Source: Deltaproteobacteria bacterium
GTDB lineage: Bacteria; Desulfobacterota; GWC2-55-46; JAUVFY01
Direction: 5' to 3'
Assembly: GCA_030594025.1 (NCBI GenBank)
Contig: JAUVFY010000001.1
Location: forward strand, 1 to 31,834
DNA length: 31,834 nucleotides
The translations under genes and the position numbers were made by a program. The number at the start of each line of letters is the position of its first letter. Within the stretch, counting starts at the first letter, position 1. Positions 1 through 31,834 of the stretch are shown here, in pieces. The notes under the pieces were generated by a model, which had not been told where the DNA came from, did not search any database, and saw only the letters and a list, made by a program, of their open reading frames with translations.

Positions 1-1
1 A

Positions 2-688
2 CTGTTCAACTTCAGTTTCGGAGAAAGAATTTTGAAGTTCTTAGCGGACTTCCCTGAGGGATTCACCTTGCCTTTCCTCGCCCTTTTTATCTGGGGTGTT
101 TTAATACGAAAGCGCGAAGGCTTCAGCTCTGCCGAGTTCTATCTGATCGCTGTCATGCTCATCTCCTGGCTATTCTATTTAGGCGTGAATCCCAGCGAGA
201 GGTACTTCACCCACCTCATGCCCGTTGCGCTTGTGTTTTCAGCTGCCGGTTTCTGCCACATCGAAGGCCGGCTTAAGGCCCGGGCGAGGAGGCCCATCCT
301 CTTAACCGCCGCTTTAGTCCTTGCCATTTGTGCCGTCGCGCTTCCCCAAGGACTGGTCTCCCTTCACGCACATCGTCTTCCTGAAAGACAGGCCGGCGAG
401 TGGCTCAAAGAGCATGCCGAAGGTCCATACTCTATCATGGCGCGCAAGCCGATAATGGCCTTTTATGCGGACGGCGGTTTCGTCCGCTTGTCTGGCGAAA
501 CCATGGAAGAGGTTATTGAATACGGGAAACAAGAGGGCGCAGAGTACGTGGCCGGATACAGCTCCTCACTCAGAGAGAATATACAGGACTTTGACCTTGA
601 AAAGGAAAGGTTTCTCACCGAGCTCATGCGCTTCAGTGCCGGCAGGGACGACGAATTCGTCCTATACAGGGTCGCTCATGAAAGGTAG
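2..688 (+). CDS. 5'-truncated polytopic membrane protein, probably the C-terminal part of an ArnT/PMT (GT39/GT83)-like glycosyltransferase
   Basis: The frame is open from base 2 to TAG at 686-688. It has several hydrophobic helices, 'ERYFTHLMP' and 'ERQAGEWLKEH' segments typical of the C-terminal half of ArnT-like proteins, and LPS-gene context. Confidence 0.5.
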   Translation: MFNFSFGERILKFLADFPEGFTLPFLALFIWGVLIRKREGFSSAEFYLIAVMLISWLFYLGVNPSERYFTHLMPVALVFSAAGFCHIEGRLKARARRPILLTAALVLAICAVALPQGLVSLHAHRLPERQAGEWLKEHAEGPYSIMARKPIMAFYADGGFVRLSGETMEEVIEYGKQEGAEYVAGYSSSLRENIQDFDLEKERFLTELMRFSAGRDDEFVLYRVAHER

Positions 689-690
689 AT

Positions 691-1527
691 ATGCGTTTTA
701 TAAACCATAACGGCCTCATTATAAACGAACGGTTCTTCGAGTTGTTGAAGGCACACGGCCTCGACAGCTTCGAGTGCCTTTTGAACTACGAGGGGGGTAG
801 TGTTTTCAATAAAAAAAAGACTCACTCGGTTGTGAGGATTGAGCTCGGGGAGGGGGAGGGGGAGGGGGAGGGTTTTTACCTTAAGCGGCACTTCTGGTCC
901 GCGGGCGAAAGGGTTAAAGCCCTTTTCAGCCGGGACAGGCCCGAAGAGGGGCGTAACGAGTGGGAGGGCATACTCTTACTCGAAGAGCTCGGCTTCCCCA
1001 CGATGGTCGCCGTAGCCTTCGGCGAAGAGAGGAGTTTTTTCGGGCTCCCCTCGGTTTCGCTCACCCTTACCGAAGAGATATACGGGGCTGAGAGGGTTGA
1101 GGATTATATCCCGAGTTTGACCGGTAGAGTTATTGAGAAAAGGGAACTTGTAAGGAGGCTCGGGCTCCTTGCAAGGGACTTCCACCGTAAGGGGCTCTGC
1201 CACCAGGATTTTTACCTGGGGCACTTTTTTATAAACCCTGAGACGGGTGAGCTCTTCCTCGTGGACCTTCAAAGGGTTCACAAGAGGAAGGCCGTAAGGA
1301 AGAGCGACAGGATAAAGGATCTTGCGCAGCTCACATTCTCGGCACGGAACACGGAAAATTTTACATGGACTGACCTTGTGAGGTTCGCACATACGTATCT
1401 CGGCAAGGAAAAGTTCGACAATTCGGATAAGAGGATGATAAGAAGGATCTTTAAAAAATCAGAAAAGATAGCAAGGCATACAGAGAAGTTGTTGAGAGCG
1501 CGGCAATCCGGAAAACACGTCCTTTAA
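691..1527 (+). CDS. Lipopolysaccharide kinase (Kdo/WaaP/InaA family)
   Basis: Catalytic-loop-like HQDFYLGHF (compare WaaP HRDCYxCHF), LVDLQR, YLKRH and P..VAFGE motifs. Confidence 0.8.
   Translation: MRFINHNGLIINERFFELLKAHGLDSFECLLNYEGGSVFNKKKTHSVVRIELGEGEGEGEGFYLKRHFWSAGERVKALFSRDRPEEGRNEWEGILLLEELGFPTMVAVAFGEERSFFGLPSVSLTLTEEIYGAERVEDYIPSLTGRVIEKRELVRRLGLLARDFHRKGLCHQDFYLGHFFINPETGELFLVDLQRVHKRKAVRKSDRIKDLAQLTFSARNTENFTWTDLVRFAHTYLGKEKFDNSDKRMIRRIFKKSEKIARHTEKLLRARQSGKHVL
847..870 (+). repeat. In-frame tandem hexamer (GGGGAG)x4 encoding GEGEGEGE
   Basis: Read directly from the sequence at 847-870, followed by GGT. Confidence 0.95.
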
Positions 1528-1604
1528 ATTAATAACCAGGAATTTAAAAACGTATCATTTTAAAAGTTGCCCCACCGCAAGGTGGTAAGGAGAAAGCGCG
1601 ATAA

Positions 1605-2600
1605 ATGATATTGCCGGAATTTAAAGGTAAACGTTACCACTTCTTAGTGACCGGCGGGGCAGGTTTTATCGGTTCCAACCTCGTCTTTGCGCTCCTCGGT
1701 AGCGGTCAGAAAGTGACCGTGCTGGATAACCTCTCCACGGGGAAGAGAAAGAACATAGACGATGTAGAGGGTTTTATTGCGACCGATAGGACCCCCGCGG
1801 GGGATTTTACATTCATTGAGGGCGACATAAGGGATGAGGGGGTTTGCGCGAAGGCCGCCGAAGGGGTGGACTACGTGCTCCACAACGCGGCACTGGGCTC
1901 TGTCCCTCGTTCCATAGACGACCCTGTTACGACAACAGAAGTGAACGTGATGGGCTCGATTAACATGCTTATCGCCTCAAGGGACAGTCAAGTGAGACGT
2001 TTCGTTTATGCCTCGAGCTCGTCGGTCTACGGAGATTCCCCGCGGCTTCCTAGGGTGGAGGGGCATGAGGGCCGCCCCCTTTCACCCTATGCCGTGACAA
2101 AGGCCGTTGGGGAGATGTACGCCGAAAACTTCCAGCGCCTTTACGCCCTCGAGGTCATAGGGCTAAGGTACTTTAACGTTTTCGGCCCGAGGCAGGACCC
2201 TTACTCGCAGTATGCGGCCGTGATACCGATATTTACAAGAAAGCTTATAAGGGGCGAACCACCCACGATCTTCGGCGACGGTGAGACTACGAGGGATTTT
2301 ACCTACGTGGATAACGCCGTTGGTGCAAACATAAGGGCCGTATTCGCCCCGAAGGAGGCAACGGGCGGAGTGTACAACATAGCCTGCGGCTCAAGGCTCT
2401 CGCTTAACGAGCTATATAAAAGGCTCTCGGCCATCTTGGGAAAGTCTATAAAACCCCTTTACGGACCGGAAAGAAAAGGCGACGTGCGCCACAGCGATGC
2501 GGACATTACACGGGCACTGAGGTTTTTAAACTACGAACCGGTAATAGACGCCTCAAAGGGGCTTGAGCTTGCCGTAAGGTGGTTTAGGGAGAACCTTTAA
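1605..2600 (+). CDS. NAD-dependent epimerase/dehydratase (extended SDR; WbpP/TviC-like UDP-GlcNAc 4-epimerase)
   Basis: VTGGAGFIG Rossmann motif, ASSSSVYGD, YxxxK (YAVTK), LRYFNVFGPRQDP, RDFTYV. RBS AAGGAG upstream. Confidence 0.9.
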   Translation: MILPEFKGKRYHFLVTGGAGFIGSNLVFALLGSGQKVTVLDNLSTGKRKNIDDVEGFIATDRTPAGDFTFIEGDIRDEGVCAKAAEGVDYVLHNAALGSVPRSIDDPVTTTEVNVMGSINMLIASRDSQVRRFVYASSSSVYGDSPRLPRVEGHEGRPLSPYAVTKAVGEMYAENFQRLYALEVIGLRYFNVFGPRQDPYSQYAAVIPIFTRKLIRGEPPTIFGDGETTRDFTYVDNAVGANIRAVFAPKEATGGVYNIACGSRLSLNELYKRLSAILGKSIKPLYGPERKGDVRHSDADITRALRFLNYEPVIDASKGLELAVRWFRENL

Positions 2601-2624
2601 CGGAACCACAAGAGATTAGTTGGA

Positions 2625-2653
2625 TTGCCACTTAACGAGATATATGCTATATA
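2625..2653 (+). promoter_or_regulatory. Putative sigma70 promoter for the rfaE1-rpoZ run
   Basis: TTGCCA (2625-2630), 17-nt spacer, TATATA (2648-2653), with an extended -10 TG at 2645-2646. Confidence 0.55.
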
Positions 2654-2718
2654 CGATGTGTAACGCCTTGAGCGGAGTTTAAATCCCTGTCGGGAATTCC
2701 TTTCCGGAGAGTCTTTAC

Positions 2719-3717
2719 ATGAGAAGGATAGTTGGCACAAAGAGGGCAAGTTCCATAATCGCGGGTTTCAAGAAGGCGCGCATACTGGTCATAGGGGACC
2801 TGATTATGGACCATTTTATATGGGGGGATGTAAAACGCATATCCCCCGAGGCGCCGGTGCCCGTTGTCGATGTATCGAAGGAGACAACACTTCTCGGCGG
2901 CAGCGCAAACGTGGTAAACAACATACACACCCTCGGCGGAAGCTGCCTTGTGGCGGGAATCGTGGGCAAGGACGAGGACGGAAGGAAGTTAGTGAGCAGG
3001 CTCAGGGAAAGGGGCATCTCCACCGAGGGGATAGTGGTGGACCCCAGGAGTCCCACCACCATAAAGACACGCGTAATAGCCCACAGCCAGCAGGTTGTTA
3101 GGTTCGACCGCGAAAACAGGCTGGGCATAAGCCACAGGGTAAGGGAGAGGGTCTTCTCCTATATAGAACAGGCGGTAAGAAAAGCGAGCCTTGTCGTAGT
3201 TTCCGACTATTCAAAGGGCCTCATATCGGAAGAGCTTATGGAAGTGGTCATGGAGATTACCGGGAGGCTCAAAAAGCCCCTCGTGGTCGACCCCAAGGTG
3301 GAGCACTTCGACTATTACAGTGGGGCGACCCTTGTGACCCCAAATAACAAGGAGGCGGGGCTCGCCTCGGGCATAGAGATAGAGGACACGGAGAGCCTGA
3401 AGAGGGCAGGCGAGATACTCAGGGCGAGGCTCTGCTGTGAGGCGCTTCTCATTACAAGGGGAGAGCACGGGATGAGCCTTTTTGAGGCGGACTCGGAGAC
3501 CCACATCCCCACGGTGGCCAAAGAGGTATATGACGTAAGCGGCGCAGGGGATACGGTGGTCGGGGTCATGTCCCTCTCGCTTGCTGCGGGGGCAAGTTTT
3601 AAAGAGGCGGCTGTACTGGCCAACCTCGCCGCTGGAATAGTGGTGGGCAAGGTGGGTACCGCGACGGTGAGGCCGGCGGAGTTGCTTCAAGCCGTTCAAT
3701 TGAGCTTGAAAAGATAG
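2719..3717 (+). CDS. rfaE1: D-glycero-beta-D-manno-heptose-7-phosphate kinase (stand-alone HldE kinase domain, PfkB family)
   Basis: GDLIMDHFIWGDVKRISPEAPVPV, VSDYSKG, VDPK, TPNNKEA, DVSGAGDTV. No adenylyltransferase domain. Confidence 0.93.
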   Translation: MRRIVGTKRASSIIAGFKKARILVIGDLIMDHFIWGDVKRISPEAPVPVVDVSKETTLLGGSANVVNNIHTLGGSCLVAGIVGKDEDGRKLVSRLRERGISTEGIVVDPRSPTTIKTRVIAHSQQVVRFDRENRLGISHRVRERVFSYIEQAVRKASLVVVSDYSKGLISEELMEVVMEITGRLKKPLVVDPKVEHFDYYSGATLVTPNNKEAGLASGIEIEDTESLKRAGEILRARLCCEALLITRGEHGMSLFEADSETHIPTVAKEVYDVSGAGDTVVGVMSLSLAAGASFKEAAVLANLAAGIVVGKVGTATVRPAELLQAVQLSLKR

Positions 3718-3725
3718 GCGATTTT

Positions 3726-4274
3726 ATGCGGCCCGGGAAGGTGGAGCCGGTAAAGCTTATTGTGAGTCTGTTTTCCAGCGAACTGGACCTCATTGACTCT
3801 GTCCTTGAAGAGCTTACGAACAGGTTCGGTGAGATAGATTTTCTGAGCGAGCCCTTTGATTTCATCGAGACCGGTTATTATGACGAAGAGTTCGGGGGCG
3901 GGCTCGTGAGGAGGATCGCATCCTTCTCGGATTTGGTTGACCCCGCCGAACTCCCCTCGATAAAGCTTTTAACCAACTCTATCGAGGACAGCTATACGCG
4001 TGAGGGAGGGAAAAGGAAAGTCAATATAGACCCCGGGTACCTGACGCTCGAAAGGCTCGTTCTGGCATCGTGCAAGAATTTCTCCCACAGGATATACCTG
4101 GGAGAGGGCGTATATGGGGACCTCACGTTCTTGTACAGAGCCGGTGAGTACAGGCCCCTTGAGTGGACTTATCCCGACTACGGCGGGGCCCGCATGAAGG
4201 GGCTCCTTAAACAGATAAGGGCAAAGTATGCGGAAAAGATAGGCAGGGGAACGGGCAGAAAGCTAAAGGGTTAA
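3726..4274 (+). CDS. DUF4416 family protein
   Basis: TGYYDEEFG, LPSIKLLTNSIE, RKVNIDPGYL, LASCKNFSHRIYLGEGVYGDLT and WTYPDY motifs. Confidence 0.85.
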   Translation: MRPGKVEPVKLIVSLFSSELDLIDSVLEELTNRFGEIDFLSEPFDFIETGYYDEEFGGGLVRRIASFSDLVDPAELPSIKLLTNSIEDSYTREGGKRKVNIDPGYLTLERLVLASCKNFSHRIYLGEGVYGDLTFLYRAGEYRPLEWTYPDYGGARMKGLLKQIRAKYAEKIGRGTGRKLKG

Positions 4275-4306
4275 GCCACCTCTTTCAGAGAAGGAGCAAA
4301 TTAAAA

Positions 4307-5176
4307 TTGGCCAACAGCATGACAGGATTCGGCAGGGCCGAGTTCACAATCGGAGAGAACGTTTATTACGTTGAGGTAAAATCCCTCAACCACCGCTACC
4401 TGGACATAAAGGCGCGCCTGACTGAGAGGTTCTTTGCGCTTGAGCCCAGGCTAAGGGAAGAGATAAAGAAGATTTTTTCAAGGGGTTCATTCAGTCTATA
4501 TGTTTCTGCGGTTTCCGGACCGGTTGAGTCGCTCGAGGTGAACATCCCCCTTGCCCGCAAATACCTCGATGTGGAGATGGAACTTAAAAAAGAACTGGGA
4601 CTCACGGGCGAGATCGACGTTCCTCTCATGCTAAGGCTTAAGGACATAATGACTTCCCCCAGGAAGGAAGAGGACCTCGAGGGAGACTGGAAGGCCTTCA
4701 AGGTGGGGTCGGATGCGGCCCTGGGCCAGGTCCTCGAGATGCGCAGGGCCGAGGGCGAGGCGCTTAAAAAGGACATAGAGTCGAAACTCTCGGTAATCGA
4801 GGATCTTCTTAATAAGGTAGAAGAGCGCGTGCCCGAGGTCGTCGCCAGCTATAGACAAAAGCTCACAGAAGAGATGAAAAAACTTATCGACGAAGAAGTT
4901 GACGAGACGAGGCTCCTTACCGAGGCGGCCATCTTTGCAGAAAGAGCGGACGTCGCCGAAGAGATAGTCCGCCTCAGAAGCCACATAGAAAGGATGAGGG
5001 ATTACCTTGCCCTGGCGGAGCCCGTGGGAAGAAGGCTTGATTTCCTGTGCCAGGAGATGCAGAGGGAGGCGAATACCACCGCGTCCAAATCCAACGACGT
5101 TTCCATAACCCAGACGGTGGTGGAGATGAAAGGGGAGCTCGAGAAGGTTCGCGAACAGGTGCAGAATATTGAGTGA
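4307..5176 (+). CDS. yicC: YicC/YloC family endoribonuclease
   Basis: SMTGFGR, EVKSLNHRYLD, EEIVRLRSH, GRRLDFLCQEMQREANTTASK, EKVREQVQNIE. TTG start with AAGGAG upstream. Confidence 0.95.
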   Translation: MANSMTGFGRAEFTIGENVYYVEVKSLNHRYLDIKARLTERFFALEPRLREEIKKIFSRGSFSLYVSAVSGPVESLEVNIPLARKYLDVEMELKKELGLTGEIDVPLMLRLKDIMTSPRKEEDLEGDWKAFKVGSDAALGQVLEMRRAEGEALKKDIESKLSVIEDLLNKVEERVPEVVASYRQKLTEEMKKLIDEEVDETRLLTEAAIFAERADVAEEIVRLRSHIERMRDYLALAEPVGRRLDFLCQEMQREANTTASKSNDVSITQTVVEMKGELEKVREQVQNIE

Positions 5177-5180
5177 GGCC

Positions 5181-5786
5181 ATGAACAAGGGAATACCTTT
5201 CATAGTGTCGGCGCCTTCAGGTGCGGGCAAGACCACACTGGTCAAGATGGCGGTCGAGCACTTCCCTGACATGCACTTCTCCGTATCCTATACAACCAGA
5301 GAGCCCAGGCAGGGTGAGGTAGACGGCGTGGATTACCTTTTCGTGGACGACCGGGCATTCGACGAGATGGCAAGAAAAGGCGATTTCATCGAATACGCCG
5401 AGGTCCACGGAAGAAGGTACGGAACTTTGCTAAAAGACCTTATAAGCGAGCTTGCCCGGGGAAAGGACGTGCTCCTTGACATAGACGTACAGGGAGCCGA
5501 GCAGGTCCGAAAAATTCTGGAATACGGGGTCTATATCTTCATAGTGCCGCCCTCCATCGAGGAGTGCGAAAAGAGGCTCATGGAAAGGGGAAAAGACAGT
5601 CAAGAGGAAATAAAAAAGAGGGTTCAGGTTTCAATAAACGAGATAAAGAGGGCCGAGAACTACGACTATATAATCATTAACGACGAGCTCGAAGGGGCCT
5701 TTGAAAGACTCAAGTCTGTTATAACGGCGGAGAAGACAAGGGGGCAAAGGCTAATGGACAGGGTTAAAGAAACATTTGGAATATAG
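5181..5786 (+). CDS. gmk: Guanylate kinase
   Basis: P-loop SAPSGAGKT, SVSYTTREPRQGEVDGVDY, EYAEVHG..YGT, LDIDVQGA. ATG 5181 chosen over GTG 5169. Confidence 0.97.
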   Translation: MNKGIPFIVSAPSGAGKTTLVKMAVEHFPDMHFSVSYTTREPRQGEVDGVDYLFVDDRAFDEMARKGDFIEYAEVHGRRYGTLLKDLISELARGKDVLLDIDVQGAEQVRKILEYGVYIFIVPPSIEECEKRLMERGKDSQEEIKKRVQVSINEIKRAENYDYIIINDELEGAFERLKSVITAEKTRGQRLMDRVKETFGI

Positions 5787-5871
5787 ACGGAAATGGTGTA
5801 AAATAAAGACCTTTCGGATAAGAGGGTTTTAGTGTAGTGTGGTTTCAACATACTTTATGGAGGTAAGCTTA

Positions 5872-6075
5872 ATGGCAAGGATAACTGTCGAGGACTGTCT
5901 CGAGAAGGTGCCGAGCCGTTTTAGCCTTGTGCACATCGCCGCGCAGAGGGCGAGAAAGCTCATCAAAGGGGCACGCCCCCTCGTGGAATCGGAGAACAGG
6001 GCCATCGTTACCGCCCTGAGGGAGATAGCCGCCGGTGATGTGGTAATTGAGGAGGAAGAGTCCAAAAAGGAATAA
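5872..6075 (+). CDS. rpoZ: DNA-directed RNA polymerase subunit omega
   Basis: [28 protein letters not shown] and [16 protein letters not shown] at 5859-5863. Follows gmk. Confidence 0.97.
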
Positions 6076-6099
6076 AGTTCGTTTTAGTGTGTATTAGTT

Positions 6100-6133
6100 A
6101 AACCCCCGGCACTTTCGGGCCGGGGGTTTTTTT
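6100..6133 (+). terminator. Rho-independent terminator after rpoZ
   Basis: AACCCCCGGC/GCCGGGGGTT perfect 10-bp stem followed by a T run. Confidence 0.92.
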
Positions 6134-6274
6134 ATTCCCTTTCGCAGAGAAATTTAAGCCCTACCCGTTGCCACCGCCTGCCTGCCAGAATAAAAATCCC
6201 ACCCGGGAACAAAGGCAAATAAAGTTTGCTATAATTTCGATATACCGCAAACCGTGATTAAAAAGGAGGCCTCT

Positions 6275-6745
6275 ATGAAGCACCGTATGAAAGGCAAAAG
6301 GGGGATCCCGGTGGAAATTCTCAAAATAAGATGGCAACGCCTGGTATTTCAAGGCCAGACCTGCCCCAGGTGCGCGGAAACGGAGGAACAGGTCGACAAA
6401 GCATTTCAAATCCTCAAACAGTGCCTCGCCCCGCTGGGGATAGGTGTGACCCTGGATAAAAAGGTACTTACCCCCGAGACATTTGCCAGGCACGTCATGG
6501 AGTCAAACCGCATCTGGATAGGCGAGCGGCCCCTGGAGGAGTGGCTTGAGGGCCGCGTGGGACAAAGCCTTTGTTGCGGACCCTGTGGTGAAACGGAATG
6601 CAGAACTGTCGAGGTGGGAGAAAGGATTTATGAAACGATCTCTTCTCGTTTGATCTTAAAGGCAGGCCTCATCGCGGCCTCCGGGATGCTCGGTAAGGAG
6701 GCTGAACCTTCCACGGTCTGCTGCCCCACCGGGGAAAGTAAATGA
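6275..6745 (+). CDS. DUF2703 domain Cys-rich protein
   Basis: IRWQRLV...TCPRC, SNRIWIGERPLEEWL, CCGPC..EC R motifs. GGAGG RBS before ATG 6275, and an extended -10 TGcTATAAT at 6227-6235. Confidence 0.8.
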   Translation: MKHRMKGKRGIPVEILKIRWQRLVFQGQTCPRCAETEEQVDKAFQILKQCLAPLGIGVTLDKKVLTPETFARHVMESNRIWIGERPLEEWLEGRVGQSLCCGPCGETECRTVEVGERIYETISSRLILKAGLIAASGMLGKEAEPSTVCCPTGESK

Positions 6746-7647
6746 TTTACGTAGGGACATGTTCCTGGACGGAAAAAACACTCATCAAAAGCGGCGAGTT
6801 CTATCCGAAGGGTGTGAGTACAGCTGAAGGCCGGCTCAGATTCTATTCCGAAAGTTTCAGGACCGTTGAAGTAGACTCAAGCTATTACGCCATCCCTGAC
6901 AGAAGGACCACCGCTCTCTGGGCGCAAAGGACCCCCGGGGGGTTCTTATTCCACGTGAAGGCATACGGGGCTCTTACGGGCCACGGGGTGGACCCGAGGA
7001 CTCTGCCCAAAGACCTACAGGGTTTTTTTCCGGCCGATGAAAGACGCGGGAGATACGTCTATATAAAAGACACTGAAATTAAAAAAACCCTTTTCGAAAG
7101 GTTCAAGGATTCCCTCGGCCCGCTTGTAAAGGCCGGGAAACTGGGTGTCGTTGTTTTCCAGTACCCGCCATGGTTCCATTACAGGCCCGCTAACCCCGAT
7201 TTCATACTCGAGTGCAAAAACCACCTGGAAGGGGTAAGCCTTGCAGTAGAGTTCCGCCACGGTAGCTGGCTTACACCCCAAAGGGCGGAATCTGTCTTTG
7301 AGTTCCTCGGAAAAAACGGGATAACCTATATAACCGCGGACGAGCCCCAGTACGGAACCCTCGCAACAGTGCCCTTCCTCCCTGGGGTTACCACTGACAC
7401 GGCGTACTTCAGGCTCCACGGAAGGAACAAAAAAAATTGGCTTAAAACCGGCATCGAGACCTCCTTGAGATACGATTATCTTTATTCGGACGACGAACTT
7501 AAAGGGTTCGTGTCCCATGTGCTCGAAGCGGACCGCGACGCGAAAAAGACCTTCGTTATGTTCAACAACTGCCACGGCGGCTTCGCGATAAAGAACGCCA
7601 TGAGGATCCGGACCCTCATCGAGGAGTCCGAAAAAGAGGTGCGTTGA
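6742..7647 (+). CDS. DUF72 (YecE-like TIM-barrel) protein
   Basis: IYVGTCSW, TVEVDSSYYAIP, FHVKA, VFQYPPWF, VEFRHGSW, YFRLHGRN, YDYLYS, VMFNNC. Confidence 0.92.
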   Translation: MIYVGTCSWTEKTLIKSGEFYPKGVSTAEGRLRFYSESFRTVEVDSSYYAIPDRRTTALWAQRTPGGFLFHVKAYGALTGHGVDPRTLPKDLQGFFPADERRGRYVYIKDTEIKKTLFERFKDSLGPLVKAGKLGVVVFQYPPWFHYRPANPDFILECKNHLEGVSLAVEFRHGSWLTPQRAESVFEFLGKNGITYITADEPQYGTLATVPFLPGVTTDTAYFRLHGRNKKNWLKTGIETSLRYDYLYSDDELKGFVSHVLEADRDAKKTFVMFNNCHGGFAIKNAMRIRTLIEESEKEVR

Positions 7648-7694
7648 GCACGCAGGATAACGCATTTCACCCACTCCCTTTCAAAGAGGATGGT

Positions 7695-7722
7695 TTGACA
7701 GGCGGAAATTAAGGGCTAAACT
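7695..7722 (+). promoter_or_regulatory. Putative sigma70 promoter of the Met-rich gene pair
   Basis: TTGACA (7695-7700), 16-nt spacer, TAAACT (7717-7722). Confidence 0.55.
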
Positions 7723-7776
7723 TTTTTTGAGAACCCGGCGGATTGATTTAAAGACAAAACGACGGAGGTGACACCT

Positions 7777-8043
7777 ATGTGTTTTATTTTCAGCCTTTTC
7801 CCGGCTACAGTTTTTGCAATAATAGGGTATTTTGTCCTTTTCTCCTCGAGCAAGGCGGAAGGGGCCATCCGCACGTTAGGCCAGGTCCTTTCGGCATGGA
7901 TCTTAATTATCGCATTGGTCTTCCCGGTCATGGGCGCCTATATAACCATAACCGGTCAATGTCCGATTGAGAAGATGATGGAGGGGATGGACATGCCAAT
8001 GGAAAAGATGATTGAAAAGATGCTGGAAGAGATTGAGAGATAA
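7777..8043 (+). CDS. Small two-helix membrane protein with a Met-rich C-terminal tail
   Basis: GGAGG RBS at 7764-7768 before ATG 7777. Two hydrophobic helices, then CPIEKMMEGMDMPMEKMIEKM. Confidence 0.75.
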   Translation: MCFIFSLFPATVFAIIGYFVLFSSSKAEGAIRTLGQVLSAWILIIALVFPVMGAYITITGQCPIEKMMEGMDMPMEKMIEKMLEEIER

Positions 8044-8078
8044 TTTAATACACGAACCTTCTCGAGGAGGAAAATACC

Positions 8079-8423
8079 ATGGAATCGATGAAAGAGATGA
8101 TGGAAAAGATGATGGGCGAGGCGGGGAAAGAGGGTATGCCCGGGATGATGGAGAAGATGATGAAAGAGTGTTGTGCCGGGATGACAGCGGAAGACAAGAA
8201 GCGGATGATGGAAGAAATGATGCCCAAAATGATGGAAGGGTGCGATATGATGGAGATGATGCCCAGGTGTATAGGCATGGCGGTTTCAAAGGTCCCCAAG
8301 GAAAAGAGGCTTGATTTCGTATCGAAGATGGTTACTACACTTATGGAAAAGGGTTGCACGGGGATGTCAGAGGAAGAGAAAAAGGATTTCACTGCAAAGG
8401 TGGCTGAAAAGGTTAAGCCCTGA
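8079..8423 (+). CDS. Very Met-rich small helical protein of unknown function
   Basis: GAGGAGG RBS. 26 Met and 5 Cys in 114 aa by hand count, with repeated MMxx units. Confidence 0.8.
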   Translation: MESMKEMMEKMMGEAGKEGMPGMMEKMMKECCAGMTAEDKKRMMEEMMPKMMEGCDMMEMMPRCIGMAVSKVPKEKRLDFVSKMVTTLMEKGCTGMSEEEKKDFTAKVAEKVKP

Positions 8424-8473
8424 GGGTAAAGAGGGAAGAGAGAGTTTTTAAGATAAATTTCAACCCCTTATAT

Positions 8474-8496
8474 GCAGCTACCCCATGGGGTGCTGC
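8474..8496. other. Imperfect palindrome/hairpin between convergent genes
   Basis: GCAGC-T-ACCCCATGGGGT-GCTGC. Confidence 0.45.
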
Positions 8497-8562
8497 CTTA
8501 CTGCCACGCGATATTCATTCATAACGCCTGGCCCTTCGGGTTTTCGTCGGCAACCAGACGGC

Positions 8563-8922
8563 TCACTCCACGACAAAGCTTGTCTCAGCCTGCGGCCCTA
8601 AGTAGGCGTGGTCTTTGTCCGCAAGCTTAAGCATCACGGTGTGGGGACCTTTTTTAAGGTTTGTGAGTTTGTATTTGCTTTTCTTCATTACCGGACCAAC
8701 GTGCTCTCCATCGAGAAAGAGGTGGAGATGGTTCCCCCTTGATACCTTTACCAGCTCAAACTCGACGGTGTAGCTCGTACCCTGTATGACCTCGCCCTCT
8801 TCCGGCTTTACGATTGTTACCTTACCCATCCCCGCCTGGCTTGTGGCAACGAGAAGAAAAAGTGCCAGGGGGATGGCGATTATCGCGGCTATCAATAACT
8901 TTCTTTTCATCTCTTTCACCAT
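8563..8922 (-). CDS. Secreted small beta-sandwich protein with an HxH motif (DUF4399-like)
   Basis: Sec signal (KRK + hydrophobic stretch + SQA), GNHLHLFLDG, LKKGPHTV.LKLADKDH. The start may instead be ATG at 8910. Confidence 0.65.
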   Translation of the reverse strand: MVKEMKRKLLIAAIIAIPLALFLLVATSQAGMGKVTIVKPEEGEVIQGTSYTVEFELVKVSRGNHLHLFLDGEHVGPVMKKSKYKLTNLKKGPHTVMLKLADKDHAYLGPQAETSFVVE

Positions 8923-8946
8923 CCTTTGAATTCACCCTCTAATTAA

Positions 8947-8975
8947 ATCTTAGGCTCGAATTTTCCTTTTGTCAA
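8947..8975 (-). promoter_or_regulatory. sigma70 promoter for the HxH protein, with an inverted repeat over the -35
   Basis: On the minus strand: TTGACA, 17-nt spacer, TAAGAT. TTCCTT-N5-AAGGAA at 8963-8979. Confidence 0.65.
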
Positions 8976-9073
8976 GGAAGAAACCCTGTAATCTTCCTTG
9001 CTGTAAATCCTTAATTTATATAGCTTTTTAGCGTTAAAACAGGCTTTGAAGGGAACCCTCTTTGGCGCACCTT

Positions 9074-10924
9074 TCAGGATGCCGCCTGCTCAATCCTGGG
9101 CACGGCCTTTAGGAGGGTCTTTGTGTAGGGGTCTTTCGGGTGGGCGAATATCGCTTCGGCGGTTTCGTGCTCAAGGATCTTGCCGTCGAGCATTACGGCC
9201 ACCTCGTCGGCTATGTATTCCACGACGCTTATGTCGTGGGTTATGAAAAGGAGCGAAATGCCGAAGTCCCTCTGGATGTATTTTAATAGGTTAAGAATCT
9301 GGGCCTGCACAGATACGTCGAGGGCGCTCGTGGGCTCGTCGCAGACGATAAACTCGGGGTCCACGGCCAGAACCCGTGCTATGCCTATCCTCTGGCGCTG
9401 CCCGCCCGAGAACTCGTGGGGATAGCGGTGCCTCATCTCGGGCGTTAAACCGACCCTTTCGAGGGTCTCTTCGATCTTCCTTATCCTTTCGGCCCTGGTC
9501 ATCCTGGGCTTCAGGCTCTTCAGCCCCTCTTCTATTATCTGCCCGACCATCATCCTCGGGTTCAAGGACGAAAAAGGGTCCTGGAAGACTATCTGCATCT
9601 CTGAGCGGTACTTCTTGAGCTCCCTGTCCGTAAGCCCGGTTATGTCCGTGCCGTGGAATACCACGCTCCCTGCGGTGGGCCTTAAAAGCTGTATTATGCC
9701 CTTTCCCGCGGTGGTCTTTCCGCAGCCGGATTCCCCAACGAGGGCCAGCGTTGAGCCCTTCCTTATGGTGATGTCTATCCCGTCCACGGCCTTTACATGT
9801 CCGACGGCCTTTTTTAAGAGGCCCTTCCTTATGGGGTAGTAGCACTTAAGGCCCTTTACCTCGAGCACAACGGGCCTTTCCCCTGGAGGGGTGGCAAGGG
9901 GTTCGGCCTCTTCGGCCTCCCTTTTAAGGGGCTTTGAATGGGGTTTACTCATGAAGTCCGCATCGTAGAGGTGGCATGCGACAAGGTGCCCGGGCTCACG
10001 CTCCGCAAGGGGGGGCCTTATACCAGCGCATCCTTCCATCTCCCTCGGGCATCTACCTGCAAAAGGGCACCCCGCGGGGTATTCCGTCGCCGGCGGCACA
10101 ATGCCGCTTATGGTCTCAAGGGTCATGCCCCTTTTCTCTATACCAGGTATGGAGCGAAGAAGCTGAATCGTATAAGGGTGCATTGGGTTACGGAAGAGCT
10201 TTTTCGTTGAGGCCTGCTCCATTATCTTGCCGCCGTACATTACGGCCACCTCTTCGGCGTTCTGGTATACCACGGCGAGGTTGTGGGTTATGAGCAGTAT
10301 CGACGTGCCCATGGTGTCTCTTAGCTCTTTCATGAGCTTTAGTATCTGGTCCTGTATCGTAACGTCGAGGGCCGTTGTGGGCTCGTCCGCTATGAGGAGG
10401 TCCGGCCTGCAGGAAAGCGCAATCGCGATCATGACCCTCTGCCTCATCCCGCCGGAAAGCCGGTGGGGGTATTCGTAGTAGAGTTCCTCGGGACGCGGAA
10501 GGCCCACCTGTTCGAGCATGTCAATCGCTATTGCCCGAGCCTCCTGGCGGGTCTTCCCCTGGTGAAGCTTCACGGCCTCCACAATCTGGTTTCCTATGGT
10601 GAATACCGGGTTCAAAGAGGTCATGGGCTCCTGGAATATCATCGAAATTTCGGTCCCCCGGATCTTTCGCTTCTCGCGCTCCGGAAGGTCAACGATGTTC
10701 CGGCCCTTAAGAAGTACCTGGCCCCCGGCGATAAAGCCCTGCGGCTCGGGAACTAACTGGATTAATGACAGCGCCGTTACGGATTTGCCGCATCCGGACT
10801 CGCCCACGAGGGCGAAGGTAGAGCCCCTTTGTATCTTGAAAGAGACCCCGTCAACGGCCTTTCCCACCCCCTGGGGGCTCCTGAAGTATGTCTTAAGGTC
10901 CTTTACTTCGATTACCGGTTCCAT
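9074..10924 (-). CDS. Fused DppD/DppF (OppD/OppF)-type ABC ATPase with two NBDs
   Basis: Two GESGCGK Walker A motifs, LSGGMRQR and FSGGQRQR signatures, ADEPTTALD and CDEPTSALD, HPYT and CPFAGRC...VACH linker. Confidence 0.95.
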   Translation of the reverse strand: MEPVIEVKDLKTYFRSPQGVGKAVDGVSFKIQRGSTFALVGESGCGKSVTALSLIQLVPEPQGFIAGGQVLLKGRNIVDLPEREKRKIRGTEISMIFQEPMTSLNPVFTIGNQIVEAVKLHQGKTRQEARAIAIDMLEQVGLPRPEELYYEYPHRLSGGMRQRVMIAIALSCRPDLLIADEPTTALDVTIQDQILKLMKELRDTMGTSILLITHNLAVVYQNAEEVAVMYGGKIMEQASTKKLFRNPMHPYTIQLLRSIPGIEKRGMTLETISGIVPPATEYPAGCPFAGRCPREMEGCAGIRPPLAEREPGHLVACHLYDADFMSKPHSKPLKREAEEAEPLATPPGERPVVLEVKGLKCYYPIRKGLLKKAVGHVKAVDGIDITIRKGSTLALVGESGCGKTTAGKGIIQLLRPTAGSVVFHGTDITGLTDRELKKYRSEMQIVFQDPFSSLNPRMMVGQIIEEGLKSLKPRMTRAERIRKIEETLERVGLTPEMRHRYPHEFSGGQRQRIGIARVLAVDPEFIVCDEPTSALDVSVQAQILNLLKYIQRDFGISLLFITHDISVVEYIADEVAVMLDGKILEHETAEAIFAHPKDPYTKTLLKAVPRIEQAAS

Positions 10925-10931
10925 ACGCTAC

Positions 10932-12104
10932 CTACCTGACCCTGAGCCTCGGCTCGAGCGCGTCCCTTACGGCGTCTCCGAATATATTTGCCGGGAGGAC
11001 GAGCCCGAACATGAACACGAAGGCCCCGATAAGGCTCCACCATACGACCGGCTCCCTGGAGAGCTCGAGCCGGGCAGTATTTATCATGTTCCCCCAGCTT
11101 CCCATCTCCGGGCCCACTCCTATACCTATGTAGCTCAAGATCGCCTCGGCGAGCACGAGCCCCGAGAACTGCAGTACCATGGTTATAAGAACGAGGTGCA
11201 TCACGTTGGGCACGATATGCCGGTATATTATCTTCATCTTCGCCACACCGAAGGCCTTTGCGGCCTGGACGTATTCAAGCTCCCTCAGCTTCAGCGTCTC
11301 ACCCCGAATTATCCTGCAGAGGTCTGTCCACGAGGTTATGCCCATTATGATGCAGAGCCAGAAGAGCCTGTCGTTGGGGACGAAAAACCCCTGGTACAGG
11401 TCCCTGTCCCTTACAAGCCCCCCCTGGTAGCCCTCGGCGCCGAAAATCAGCATGAAGGCCACGATAAGGAGCACCGCGGGTATGGAGGCAAGGGTCGTGT
11501 ATATGTACTGGATTATATCGTCTATACGCCCGCCGAAGAACCCGGCCATGACGCCGAAGAATATGGCGAAAGGGATTATTATGACCGTTGTGCCTGTGCC
11601 GATCACCACGCCCGTACGTACACCCTTTATGGCGGAAAAAAGAACATCGCTTCCAACCTTGTCTGTACCCAGAAGGTGCTTGCCGGGGTATTCGAGAGGC
11701 TGGTAATCCCTTACCATGGTGCCGTCGGGTAGCTCCATGGACTCCTTAACGTATAGACGGGAGGCCAGGGGCGCGGAGAAGGTCTTCTCTGTATTGGCCC
11801 TCATGTTCCACAGGAGCCTGTCCAGGAGGCTCAGGGCCTGGGGGCTGTATATTTTTTTACCGTCTGCGGCCCTGACCACCGTGCCGGTATCCGTACGGAG
11901 GGGGTCTCTGAAGCGTATGGAGTCCAGAACGGCCACAGAACCGTAGAGTACGAGTATGGACATGCAGACCATGGCGAGCCTGTTCTTTCTTATCTGGAGC
12001 CAGGCGTTTCTCGTGTAGCCCTCTTTTCTCCCGGCGAAGATGAAATATACAACTATCCCAACCACGAAGAATATTATGAGGTCTGTCGCTAATATTACGG
12101 GCAT
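10932..12104 (-). CDS. Peptide/nickel ABC transporter permease (DppC/OppC type)
   Basis: HLLGTDKVG, EAA loop EYVQAAKAFG, AEAILSYIGIG, GDAVRDALEPR. Confidence 0.93.
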   Translation of the reverse strand: MPVILATDLIIFFVVGIVVYFIFAGRKEGYTRNAWLQIRKNRLAMVCMSILVLYGSVAVLDSIRFRDPLRTDTGTVVRAADGKKIYSPQALSLLDRLLWNMRANTEKTFSAPLASRLYVKESMELPDGTMVRDYQPLEYPGKHLLGTDKVGSDVLFSAIKGVRTGVVIGTGTTVIIIPFAIFFGVMAGFFGGRIDDIIQYIYTTLASIPAVLLIVAFMLIFGAEGYQGGLVRDRDLYQGFFVPNDRLFWLCIIMGITSWTDLCRIIRGETLKLRELEYVQAAKAFGVAKMKIIYRHIVPNVMHLVLITMVLQFSGLVLAEAILSYIGIGVGPEMGSWGNMINTARLELSREPVVWWSLIGAFVFMFGLVLPANIFGDAVRDALEPRLRVR

Positions 12105-12109
12105 GGCAA

Positions 12110-13090
12110 TTACTCCAGCCTTATCCTCGGGTCCACAAGGGTATAGCTTATGTCTGTGAGTATCAACCCCACTATATAGAGTATCGAGCCCAGGTAGACC
12201 ATGCTCCTTACTATGGCGAAGTCCTGGGCCTGTATGGCCTCGATGGTAAAGCTTCCCAGCCCGGGCACGGCGAAGAAGTTCTCCATCAGGAGGCTCCCGT
12301 AGAAAAGAAACGGGATAGAGACGACCACGCTCGTAAGAATCGGTATCATCGCGTTCTTTAGCCCATGCTTGAAAAGGACCTTCGTCTCCGAGAGCCCCTT
12401 TGCCCTTGCTGTCCTTATGTAGTCCTTTCCTATCTCTTCGAGGAAGACGGTCCTGTAGAACCTCACGCCGCTACCCACGGCGGTTATTATCCCTATTACC
12501 ACCGGGAGCACTACGAACTTTGCGGCGTGAACTCCCACATCGTAGCCGGAGATGGGGAAGAGCTTGAGGACCCTGCCGAAGACGTACTGGCCGCCTATTA
12601 TGTAGAAAAGGGTGGAAACGGACATCATTACGACGCAGAGGATGACCCCCCAGAGGTCAAGATATGTGCCCCTGAAAAAAGCTACCAGCATGGCAAACGT
12701 GAGGTTCACGAATATCCCTATCAAGAAAATGGGCAGCGCAATGGCAAGGCTCGGCCACATCCGCTTTCGGATTTCGTTGTTTATGTCGGCATTTTTCCTG
12801 TCGGACCTTCCGAAATCGAGCCAGAGTAGCGGTGCGGACCTCTGGAAAAATATCGTCTGGGTTACAACCGAAAGGCCCTCTTCCTCGGTGTTTAAAAGAA
12901 GCGGGAGGTTGTAGCCGTGGTCCCTCTTCCAGTTCTCTATGGCCTCGGGGGTTATGTTCTTTTCACCGATTATCTGCCGGGCCATGTCGTCGGGGGTGTT
13001 GACGTAGAAGAAAAGAAGCGCCGTAAGGATGTTCACCCCGAGGATTATGGGTATGGCGTAAAGGACGCGGCGTATGATGTAGGTGAGCAT
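12110..13090 (-). CDS. Peptide/nickel ABC transporter permease (DppB/OppB type)
   Basis: MLTYIIRR, DYIRTARAKGL, HGLKNAMIPI, ENFFAVPGLG, DISYTLVDPRIR. Confidence 0.95.
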   Translation of the reverse strand: MLTYIIRRVLYAIPIILGVNILTALLFFYVNTPDDMARQIIGEKNITPEAIENWKRDHGYNLPLLLNTEEEGLSVVTQTIFFQRSAPLLWLDFGRSDRKNADINNEIRKRMWPSLAIALPIFLIGIFVNLTFAMLVAFFRGTYLDLWGVILCVVMMSVSTLFYIIGGQYVFGRVLKLFPISGYDVGVHAAKFVVLPVVIGIITAVGSGVRFYRTVFLEEIGKDYIRTARAKGLSETKVLFKHGLKNAMIPILTSVVVSIPFLFYGSLLMENFFAVPGLGSFTIEAIQAQDFAIVRSMVYLGSILYIVGLILTDISYTLVDPRIRLE

Positions 13091-13133
13091 TGTTTAACCT
13101 TTAGCCTTGCTGTTGCCTGCTTTCGTGAGATGA

Positions 13134-15392
13134 TTATTTTCTCCCGCCCCTGAACCTTCTAATTACAGTGTATATGGTGGGAATTGAGCCAGCTATGAAG
13201 ATTATCCCTATTATGACAAGGGGCCTGAAGTTGGGCCTGTTCCAGACGTAACGGCGGTCCTTCCTCGTACCCGAGTCGATATCTATGTACTTCATCGTGT
13301 TGTTGGCCATCGCGTTGGACTTCAAATTCCCCACCCAGCCGTGCGAAAGCACGAAGGCCACGGGGTGGTAGCCCCAGACCCAGGGGGCGTCCTTCTGTAG
13401 TATACGGGTCATCTCCCTTATGATGGCCATCCTCTCGAGCGTGTTGTCCATGTTCTCCATCTTTCTGAAGAGCCTGTCGAATTCCCCGTTCTCGTAGTTC
13501 ACCGCGTTCTCACCCTGGTGATTGACCTTACCGTTGGGCCCGTAAAGGAGGAAAAAAAAGTTCTCCGGGTCAGGGTAGTCGGCGTTCCATCCCCAGAAAA
13601 AGAACTGGAAGTTTCCCTTGAACATCTTGTCCTGGAACCTGTTGTAATCGGTCGTCCTGTTTTCGAGCTGGATGCCCATGAGCTTAAAACGCTTCCTGAA
13701 CCAGTTTATCATGGGGCTGTTCTCCGGTCCCGTCCAGGCGTTGTCGAAGGTTATGACAAGGGGTTTTCCTTCCCTGTCCCTGCCGCCGGGGTAGCCGGCC
13801 TCCTCAAGGAGCCTTTTCGCCTCTTCGATGGATTTCCTGACGGGCCTACCCCTGGTTTCGTCCCAGTCGTATACATGGGGGTTCAAGCCCGCCTTTTCCA
13901 TCTCGTAGCCGAAGATACCCGGGGGCAGGGGGTTCATGGCCGGGATACCCCTTCCGTTGGCAAATATCTCTATGAACTCCTCGTAGTCGAGGGCGATGGA
14001 GATGGCCTGCCTGAGTTTTTGTTTATCCGTGCCCAGCCCGCCGACGACCGGGTCGAGCATGTTGAAGCCCGTGTAAAAGGTGGAAGGGCGCACCGAGGTT
14101 ATAAGCCTTATGTCCTTTTCCTTTATGAAATCAGTCAGGTCCGCCCTGCCTTCGACTGAGAAGGTCACCGCCTGGTCGAAGCTGTCGGAGGTTATCCCCG
14201 AGTTATCGTAGTAACCCTGGAGGAACTTGTTCCACCTGGGGATATCCTCCTTTTCGAGCTTAAAGATTATCTTCTCTATGAAGGGAAGGAGTTTACCTGC
14301 GTCATCGAGGAGCCCGGCATCTCTGTCAGGGGGATCCCCGCTCTCGGGGTAAGTCTCGGGATGGTAATTTTCGTTCTTTATGAGGACTACTTCCATGTTG
14401 GGGTTATTGGTCTCCATCCTATAAGGCCCGGTCCCCACGGGGAAACGTTCGATCGTTATGTTCTTTTCCTGCATGGGGCCCTGCTTGTAAAAGCGCACGG
14501 CTTCTTCCGGCACCGGAGAGAAAAATGGCATGGCGAGCCAGTAGACGAACTGGGGGTATTTTTTCTTGAGTATCACCCTGAAGGTGTAGTCGTCCACCTT
14601 CTCTACGCCTGGGAGCGGATGTTTCTTGTAGTCGAGTATAATGGGGTTCTTTCTTTCGTCAATGGCCTGGCTGTAGGCTGCGCCAGCCTTTTCCTTCCTG
14701 GCTTTCCTTATCTCCTCGAGGTCCCTTTTCAGGGCTTCGGAAAACTCCTCAAGGCCCAGGATGTATTTTTCGAGTATGGGCAGTATGGGGCAGTGGAGCT
14801 GGGGGTCCGCGAGGCGCATTATCTGGTAGATGTAATCATCGGAAACGAGCTCCCGCGTGCCGGTCACGGGAAAGTCCTTAATCTCCCAGATCCCTTTTAT
14901 ATCCGTTTCCGTAATACCAATATAAAGCGGCTCGCCGTCGGGCCCTCTGGCAAAGGCCGGGTGCTCCTGGTACATGATACCCTTTTTAATCCTTATCTCG
15001 TATACGGCGCGGTGAACCTTGTCAGGGGAGACGTCCTGGGGGAGTCTATCGCCGGAGATGTCATAGTAAGCGACTTCGGGGACCGAGTCCGTGGTGAGGG
15101 GCACGAGCGTGTAGGGACGCTTCAGGTAGTGATACTGCACCGGAGGCTCTAAGATCTGGCCTATCAAGGCATACTGGTCCGAGCTGTAAGAGCGGGCAGG
15201 GTCGAGGGTCTTGGGCTCCTCGGTGAAGGTTGTATAGAAGAAGTTCTTTCCCCTCTCTTCCGAACGGTAGGGGTTGTTGGGCGTGCATCCGCCGGAGAGT
15301 AAAAAGAAGGTACAGACAAGAGCCGAAATTAAATATAAGCGTTTATTTAAAACTAATCCCGGCAAATTATATCCTGAACTTATAGAAAACAT
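13134..15392 (-). CDS. Family 5 (Opp/Dpp-like) ABC substrate-binding lipoprotein, long form with a C-terminal hydrophobic helix
   Basis: Lipobox LSGGC, TLDPA, PVGTGPY, LRQAIS, GWNADYPDPENF, DAPWVW. The true start may be TTG at 15365, which has AGGA upstream. Confidence 0.9.
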   Translation of the reverse strand: MFSISSGYNLPGLVLNKRLYLISALVCTFFLLSGGCTPNNPYRSEERGKNFFYTTFTEEPKTLDPARSYSSDQYALIGQILEPPVQYHYLKRPYTLVPLTTDSVPEVAYYDISGDRLPQDVSPDKVHRAVYEIRIKKGIMYQEHPAFARGPDGEPLYIGITETDIKGIWEIKDFPVTGTRELVSDDYIYQIMRLADPQLHCPILPILEKYILGLEEFSEALKRDLEEIRKARKEKAGAAYSQAIDERKNPIILDYKKHPLPGVEKVDDYTFRVILKKKYPQFVYWLAMPFFSPVPEEAVRFYKQGPMQEKNITIERFPVGTGPYRMETNNPNMEVVLIKNENYHPETYPESGDPPDRDAGLLDDAGKLLPFIEKIIFKLEKEDIPRWNKFLQGYYDNSGITSDSFDQAVTFSVEGRADLTDFIKEKDIRLITSVRPSTFYTGFNMLDPVVGGLGTDKQKLRQAISIALDYEEFIEIFANGRGIPAMNPLPPGIFGYEMEKAGLNPHVYDWDETRGRPVRKSIEEAKRLLEEAGYPGGRDREGKPLVITFDNAWTGPENSPMINWFRKRFKLMGIQLENRTTDYNRFQDKMFKGNFQFFFWGWNADYPDPENFFFLLYGPNGKVNHQGENAVNYENGEFDRLFRKMENMDNTLERMAIIREMTRILQKDAPWVWGYHPVAFVLSHGWVGNLKSNAMANNTMKYIDIDSGTRKDRRYVWNRPNFRPLVIIGIIFIAGSIPTIYTVIRRFRGGRK

Positions 15393-15413
15393 TATGAATT
15401 TCGCCTATTTATA

Positions 15414-15443
15414 AAAATAGCACAGTAGCTGTATACCGGTCAA
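15414..15443 (-). promoter_or_regulatory. Putative promoter for the ABC transporter operon
   Basis: On the minus strand: TTGACC, 18-nt spacer, TATTTT, with an extended -10 TG. Confidence 0.45.
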
Positions 15444-15581
15444 GTTTTATGGGGTGCCGACAAAGGGCTGGAAGGCTCACCCGGCCCGGTTATCCGGTGC
15501 GAAGGCTGAAACAAAAGGTTTTGAACTTAAAGAATCCGGCAAATCGCCGGGAGACCGTTGTTTAAGGACATGGATCAGCCC

Positions 15582-15609
15582 TTGACACCGTGACTTCAGC
15601 GGTTATAAT
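15582..15609 (+). promoter_or_regulatory. Consensus sigma70 promoter
   Basis: TTGACA (15582-15587), 16-nt spacer, TATAAT (15604-15609). A second TATAAT at 15609-15614. Confidence 0.8.
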
Positions 15610-15619
15610 ATAATGCGTC

Positions 15620-15780
15620 CCTCTCGAAAGCTTTTTCTTGAGCCTTTTAAGCACACCCGGGCGATAACATCAAAGACATAACGATAGCGCGTAGCTTTTT
15701 TCCGGGAACCTTTGCGCTCGGGCTGCGGCACTTCGTCCTTGATCCGTTCTTCAGGCCCCTTATAACACGCTTTTGATTTA
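15620..15780 (+). ncRNA. Candidate rod-shaped structured RNA/leader of unknown class (faint 6S-like features)
   Basis: Nested stems found by hand: 15624-15631/15769-15776, 15637-15642/15750-15755, 15656-15663/15715-15722, 15671-15675/15710-15714. Lies directly after a consensus promoter. Confidence 0.3.
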
Positions 15781-15875
15781 ACCCCGTCATGAAAAATCCG
15801 GAAAACGAAGCTCGCCTTCCGACAGACTACGTTCGAGTTTCCAGCGGGAGCCCTTTTTTATGCGAAGGAGAACCT

Positions 15876-16259
15876 ATGGTAAAAAAAAGAAAAAAGACAA
15901 AGATACTCATCGTAGATGACGAAGAGTCAATAGGTCTTGCGCTGAGCGAGATGCTGAAGGACGAAGGTTTCGAGGCAGCTTACGTGATAGACGGGGCCCA
16001 GGCGGTCGAGGAGGTTGCGAACAACGGTTACAGACTCGTTTTTATGGATATGGTCATGCCCGGTATGAACGGCCTTGAGACTTACAGGGCCATAAGGAAG
16101 ATCAGCAGGTACGCAAAGGTAATACTTTTTACGGGATACATCAAGGACACCGACAATATAATCTCCCAGGGCGTAAGGGAGGGGATGATAGACGAGAAGA
16201 TAAGAAAACCCTATCTTACTGACCAGATAATAAGGAGCGCGAGGAAGCACCTGTCCTGA
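15876..16259 (+). CDS. Single-domain response regulator (receiver only)
   Basis: ILIVDDE, FMDMVMPGMNG (phosphoacceptor Asp), LFTG, RKP. AAGGAG RBS before ATG 15876. Confidence 0.9.
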   Translation: MVKKRKKTKILIVDDEESIGLALSEMLKDEGFEAAYVIDGAQAVEEVANNGYRLVFMDMVMPGMNGLETYRAIRKISRYAKVILFTGYIKDTDNIISQGVREGMIDEKIRKPYLTDQIIRSARKHLS

Positions 16260-16341
16260 AACGGGAATTGGTGATGGATTTAATGGACCCGTGCCACAAT
16301 TGTCTTGCCCGGACCTGCCCTTATGTTGTAATCTTTTTCTC

Positions 16342-17859
16342 ATGGAAAGGCCGGGCAGGATAAGGGCAAGGCCCATAATGGTTCAGGGGACATCTTCGCA
16401 CGCGGGCAAATCGATTATCGCCGCCGCCCTTTGCAGGATTTTTTCCCTGAAGGGGCTCAAGGTCGCACCCTTCAAGGCCCAGAACATGGCCCTCAACGCC
16501 TTTGTCACAAGGCGGGGTGGAGAGATAGGCAGGGCCCAGGCCTTTCAGGCCGAGGCCGCAGGGTGCGAGCCCACGGTCGACATGAACCCCGTGCTTTTAA
16601 AGCCCACGGCAGATTCCCTGGCCCAGGTAATAGTTCAGGGAAAGCTCTACGGGGTAATGAGCGCGAAGGAATACAGCCTTTTCAAGAAGGAGGTAAGGAG
16701 ATACGTCCTTGAAAGCTATACGAGGCTTGCCTCAGGCTATGATGTGATAGTCATAGAGGGTGCCGGAAGCCCCTCGGAGATTAACTTGAGGCAATACGAC
16801 ATCGCCAACATGGGGATGGCCGAGATGGCAGGAAGCCCCGTCGTCCTGGTGGGCGATATAGACAGGGGAGGGGTCTTCGCATCCTTTGTGGGTACGATGG
16901 AGCTACTTACTGGGCCGGAGAGGGAGAGGGTAAAGGGTTTTATAGTCAATAAATTCAGGGGTGACGTTGATCTTCTGGAACCGGGGCTCGTTTTCTTAAC
17001 CGAGAGGACCGGAGTTCCTGTCCTTGGTGTTATGCCCTACATGGAAGATATGAACCTTCCCGATGAGGACGGGGTCTCACTCGACGGCATCGGCCCGGAG
17101 AAAAACCCCGAGGTATGCGAACTGAGGATAGCGGTCGTCAAGCTCCCCAGGATTTCAAACTTCACGGACTTCGACCCGTTGAGGCTCGAGCCCGGTGTCT
17201 CGGTGGATTTTACGGCGGAACCCGGAGGGCTGGAAGGGGCCGATATGGCCATAATACCCGGGAGCAAGAACACCATCGCGGACCTTGACTGGCTTAAAAA
17301 AAGGGGTTTTACAGAGGCCCTCGAAGGTCTCGTAAAAACCGGCCGTATGGTCGCCGGCATCTGCGGGGGCTTCCAGATGATGGGGGGGGTTATAAAGGAC
17401 CCACATGGGGTAGAATCCGGCATGAAGGAGACAAAGGGCCTTGGGCTCTTAGAAGCAACAACCGTTCTCGAGGAAGATAAGAAGACCTTCCAGGTCACCG
17501 CCGAGCTAAAAGGCATGGTTGGAGTAAGTGTAAGGGGATATGAGATACACATGGGCAATACCGGGACATGCCAAAGGCCTTTTGCGATCGTAAGTGAGAG
17601 GAACACCGAGCCCGTTTGCGTGGAGGACGGCTACGTCTCCGAGGACGGTAAGTTATGGGGCACTTACATACACGGCGTCTTCGATAACGACCTTTTCAGG
17701 CAGAAGCTTTTGAACGGGCTCAGAAGAGAAAAGGGGCTACCCGCAAGGGTGTCTGCCCGGGGCTACGCCTCTTCAAAGGAAAAGGCGATTTCCAGGCTCG
17801 CGGAGGTTGTTAGCTCGGCCCTCGACATGGATAAAGTTTACGATATCATAGGGCTTTAA
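16342..17859 (+). CDS. cobQ: Cobyric acid synthase (CobQ/CbiP)
   Basis: MVQGTSSHAGKS, PFKAQNMALN, IEGAGSPSEINL, DIDRGGVFAS, PRISNFTDFDPL, GICGGFQM (catalytic Cys), GYEIHMG, GTYIHG. Start uncertain between 16291, 16342 and 16378. Confidence 0.96.
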   Translation: MERPGRIRARPIMVQGTSSHAGKSIIAAALCRIFSLKGLKVAPFKAQNMALNAFVTRRGGEIGRAQAFQAEAAGCEPTVDMNPVLLKPTADSLAQVIVQGKLYGVMSAKEYSLFKKEVRRYVLESYTRLASGYDVIVIEGAGSPSEINLRQYDIANMGMAEMAGSPVVLVGDIDRGGVFASFVGTMELLTGPERERVKGFIVNKFRGDVDLLEPGLVFLTERTGVPVLGVMPYMEDMNLPDEDGVSLDGIGPEKNPEVCELRIAVVKLPRISNFTDFDPLRLEPGVSVDFTAEPGGLEGADMAIIPGSKNTIADLDWLKKRGFTEALEGLVKTGRMVAGICGGFQMMGGVIKDPHGVESGMKETKGLGLLEATTVLEEDKKTFQVTAELKGMVGVSVRGYEIHMGNTGTCQRPFAIVSERNTEPVCVEDGYVSEDGKLWGTYIHGVFDNDLFRQKLLNGLRREKGLPARVSARGYASSKEKAISRLAEVVSSALDMDKVYDIIGL

Positions 17860-17907
17860 AAGGTTATTGCCCTTTTTATTACGCCCAAGACCCTCCCGGG
17901 CGGGTGG

Positions 17908-18915
17908 GTGCTTGACAGAAGAGAAAGGTTAAAGGTTTCGGCCGTGGAAGAGGTATTTTATTATCTGCCCCTTGTAATAGTTTCGGCCTATTTGCTTGAT
18001 CTCGTGGTGGGCGATCCCGAGTTCCTTCCCCATCCTGTAAGATGGATTGGAAGGCTTATAAATTTCCTGGAGGGTAAATTAAGAAGGCTTGTAAGGGCCG
18101 AGCGGCTCGCAGGTGGGGTTCTTACTTTGGTCGTTTTGACTTCAGTCTTAGGCCTGACGTGGGGGATACTTGAGCTGGCCTCCGCCCTTTCCACGGCGCT
18201 TTTTTTATTGGTTTCACTTTACCTGGGGTGGTCTGTTCTATCAGTCAAGTCCCTTAAAAAGGAGGCCCTGGGGGTCATCGAGCCCCTTAGGAAGGACGAA
18301 CTGAAAACAGCCAGGCACCGGCTTTCCCGGATCGTGGGCAGGGATACCGGGGAGCTCACTCGCCGGGATGTCATGAAGGCCGTGGTGGAGACTGTCTCTG
18401 AGAACACATCCGACGGTATAGTGGCCCCGCTCTTTTACCTCGCCCTCGGCGGGCCCGTCCTTGCCGTCACTTACAAGGCCGTAAACACCCTCGACTCCAT
18501 GGTGGGGTACAGGAACAGAAGATATTTTAACCTGGGCTGGTTCTCGGCACGGCTCGACGACTGGGCCAACTATATACCGGCCCGCGTAACTGCCGCATTG
18601 ATGATCGTCTCCTCGTACTTTCTCGGTCTCGACTCCAGGGGCTCTTTAAGTGTATTGAAAAACTACGGCAGGTCGCACCCGAGTCCCAACGCGGGCCTGC
18701 CGCAGGCCGCCGTTGCCGGCGCCCTCGGTATAAGGCTCGGGGGGCCTGCGAGCTACTTCGGCATTGTCCATGAAAAACCCTACATCGGGCAGGGTACCGC
18801 GGAGATAGAGGAACGTATGGTGGAGGCAACCCTTGAGGTCATGCGCCTTACGGCCATTTTTATGCTCCTTTTAACGCTCCTTTTCCACATGGCCCTGCAA
18901 CGGATGATCTTTTAG
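17908..18915 (+). CDS. cbiB: Adenosylcobinamide-phosphate synthase (CbiB/CobD family)
   Basis: GDP..LPHPV, LSRIVGRDT, ETVSENTSDG, YKAVNTLDSMVGY, ARLDDWANYIPAR, SPNAG. The start may be GTG 17944. Confidence 0.95.
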   Translation: MLDRRERLKVSAVEEVFYYLPLVIVSAYLLDLVVGDPEFLPHPVRWIGRLINFLEGKLRRLVRAERLAGGVLTLVVLTSVLGLTWGILELASALSTALFLLVSLYLGWSVLSVKSLKKEALGVIEPLRKDELKTARHRLSRIVGRDTGELTRRDVMKAVVETVSENTSDGIVAPLFYLALGGPVLAVTYKAVNTLDSMVGYRNRRYFNLGWFSARLDDWANYIPARVTAALMIVSSYFLGLDSRGSLSVLKNYGRSHPSPNAGLPQAAVAGALGIRLGGPASYFGIVHEKPYIGQGTAEIEERMVEATLEVMRLTAIFMLLLTLLFHMALQRMIF

Positions 18916-19017
18916 CTGAGCATGGACCAAGATTGAGAGAACCCCTCCGGAAAAGTATTCCCGCCTGAACCATAACACCCTGAAACATCATCCAGAAAAA
19001 ATTTTAAAGAAAAGTCT

Positions 19018-20163
19018 ATGGGCCAAGTGTCAGAAGACCCTTGTATAGGTGAAGAACGGATGAAGGAAAAAGCACCAACCCCTATAGTTAAAAAGTCAAA
19101 GACCGCGGGCATCCGGTACGTCCTCTGGATATCCATCGTCTTATCGTTGGTCCTTGCGGGTGCGGTCGTCGCTTCCATGAGCTTTGTCTTCACCGGAAGC
19201 GTCGTTCCTAAGTACATGGCCGCCGGGGCCGTTACAGCCCTTTTGGTATCATCTGCGGTAGCCTTCATCGTTATCTTCCTTGCAAGGCGGATAAATGAGG
19301 ACCGCTACCATTCCATGCTCGAAGACTTGCCCGAACTCATTTGCCGCTGGACGCCTGACGGAACGATAACATACGTGAACGAAAGCTGCTCAAGGTACCT
19401 CGGCAAGACGAAAAAAGAGCTTGTCGGTCAAAGCATCGTGCAATTTATCCCTGAAAAAGAGCGTAAAAGGATGGAAAAACATCTCTATGCCCTTTTAAAG
19501 GAAAACCCCGTGGTTACCGTTGAACACAGGGTTACGCTGCCGGGAAGAGATACGAGGTGGCACCGCAGTACCGTAAGCGCAGCCTTCAACGAACAAGGGG
19601 ATTTGAAAGTATTCCAATCCGTCGGGCTGGATATTACCGAGCGCAAGCTTGCCGAACAGAACGTTAAGAAGTCGGAGGAAAGGTACAGAAATCTCATAAA
19701 CGAAATACACGACGGTTTCGCTGTCAGCGACCACAGGGGGAAGATCACCTTAGCCAACAAGGCCCTTGCCGGGATCCTCGGTTTTGAAACCCCGGAGGAG
19801 TTACTGGGAAAGAACTTGACGGACTTCTTCCACCCCACGACAAGAACGAAAGAGCTCGCGGAGTTCAAAAAGGCCTTTGAGACGGGAAGGTTCCCCGAGG
19901 TCGTTGTGAGCAAGGTTATAAGAAAAGACGGAGACACCGCTTTTGTTGAGGTCAGGCCAGTGCCTGTTATTGAGCAAGGCTCACTGGTGGGCTCAATGGG
20001 GGTTATAAGGGACGTGACCGAGCGAATCACGATGGAAGATGAAATAAAGCATAGACTTGACGAAGTCGAAAGGCTTAACAAGCTCATGGTGGGCAGGGAA
20101 CTGAAGATGGAGGGTTTCAGAAAGGAGATTGTGAGACTGAGGGAGAAATCCCGGAAAGAGTAG
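19018..20163 (+). CDS. Membrane-anchored tandem PAS-domain protein with no catalytic output domain
   Basis: Two TM helices, two PAS/PAC units ending DITERK and DVTER, and a short C-terminal coiled coil LNKLMVGRELKM. Confidence 0.8.
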   Translation: MGQVSEDPCIGEERMKEKAPTPIVKKSKTAGIRYVLWISIVLSLVLAGAVVASMSFVFTGSVVPKYMAAGAVTALLVSSAVAFIVIFLARRINEDRYHSMLEDLPELICRWTPDGTITYVNESCSRYLGKTKKELVGQSIVQFIPEKERKRMEKHLYALLKENPVVTVEHRVTLPGRDTRWHRSTVSAAFNEQGDLKVFQSVGLDITERKLAEQNVKKSEERYRNLINEIHDGFAVSDHRGKITLANKALAGILGFETPEELLGKNLTDFFHPTTRTKELAEFKKAFETGRFPEVVVSKVIRKDGDTAFVEVRPVPVIEQGSLVGSMGVIRDVTERITMEDEIKHRLDEVERLNKLMVGRELKMEGFRKEIVRLREKSRKE

Positions 20164-20273
20164 AAAAATCCGGAGCGCGCCGAGTAAAAAATTTTTATAG
20201 AAAAAACGGCGCATCTGGTGTATAAGGGATGGAACGCCTGTTCCCCTTTAAGATCGTTTTCCCGGAGTGATCA

Positions 20274-20744
20274 ATGTTGAGCCTTATAAATTTCATCCAC
20301 CTTTCATCCCTTGTGGTCTGGATAGGGATGATAGTTTTTTTCAGCTTCTTTGCCGCTCCCGCCATATTCAAGGTCCTTCCCAGGGAGACCGCCGGCGAGG
20401 TCGTAGGCGAGATATTCCCGAAGTACTGGCTCGTCGGCTACGTCTCTAGTGTTGCCGCCCTTTCAACGCTCATAACCTTATCCTTTGTTCACAAGACCTT
20501 CCCGTTTGCGCGCCTTTTTATCCTCGCCTTTATGACGGTTACCACCTTCTACAGCGGGCTTGTTGTCGGCAAGGAGGCCGTGGGTATCAAGATGAAGATG
20601 AGGGCCACGGAGGACCCGGCGGAAAAGGAGTCCTTGAGGGCCGAGTTCAAAAAGGTGCATTCGAGGAGCTCGCTACTTAACATGACTGTACTCGCCCTCG
20701 GAGCGGTCTTGGTATTCCTCACGGCGCGGGGCCTTAGGTTATAA
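20274..20744 (+). CDS. DUF4149 / TMEM205-like membrane protein
   Basis: FFAAPAIFKVL, AGEVVGEIFPKY, FKKVHSRS. Four hydrophobic helices. Confidence 0.85.
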   Translation: MLSLINFIHLSSLVVWIGMIVFFSFFAAPAIFKVLPRETAGEVVGEIFPKYWLVGYVSSVAALSTLITLSFVHKTFPFARLFILAFMTVTTFYSGLVVGKEAVGIKMKMRATEDPAEKESLRAEFKKVHSRSSLLNMTVLALGAVLVFLTARGLRL

Positions 20745-20766
20745 CTTTAAATATGGAGGATGTATT

Positions 20767-20970
20767 ATGGACAAGATCTACAAGAAGATAGAACTCGTTG
20801 GGATTTCACCTGAGAGCTACGAGGAAGCGATTAAGAACGCAATCGAAAAGGCCTCAAAGTCACTCCACGGCATGGCGTGGTTCGAGGTCTCCGAGCTCCA
20901 TGGAAGGGTAGTCGAAGGCAAGGTGGCTGAGTTCCAGGCCATTTTAAAGGTGGCCTTCAAGCTCGACTGA
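20767..20970 (+). CDS. Dodecin (flavin-binding)
   Basis: YKKIELVG.S..SYEEAI.NAI..ASKSL, WFEV, KVAFKL. GGAGG RBS. Confidence 0.93.
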   Translation: MDKIYKKIELVGISPESYEEAIKNAIEKASKSLHGMAWFEVSELHGRVVEGKVAEFQAILKVAFKLD

Positions 20971-21057
20971 TACTTAAGCCGTCAGAGTCCTTAAGAGACT
21001 GGTTTTACCGGGAGTAGTGTCTTTGCCCCATGGGAAAAAGTTAATCGGATGGTGCGC

Positions 21058-22434
21058 ATGAACGAGAGAAAACTGGACTTCCTTTTCAAACCCCGCTCGA
21101 TAGCCGTAGTGGGGGCCTCGGATGTACCCGGCAAGCTTTCGACCATCATAATGGACAGCCTTGTTGATTCGGGCTTCAAGGGCAGCATTTACCCTGTTAA
21201 CCCGAAGCACCAGACCGTAAGGTCGCTAAAGTGTTATCCATCCATCGAGGAGATAGAAGACGGGGTCGACCTGGCAGTCTTTGCCGTACCGGCCCCGCTT
21301 ACACCGGGGCTCCTTAAACGGGCAAATGGGAAGCTCAAGGGAGCGATAATCGTGAGCGGCGGGTTCGGGGAGATGGACGAGGCAGGCCGTGGACTCGAGG
21401 GTGAGCTGAAGGAGATCGTAAAAAACGGCGGGCCCAGGATAATCGGGCCCAATTGTATGGGCATATATGACTCCATAAGCAAGGTGGACACCTTCTTTTT
21501 ATCGAGAGAGAGGATAAAGAGGCCGAAAAGGGGGTCCATTTCCATACTAACGCAGAGCGGCTCTTTCGCATCCACGGCGATGGACGAGCTGGCTGCGGAG
21601 GGCATCGGGGTTGCAAGGCTTATAAGTTACGGCAACAGGGTGGACGTGAACGAATCGGACTGCCTCGATTTTCTCGCCGGAGACAGGGCCACAAAGGCGG
21701 TATTACTATACATAGAGGCCATAGACGAGGGCAGGAGGTTCATCGAGAGCGCTTCAAGGTGTGCCGCAAAAAAGACCGTAATGGCCGTAAAGGTGGGGCG
21801 CCATGCAGAAGGGGCCTTGGCGGCGATGTCCCATACCGGGGCCATTTCAGGGAGGTACGAAATCTACAAAGCGGCATTTAAAAAGGCAGGTGTAATAGAG
21901 CTTGAGGGCTATGAGGAGTTTATCGACGGTTGCAGGGCGTTTACCATGCAGGAAATGGCAAAAGGCCCCCGGGTTCTTATAATAACGGACGGAGGAGGCA
22001 TAGGGGTGGCCATAGCCGATGCATGCATGGATTCAGACCTCTGTGTCGAGAGCCTCACGGAAGAAAAAAAACAGGCCCTCAAGGCCATCTTCCCTCCTTA
22101 TTATACAATCGGAAACCCGATGGACCTTACCGGGAGCGTTAACGACGAGCTCTTCGCAGAGGCCCTGGAAAAATCGATGGAGGGCTCGGAGTTCGATATG
22201 GCCATAGTAGCCGCCCTCTGGGGGCCTCCTAACCTGACCGACAGGCTCCCGGGGCTCCTGGCCGAAAAGGCCGAACGGATCGGAAAGCCCGTTCTTATCT
22301 GCACGCCCGGGGGAAAATATACGAGGCGGAAAAAGAAGCTCTTTGAAAAAAGGAAACTTCCGGTATTTTCGAGTCCGGAAAGTGCGGCCCGGGCGGCCTC
22401 GGTACTTGCGGGAAAGAAGGGGGTCAAGAGATAA
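21058..22434 (+). CDS. Acetate/acyl-CoA ligase (ADP-forming) alpha subunit
   Basis: FKPRSIAVVGAS, YPVNP, IIGPNCMG, TQSG, SYGNRVDV, SHTGAISG (phospho-His), NPMDLTG. ATG 21058 preferred over 21049. Confidence 0.9.
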   Translation: MNERKLDFLFKPRSIAVVGASDVPGKLSTIIMDSLVDSGFKGSIYPVNPKHQTVRSLKCYPSIEEIEDGVDLAVFAVPAPLTPGLLKRANGKLKGAIIVSGGFGEMDEAGRGLEGELKEIVKNGGPRIIGPNCMGIYDSISKVDTFFLSRERIKRPKRGSISILTQSGSFASTAMDELAAEGIGVARLISYGNRVDVNESDCLDFLAGDRATKAVLLYIEAIDEGRRFIESASRCAAKKTVMAVKVGRHAEGALAAMSHTGAISGRYEIYKAAFKKAGVIELEGYEEFIDGCRAFTMQEMAKGPRVLIITDGGGIGVAIADACMDSDLCVESLTEEKKQALKAIFPPYYTIGNPMDLTGSVNDELFAEALEKSMEGSEFDMAIVAALWGPPNLTDRLPGLLAEKAERIGKPVLICTPGGKYTRRKKKLFEKRKLPVFSSPESAARAASVLAGKKGVKR

Positions 22435-22435
22435 A

Positions 22436-23149
22436 ATGTGCTTGGATGTTGATAAAAAGAGTATCGATAAATTTGTCGGTGAGGCGAAGGGGCAGGGCTT
22501 CAGGACCCTCATCGAGCCCGAGGTGAAGATTATTCTCAAGGCCTCGGAAATACCGGTGCCAAAATTTAAAGTCGTAAAGGACATGGCTGAAGCTGTAGAG
22601 GAAGCGGAACATATCGGCTACCCCGTTGTCCTCAAGGTAATCTCCCATGATATATTACACAAAAGCGAAGCCGGCGGGGTCATAACCAACCTGAAGGACA
22701 TGAAGGATATCGAAAGCGCATGGTCCGAGATGCTCTTCAATGTGGCCGATAACGTACCCACCGCGAGTATCGAGGGTTTCCTCGTAGAAGAGATGGCCCC
22801 CCCGGGGATCGAGGTCATCGTGGGCGGGCTCCGGGACGAGCAGTTCGGCCCGGCGGTAATGTTCGGTATCGGCGGGGTTGCCGTTGAGCTTCTGAAGGAT
22901 ACGAGCTTCAGGCTCGCCCCCGTGGAAAAAAAAGAGGCCCTCGAGATGATGACCGAGGTGAAGGGTTACAGGCTACTTACCGGCCTCAGGGGAGCTGAGC
23001 CCAGGGACATCGATGCCGTAAGCGATGTGATCGTGAAGCTATCGAGGATACTCGACAGCGCAGATGGTGTTAAGGAGCTGGAGATAAACCCCCTCGTGGT
23101 CTATGAAAAGGGTGTGGTGGCAGTTGACGCAAGGGCGATACTCGCGTAG
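22436..23149 (+). CDS. Acetate/acyl-CoA ligase (ADP-forming) beta subunit, ATP-grasp
   Basis: GYPVVLKVIS, LHKSEAGGV, VEEMA, DEQFGPAVMFGIGG, ELEINPL, VAVDARA. ATG 22436 follows the alpha stop directly. Confidence 0.9.
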   Translation: MCLDVDKKSIDKFVGEAKGQGFRTLIEPEVKIILKASEIPVPKFKVVKDMAEAVEEAEHIGYPVVLKVISHDILHKSEAGGVITNLKDMKDIESAWSEMLFNVADNVPTASIEGFLVEEMAPPGIEVIVGGLRDEQFGPAVMFGIGGVAVELLKDTSFRLAPVEKKEALEMMTEVKGYRLLTGLRGAEPRDIDAVSDVIVKLSRILDSADGVKELEINPLVVYEKGVVAVDARAILA

Positions 23150-23191
23150 TTTTGTAAAACGCCGATTGAGAATTCATGGGGCAGGAAAGCG

Positions 23192-23215
23192 AAGGGGGTT
23201 CTAAAGGGGGTTCTA
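23192..23215 (+). repeat. 12-bp direct tandem duplication (AAGGGGGTTCTA)x2 immediately before the cobD start
   Basis: Read directly from the sequence. Confidence 0.9.
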
Positions 23216-23216
23216 A

Positions 23217-24326
23217 GTGAAGGACACACACGGCGGGGATATCTGGCAGGCTTCGACCCTCACGGGTATACCACCCGGCGATATAATAGACTTCAGCGCA
23301 AACATAAACCCCCTCGGCCCTTCACCCATGGCCACCGAGGCGCTGAAAGAGGCCCTCGGGATGGTCGGGGCCTATCCGGAGCCCGGGGCAGGCGCCCTCA
23401 AGGAGGCCCTTTCAGACTACCACCACATACACCCGGACCGGATACTTCCCGCAAACGGCTCCACCGAGCTTATATACCTCATACCAAGGGTCCTCGCCCC
23501 GAAGACAGCGCTGGTCGTTGAGCCCGCATTCAGCGAGTACGTAAACTCGCTCGTGCCCCTGGGGTGCAGGGTCGATGAGTTTTTAACCGGAGAAGAGGAC
23601 TCATTTGCGCTCGATACGGAAAGGCTCGCTACGAAGCTTAAAAACGGCTATGACGTTTTTTACCTGGCCAACCCCTCGAACCCCGCAGGCTCGCTCGTCG
23701 ATAAAGAGCCCCTCTTACATCTCGCTCGAAAATGCCGTGAGCACGGGACGGTCCTTGTAGTGGACGAGGCATTTGCGGATTTTACGGAAGGGCAGTCGAT
23801 AAAAAAGGAGGCAGCAGAACTAGGCAGTATAGTTGTGTTGAGGTCCATGACCAAGTTCTTCTCCCTGGCCGGCTTGAGGCTCGGCTACATGGTGGCAAGT
23901 GAGGGACTGATAAAGAGGTTTACAGAGCACATCCAGCCATGGGCTGTAAACACACTCGCAATGGTCGCAGGCGAAGCAACACTCAGGGACATGGCTTACA
24001 TGGAGAGGACACTTCGCTGGTTCGGGGAGGAAAAAAAACGCACCGCGGCCGAACTCGCCGCAATCCCCGCCCTTAAGCTCTTCCCGTCGAAAGCGAATTT
24101 TTTCCTCCTCAAGCTCCTTACGGACGCTTTTACAGGTGCGTTGCTTAAAAAAGTCCTTCTTGAAAGAGGGATACTCATAAGGGAGCTGAGCTCAGTAAGG
24201 GGGCTCGGTAAAAGGTTCTTCCGGGTGGCGCTACTTAAAAGGAGGGATAACGAGACCTTAGTCGAGACCCTCAGGTCTTTGCTTCTGGGCATGAAAAGCC
24301 TTGACAGAGCCGACATTTCATGTTAA
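23217..24326 (+). CDS. cobD: L-threonine-O-3-phosphate decarboxylase (PLP, class I/II aminotransferase fold)
   Basis: HGG start, DFSANINPLG, ANGSTELIY, NPSNPAG, VVDEAFADF, RSMTKFFSLAGLRLGY (PLP Lys). cobQ and cbiB are nearby. Confidence 0.88.
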   Translation: MKDTHGGDIWQASTLTGIPPGDIIDFSANINPLGPSPMATEALKEALGMVGAYPEPGAGALKEALSDYHHIHPDRILPANGSTELIYLIPRVLAPKTALVVEPAFSEYVNSLVPLGCRVDEFLTGEEDSFALDTERLATKLKNGYDVFYLANPSNPAGSLVDKEPLLHLARKCREHGTVLVVDEAFADFTEGQSIKKEAAELGSIVVLRSMTKFFSLAGLRLGYMVASEGLIKRFTEHIQPWAVNTLAMVAGEATLRDMAYMERTLRWFGEEKKRTAAELAAIPALKLFPSKANFFLLKLLTDAFTGALLKKVLLERGILIRELSSVRGLGKRFFRVALLKRRDNETLVETLRSLLLGMKSLDRADISC

Positions 24327-24417
24327 TAAGATATTGAAGTATTAGGCGTTTTTATTCAGATGAGGTTTTTACCCGCTGGCAAGGTAGCTTAATACGGAAA
24401 AAAAATTTAATATAAGA

Positions 24418-24515
24418 ACCACCGATAGTGGCAACCCACTCCGGAAGGATGGGACGCAAAGCCATTGACCCGACCCGGATTAGATGCGGAGGGTTTGATT
24501 GGATGCCGAAGTGGT
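24418..24515 (+). ncRNA. c-di-GMP-I (GEMM) riboswitch
   Basis: GGCAA-CC...CC-GGAA-GG...GGGACGCAAAGCC core, 3' GGATGCCGAA, and P1 ACCAC/GTGGT. G at 24430 is the G20-equivalent, so c-di-GMP rather than cGAMP type. Confidence 0.88.
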
Positions 24516-24526
24516 AAGAATAAGAC

Positions 24527-24562
24527 AACCCATCATAGGCTTTGCGGATGATGGGTTTTTTT
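24527..24562 (+). terminator. Intrinsic terminator (riboswitch expression platform)
   Basis: AACCCATCAT/ATGATGGGTT perfect 10-bp stem followed by a T run. Confidence 0.9.
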
Positions 24563-24595
24563 CTGGGGCGCTACAGTCATTATGAGAGAAGCGCC

Positions 24596-24624
24596 TTGAC
24601 AAAATAGATACCACGTGATATAAA
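24596..24624 (+). promoter_or_regulatory. sigma70 promoter between the riboswitch terminator and leader 1
   Basis: TTGACA (24596-24601), 17-nt spacer, TATAAA (24619-24624), extended -10 TG. Confidence 0.7.
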
Positions 24625-24627
24625 TCC

Positions 24628-24705
24628 GCTGTTTCAAGAAAAACAGCTTGTTATCACGCCGGGTGATGAAGCCCTAAGGCACATGTTTAGCCTTGGGGCT
24701 TTTTT
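24628..24705 (+). promoter_or_regulatory. Attenuator-like leader 1: two hexaloop hairpins plus an overlapping intrinsic terminator (ANTAR-target-like)
   Basis: GCTGTTT-CAAGAA-AAACAGC, GGGT-GATGAA-GCCC, and a 12-bp terminator stem 24669-24680/24690-24701 with a T run. Confidence 0.6.
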
Positions 24706-24881
24706 ATTTCAAGGATGTTTATAAAATAAACGGACTCCTGCGATTATGCGAAGGTAGCTGACGGCCCACATATAGAGGTGGTAAAATGAAAATCACCGCG
24801 GTCGTAGCGTTGCTTTCATTCGTTCCTCGAACACTTTCTAACCGCCCCTTTCCAGGGGGCCGAGGTAGAGGACTGCGCCCC

Positions 24882-25337
24882 GTGCATGGTAAAAAGCAGA
24901 GTTTTATATGGGGCTTGGTTCTTTTATTGTTCTTTTTCTTCCATTCATATGCATATGCCCAGGACTTCATCGTGGTCGTAAACAAGGACGGCCCCCTGAA
25001 CGATGCCAACATGGATGTAATAAAGAAGATATATCTCGGGGAGAAGAAGTTCGTGGACTCAACAAAGATCATGCCCATACATTTAAAAGAGGGCCCTGCC
25101 AAGGACGCCTTCCTCAAAACCGTTGTCGGTATGAGCTCAAAGGAATACAAGCATTACAGTCTACAGAAGCTCTTCCAGGAAGGGTTGCAATTCCACTCGA
25201 TAGCAATCCCCGTGGAAATCGTTGAGTTTGTGAGTAAAGAGAAAGGGGCGGTGGCCTATCTGCCGGCCTTCTGGACCACGGCCATTCAATCCGGGATCGG
25301 AAGAGGCACGGAGGAGATTAAGATTATTGGTCCCTGA
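24882..25337 (+). CDS. Small secreted periplasmic-binding-protein-like protein, copy 1 (often labelled 'phosphate ABC substrate-binding')
   Basis: Signal peptide ending AYA/QD, IVVVN..GPL, IYLGEK, EFVSKEKGAVAYLP. GTG 24882 has AGAGGA upstream. The frame also extends to ATG 24786. Confidence 0.75.
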   Translation: MHGKKQSFIWGLVLLLFFFFHSYAYAQDFIVVVNKDGPLNDANMDVIKKIYLGEKKFVDSTKIMPIHLKEGPAKDAFLKTVVGMSSKEYKHYSLQKLFQEGLQFHSIAIPVEIVEFVSKEKGAVAYLPAFWTTAIQSGIGRGTEEIKIIGP

Positions 25338-25438
25338 GGGCCGCGACACGGGCGAAGGGCTTTGGCCCGCGCGTTAGAGGAAGTTTGACGAACCCCCTCT
25401 CGATGGGCTTTCCCCTGCATTCTCTTCCATAAGCCTCC

Positions 25439-25467
25439 TTGACACCTTGCTTTTTCCGTGGTAGAAG
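25439..25467 (+). promoter_or_regulatory. Putative promoter of the porin operon
   Basis: TTGACA (25439-25444), 17-nt spacer, TAGAAG, extended TG. The -10 is weak. Confidence 0.4.
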
Positions 25468-25487
25468 TAGTAGAAGTAATAGAACTA
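25461..25487 (+). repeat. Three tandem 9-mers GTAGAAGTA GTAGAAGTA ATAGAACTA over the -10/start site
   Basis: Read directly from the sequence. Confidence 0.8.
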
Positions 25488-25516
25488 TTTGAAGATTTTT
25501 TAGGTAAGAAGATAAA

Positions 25517-25596
25517 ATGCTGTATGGGTATGCTCCTTTATGCAGCATAAGGTGAAGGTGCCTCAAGGCTGCGTTCTGCTCCTGGGGCATTTTTTT
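25517..25596 (+). promoter_or_regulatory. Attenuator-like leader 2, homologous to leader 1
   Basis: ATGCTGTAT...ATGCAGCAT hairpin, AGGT-GAAGGT-GCCT, and terminator TGCCTCAAGG/CCTGGGGCA followed by T7. Confidence 0.6.
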
Positions 25597-25665
25597 GTTT
25601 ATAAATATTCGGATTCAGGTATTTTTCTGCAGGCTGCAAACCGTATTTAGAAAGAGGTGAATGAC

Positions 25666-26931
25666 ATGAAAATCGCAAGGGTAGTTTTTTTGGTCTTCTT
25701 TTTCTTCCTCTTCACGGTGGTCCCGGACTCAGGGGCGGACGAGCTCTCGGACCTTAAAAAGGCGGTCGAGGAGCAGGAAAGAGAGCTTCAAGAGTTAAGG
25801 AAGAAGGTCGAAGAGCTGGAGAAGAAACGCCTTGAGGAAGAAGATGCTGAGAAGAAGATGGATGTAAGGGAACATGAAGAGCTCAAAAAAAAGGTCGAAG
25901 AGCTCGAGGAGAGAAGACGGCTCGAGGGGGAGGCGGCCAAGGAGATGAAGGAATTACTTCCCAAGTTCGGCGTGAACCTGGGCCTTTTCGGGGACATAAA
26001 TTATTCTTCTGAAAGCAGGGAGAAGAGAGTTGACACCTTTTCCCTGGGCAATGCAGCACTTTACTCTACCGCTGGCTACGGTGAGCGTTTGAACTTCCTC
26101 GCTGAGTTATTAATTGAGTTCGAGGAAGATAACGACGTGGAAGTCGACATGGAGAGGCTCTGGGCGGGCTACACAATAAACGATTTACTGATCATTCGCG
26201 CGGGCAAGTTCCACACGCCAGTAGGCTACTGGAACAAGACCTTCCATCACGGAAAACACCTCTTTCACACGGTGGAAAGGCCGTTTTTTATTAAATTCGA
26301 AGACGATGAAGGCATAGTTCCGGTACATTTAATAGGGCTTGAGTTCTCAGGGAGCGCCGACATCGGGCCGGCGAAGGCCAAATACTGGCTCATGGTGGGA
26401 AATGAACCTGTAATAGAGAACGGCAAGCTTAAGCCGAGCAATACAACCGACGACGACTCCTCCAAGGCGCTTGCTTTCAGGGTCGCGTTGAGCCCGAAGA
26501 GGCTGCCGGGTCTGTCCGTGGGCCTCTTTTTTACGCATTTCCCCGTGGAGACCACCCTCAAGCCCGGGCTCGACGAAAACATCTACGGGCTGGACGTGCA
26601 CTATGAGAGGGCCGGGCTGGAGTTCTTAGGCGAGTACTACTTCTTCGACAACAGCGTGGCCTCTGCAAACGCGTTCTACGCCCAGCTGTCTAAAGACTTA
26701 GGTCGATTTACACCGTATACGAGGTTCGAATGGCTCGACGTGGATAGTGACGACCCCTACATGAGCGACCTTAACGGCGCTTTCGACAGGTCGCAGTTCA
26801 TAGGCGGTTTGAGGTTCGATATAGATCTCCTGCACTCGAGCCTCAAGGCCCAGTACCGTCACGACGACGATAGAGGCCCTGCAGACGATGACTTCGACAT
26901 CTTCGAGGCCCAGTGGACATTTCATTTTTAA
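25666..26931 (+). CDS. Putative outer-membrane beta-barrel (porin) with an N-terminal coiled coil
   Basis: Signal peptide, charged heptad repeats, amphipathic strands, RAGKFHTPVGYWNKTFHHG, and a C-terminal aromatic beta-signal EAQWTFHF. GAGGT RBS before ATG 25666. Confidence 0.85.
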   Translation: MKIARVVFLVFFFFLFTVVPDSGADELSDLKKAVEEQERELQELRKKVEELEKKRLEEEDAEKKMDVREHEELKKKVEELEERRRLEGEAAKEMKELLPKFGVNLGLFGDINYSSESREKRVDTFSLGNAALYSTAGYGERLNFLAELLIEFEEDNDVEVDMERLWAGYTINDLLIIRAGKFHTPVGYWNKTFHHGKHLFHTVERPFFIKFEDDEGIVPVHLIGLEFSGSADIGPAKAKYWLMVGNEPVIENGKLKPSNTTDDDSSKALAFRVALSPKRLPGLSVGLFFTHFPVETTLKPGLDENIYGLDVHYERAGLEFLGEYYFFDNSVASANAFYAQLSKDLGRFTPYTRFEWLDVDSDDPYMSDLNGAFDRSQFIGGLRFDIDLLHSSLKAQYRHDDDRGPADDDFDIFEAQWTFHF

Positions 26932-26944
26932 ACTGGAGAATCTG

Positions 26945-27388
26945 ATGAGGCTTTTTCTTATTTTATTCTTCCTTTTTCTCCAGCCCTATGCATATGGAGC
27001 GGAAAAAGAAGGCCTAATCGTGATAGTAAACGAGAAAGGGCCTCTGACAGAGGCCAGCATGGAAGAAGTACGGGATGTCTATCTCGGTGAGAAGAGGTTT
27101 GTCGAAGGTACGAGGCTCCTGCCCGTTAACTTTACCGAGGGACCGCTAAAAGACCTTTTCCTTAAGAAGATCGTGGGTATGAGCTCGAAGGAATATAAGC
27201 ACCACTGGATTAGGAAGGTCTTCCAGGAGGGGCTCACCATCCCCACCACAATGGGGAGCCCCATTGCTATCATAGAGTTTGTTGTTAAGGAGAAAGGTGC
27301 GGTGGCCTATCTACCGGCTTCATGGGCAGAGGCCATCCTGTCCGGGATCGCAGATGTCACAGATAAGATTAAGATTATAGGGCCATGA
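26945..27388 (+). CDS. Small secreted periplasmic-binding-protein-like protein, copy 2
   Basis: GGAG RBS, signal peptide, and about 55-60% identity to copy 1 by hand alignment. Both end IKIIGP. Confidence 0.8.
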   Translation: MRLFLILFFLFLQPYAYGAEKEGLIVIVNEKGPLTEASMEEVRDVYLGEKRFVEGTRLLPVNFTEGPLKDLFLKKIVGMSSKEYKHHWIRKVFQEGLTIPTTMGSPIAIIEFVVKEKGAVAYLPASWAEAILSGIADVTDKIKIIGP

Positions 27389-28977
27389 AATTAAAGACAG
27401 GTATAAAAAGGAAGATTCTGGGCTCTTTCTTGGGCACCTTTATTGTATGGACGGTCATCATCTCCACGTTCATATTCTGGTCGTACTTTGTCATAGGGGG
27501 TCTCATCGGTACGGTGGGTGTGATGGACACCATCTCCCAGCAGGCGGAGGTAACGGGCGAGCTGAGGTTACAGCTTCAAAAGCTTCTTAAGACCTCCGGC
27601 GATTACCTTATAACAGGGGACATAGAAAAGAGGGACGAATTCGACACCATAGTCACGAGGATATCTATCCTTTTAAGCGCGCTTGAGGAGCTAACGAAAG
27701 AAGTGGAACAGGTCGTCGAAGAGCGGCGATACCCGCTTCAAAAAATCAGGGACGGGTCCATGAAATTAAGCTCCATGACAGTTGAGCTGATGTATCTCGA
27801 CGACCCGGTGGGCAACATTGAGGCTGCAAGGCTCATGGAGGAGGCCACGGCCTTCGGTGAAAGGGTTATAGTCGATGCCGAGGAGTTCCACAGCATAGCC
27901 GAAGTGGATAGAATTTTGATGATCGAGGAAACATCTCTTAGCATCTCCCGGACAAAGACCTTTCTTTACATACTCCCCCCGCTGGGGCTCTTTGCATTCA
28001 TCATGCTCTATCTTTACCTGCGGTATTACATAACAAATCCCCTTACCGAGTTTTACAAGGGTGCGGACAGGGTAGCAAAGGGGGACTTCGACCACTCCGT
28101 GGATGTAAAGACCGGGGACGAACTGGAGGGCCTGGCAGACGGGTTCAACAGGATGGCCTCGGCACTTAAGGAAAGGGAGGCGAAGCTTCTGAGTCTTCTC
28201 AAGGTGGCGGACAAGATTAACGAAGAGCTTATAGCCGCAAGCCAGCACAAGTCCTCCTTCCTCGCGAACATAAGCCATGAGCTCAAGACCCCCTTAACCC
28301 ATATATTGGGTTTTTCGGAACTCTTGAAGATGGAGGCGGGGGGCAAGCTCCCGGATACATACCGCAGGTACGCGGACTACATCTATAAGAGCGGAAAAGA
28401 CCTTTTGGAACTTATAAACTCAATGCTCGAGGTAACGCGCGCCTCCGGTGTTGCCGAACCCGAGTTGAAGAAGTTCCCTGTGAACAAGGCCATCGACGAA
28501 GTGGTGAAAAAGATAGGTTCCGATGCCGACAAGAAAAAGCTGGACTTTAAGGTGGAGGTCGACAAAGAACTGGGTCTTTTAAAGGCCGATAGAAATATGT
28601 TCAGCCAGATCCTCACGAGCCTGCTTTCCAACGCCATCAAGTTCACGCCCAAAGGAGGCTCCGTAAGGCTCGTGGTGTCGCAGACGGTTGAAGTCGAGGA
28701 GAGGGTCCTGAAGATGGTCGTCGAGGACACGGGCATAGGGATAAGACCGGAGGACAAGGAGACCGTCTTCGAATCCTTCGAGGTCGGGGACCTGACCCCT
28801 ACCAGGGAGTTCGGTGGACTCGGCATAGGGCTCGCCCTTACAAAGAGGTTCGTGGAGTTCCACGGCGGAAAGATAACCATCGAGAGCGAGTTGGGCAAGG
28901 GCTCCACCTTCGTTGTGCTCTTGCCCATAGGTAGAGTAGAGCCCGTAGGCCATGAGGAGGCTGAGAGTGAAAAATGA
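27385..28977 (+). CDS. Membrane sensor histidine kinase (periplasmic helical domain, HAMP, HisKA, HATPase)
   Basis: Two TM helices, HAMP (GDELEGLADGFNRM), H-box FLANISHELKTPL, N-box LLSNAIKFT, DTGIGI and GLGIGL G-boxes. Confidence 0.96.
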   Translation: MKLKTGIKRKILGSFLGTFIVWTVIISTFIFWSYFVIGGLIGTVGVMDTISQQAEVTGELRLQLQKLLKTSGDYLITGDIEKRDEFDTIVTRISILLSALEELTKEVEQVVEERRYPLQKIRDGSMKLSSMTVELMYLDDPVGNIEAARLMEEATAFGERVIVDAEEFHSIAEVDRILMIEETSLSISRTKTFLYILPPLGLFAFIMLYLYLRYYITNPLTEFYKGADRVAKGDFDHSVDVKTGDELEGLADGFNRMASALKEREAKLLSLLKVADKINEELIAASQHKSSFLANISHELKTPLTHILGFSELLKMEAGGKLPDTYRRYADYIYKSGKDLLELINSMLEVTRASGVAEPELKKFPVNKAIDEVVKKIGSDADKKKLDFKVEVDKELGLLKADRNMFSQILTSLLSNAIKFTPKGGSVRLVVSQTVEVEERVLKMVVEDTGIGIRPEDKETVFESFEVGDLTPTREFGGLGIGLALTKRFVEFHGGKITIESELGKGSTFVVLLPIGRVEPVGHEEAESEK

Positions 28978-30083
28978 AATTACAGTCAGGGTATAGGGGT
29001 ATTTTCGCCCTGACCGTTTTAGTCTTCTTTTCCGGAGCCGCACTTTCTTACGGAATCCCCTTCAAAAAAAGACAAACGACCTTTTATGTCACCACCCTGG
29101 CCGGCACGGGTGTGAAGGGCCATGAAAACGGAAGCCCCGACAGGGCGAGCTTCAACTGGCCTACAGGGGTGGCCGTTGCCCGCGACGGTACCGTATACGT
29201 GGCCGATTTTTCAAACAACGCCATAAGGAAGATCGACCCCGGCGGCAATGTTACGACTTTTGCAGGCTCCGGAAGGCAGGGACACAAGGACGGGAAGGGT
29301 ATAGATGCGCTATTCCACGGTCCCGATAACATGGCCATAGACCCGGAGGGCAACTTATTCGTCGCCGATGCGGACAACTTTAGGATTAGAAAGGTCACCC
29401 CCGACGGGACCGTTACCACGGTAGCCGGAAACGGTTCATTGGGTTACAGGGACGGATTGGCTCACGTTGCCATGTTCGGCTACCCCACGGGCATAGCCGT
29501 GGACATTGAAGGAAACCTCTATGTGGCAGACAGGCGGACCCATACGGTAAGAAAGATAACCACCGAGGGCATGGTCATGACTATCGCTGGAAACGGCCTG
29601 GCAGGCTACGCCGACGGAAAGGGCAAGGCCTCCCACCTGAGGGAGCCCATAAGCGTTTCCGTAAAGAGTGACGGTACGGTCTATGTCGCCGATTCGGGTA
29701 ACAACGTCATAAGGGAGATAGCCCCGGACGGTACCATAACGACACTTGCCGGGTCAAAACGTCCGGGTTACAAAGACGGTACCGGAAGGGATGCGCGGTT
29801 TAACTGGCCCACCGGCATAGCCGTAGACCCCTCCGGTAACATCTATGTCTGCGATTCGAATAACAACAAGATAAGGCGCATAACGCCGCTCGGTGTCGTG
29901 AGCACAATAGCCGGCGGGACGCTGCCCGGCTCAGCCAACGGCCCCGGCTGGCGCGCGAGCTTCAAATTCCCCACGGGCATATGGCTCGACGGGAAAGGAA
30001 ACATCTATGTCGCGGACTCGGGCAACAACATGATAAGAAAGATAACACGGCAAAGCTCGCTGGAGGCCCACTTAAGGGATTAA
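28974..30083 (+). CDS. Secreted NHL-repeat six-bladed beta-propeller protein
   Basis: N-terminal hydrophobic signal and six F..P.G.AVD..G.(L/I)YVAD..N..IRKI repeats. Confidence 0.9.
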   Translation: MKLQSGYRGIFALTVLVFFSGAALSYGIPFKKRQTTFYVTTLAGTGVKGHENGSPDRASFNWPTGVAVARDGTVYVADFSNNAIRKIDPGGNVTTFAGSGRQGHKDGKGIDALFHGPDNMAIDPEGNLFVADADNFRIRKVTPDGTVTTVAGNGSLGYRDGLAHVAMFGYPTGIAVDIEGNLYVADRRTHTVRKITTEGMVMTIAGNGLAGYADGKGKASHLREPISVSVKSDGTVYVADSGNNVIREIAPDGTITTLAGSKRPGYKDGTGRDARFNWPTGIAVDPSGNIYVCDSNNNKIRRITPLGVVSTIAGGTLPGSANGPGWRASFKFPTGIWLDGKGNIYVADSGNNMIRKITRQSSLEAHLRD

Positions 30084-30092
30084 CTGCAAGCC

Positions 30093-31834
30093 ATGGACAA
30101 AGCTCAGTTTTCCCTCAACCCGGAACAGCTCCAGGCGGTGGAATACACCGAAGGCCCGCTCCTTGTCGTGGCCGGTGCGGGCACGGGGAAGACCGCCGTG
30201 GTTACCCGCAGGATCGCACGCCTTATCGAACGGGGTGTGGCCCCCGAGCGGATACTGGCCCTTACCTTTACCGAGAAGGCCGCCTCTGAGATGGAAGAGA
30301 GGGTGGACAGGCTCGTTCCCTACGGGTACTCGAACGCCTGGATATCAACCTTCCATTCCTTCGGGGACAGGGTCTTGAGGGATAACGCGCTCAAGCTCGG
30401 CCTGGTCCCGGACTTCAAGGTCCTGACCGAGGCCGAATGCGTCATATTCTTAAAGGAACACCTTTTTGAGCTTCCCCTAAAGTACTTCAGGCCGGCCGGA
30501 GACCCCACCCGCTACCTCTCTGCCCTTGTAAAGTTCATAGCAAGGCTCAAGGACGAGGACGTCTCCCCGGGGGATTTTTTAAATTTTTGCGAGAGTCTAA
30601 AAAATACGGAAGGTGTGACCCCGGACTATATCCAGGAGCAGACAGAGCTCGCCCGGACATATGCCGCGTACCACGAACTCAAGCTCAGGCACGGGTACCT
30701 GGACTTCGGAGACCAGTGCTCACTGACGCTGAAACTCTTCCGCACAAAGCCCGCCATATTAAACCGCTACCAGGAAAAGTTCCTCTACATACTCGCCGAC
30801 GAGTTCCAGGACACAAACTACTCCCAGTTCGAGCTCCTTAAGCTTCTGGCCGGCGAGAGAAAAAACATAACCGTCGTTGCCGACGACGACCAGAGTATTT
30901 ACAAGTTCCGCGGCGCGGCGATAAGTAACGTCCTTGGCTTCATGGACGTCTACCCTGAGGCCAAACGTATAACGCTCACTAGGAACTACAGGTCCGTTCA
31001 GCCCATACTCGACAGCGCCTACAGGTTGATTGCCCACAACAACCCCGACAGGCTCGAGGTCAAAAACGGGATAGATAAAAGGCTCGCCTCGGTGAGGAAG
31101 GCAGGCGACGGTGGTGGCGTAAGGCACTTACACTTCGACACCCTCACGAAGGAGGCGGAGTTCGTGGCCAGGACCATAAAAGAGAGGGTCGAGGGCGGGG
31201 TACCGTTGAGGGACTTTGCCGTACTGGTAAGGGCAAATAACGACGCGGTGCCTTTCTTGAGGGCCCTTTGTGAGAAGGCCATAGCACACCGTTTTTCCGG
31301 CTCGAGCGGCCTGTACTCGACCGACGAGATAAGACTCCTCATAAGTTTCCTGAAGGTCATAACCGACCATACGGACAACTTGAGCCTGTTTCACCTCGCA
31401 AGCTCCCCCGTTTACGGCCTCACGGCAAAAGACATAGTGCCCTTGAATAACATCTCAAAGAGGACCCATACCTCGCTTCATAAAATTATGAGGGATGCGG
31501 CAGCGGGAAAAGACGTCAGGGCCGAACTTTCTCAAGAGGGTCTTGAAAGGATAAAGAGGCTCACAGAAGACATAGACCGCTTGAGCGAGATGGCGCTAAA
31601 AGAGGCCACCGGAAGGGTCCTCTATTCCTTCCTGACCGAGACCGGCTATATCTCAAGGCTCTCAGAGGCCGGCTCCGAAGAGAGTGTGGATAGGATCCGA
31701 AACATCGCGAGGTTCTTTGAAATCACAACCCACATCGAGAACACCCTTTCCATAAGGAAGGTCTACGCCCTCGTCGAGCACCTCACACTTCTCATGGAGG
31801 CAGGTGACGACCCGGCGACCGTAGAGACAGACCC
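30093..31834 (+). CDS. UvrD/PcrA/Rep superfamily 1A DNA helicase, 3'-truncated by the window end
   Basis: Missing from the ORF track because there is no stop. Hand translation: LNPEQLQAV, VVAGAGTGKT, LTFTEKAASEM, TFHSF, ADEFQDTN, DDDQSIYKFRGA, RNYRS. Confidence 0.93.
   Translation, partial: MDKAQFSLNPEQLQAVEYTEGPLLVVAGAGTGKTAVVTRRIARLIERGVAPERILALTFTEKAASEMEERVDRLVPYGYSNAWISTFHSFGDRVLRDNALKLGLVPDFKVLTEAECVIFLKEHLFELPLKYFRPAGDPTRYLSALVKFIARLKDEDVSPGDFLNFCESLKNTEGVTPDYIQEQTELARTYAAYHELKLRHGYLDFGDQCSLTLKLFRTKPAILNRYQEKFLYILADEFQDTNYSQFELLKLLAGERKNITVVADDDQSIYKFRGAAISNVLGFMDVYPEAKRITLTRNYRSVQPILDSAYRLIAHNNPDRLEVKNGIDKRLASVRKAGDGGGVRHLHFDTLTKEAEFVARTIKERVEGGVPLRDFAVLVRANNDAVPFLRALCEKAIAHRFSGSSGLYSTDEIRLLISFLKVITDHTDNLSLFHLASSPVYGLTAKDIVPLNNISKRTHTSLHKIMRDAAAGKDVRAELSQEGLERIKRLTEDIDRLSEMALKEATGRVLYSFLTETGYISRLSEAGSEESVDRIRNIARFFEITTHIENTLSIRKVYALVEHLTLLMEAGDDPATVETD

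Follow-up and report, generated by a model that had tools for sequence, protein, structure and literature searches.

Architecture of the locus

The window analysed here is a 31,834-nt stretch of contig JAUVFY010000001.1 (assembly GCA_030594025.1) from a deltaproteobacterium whose sources are cold-seep and marine-sediment metagenomes only, and whose genome is small (1.5 Mb) yet signalling-rich. Five genes, all on the plus strand, lie in its distal part at the positions given for them in an original prediction made from the sequence: a small binding-protein-like gene (PBP1), a porin gene, a second small binding-protein-like gene (PBP2), a histidine-kinase gene and an NHL-repeat gene (Table 1). 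That prediction described the last four as a tight operon with a 14-nt gap and two ATGA overlaps. Both overlaps are present, with ATGA common to the two genes at the PBP2/kinase junction and at the kinase/NHL junction; the interval between the porin stop codon and the PBP2 ATG, as read from the sequence, is 13 nt, not 14, and contains GGAG. PBP1, immediately upstream, is indeed a paralogue of PBP2 (56% identity, E 1e-52). The listed porin ORF begins at a GTG at 25657. Translation of PBP1 could alternatively begin at 24786, where an in-frame ATG is preceded by a strong SD; the GTG start of PBP1 is replaced by TTG at two related loci (L049 and L053), and its N-terminal extension is missing from two others (L006 and L054).

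Table 1. Positions and principal characteristics of the features of the locus
Feature	Position	Strand	Description
c-di-GMP-I aptamer (RF01051), probable	24420-24510	+	34.3 bits against a gathering score of 35; full model, 1-87
Riboswitch intrinsic terminator	24527-24562	+	AACCCATCAT...ATGATGGG followed by T7; from folds of growing transcripts
P2, promoter-like	24596-24624	+	TTGACA, 17 nt, TGaTATAAA
Leader 1	24628-24705	+	Hairpin, GGGUGAUGA box (24661-24669), terminator 24670-24705; from alignment A7 and folds
PBP1	24882-25337	+	GTG start; secreted single-lobe PstS-like protein; family profile match 2.1e-37
P3, promoter-like	25439-25467	+	TTGACA, 17 nt, TGgTAGAAG
Leader 2	25517-25596	+	Long hairpin 25517-25548, AAGGUGAAGG box, terminator 25559-25596; from alignment A6 and RNAalifold
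Porin	25666-26931	+	ATG start; signal peptide, 68-residue helix, 16-strand barrel
PBP2	26945-27388	+	Secreted single-lobe PstS-like protein, mature ~129 aa
Sensor histidine kinase	27385-28977	+	TM1, periplasmic domain, TM2, HAMP, HisKA, HATPase_c; from Pfam, alignment A9 and hydropathy
NHL protein	28974-30083	+	NHL 9.5e-44; secreted or anchored NHL-repeat beta-propeller

Riboswitch, promoter-like sites and leaders

The probable aptamer has an E-value of 2.5e-4 in a 2.8-kb search and of 3.4e-5 in a search of the whole genome, where it is the sole match; it is not reported at the gathering threshold because its score falls below 35 bits. A G aligns to the unpaired G that precedes the first helix and the core motifs are intact; the second helix includes several non-canonical pairs. 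The identical sequence occurs at loci L049 and L050, its only other copies, and two relatives (G192 and G023) carry clear RF01051 members (57-68 bits). The available sequence of L006 contains no aptamer match. The riboswitch terminator is found again where L052 and L053 begin, with some letters of the stem altered, and L054 lacks it by alignment. The 5' arm of this terminator can pair with the GAUGGG of the aptamer, and this predicted antiterminator pairing suggests an OFF switch, in which high c-di-GMP would probably end read-through transcription. In keeping with a link to c-di-GMP, the genome has 10 GGDEF and 4 HD-GYP matches.

Three terminator-type hairpins with T-runs stand in series, one following the aptamer and one closing each leader. 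The claim that expression must pass the riboswitch is too strong, since P2 lies downstream of the riboswitch terminator and P3 lies downstream of PBP1, and these promoter-like sites could allow transcription to bypass the riboswitch. P2, which was missed by a consensus scan because its last base is A, retains its -35 element in L053 and L054 and its -10 element also in L006; the TTGACA of P3 is invariant in all six aligned loci. The arms of the leader 1 terminator show compensatory changes in L006, L052 and L054, and the leader hairpin shape is not conserved in these three loci. Target RNAs of ANTAR proteins comprise two tandem hairpins whose hexanucleotide loops begin with A and have G as the fourth base; the second hairpin competes with a terminator (PMC3369931). 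Leader 1 has loops CAAGAA and GCCGG, and leader 2 has a loop of 14 nt. Although the genome encodes one REC-ANTAR protein, the leaders thus lack conserved A1/G4 dual hexaloops, and the proposed feedback loop through an ANTAR regulator is not supported.

The small proteins correspond to one lobe of PstS

The AF2 model of PBP2 (pLDDT 87) has PstS proteins as its best Foldseek matches, with TM scores of 0.58 by query and 0.34 by target, and the profile of the small-protein family matches PstS lobe II (E 2.2e-9) in an alignment confined to PstS residues ~79-184. With its short mature chain, PBP2 does not have the two-lobe Venus-flytrap fold (~250-320 residues). Neither PBP1 nor PBP2 matches a Pfam family above cut-off, PF12849 (PBP_like_2) included; 17 of 44 family relatives do match PF12849 (best 5.9e-9). 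The family is large: at E<=1e-3 it has 5982 cluster representatives. When it is aligned with 4Q8R and phosphate-bound 4GD5, the S-G-T anion loop of lobe II is seen to be absent: the PstS segment 'DGSGTRDAF' aligns to 'kEG.eikkaF', and the small protein of the window reads TEGPLKDLF, with EG(P) in place of SGT. The family also has its own inserted helix (YKHHWIRKVFQEG, residues 81-102). We conclude, from profile alignments and structural models, that the small proteins are lobe II only of a PstS-type binding protein. YfiR (DUF4154) was considered as an identity and rejected, there being no Pfam match to it and no YfiR chain among the 50 listed Foldseek PDB matches.

A 16-strand porin with an N-terminal helix

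The AF2 model of the porin (pLDDT 86.9) comprises 16 main strands, an inward-folded loop with short helices (residues 187-223) and an N-terminal helix (residues 33-100) that reaches ~10 nm into the periplasm and is likely to form a coiled-coil stalk. The top Foldseek matches are OmpU/OmpT, OmpM1, OmpF/C, OprP and DcaP, with E-values down to 1.7e-12. The porin of the window matches no Pfam family above cut-off, porin families included. Its homologues do match, at L005 Porin_4 (34.6 bits) and in P0222 PF07396; other relatives match Porin_4, Porin_O_P and BBP2. Because the stalk is missing from the proteobacterial porins of the cassette, a physical bridge cannot be general.

Porin, small protein and transducer recur as a cassette

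Among 38 non-redundant loci that encode the small protein, a porin-family gene lies within two genes in 25, a transducer in 28 (vs about 6% expected) and both in 22; among 274 ORFs more than three genes away at the same loci, transducers account for 1.5% and the porin family for none. Upstream genes match Porin_4, Porin_O_P and BBP2. Downstream genes (n=30) include HAMP in 17, HisKA plus HATPase in 10, MCPsignal in 7, GGDEF in 3 and EAL in 1, so that the partners of the small gene comprise kinases, chemoreceptors and GGDEF/EAL proteins, most of which have a loop of 129-183 aa between two TM segments. In relatives, the cassette is connected to HAMP-GAF-GGDEF, REC-GGDEF and REC-HD-GYP proteins. 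Annotated records show the same arrangement in Pseudoalteromonas (porin, 135-aa 'phosphate ABC transporter substrate-binding protein' and MCP) and in Burkholderia (barrel, small protein and EAL protein). The co-occurrence of the genes, and the similar trios that the original prediction mentioned for other bacteria, are therefore borne out well beyond syntenic relatives, including in Gamma- and Betaproteobacteria. We found no paper describing the cassette in the literature, and it is apparently a widespread, undescribed sensing unit.

The NHL gene, which had been included in the proposed system, falls outside the conserved unit. It is present at two of the 38 surveyed loci (L004 and L011) and otherwise in further close kin only (L051, L052, L054 and L055), and it is absent from L001 and L012. 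We conclude that the NHL protein is a lineage-specific add-on.

There is no ABC permease or ATPase gene in 24418-30083. About 10 kb upstream, the opposite strand encodes an Opp-type ABC system, which has an SBP_bac_5 protein of its own. It is very improbable, in our view, that the small proteins work with an ABC importer encoded elsewhere, such as Pst, or that the genes stand together through inherited synteny alone and are functionally unconnected. In favour of such readings are the 'phosphate ABC transporter substrate-binding protein' label that PGAP gives to proteobacterial homologues and the strong synteny with ACS, aminotransferase and helicase genes among close relatives; against them, the small protein is half-size and has lost the SGT loop, the pstS of this genome adjoins pstC and pstA on a separate contig (C207), and the trio recurs in unrelated contexts and other phyla. 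A transport role of the small proteins is unlikely, as the original prediction had held.

Predicted docking of the small protein on the kinase sensor domain

The kinase has clear HisKA (7.4e-20), HATPase_c (7.1e-24) and HAMP (2e-12) matches and a periplasmic domain of ~150 aa (residues 45-190) with the motif DYLITGD..RDEFD. This domain belongs to no detected family; CHASE3 and 4HB_MCP_1 each match 1 of 15 relatives, below cut-off. As predicted, no regulator adjoins the kinase: there is no receiver gene in 24418-31834, and the nearest, a single-domain receiver, is at 15789-16259, among 31 receiver matches in the genome.

A 2:2 complex prediction of PBP2 with the kinase sensor domain gave an ipSAE of 0.69, compared with 0.01 for the best control, and three runs agree. 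Of 80 solved complexes 58 attained this mark, as did 2 of 110 mismatched pairs, counts that calibrate the PBP2-kinase result only roughly, as this job used its own alignments and was 2:2. On the small-protein side the predicted interface comprises the loop at the former SGT position (T64-G66) and the inserted helix, so that the model lays the former cleft face and this helix against the sensor; on the kinase side it comprises the conserved RDEFD helix, of which R83 and D87 are invariant in alignment A9. Conserved residues are weakly enriched at the interface, with p 0.03 on the small-protein side among close kin and p 0.10 on the kinase side, and a broad family alignment shows no enrichment. 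The prediction lends in-silico support to the adaptor-to-kinase step of the relay that had been proposed.

A different division of labour is that porin and small protein form a pair on their own, the small protein acting in the periplasm as a plug, a gate or a substrate sink for a specific solute, and the transducers sensing the same solute alone or sharing regulation, with no relay. Adjacency of porin and small gene, direct at most loci, is the tightest link in the cassette; it holds at a distant locus (L005) that has no transducer nearby, and L025 contains a tandem porin-small array. The hallmark helix of the small protein is kept across different sensor families, also in cassettes whose sensor has no RDEFD motif, and the small protein might therefore bind a common partner, the porin, instead. 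A stabilising or substrate-sink role has been discussed for the N-terminal periplasmic extensions of DcaP and ScrY (bioRxiv 10.1101/306035). We nevertheless regard such a pair as fairly unlikely: the complex prediction puts the small protein on the kinase sensor by a large margin over controls, transducers lie near the small gene far above expectation, and most of them fall into a single topology class that has a ~150-aa periplasmic loop, a pattern not easily accounted for unless there is a direct functional connection.

A proposed sensing cassette

On balance, and with modest confidence, we favour a three-part envelope-sensing cassette of porin, half-PstS co-sensor and kinase. According to this proposal, a dedicated 16-strand porin, putatively trimeric, would pass a signal across the outer membrane or report the state of that membrane; the lobe-II protein would act as an accessory co-sensor, not a transport receptor, docking on the kinase periplasmic domain; and the 2TM-HAMP-HisKA kinase would then phosphorylate a receiver encoded elsewhere. 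The second small-protein copy with its own promoter-like site and leader, the NHL propeller and the upstream c-di-GMP-I riboswitch would be extras of this lineage. Counting against the proposal are the weak conservation of the predicted interface and the 10 of 38 loci at which no transducer gene lies that close to the small gene. A more specific and speculative version, which we consider rather unlikely, is that half-PstS and helical sensor domain form a composite receptor, the sensor replacing the missing lobe, with the porin feeding or touching the site; in this bacterium, stalk (10 nm), small protein and sensor bundle might between them reach almost across the periplasm. If so, the cassette would be a general, undescribed signal-input device for kinases, chemoreceptors and c-di-GMP enzymes across phyla, represented by thousands of protein clusters.

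The same three compartments are found in YfiB/YfiR/YfiN, and this match raises the possibility of a ligand-free envelope-stress relay like those of YfiBNR or RcsF, in which the small protein would inhibit or activate the kinase and be captured or released by the outer-membrane protein upon perturbation of the envelope. A single lobe cannot close on a ligand, the helix of the window porin reaches far into the periplasm, and c-di-GMP enzymes are often the output, as in YfiN. The small protein, however, matches YfiR neither in sequence nor in best fold (its top Foldseek match is PstS, with no DUF4154 match), its outer-membrane partner is not a lipoprotein but a porin that forms a channel and has a constriction-type loop, proteobacterial members lack the stalk, and many transducers are chemoreceptors, which usually track solutes. 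We judge a relay of this kind distinctly unlikely.

The input signals of most bacterial kinases, chemoreceptors and c-di-GMP enzymes are unknown, and the cassette marks a large class of receptors that seem to depend on two accessory genes annotated as "hypothetical", "porin" or, misleadingly, "phosphate ABC transporter substrate-binding protein". Should the docking model for the three-part cassette be true, it would offer a testable route to ligands, correct these annotations and extend, by a single-lobe variant, the list of ways in which binding proteins are known to feed receptors. In this uncultured sediment bacterium the cassette is tied to c-di-GMP by its local extras, namely the probable riboswitch, the pair of matched leaders and the second copy of the small protein.

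Comparison with known systems

The element upstream of PBP1 resembles RF01051 (GEMM-I) in its full-length match, its GGCAA..GGGACGCAAAGCC core and the intrinsic terminator that follows; it differs in scoring 0.7 bit under the gathering score and in the promoter-like element between it and the genes. The porin, with its long N-terminal helix followed by a 16-strand barrel, is comparable to DcaP of Acinetobacter baumannii, ScrY and OmpM1, which are trimeric and have an N-terminal periplasmic coiled coil, extending about 100 A in DcaP (bioRxiv 10.1101/306035). In contrast to DcaP, it has no detectable sequence-family membership, and no half-PBP or sensor partner has been reported for DcaP. The small protein is homologous to lobe II of PstS and PBP_like_2 proteins and shares their IYLG and GAxxY motifs, but has ~129 mature residues versus ~250-320, lacks lobe I, has EG(P) for SGT and no pstCAB neighbour, and falls below the Pfam threshold.

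As a whole, the cassette follows the logic of YfiBNR and RcsF-OMP-IgaA in having one part in the outer membrane, a small partner in the periplasm and a signalling protein in the inner membrane, frequently with a connection to c-di-GMP. There is no relation between the proteins themselves: where those systems have a lipoprotein in the outer membrane, the cassette has a diffusion-type porin, and sequestration would apply by analogy only. In the binding-protein-dependent sensors TorT-TorS, LuxP-LuxQ, GlnH-GlnX and PstS-CtpL (PMC8050422; for GlnH/GlnX, PMC9769921), the partners are full two-lobe proteins that close on a ligand, whereas here there is lobe II only, with the anion loop lost and a new helix gained, and a dedicated porin gene belongs to the cassette. 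Common to these sensors and to the cassette are a secreted PBP-fold protein encoded beside a membrane transducer, on whose periplasmic domain it is here predicted to dock, and outputs that include kinases, chemoreceptors and c-di-GMP enzymes.

Recurrence of the cassette across the phylum

The cassette comprises a gene for a porin-family barrel, a gene for a small half-PstS protein, and a gene for a membrane transducer; in the window these are the barrel, the paralogous small secreted proteins PBP1 and PBP2, and a histidine kinase, followed by an NHL gene. Close metagenome relatives retain the whole gene order: dodecin, ADP-forming acyl-CoA synthetase, aminotransferase, cassette, helicase. Because conserved synteny in close relatives proves little alone, we searched 401 genomes of the phylum for the small family (homologues of PBP1 and PBP2), found it at E ≤ 1e-8 in 46, took 40 regions, called ORFs, scored them with our own profiles, and counted 38 non-redundant loci. 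A porin-family gene lies within two genes of the small gene, mostly directly upstream, in 25 of the 38 loci, a membrane transducer lies within the same distance in 28, and both do so in 22. Among more distant ORFs in the same loci (n = 274), transducers account for 1.5% and the porin family for none.

The transducer is not of one kind. A Pfam tally of the downstream genes (n = 30) gives HAMP in 17, HisKA plus HATPase in 10, MCPsignal in 7, GGDEF in 3, and EAL in 1; the topology common to most partner transducers is a 129-183-aa loop between two TM segments. In four loci (three from same-order genomes; L032 from a metagenome contig), the porin-small pair is preceded by genes for a REC-HD-GYP protein and a kinase, which links the cassette to c-di-GMP breakdown; a single-domain REC gene is present in only two of these operons (L029 and L042). 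In other loci the cassette comes with HAMP-GAF-GGDEF, with REC-PAS-GGDEF, or with a sigma-54 regulator. Annotated chromid or plasmid records show porin, a 135-aa 'phosphate ABC transporter substrate-binding protein', and MCP in Pseudoalteromonas, and barrel, small protein, and EAL protein in Burkholderia; the barrels of both match our porin profile. A distant locus, L005, is an exception, having a P-type ATPase downstream of porin and small protein instead of a sensor. Two further arrangements were observed: an independent tandem expansion in L025 (G093:C5), that is, porin, porin, small, porin, small, chemoreceptor; and, in L009, a porin-small pair flanked by an upstream kinase and a downstream HAMP-GAF-GGDEF cyclase, both with the same RD.[FY]D sensor domain.

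The NHL protein, a propeller of NHL repeats with a hydrophobic segment at its N-terminus, had been proposed as a core part of the system. Of the 38 loci, just two (L004 and L011) have its gene, which elsewhere is limited to further close kin; this does not support that proposal.

The small proteins correspond to one lobe of PstS

Neither PBP1 nor PBP2, which are 56% identical, has a match in Pfam or NCBIfam. In an exhaustive profile search (E ≤ 1e-3) the small family comprises 5982 cluster representatives, of which nearly all have 130-160 aa; PBP_like_2 matches 17 of 44 diverse relatives. The best PDB matches of an AF2 model of the small protein (pLDDT 87) are PstS proteins, with the whole query but only about one-third of the target covered, and the family profile aligns with PstS residues ~79-184, corresponding to lobe II (E 2.2e-9). 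In this alignment the phosphate-binding SGT loop of PstS is replaced by EG(P), and a YKxxWxKKVFQEG stretch has no counterpart in PstS and is therefore a family-specific insertion.

A role in ABC import is unlikely, because the proteins have a single lobe and have lost the anion loop, because the genome has a separate full-length PBP_like_2 gene adjoining pstC and pstA (contig C207), and because its only two small-family copies are both in the window. RefSeq names the 135-145-aa proteobacterial homologues in L056, L057, and L058 'phosphate ABC transporter substrate-binding protein', a label that is probably misleading.

The barrel

The barrel protein itself has no Pfam match; its homologues match Porin_4 and Porin_O_P. 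The AF2 model (pLDDT 86.9) has a helix at residues 33-100 followed by 16 main strands, and a Foldseek search with this model retrieves trimeric porins, including OprP, OmpM1, and DcaP. For DcaP, a 16-strand trimer of solved structure, an N-terminal coiled coil of ~100 Å has been modelled (10.1101/306035). Barrel relatives of the same phylum commonly carry a charged, helical segment of 25-75 residues at the N-terminus. The stalk is absent from the Pseudoalteromonas, Alteromonas, and Burkholderia porins, and the idea of a coiled-coil stalk as a general connector is weakened by these proteobacterial porins.

A predicted contact between PBP2 and the kinase

The kinase comprises TM, a periplasmic stretch of ~150 aa, TM, HAMP, HisKA, and HATPase_c, with Y74, R83, D87, and G143 of the periplasmic part invariant in an alignment of relatives. 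Similarity of the sensor domain to CHASE3 or 4HB_MCP_1 is sub-threshold only, and identification as CHASE3 was not upheld (match in 1 of 15 relatives, below cut-off).

Structure prediction for a 2:2 assembly of mature PBP2 and kinase residues 44-192, with a separate alignment for each protein, passed, with an ipSAE of 0.69 (0.68, 0.69, and 0.71 in individual runs) vs. 0.01 for the best control; in calibration, 58 of 80 solved complexes and 2 of 110 mismatched pairs attained this mark, counts that are only roughly valid for this job. The predicted interface involves kinase residues 80-98, including the helix with the RDEFD motif, and 122-137, and small-protein residues 64-66, at the former SGT loop, and 81-102, the inserted helix. 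Among close kin, conservation is somewhat higher at the interface than elsewhere in the proteins (small protein, p 0.03; kinase, p 0.10), and the broad family alignment shows no extra conservation there. RDEFD was rejected as a family-wide partner mark, being confined to the closest sensor subfamily. Because RDEFD is limited to the nearest sensors and the small-protein helix motif is retained family-wide, even in Proteobacteria, the helix surface might serve a common partner, the porin, instead of the sensor.

The operon contains no receiver gene. A single-domain response regulator encoded ~9 kb upstream of the cassette, in a position kept in relative L001, might partner the orphan kinase; its gene overlaps a region marked as 'structured RNA' in a separate prediction. 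On contig C126, REC and HD-GYP matches, possibly from one protein, occur on the same strand. For its size, the genome (G000; 1.54 Mb, 98% completeness) is signalling-rich, with 31 receiver, 10 GGDEF, and 4 HD-GYP matches; it also has one REC-ANTAR gene (contig C188). The window also encodes a 381-aa protein with two PAS domains and no recognisable output domain.

Gene layout and starts

ORF listing and translation confirm the five forward-strand genes of the original prediction; of its junctions, both ATGA overlaps stand, and the porin-PBP2 gap is 13 nt rather than 14. For the barrel, ATG 25666 is a likelier start than GTG 25657, because homologues open MKIARV... and GAGGTG lies 6 nt upstream. 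For PBP1, GTG 24882, which is TTG in L049 and L053, is the most likely start because a clean signal peptide results; an in-frame ATG 32 codons upstream, which has a strong SD, is an alternative. The extension, present in the closest relatives L049 and L053 and absent from L006 and L054, could be an N-terminal extension of PBP1 or a leader ORF. A UvrD/AddA-type helicase gene, which in relatives ends with a PDDEXK nuclease domain, begins 9 nt past the NHL stop with no intervening terminator. It may be co-transcribed with the cassette, because it trails the cassette in many relatives.

Features of the window and of related loci (L-numbers; positions within the locus)
Feature	Position	Strand	Remarks
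Single-domain response regulator	15789-16259
Two-PAS protein	19018-20163
c-di-GMP-I (RF01051) match	24420-24510	+	whole model covered; conserved core; 34.3 bits vs. cut-off 35
Terminator after aptamer	24527-24562	+
P2, promoter-like	24596-24624		TTGACA-17-TGaTATAAA; downstream of riboswitch terminator; conserved in related loci
Box, leader after P2	24661-24669
Terminator, leader after P2	24670-24705
PBP1 in-frame extension	24786-24881		ATG 24786; SD GAGGTG
P3, promoter-like	25439-25467		TTGACA-17-TGgTAGAAG; after PBP1; conserved in related loci
Box, leader after P3	25549-25558
Terminator, leader after P3	25559-25596
Barrel stop	26929-26931	+	TAA; read from sequence
PBP2 start	26945	+	ATG; 13 nt past barrel stop; GGAG ahead; read from sequence
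PBP2/kinase junction	27385	+	ATGA overlap
Kinase/NHL junction	28974	+	ATGA overlap
NHL gene end	30083	+
Helicase	30093-31832		runs off window end
REC-HD-GYP/kinase/porin/small operon, L029	7998-12963
Same, L031	7995-12554
Same, L032	3801-8435
Same, L042	7551-12620
Kinase/porin/small/cyclase, L009	4146-9439
Small homologue, L056	5935-6342
Small homologue, L057	5932-6339
Small homologue, L058	5920-6357

Stacked control elements

At the Rfam gathering threshold there is no match; the candidate c-di-GMP-I aptamer, with non-canonical pairs in its second helix, is visible only in E-value mode. Weak matches to DUF3800-I, TEG147, NsiR1, and IRES_Bip were dropped as hairpin or terminator look-alikes. 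G 24430 aligns to the unpaired G ahead of the first helix of RF01051, a residue that in GEMM-I riboswitches goes with c-di-GMP rather than cGAMP. Because, in folds of growing transcripts, GAUGGG of the aptamer pairs with CCCAUC of the terminator before the 3' arm exists, the element would fit an OFF switch. The sole other copies of the aptamer (L049 and L050) are identical in sequence and therefore give no covariation support. The sequences of L052 and L053 begin inside the riboswitch terminator, a scan of L006 gives no RF01051 match, and L054, which was outside that scan, lacks the terminator by alignment. Clear c-di-GMP-I riboswitches occur in relatives G192 and G023 on contigs other than the cassette's, and no association with the cassette was found in these relatives.

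The original prediction held that expression must pass the riboswitch. The conserved promoter-like elements P2 and P3, which a promoter scan did not list because its rule demands T at the last -10 base, do not support this: the control elements are stacked, and the riboswitch could be bypassed from P2 and P3 because both lie downstream of its terminator. Each of the two leaders ends in a terminator whose arms (GCCYCAAGG / CCUUGGGGC) vary with compensation; RGGUGAWG, a conserved box in single-stranded sequence, lies immediately 5' of each terminator. A search covering sequencing runs of any kind listed DNA-type metagenome runs only.

A feedback loop through an ANTAR regulator had also been proposed. 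ANTAR targets have dual hexaloops with A1 and G4 (PMC3369931). In the upstream leader hairpins the loop size is 5, 6, 8, or 14 nt and the shape is not conserved, and we reject the ANTAR reading because these hairpins fail this rule; despite the one REC-ANTAR gene, the loop is not supported.

Discussion

The core of the original prediction, a trans-envelope sensing model, is borne out in part, and we lean slightly toward reading the genes as a co-sensor cassette. The features particular to the window are a small protein that is duplicated and has a leader of its own, the riboswitch, the NHL gene, and the predicted interface, which the model maps onto the former SGT loop and the family-specific helix. 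A literature search, with subscription journals outside its coverage, returned no account of such a cassette. Functionally, the cassette is similar to the binding-protein-dependent receptors TorT-TorS, LuxP-LuxQ, PstS-CtpL, and GlnH-GlnX (PMC8050422, PMC9769921), and in layout to the trans-envelope relays YfiBNR and RcsF; its one-lobe binding protein and dedicated porin set it apart from these systems.

Follow-up and report, generated by a model that had tools for sequence, protein, structure and literature searches.

Two leaders with the layout of ANTAR-type transcription attenuators upstream of envelope genes in an uncultured delta-proteobacterium

Two homologous leaders were found on the forward strand of the window (the whole 31,834-nt stretch analysed, contig JAUVFY010000001.1), at 24628-24705 (leader 1) and 25517-25596 (leader 2). 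We read both as protein-dependent transcription attenuators of the ANTAR type, with a probability of about three in four; on this reading they are a new example of a known ANTAR switch. Observed directly were the structures of the leaders and their conservation, the overlap with the terminators, the folding energies, the agreement with the published consensus, the ANTAR regulators, and the occurrence of sites of a proven type in the lineage. From these we infer that an ANTAR protein binds the leaders and that transcription can end within them, and we propose candidates for the acting paralogue and the signalling kinase below. ANTAR antitermination would thereby be extended to an uncultured delta-proteobacterial lineage of sediments and cold seeps and to a new type of regulon, comprising porins, small periplasmic binding-like proteins, a sensor kinase, beta-propeller lipoproteins, and multihaem cytochromes, whereas known ANTAR regulons consist of nitrogen or ethanolamine genes.

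Architecture of the leaders and the genes downstream

The promoter of leader 1 (24596-24624) consists of the -35 element TTGACA (24596-24601), a 17-nt spacer, and the extended -10 element TGaTATAAA (24616-24624), with the transcription start predicted from the sequence at about 24631. It was read by eye, since the promoter scan demands T at position 6 of the -10 element and missed it; the same arrangement (TTGACA-N17-TGnTAnAAn) was also present ahead of the leaders in the relatives L051, L052, L054, and L055. The first hairpin of leader 1 (P1; 24628-24647, GCUGUUU-CAAGAA-AAACAGC), with a 7-bp stem and the hexaloop C-A-A-G-A-A (-7.6 kcal/mol), is located at the predicted start. It is poorly conserved, being found in L049 and L050 only and not beyond the 94%-identical relative. 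As it abuts the start, it may be only partially transcribed from this promoter, and its role is uncertain. After a 13-nt linker, the second hairpin (P2; 24661-24674, GGGU-GAUGAA-GCCC), which is the proposed ANTAR-binding hexaloop hairpin, runs into an intrinsic terminator (24671-24705) formed by GCCCUAAGGC, a 9-nt loop, and GCCUUGGGGC (24671-24699), followed by U6 (24700-24705). In addition, a hairpin that competes with P2 (24651-24669, UUAUCAC-GCCGG-GUGAUGA; -7.1 kcal/mol) appears in the minimum-energy fold of leader 1; it ties up the 5' arm and loop of P2 and is a candidate anti-antiterminator. This hairpin was found in L049 and L050 and was absent from leader 2 and the other relatives.

Leader 2 is preceded by a promoter of the same kind (25439-25467), with TTGACA at 25439-25444, a 17-nt spacer, and the extended -10 element TGgTAGAAG at 25459-25467, which on reading the sequences is conserved in relatives; the promoter scan also returned a weaker alternative (TTGAAG-18-TAAAAT, 25489-25518). 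Its P1 (25517-25548, AUGCUGUAU-GGG-UAUGCU-CCU-uu-AUGCAGCAU) is a 12-bp bulged hairpin with an apical hexaloop at 25529-25534 (-13.4 kcal/mol). Hairpins of this type were kept in five orthologous leaders, with the loops GACGCU, GACGCG, AACGCA, and AGCGCU; the pairing persists while the sequence differs (L051, L054), and RYGC is conserved in the apical loop. RNAalifold counted no double-sided changes among these five sequences, in which the pairing was conserved. Only 1 nt separates the P1 stem from the proposed ANTAR-binding P2 (25550-25563, AGGU-GAAGGU-GCCU), the loop-to-loop distance being 19 nt. The terminator (25560-25596) has the 5' arm GCCUCAAGG and the 3' arm CCUGGGGC (25560-25588), then A and U7 (25590-25596).

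The hairpins and terminators of both leaders were thus located where the first-pass annotation had placed them. The identity of the two 20-mers compared there was 14/20 and not 13/20. All four loops of the leaders (CAAGAA, GAUGAA, UAUGCU, and GAAGGU) fit N-A-H-G-N-N, with G at position 4, and the terminator stems (10 bp before U6 in leader 1; 9 bp, with a bulge, before U7 in leader 2) qualify as intrinsic terminators. The homology between leaders 1 and 2 extends through the ribosome-binding site (RBS) AGAGGUG and the start ATGAAAATC.

Gene 4 (24786-25337, forward strand), which is the first gene under the proposed control of leader 1, encodes a small secreted protein with no Pfam match. Its start codon is uncertain, being either ATG at 24786 with the RBS GAGGUGG or an internal GTG at 24883. 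Gene 4 is a paralogue (57% identity) of gene 6, which belongs to the operon that leader 2 would control (25666-30083, forward strand). This operon encodes a porin-like protein (25666-26931) that starts with a coiled coil and has one homologue carrying PF07396 (Porin_O_P), the small secreted protein of gene 6 (26948-27388), a HAMP-HisKA-HATPase histidine kinase (27385-28977), and an NHL beta-propeller protein (28974-30083). Its synteny is conserved in L049 to L055. A scan of JGI metagenomes with the porin gave only relatives of 43-46% identity, and closer relatives were obtained from the protein database.

Conservation, energetics, and proposed mechanism

Both leaders folded better than shuffled sequences (z = -4.8 and -2.9). 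A covariance model was built from 12 leader copies of relatives with 62-94% porin identity. With this model, the window copies reached 63.6 and 62.4 bits, and the next match in the 1.54-Mb genome 26.6 bits. P2 has 4 bp and a 6-nt loop throughout, in the two leaders as well as in the 12 related copies, where all 48 pair cells are paired. Its closing pair is UG in 11 copies and CG in one; within the loop, G1, A2, and G4 never vary, and only A or U occurs at position 3. While this G-A-W-G stays, the loop and stem of the terminator vary across the same 12 copies. Only about 60% of sites could form a cross-loop pair between G1 and N6, which would give a tetraloop, so this pair is not conserved. The outer pair of P2, for which the first-pass annotation reported covariation, is AU in six copies, GC in three, and GU in three, and never A-C; the covariation is confined to this one pair, and the observed score was reached in 51 of 500 shuffles. 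In more distant orthologous operons (45-51% identity), in which the upstream regions are short, the leader was absent.

In each of the two leaders, as in every relative, the 5' arm of the terminator begins with the GCCY 3' arm of P2 as its first 4 nt, so that the overlap noted in the first-pass annotation extends beyond the window. By itself, P2 is predicted at -6.0 kcal/mol in leader 1 and -3.0 kcal/mol in leader 2, against -18.9 and -18.5 kcal/mol for the respective terminators. Since P2 alone cannot compete energetically with the terminator, a stabilising protein or other factor is needed.

In the mechanism that we propose, a strong sigma-70 promoter would start each leader, and by default the 9-10-bp terminator would form and transcription would end after about 75-120 nt. 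When active, a phosphorylated REC-ANTAR response regulator would bind the hexaloop hairpins with G4 flipped out and stabilise the weak 4-bp P2, and the terminator, whose base is the GCCY 3' arm of P2, would be blocked. Read-through would then take RNA polymerase from leader 1 into gene 4, and from leader 2 into the operon for the porin, the binding protein, the histidine kinase, and the NHL protein. The additional hairpin competing with P2 in leader 1 should raise the threshold of this response. No RNA run was found to contain the stretch, and no contigs came from three metatranscriptomes of the same study, which does not point to silence.

Relation to known ANTAR target RNAs

Against the published P2 consensus RRGY-AAHGDV-GCYY, P2 of leader 1 matches 13 of 14 positions and P2 of leader 2 matches 12, in support of the ANTAR-type layout suggested in the first-pass annotation; the invariant G4 of the hexaloop, the REC-ANTAR proteins of the genome, and similar sites in the order point the same way. 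Position 1 of the loop is not A in the window, being G in both P2 and C or U in the P1 loops, and the P1 hairpins depart from the published P1 consensus SYAC-AAHGRH-GUDB. In the crystal structure of EutV with RNA, G4 is the sole base-specific contact, A1 is uncontacted, and a single hexaloop is enough. The published ANTAR alignment already includes U-G closing pairs and G1 loops, GAUGAA among them. Because of these G1 loops and the uncontacted A1, A1 is a frequent but not an absolute feature of ANTAR targets. The first-pass annotation set loop position 1 and the U-G closing pair apart from the canonical form, but its suggestion of a new variant is weaker than first supposed, since both features are in the published alignment and only G4 is read base-specifically.

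One close parallel is EutV/EutW antitermination in the eutP, eutG, eutS, and eutA leaders of Enterococcus faecalis and Listeria (Ramesh et al., 2012, PMC3369931; Walshe et al., 2022, PMC8934654). Common to both are a pair of small hairpins whose loops have six nucleotides with G as the fourth, the weakness of the second hairpin, whose 3' arm is shared with the base of an intrinsic terminator, and a REC-ANTAR response regulator, which for the window is the proposed one; P2 of L. monocytogenes eutA (AAGC-GAUGAA-GCUU) has a loop identical to that of leader 1 P2. The window leaders differ in loop position 1 (G in P2 and C or U in P1, not A), the U-G closing pair, the form of P1, and their targets, a porin and sensor-kinase operon instead of ethanolamine use, and the regulator and kinase genes of the window system are unlinked to these targets. 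The linker spans 5-12 nt in the eut leaders of E. faecalis versus 1 nt in leader 2, whereas the loop-to-loop distance is 18 nt in eutP and 19 nt in leader 2.

In Geobacter sulfurreducens, the site CAGGCAANGGCGCC of the GnfK/GnfR system overlaps terminators before nifH, nifEN, and the hypothetical-glnK-amtB operon (Ueki and Lovley, 2010, PMC2995071). This system is also delta-proteobacterial, from the same phylum-level neighbourhood, has unlinked kinase and regulator genes, and shares the GGY/GCC stem, the 6-nt loop, G4, and the terminator overlap. Its sites read GGC-AANGGC-GCC and control nitrogen genes, whereas those of the window read GGU-GAWGNN-GCC, would control envelope proteins, and may belong to a second, divergent ANTAR paralogue. 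NasR-nasF of Klebsiella and AmiR-amiE of Pseudomonas likewise combine protein-dependent antitermination with a G4 hexaloop hairpin upstream of and overlapping the terminator, but differ in the sensor domains of the regulators (NIT, or AmiC-controlled) and in the target genes. Actinobacterial ANTAR targets are defined by dual hexaloops on stems of 3 bp or more, with 2-25 nt between the hairpins and a single loop deviation tolerated (Mehta et al., 2021, PMC8164766). The leaders may fall within this definition, their linkers being 13 nt in leader 1 and 1 nt in leader 2, and the regulator of the window genome is most similar to Rv1626 of the PdtaR type. The actinobacterial RNAs, however, mostly overlap ribosome-binding sites and act on translation, whereas the overlap in the window is with the terminator, well upstream of the RBS.

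Regulators, related sites, and alternative explanations

As stated in the first-pass annotation, no ANTAR gene is encoded in the window; a profile search of the genome identified two elsewhere. Contig C188 encodes a 191-aa REC-ANTAR protein (PF03861, 73.2 bits), and a second gene (36.3 bits) is a C-terminal fragment at the end of contig C235. The C188 regulator aligned end to end with Rv1626/PdtaR (E = 1.6e-45) and EutV (E = 4.6e-34); it retains an aromatic residue to stack on G4 (Y to F), as well as Met172 and Lys143. At least one ANTAR gene was found in each of the 77 genomes of the order.

Copies beyond the window, for which the first-pass annotation had proposed a search, were also found. 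A third copy in this genome (contig C256) lies ahead of a beta-propeller lipoprotein gene, and a copy in genome G002 lies ahead of its orthologue. Across the order, 57 instances of the word RGGYGAHGNNGCCY with a T-run behind it were counted versus 14 for the reversed control, often with a similarly designed hairpin upstream (e.g., GGCU-GACGAA-GGCC at 11-14 nt) and in some cases without one. In other families of the order, the same word stands before terminators upstream of unrelated secreted-protein genes. A simple word search of the genome for RGGTGAWGRNGCCYNAAGGC returned only the two window copies. Two wider scans gave no enrichment: a generic scan for NAHGNN hexaloops before terminators yielded 24 matches in the genome versus 13-29 for shifted-loop controls, so this definition does not discriminate, and an exact-pattern scan of the whole GTDB gave 30 matches, about 10 of them in 'Deltaproteobacteria' MAGs. 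The latter number is near chance expectation, and the exact flavour of the window is therefore not widespread.

At least 25 genomes of the order carry a site of the proven GnfR type (AGGC-AAMGGC-GCC) with a terminator, 1-4 kb downstream of a GnfR-like paralogue; in the window genome, such a site lies on C188, ahead of a set of secreted-protein, glnK, and amtB-like genes. Because of this association, ANTAR antitermination is probably active in the lineage. Further, the closing pair varies with loop position 1: in hand tallies over the order, U-G and C-G closing pairs were counted at about 28:14 for G1 loops and about 14:62 for A1 loops. Two classes of site are thus seen. Class A sites adjoin only the GnfR-like paralogue A and are absent from the 12 genomes without it, whereas class G-like sites, again tallied by hand, persist in genomes with paralogue B only, though weak there. 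In paralogue B, the equivalent of EutV Met172 is Gln, and the basic motif that follows is rewritten. A tentative extension of these observations is that the lineage uses two ANTAR regulators with separate RNA codes, GGC-AAMGGC-GCC for paralogue A and GGU-GAHGNN-GCC for paralogue B. Paralogue A sites, with C-G closing and A1, would then precede nitrogen-regulated genes, and paralogue B sites, with U-G closing and G1, would precede envelope genes, including those behind both window leaders. The orphan histidine kinase of the leader 2 operon may feed paralogue B. If true, loop position 1 and the closing pair would be the discriminators that insulate two antitermination circuits, and the lineage would offer a natural system for studying what keeps paralogous ANTAR regulators free of cross-talk within a cell, a question left open by the EutV structure with its one base-specific contact.

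Two other accounts of the leaders appear improbable to us. P2 could be recognised by a different factor, either an unknown RNA-binding protein or a small ligand acting on a mini-riboswitch, its resemblance to ANTAR targets being convergent. The G1 and U-G closing, by which P2 stands systematically apart from the lineage's own GnfR-type sites, are compatible with this, as is the lack of an ANTAR gene adjoining the porin operon or its kinase in the window genome or any relative. Nor did any family of Rfam 15 reach its gathering score in the window, the leaders giving sub-threshold matches at chance level (DUF3800-I, 24.1 bits vs 44.2; trpB, 19.8 vs 59). Against this account, the ANTAR target is matched in loop size, A2-H3-G4, the GGY/GCC stem, the terminator overlap, and the similar hairpin 11-14 nt upstream; a 14-nt hairpin is below the size of known ligand-binding aptamers, and the antiterminator families CAT_RBD and HutP were not found in the genome. 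Alternatively, the leaders could be ordinary terminators or small-RNA genes of about 75 nt that were duplicated with their neighbours, downstream expression relying on leaky read-through or other promoters. Both units come with a promoter of their own and end in a strong terminator, and the two are paralogous through the start codon, consistent with duplication. Yet the only other promoter-like site between the terminators and the start codons is a weak match at 24758-24787, overlapping the RBS and start codon; moreover, G-A-W-G of a weak 4-bp hairpin is invariant among variable terminators, and the word described above recurs before terminators of unrelated secreted-protein genes.

Very unlikely is a role of P1 as an inverted-repeat operator in DNA, bound by a repressor at the transcription start, alone or alongside the RNA mechanism. 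The leader 1 repeat (GCTGTTT-N6-AAACAGC) starts 4 nt after the -10 hexamer, the leader 2-type P1 of L055 also begins at the predicted start, and the word GCTGT...ACAGC is common to both leaders; but in leader 2 of the window and in L052 the best promoter is 40-50 nt upstream of P1, and the retention of pairing and of the RYGC loop despite sequence change in the leader 2 class fits RNA better than DNA. The ANTAR-type reading is preferred over all of these. Three smaller candidates were rejected: a leader peptide (AUG-AAG-CCC-UAA) in P2 of leader 1 is not conserved, loop position 3 being A in leader 2; pairing between the 3' arm of P1 and the terminator loop comprises 7 bp in leader 2 and 5 weak bp in leader 1 and is absent from L051; and GGA loops of the CsrA type are not conserved.

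Directly upstream of the leader 1 promoter, a c-di-GMP-I-like aptamer (24420-24510, forward strand) with its own terminator (24523-24562) was the sole meaningful match in a permissive Rfam search (RF01051, 34.3 bits against a gathering score of 35; E = 1.4e-4). It is present in L049 and L050 and absent from L054 and L055. One envelope-sensing locus would thus be under stacked RNA control, by a c-di-GMP riboswitch-like element and, after it, a pair of ANTAR-type attenuators.

Locus layout and leader anatomy

Both leaders lie on the plus strand, together with a c-di-GMP-I-like module. ADP-forming acyl-CoA synthetase genes and an aminotransferase gene extend to 24326 and are followed by a c-di-GMP-I-like aptamer (24420-24510; 34.3 bits, slightly below the Rfam gathering threshold of 35) with its own terminator (24523-24562). 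A promoter and leader 1 (24596-24705, the leader at 24628-24705) precede gene 4, encoding a small secreted protein (24786-25337), and a promoter and leader 2 (25439-25596, the leader at 25517-25596) precede a porin-like gene (25666-26931). Further downstream are gene 6, 57% identical to gene 4 (26948-27388), a HAMP histidine kinase gene (27385-28977), and a gene for an NHL propeller protein (28974-30083). No Pfam match was found for genes 4 and 6. The start codon of gene 4 is ambiguous; with ATG at 24786, the signal peptide would be preceded by 40 additional residues.

Metagenomic relatives of the locus, with porin identities of 94%, 68%, and 62-64%, provided 12 leader copies in all. In the relatives, one copy of the gene 4/6 type was always located between the porin gene and the kinase gene, gene 4 being an additional upstream copy that carries its own duplicated leader. 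The c-di-GMP-I-like module (24420-24562) was present in the 94% relative and missing in two relatives of 62-63%, and is thus separable, stacked before leader 1. A promoter ahead of the aptamer (TTGACA-N17-TAATAA) lies at 24301-24329, overlapping the 3' end of the aminotransferase gene. Also upstream of the aptamer, a 21-nt sequence was tandemly duplicated in the 94% relative (GGCAAGGTAGCTTAATACAGAT / GGCAAGGTAGCATAATACAGAA; L049:2644-2760) and is a single copy in the window. The stretch was also present in DNA runs from cold-seep and marine-sediment metagenomes; it was found in no RNA run, and three metatranscriptomes of the source study yielded no contigs for it. The host lineage is an uncultured one of MAGs, with the source names 'Deltaproteobacteria'/Thermodesulfobacteriota.

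Both leader promoters share one design (TTGACA, a 17-nt spacer, and an extended -10), and the leaders can be aligned from the promoter to the RBS AGAGGUG and ATGAAAATC, which identifies them as paralogues. Leader 1 consists of an upstream hairpin P1 (GCUGUUU-CAAGAA-AAACAGC), a competing hairpin (24651-24669), the 4-bp hexaloop hairpin P2 (GGGU-GAUGAA-GCCC), and a terminator with a 10-bp stem and U6. In leader 2, a bulged 12-bp P1 topped by the hexaloop UAUGCU is separated by one linker base from P2 (AGGU-GAAGGU-GCCU), and the terminator stem is followed by U7. The first-pass annotation had described both leaders exactly, except that its 20-mers, given as 13/20 identical, are 14/20 identical. 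Both leaders folded better than shuffled sequences (z = -4.8 and -2.9 for leaders 1 and 2, respectively). In isolation, P2 had folding energies of -6.0 and -3.0 kcal/mol, and the terminators -18.9 and -18.5 kcal/mol.

P1 of leader 1 was kept in the 94% relative only. Since it begins 4 nt past the -10 hexamer, transcripts from its own promoter may lack part of it, and read-through transcripts from the upstream riboswitch would contain it whole. P1 hairpins of the leader 2 class retained G4 in their loops (UAUGCU, GACGCU, GACGCG, AACGCA, and AGCGCU), with G-C closing pairs. A contig from cold-seep DNA (run X1) differed at 25527 (G>T) and 25536 (C>T), which pair with each other in the apical part of the leader 2 P1 stem; the resulting U-U is not compensatory. 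In another metagenomic relative (L056:401-1040), P1 of leader 2 was deleted and the porin gene was called as two pieces (117 and 269 aa), so that this locus is either decaying or misassembled.

Conservation of P2

In the alignment of the 12 copies, all 48 cells of the P2 helix were paired, and pairing fell to 23-63% when the partner was shifted by 1-3 columns. The outer pair was AU in six copies, GC in three, and GU in three, with no A-C, and the closing pair was UG in 11 and CG in one. The covariation evidence is modest, since 51 of 500 shuffles matched the score of P2. Loop positions G1, A2, and G4 were invariant and position 3 was always A or U, in contrast to a variable terminator loop and a partly variable terminator stem. 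So weak a hairpin with invariant loop letters, whose 3' arm forms the terminator base, is the signature expected of a protein-stabilised antiterminator. With a covariance model of this alignment, the two copies in the window scored 63.6 and 62.4 bits, and the next match in the 1.54-Mb genome 26.6 bits. The leader was not found in more distant orthologous operons and is thus a recent acquisition of this family.

Probable ANTAR target features and encoded regulators

In the ANTAR alignment from the literature, P2 reads RRGY-AAHGDV-GCYY and P1 reads SYAC-AAHGRH-GUDB. The window P2s fit the former at 13/14 (leader 1) and 12/14 positions (leader 2), the sole systematic difference being G at loop position 1, where the consensus has A. 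The P2 of Listeria monocytogenes eutA in the published seed (AAGC-GAUGAA-GCUU) also has G1, and its loop is identical to that of leader 1. In the crystal structure of the EutV-RNA complex, specific base reading is confined to G4, which stacks on Tyr164; A1 has no contact, and the minimal site is one hexaloop. G1 and the U-G closing pair thus make a weaker case for a new variant than first supposed: by this comparison they fall inside published variation, and they form a consistent local flavour that may mark a second specificity class.

No ANTAR gene is encoded in the window, as first noted, and the genome search identified two elsewhere. Contig C188 encodes a REC-ANTAR protein of 191 aa whose alignments to Rv1626/PdtaR (E = 1.6e-45) and EutV (E = 4.6e-34) span its entire length. 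It retains Met172 and Lys143, as well as the aromatic residue that stacks on G4, here Phe in place of Tyr. The second gene is truncated by the start of contig C235, where its final 28 codons (C235:2-85) remain, with a radical-SAM gene downstream. Searches of the genome for CAT_RBD and HutP gave no match. ANTAR genes occurred in 77 of 77 genomes of the order, mostly two each. The regulators form two groups, the GnfR-like paralogue A (43-65% identity to the C188 protein) and paralogue B (35-43%), to which the C235 fragment clearly belongs.

On the minus strand of C188 (approximately 1680-1738 in plus coordinates), AGGC-AAAGGG-GCCU, a canonical ANTAR site of the GnfR type, overlaps a strong terminator whose stem has 11 pairs and one mismatch over 12 positions. 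The gene order there is REC-ANTAR regulator, glutamine amidotransferase, the site, a secreted 223-aa protein, PII (glnK), and an amtB-like gene, as in Geobacter. In at least 25 genomes of the order, AGGC-AAMGGC-GCCU with a terminator was located 1-4 kb downstream of the C188-regulator orthologue, usually paired with a textbook P1 (e.g., GGUUAC-AAAGAA-GUAACC). These sites correspond to CAGGCAANGGCGCC, which in Geobacter sulfurreducens binds phosphorylated GnfR (Ueki and Lovley, PMC2995071) and precedes nifH, nifEN, and the hypothetical-glnK-amtB operon there, with gnfK/gnfR unlinked (PMC2995071). The presence of this site of proven binding in the same genomes indicates that ANTAR antitermination is very probably active in the lineage. 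The window leaders share with the GnfR-type sites the stem, loop size, G4, and terminator overlap. The consensus fit, the regulators, and the GnfR-type sites support the ANTAR reading proposed initially, and we consider the leaders to be ANTAR-type with a probability of about 0.75.

Further sites and possible site classes

A generic scan of the genome for hexaloops before terminators gave no enrichment. Further copies, for which the first-pass annotation had proposed a search, were located by a covariance model and pattern search: across genomes of the order, the P2 word with a downstream terminator matched 57 times, compared with 14 for the reversed control. A third copy in the genome (C256:1485-1533, minus strand; AGGU-GAAGAU-GCCU with a terminator) lies 25 nt before a gene for a 472-aa beta-propeller lipoprotein (Lactonase/YNCE/NHL matches), and the same element precedes the orthologous gene in another genome of the order (G002:C12). 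Several sites had a similarly built hairpin 11-14 nt before P2 (GGCU-GACGAA-GGCC, AGCU-GACGAC-GGCU, or AGCU-AAUGAC-GGCU). The genes that follow mostly encode exported proteins, including multihaem cytochromes, beta-propeller lipoproteins, and a DUF7948/SBBP protein. Upstream of a gene for a PocR-GAF-GGDEF cyclase (L071), the site deviated from the hexaloop pattern, and its orthologues are of the A1 type.

In a hand tally, U-G and C-G closing pairs stood at approximately 28:14 for loops starting with G and 14:62 for those starting with A, a split that was sharper among sites with convincing terminators. GnfR-type sites adjoined paralogue A only and were missing from the 12 genomes with only paralogue B; some G-class sites were present in B-only genomes, but these were weak. 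In paralogue B (the C235 fragment and relatives L096-L107), Gln occupies the position of EutV Met172, whose alanine mutant does not bind RNA, and QKENKK replaces the MNKRAR stretch. The site classes, the paralogue distribution, and these residue changes tentatively suggest that the window leaders could be targets of paralogue B, with loop position 1 and the closing pair as discriminating features.
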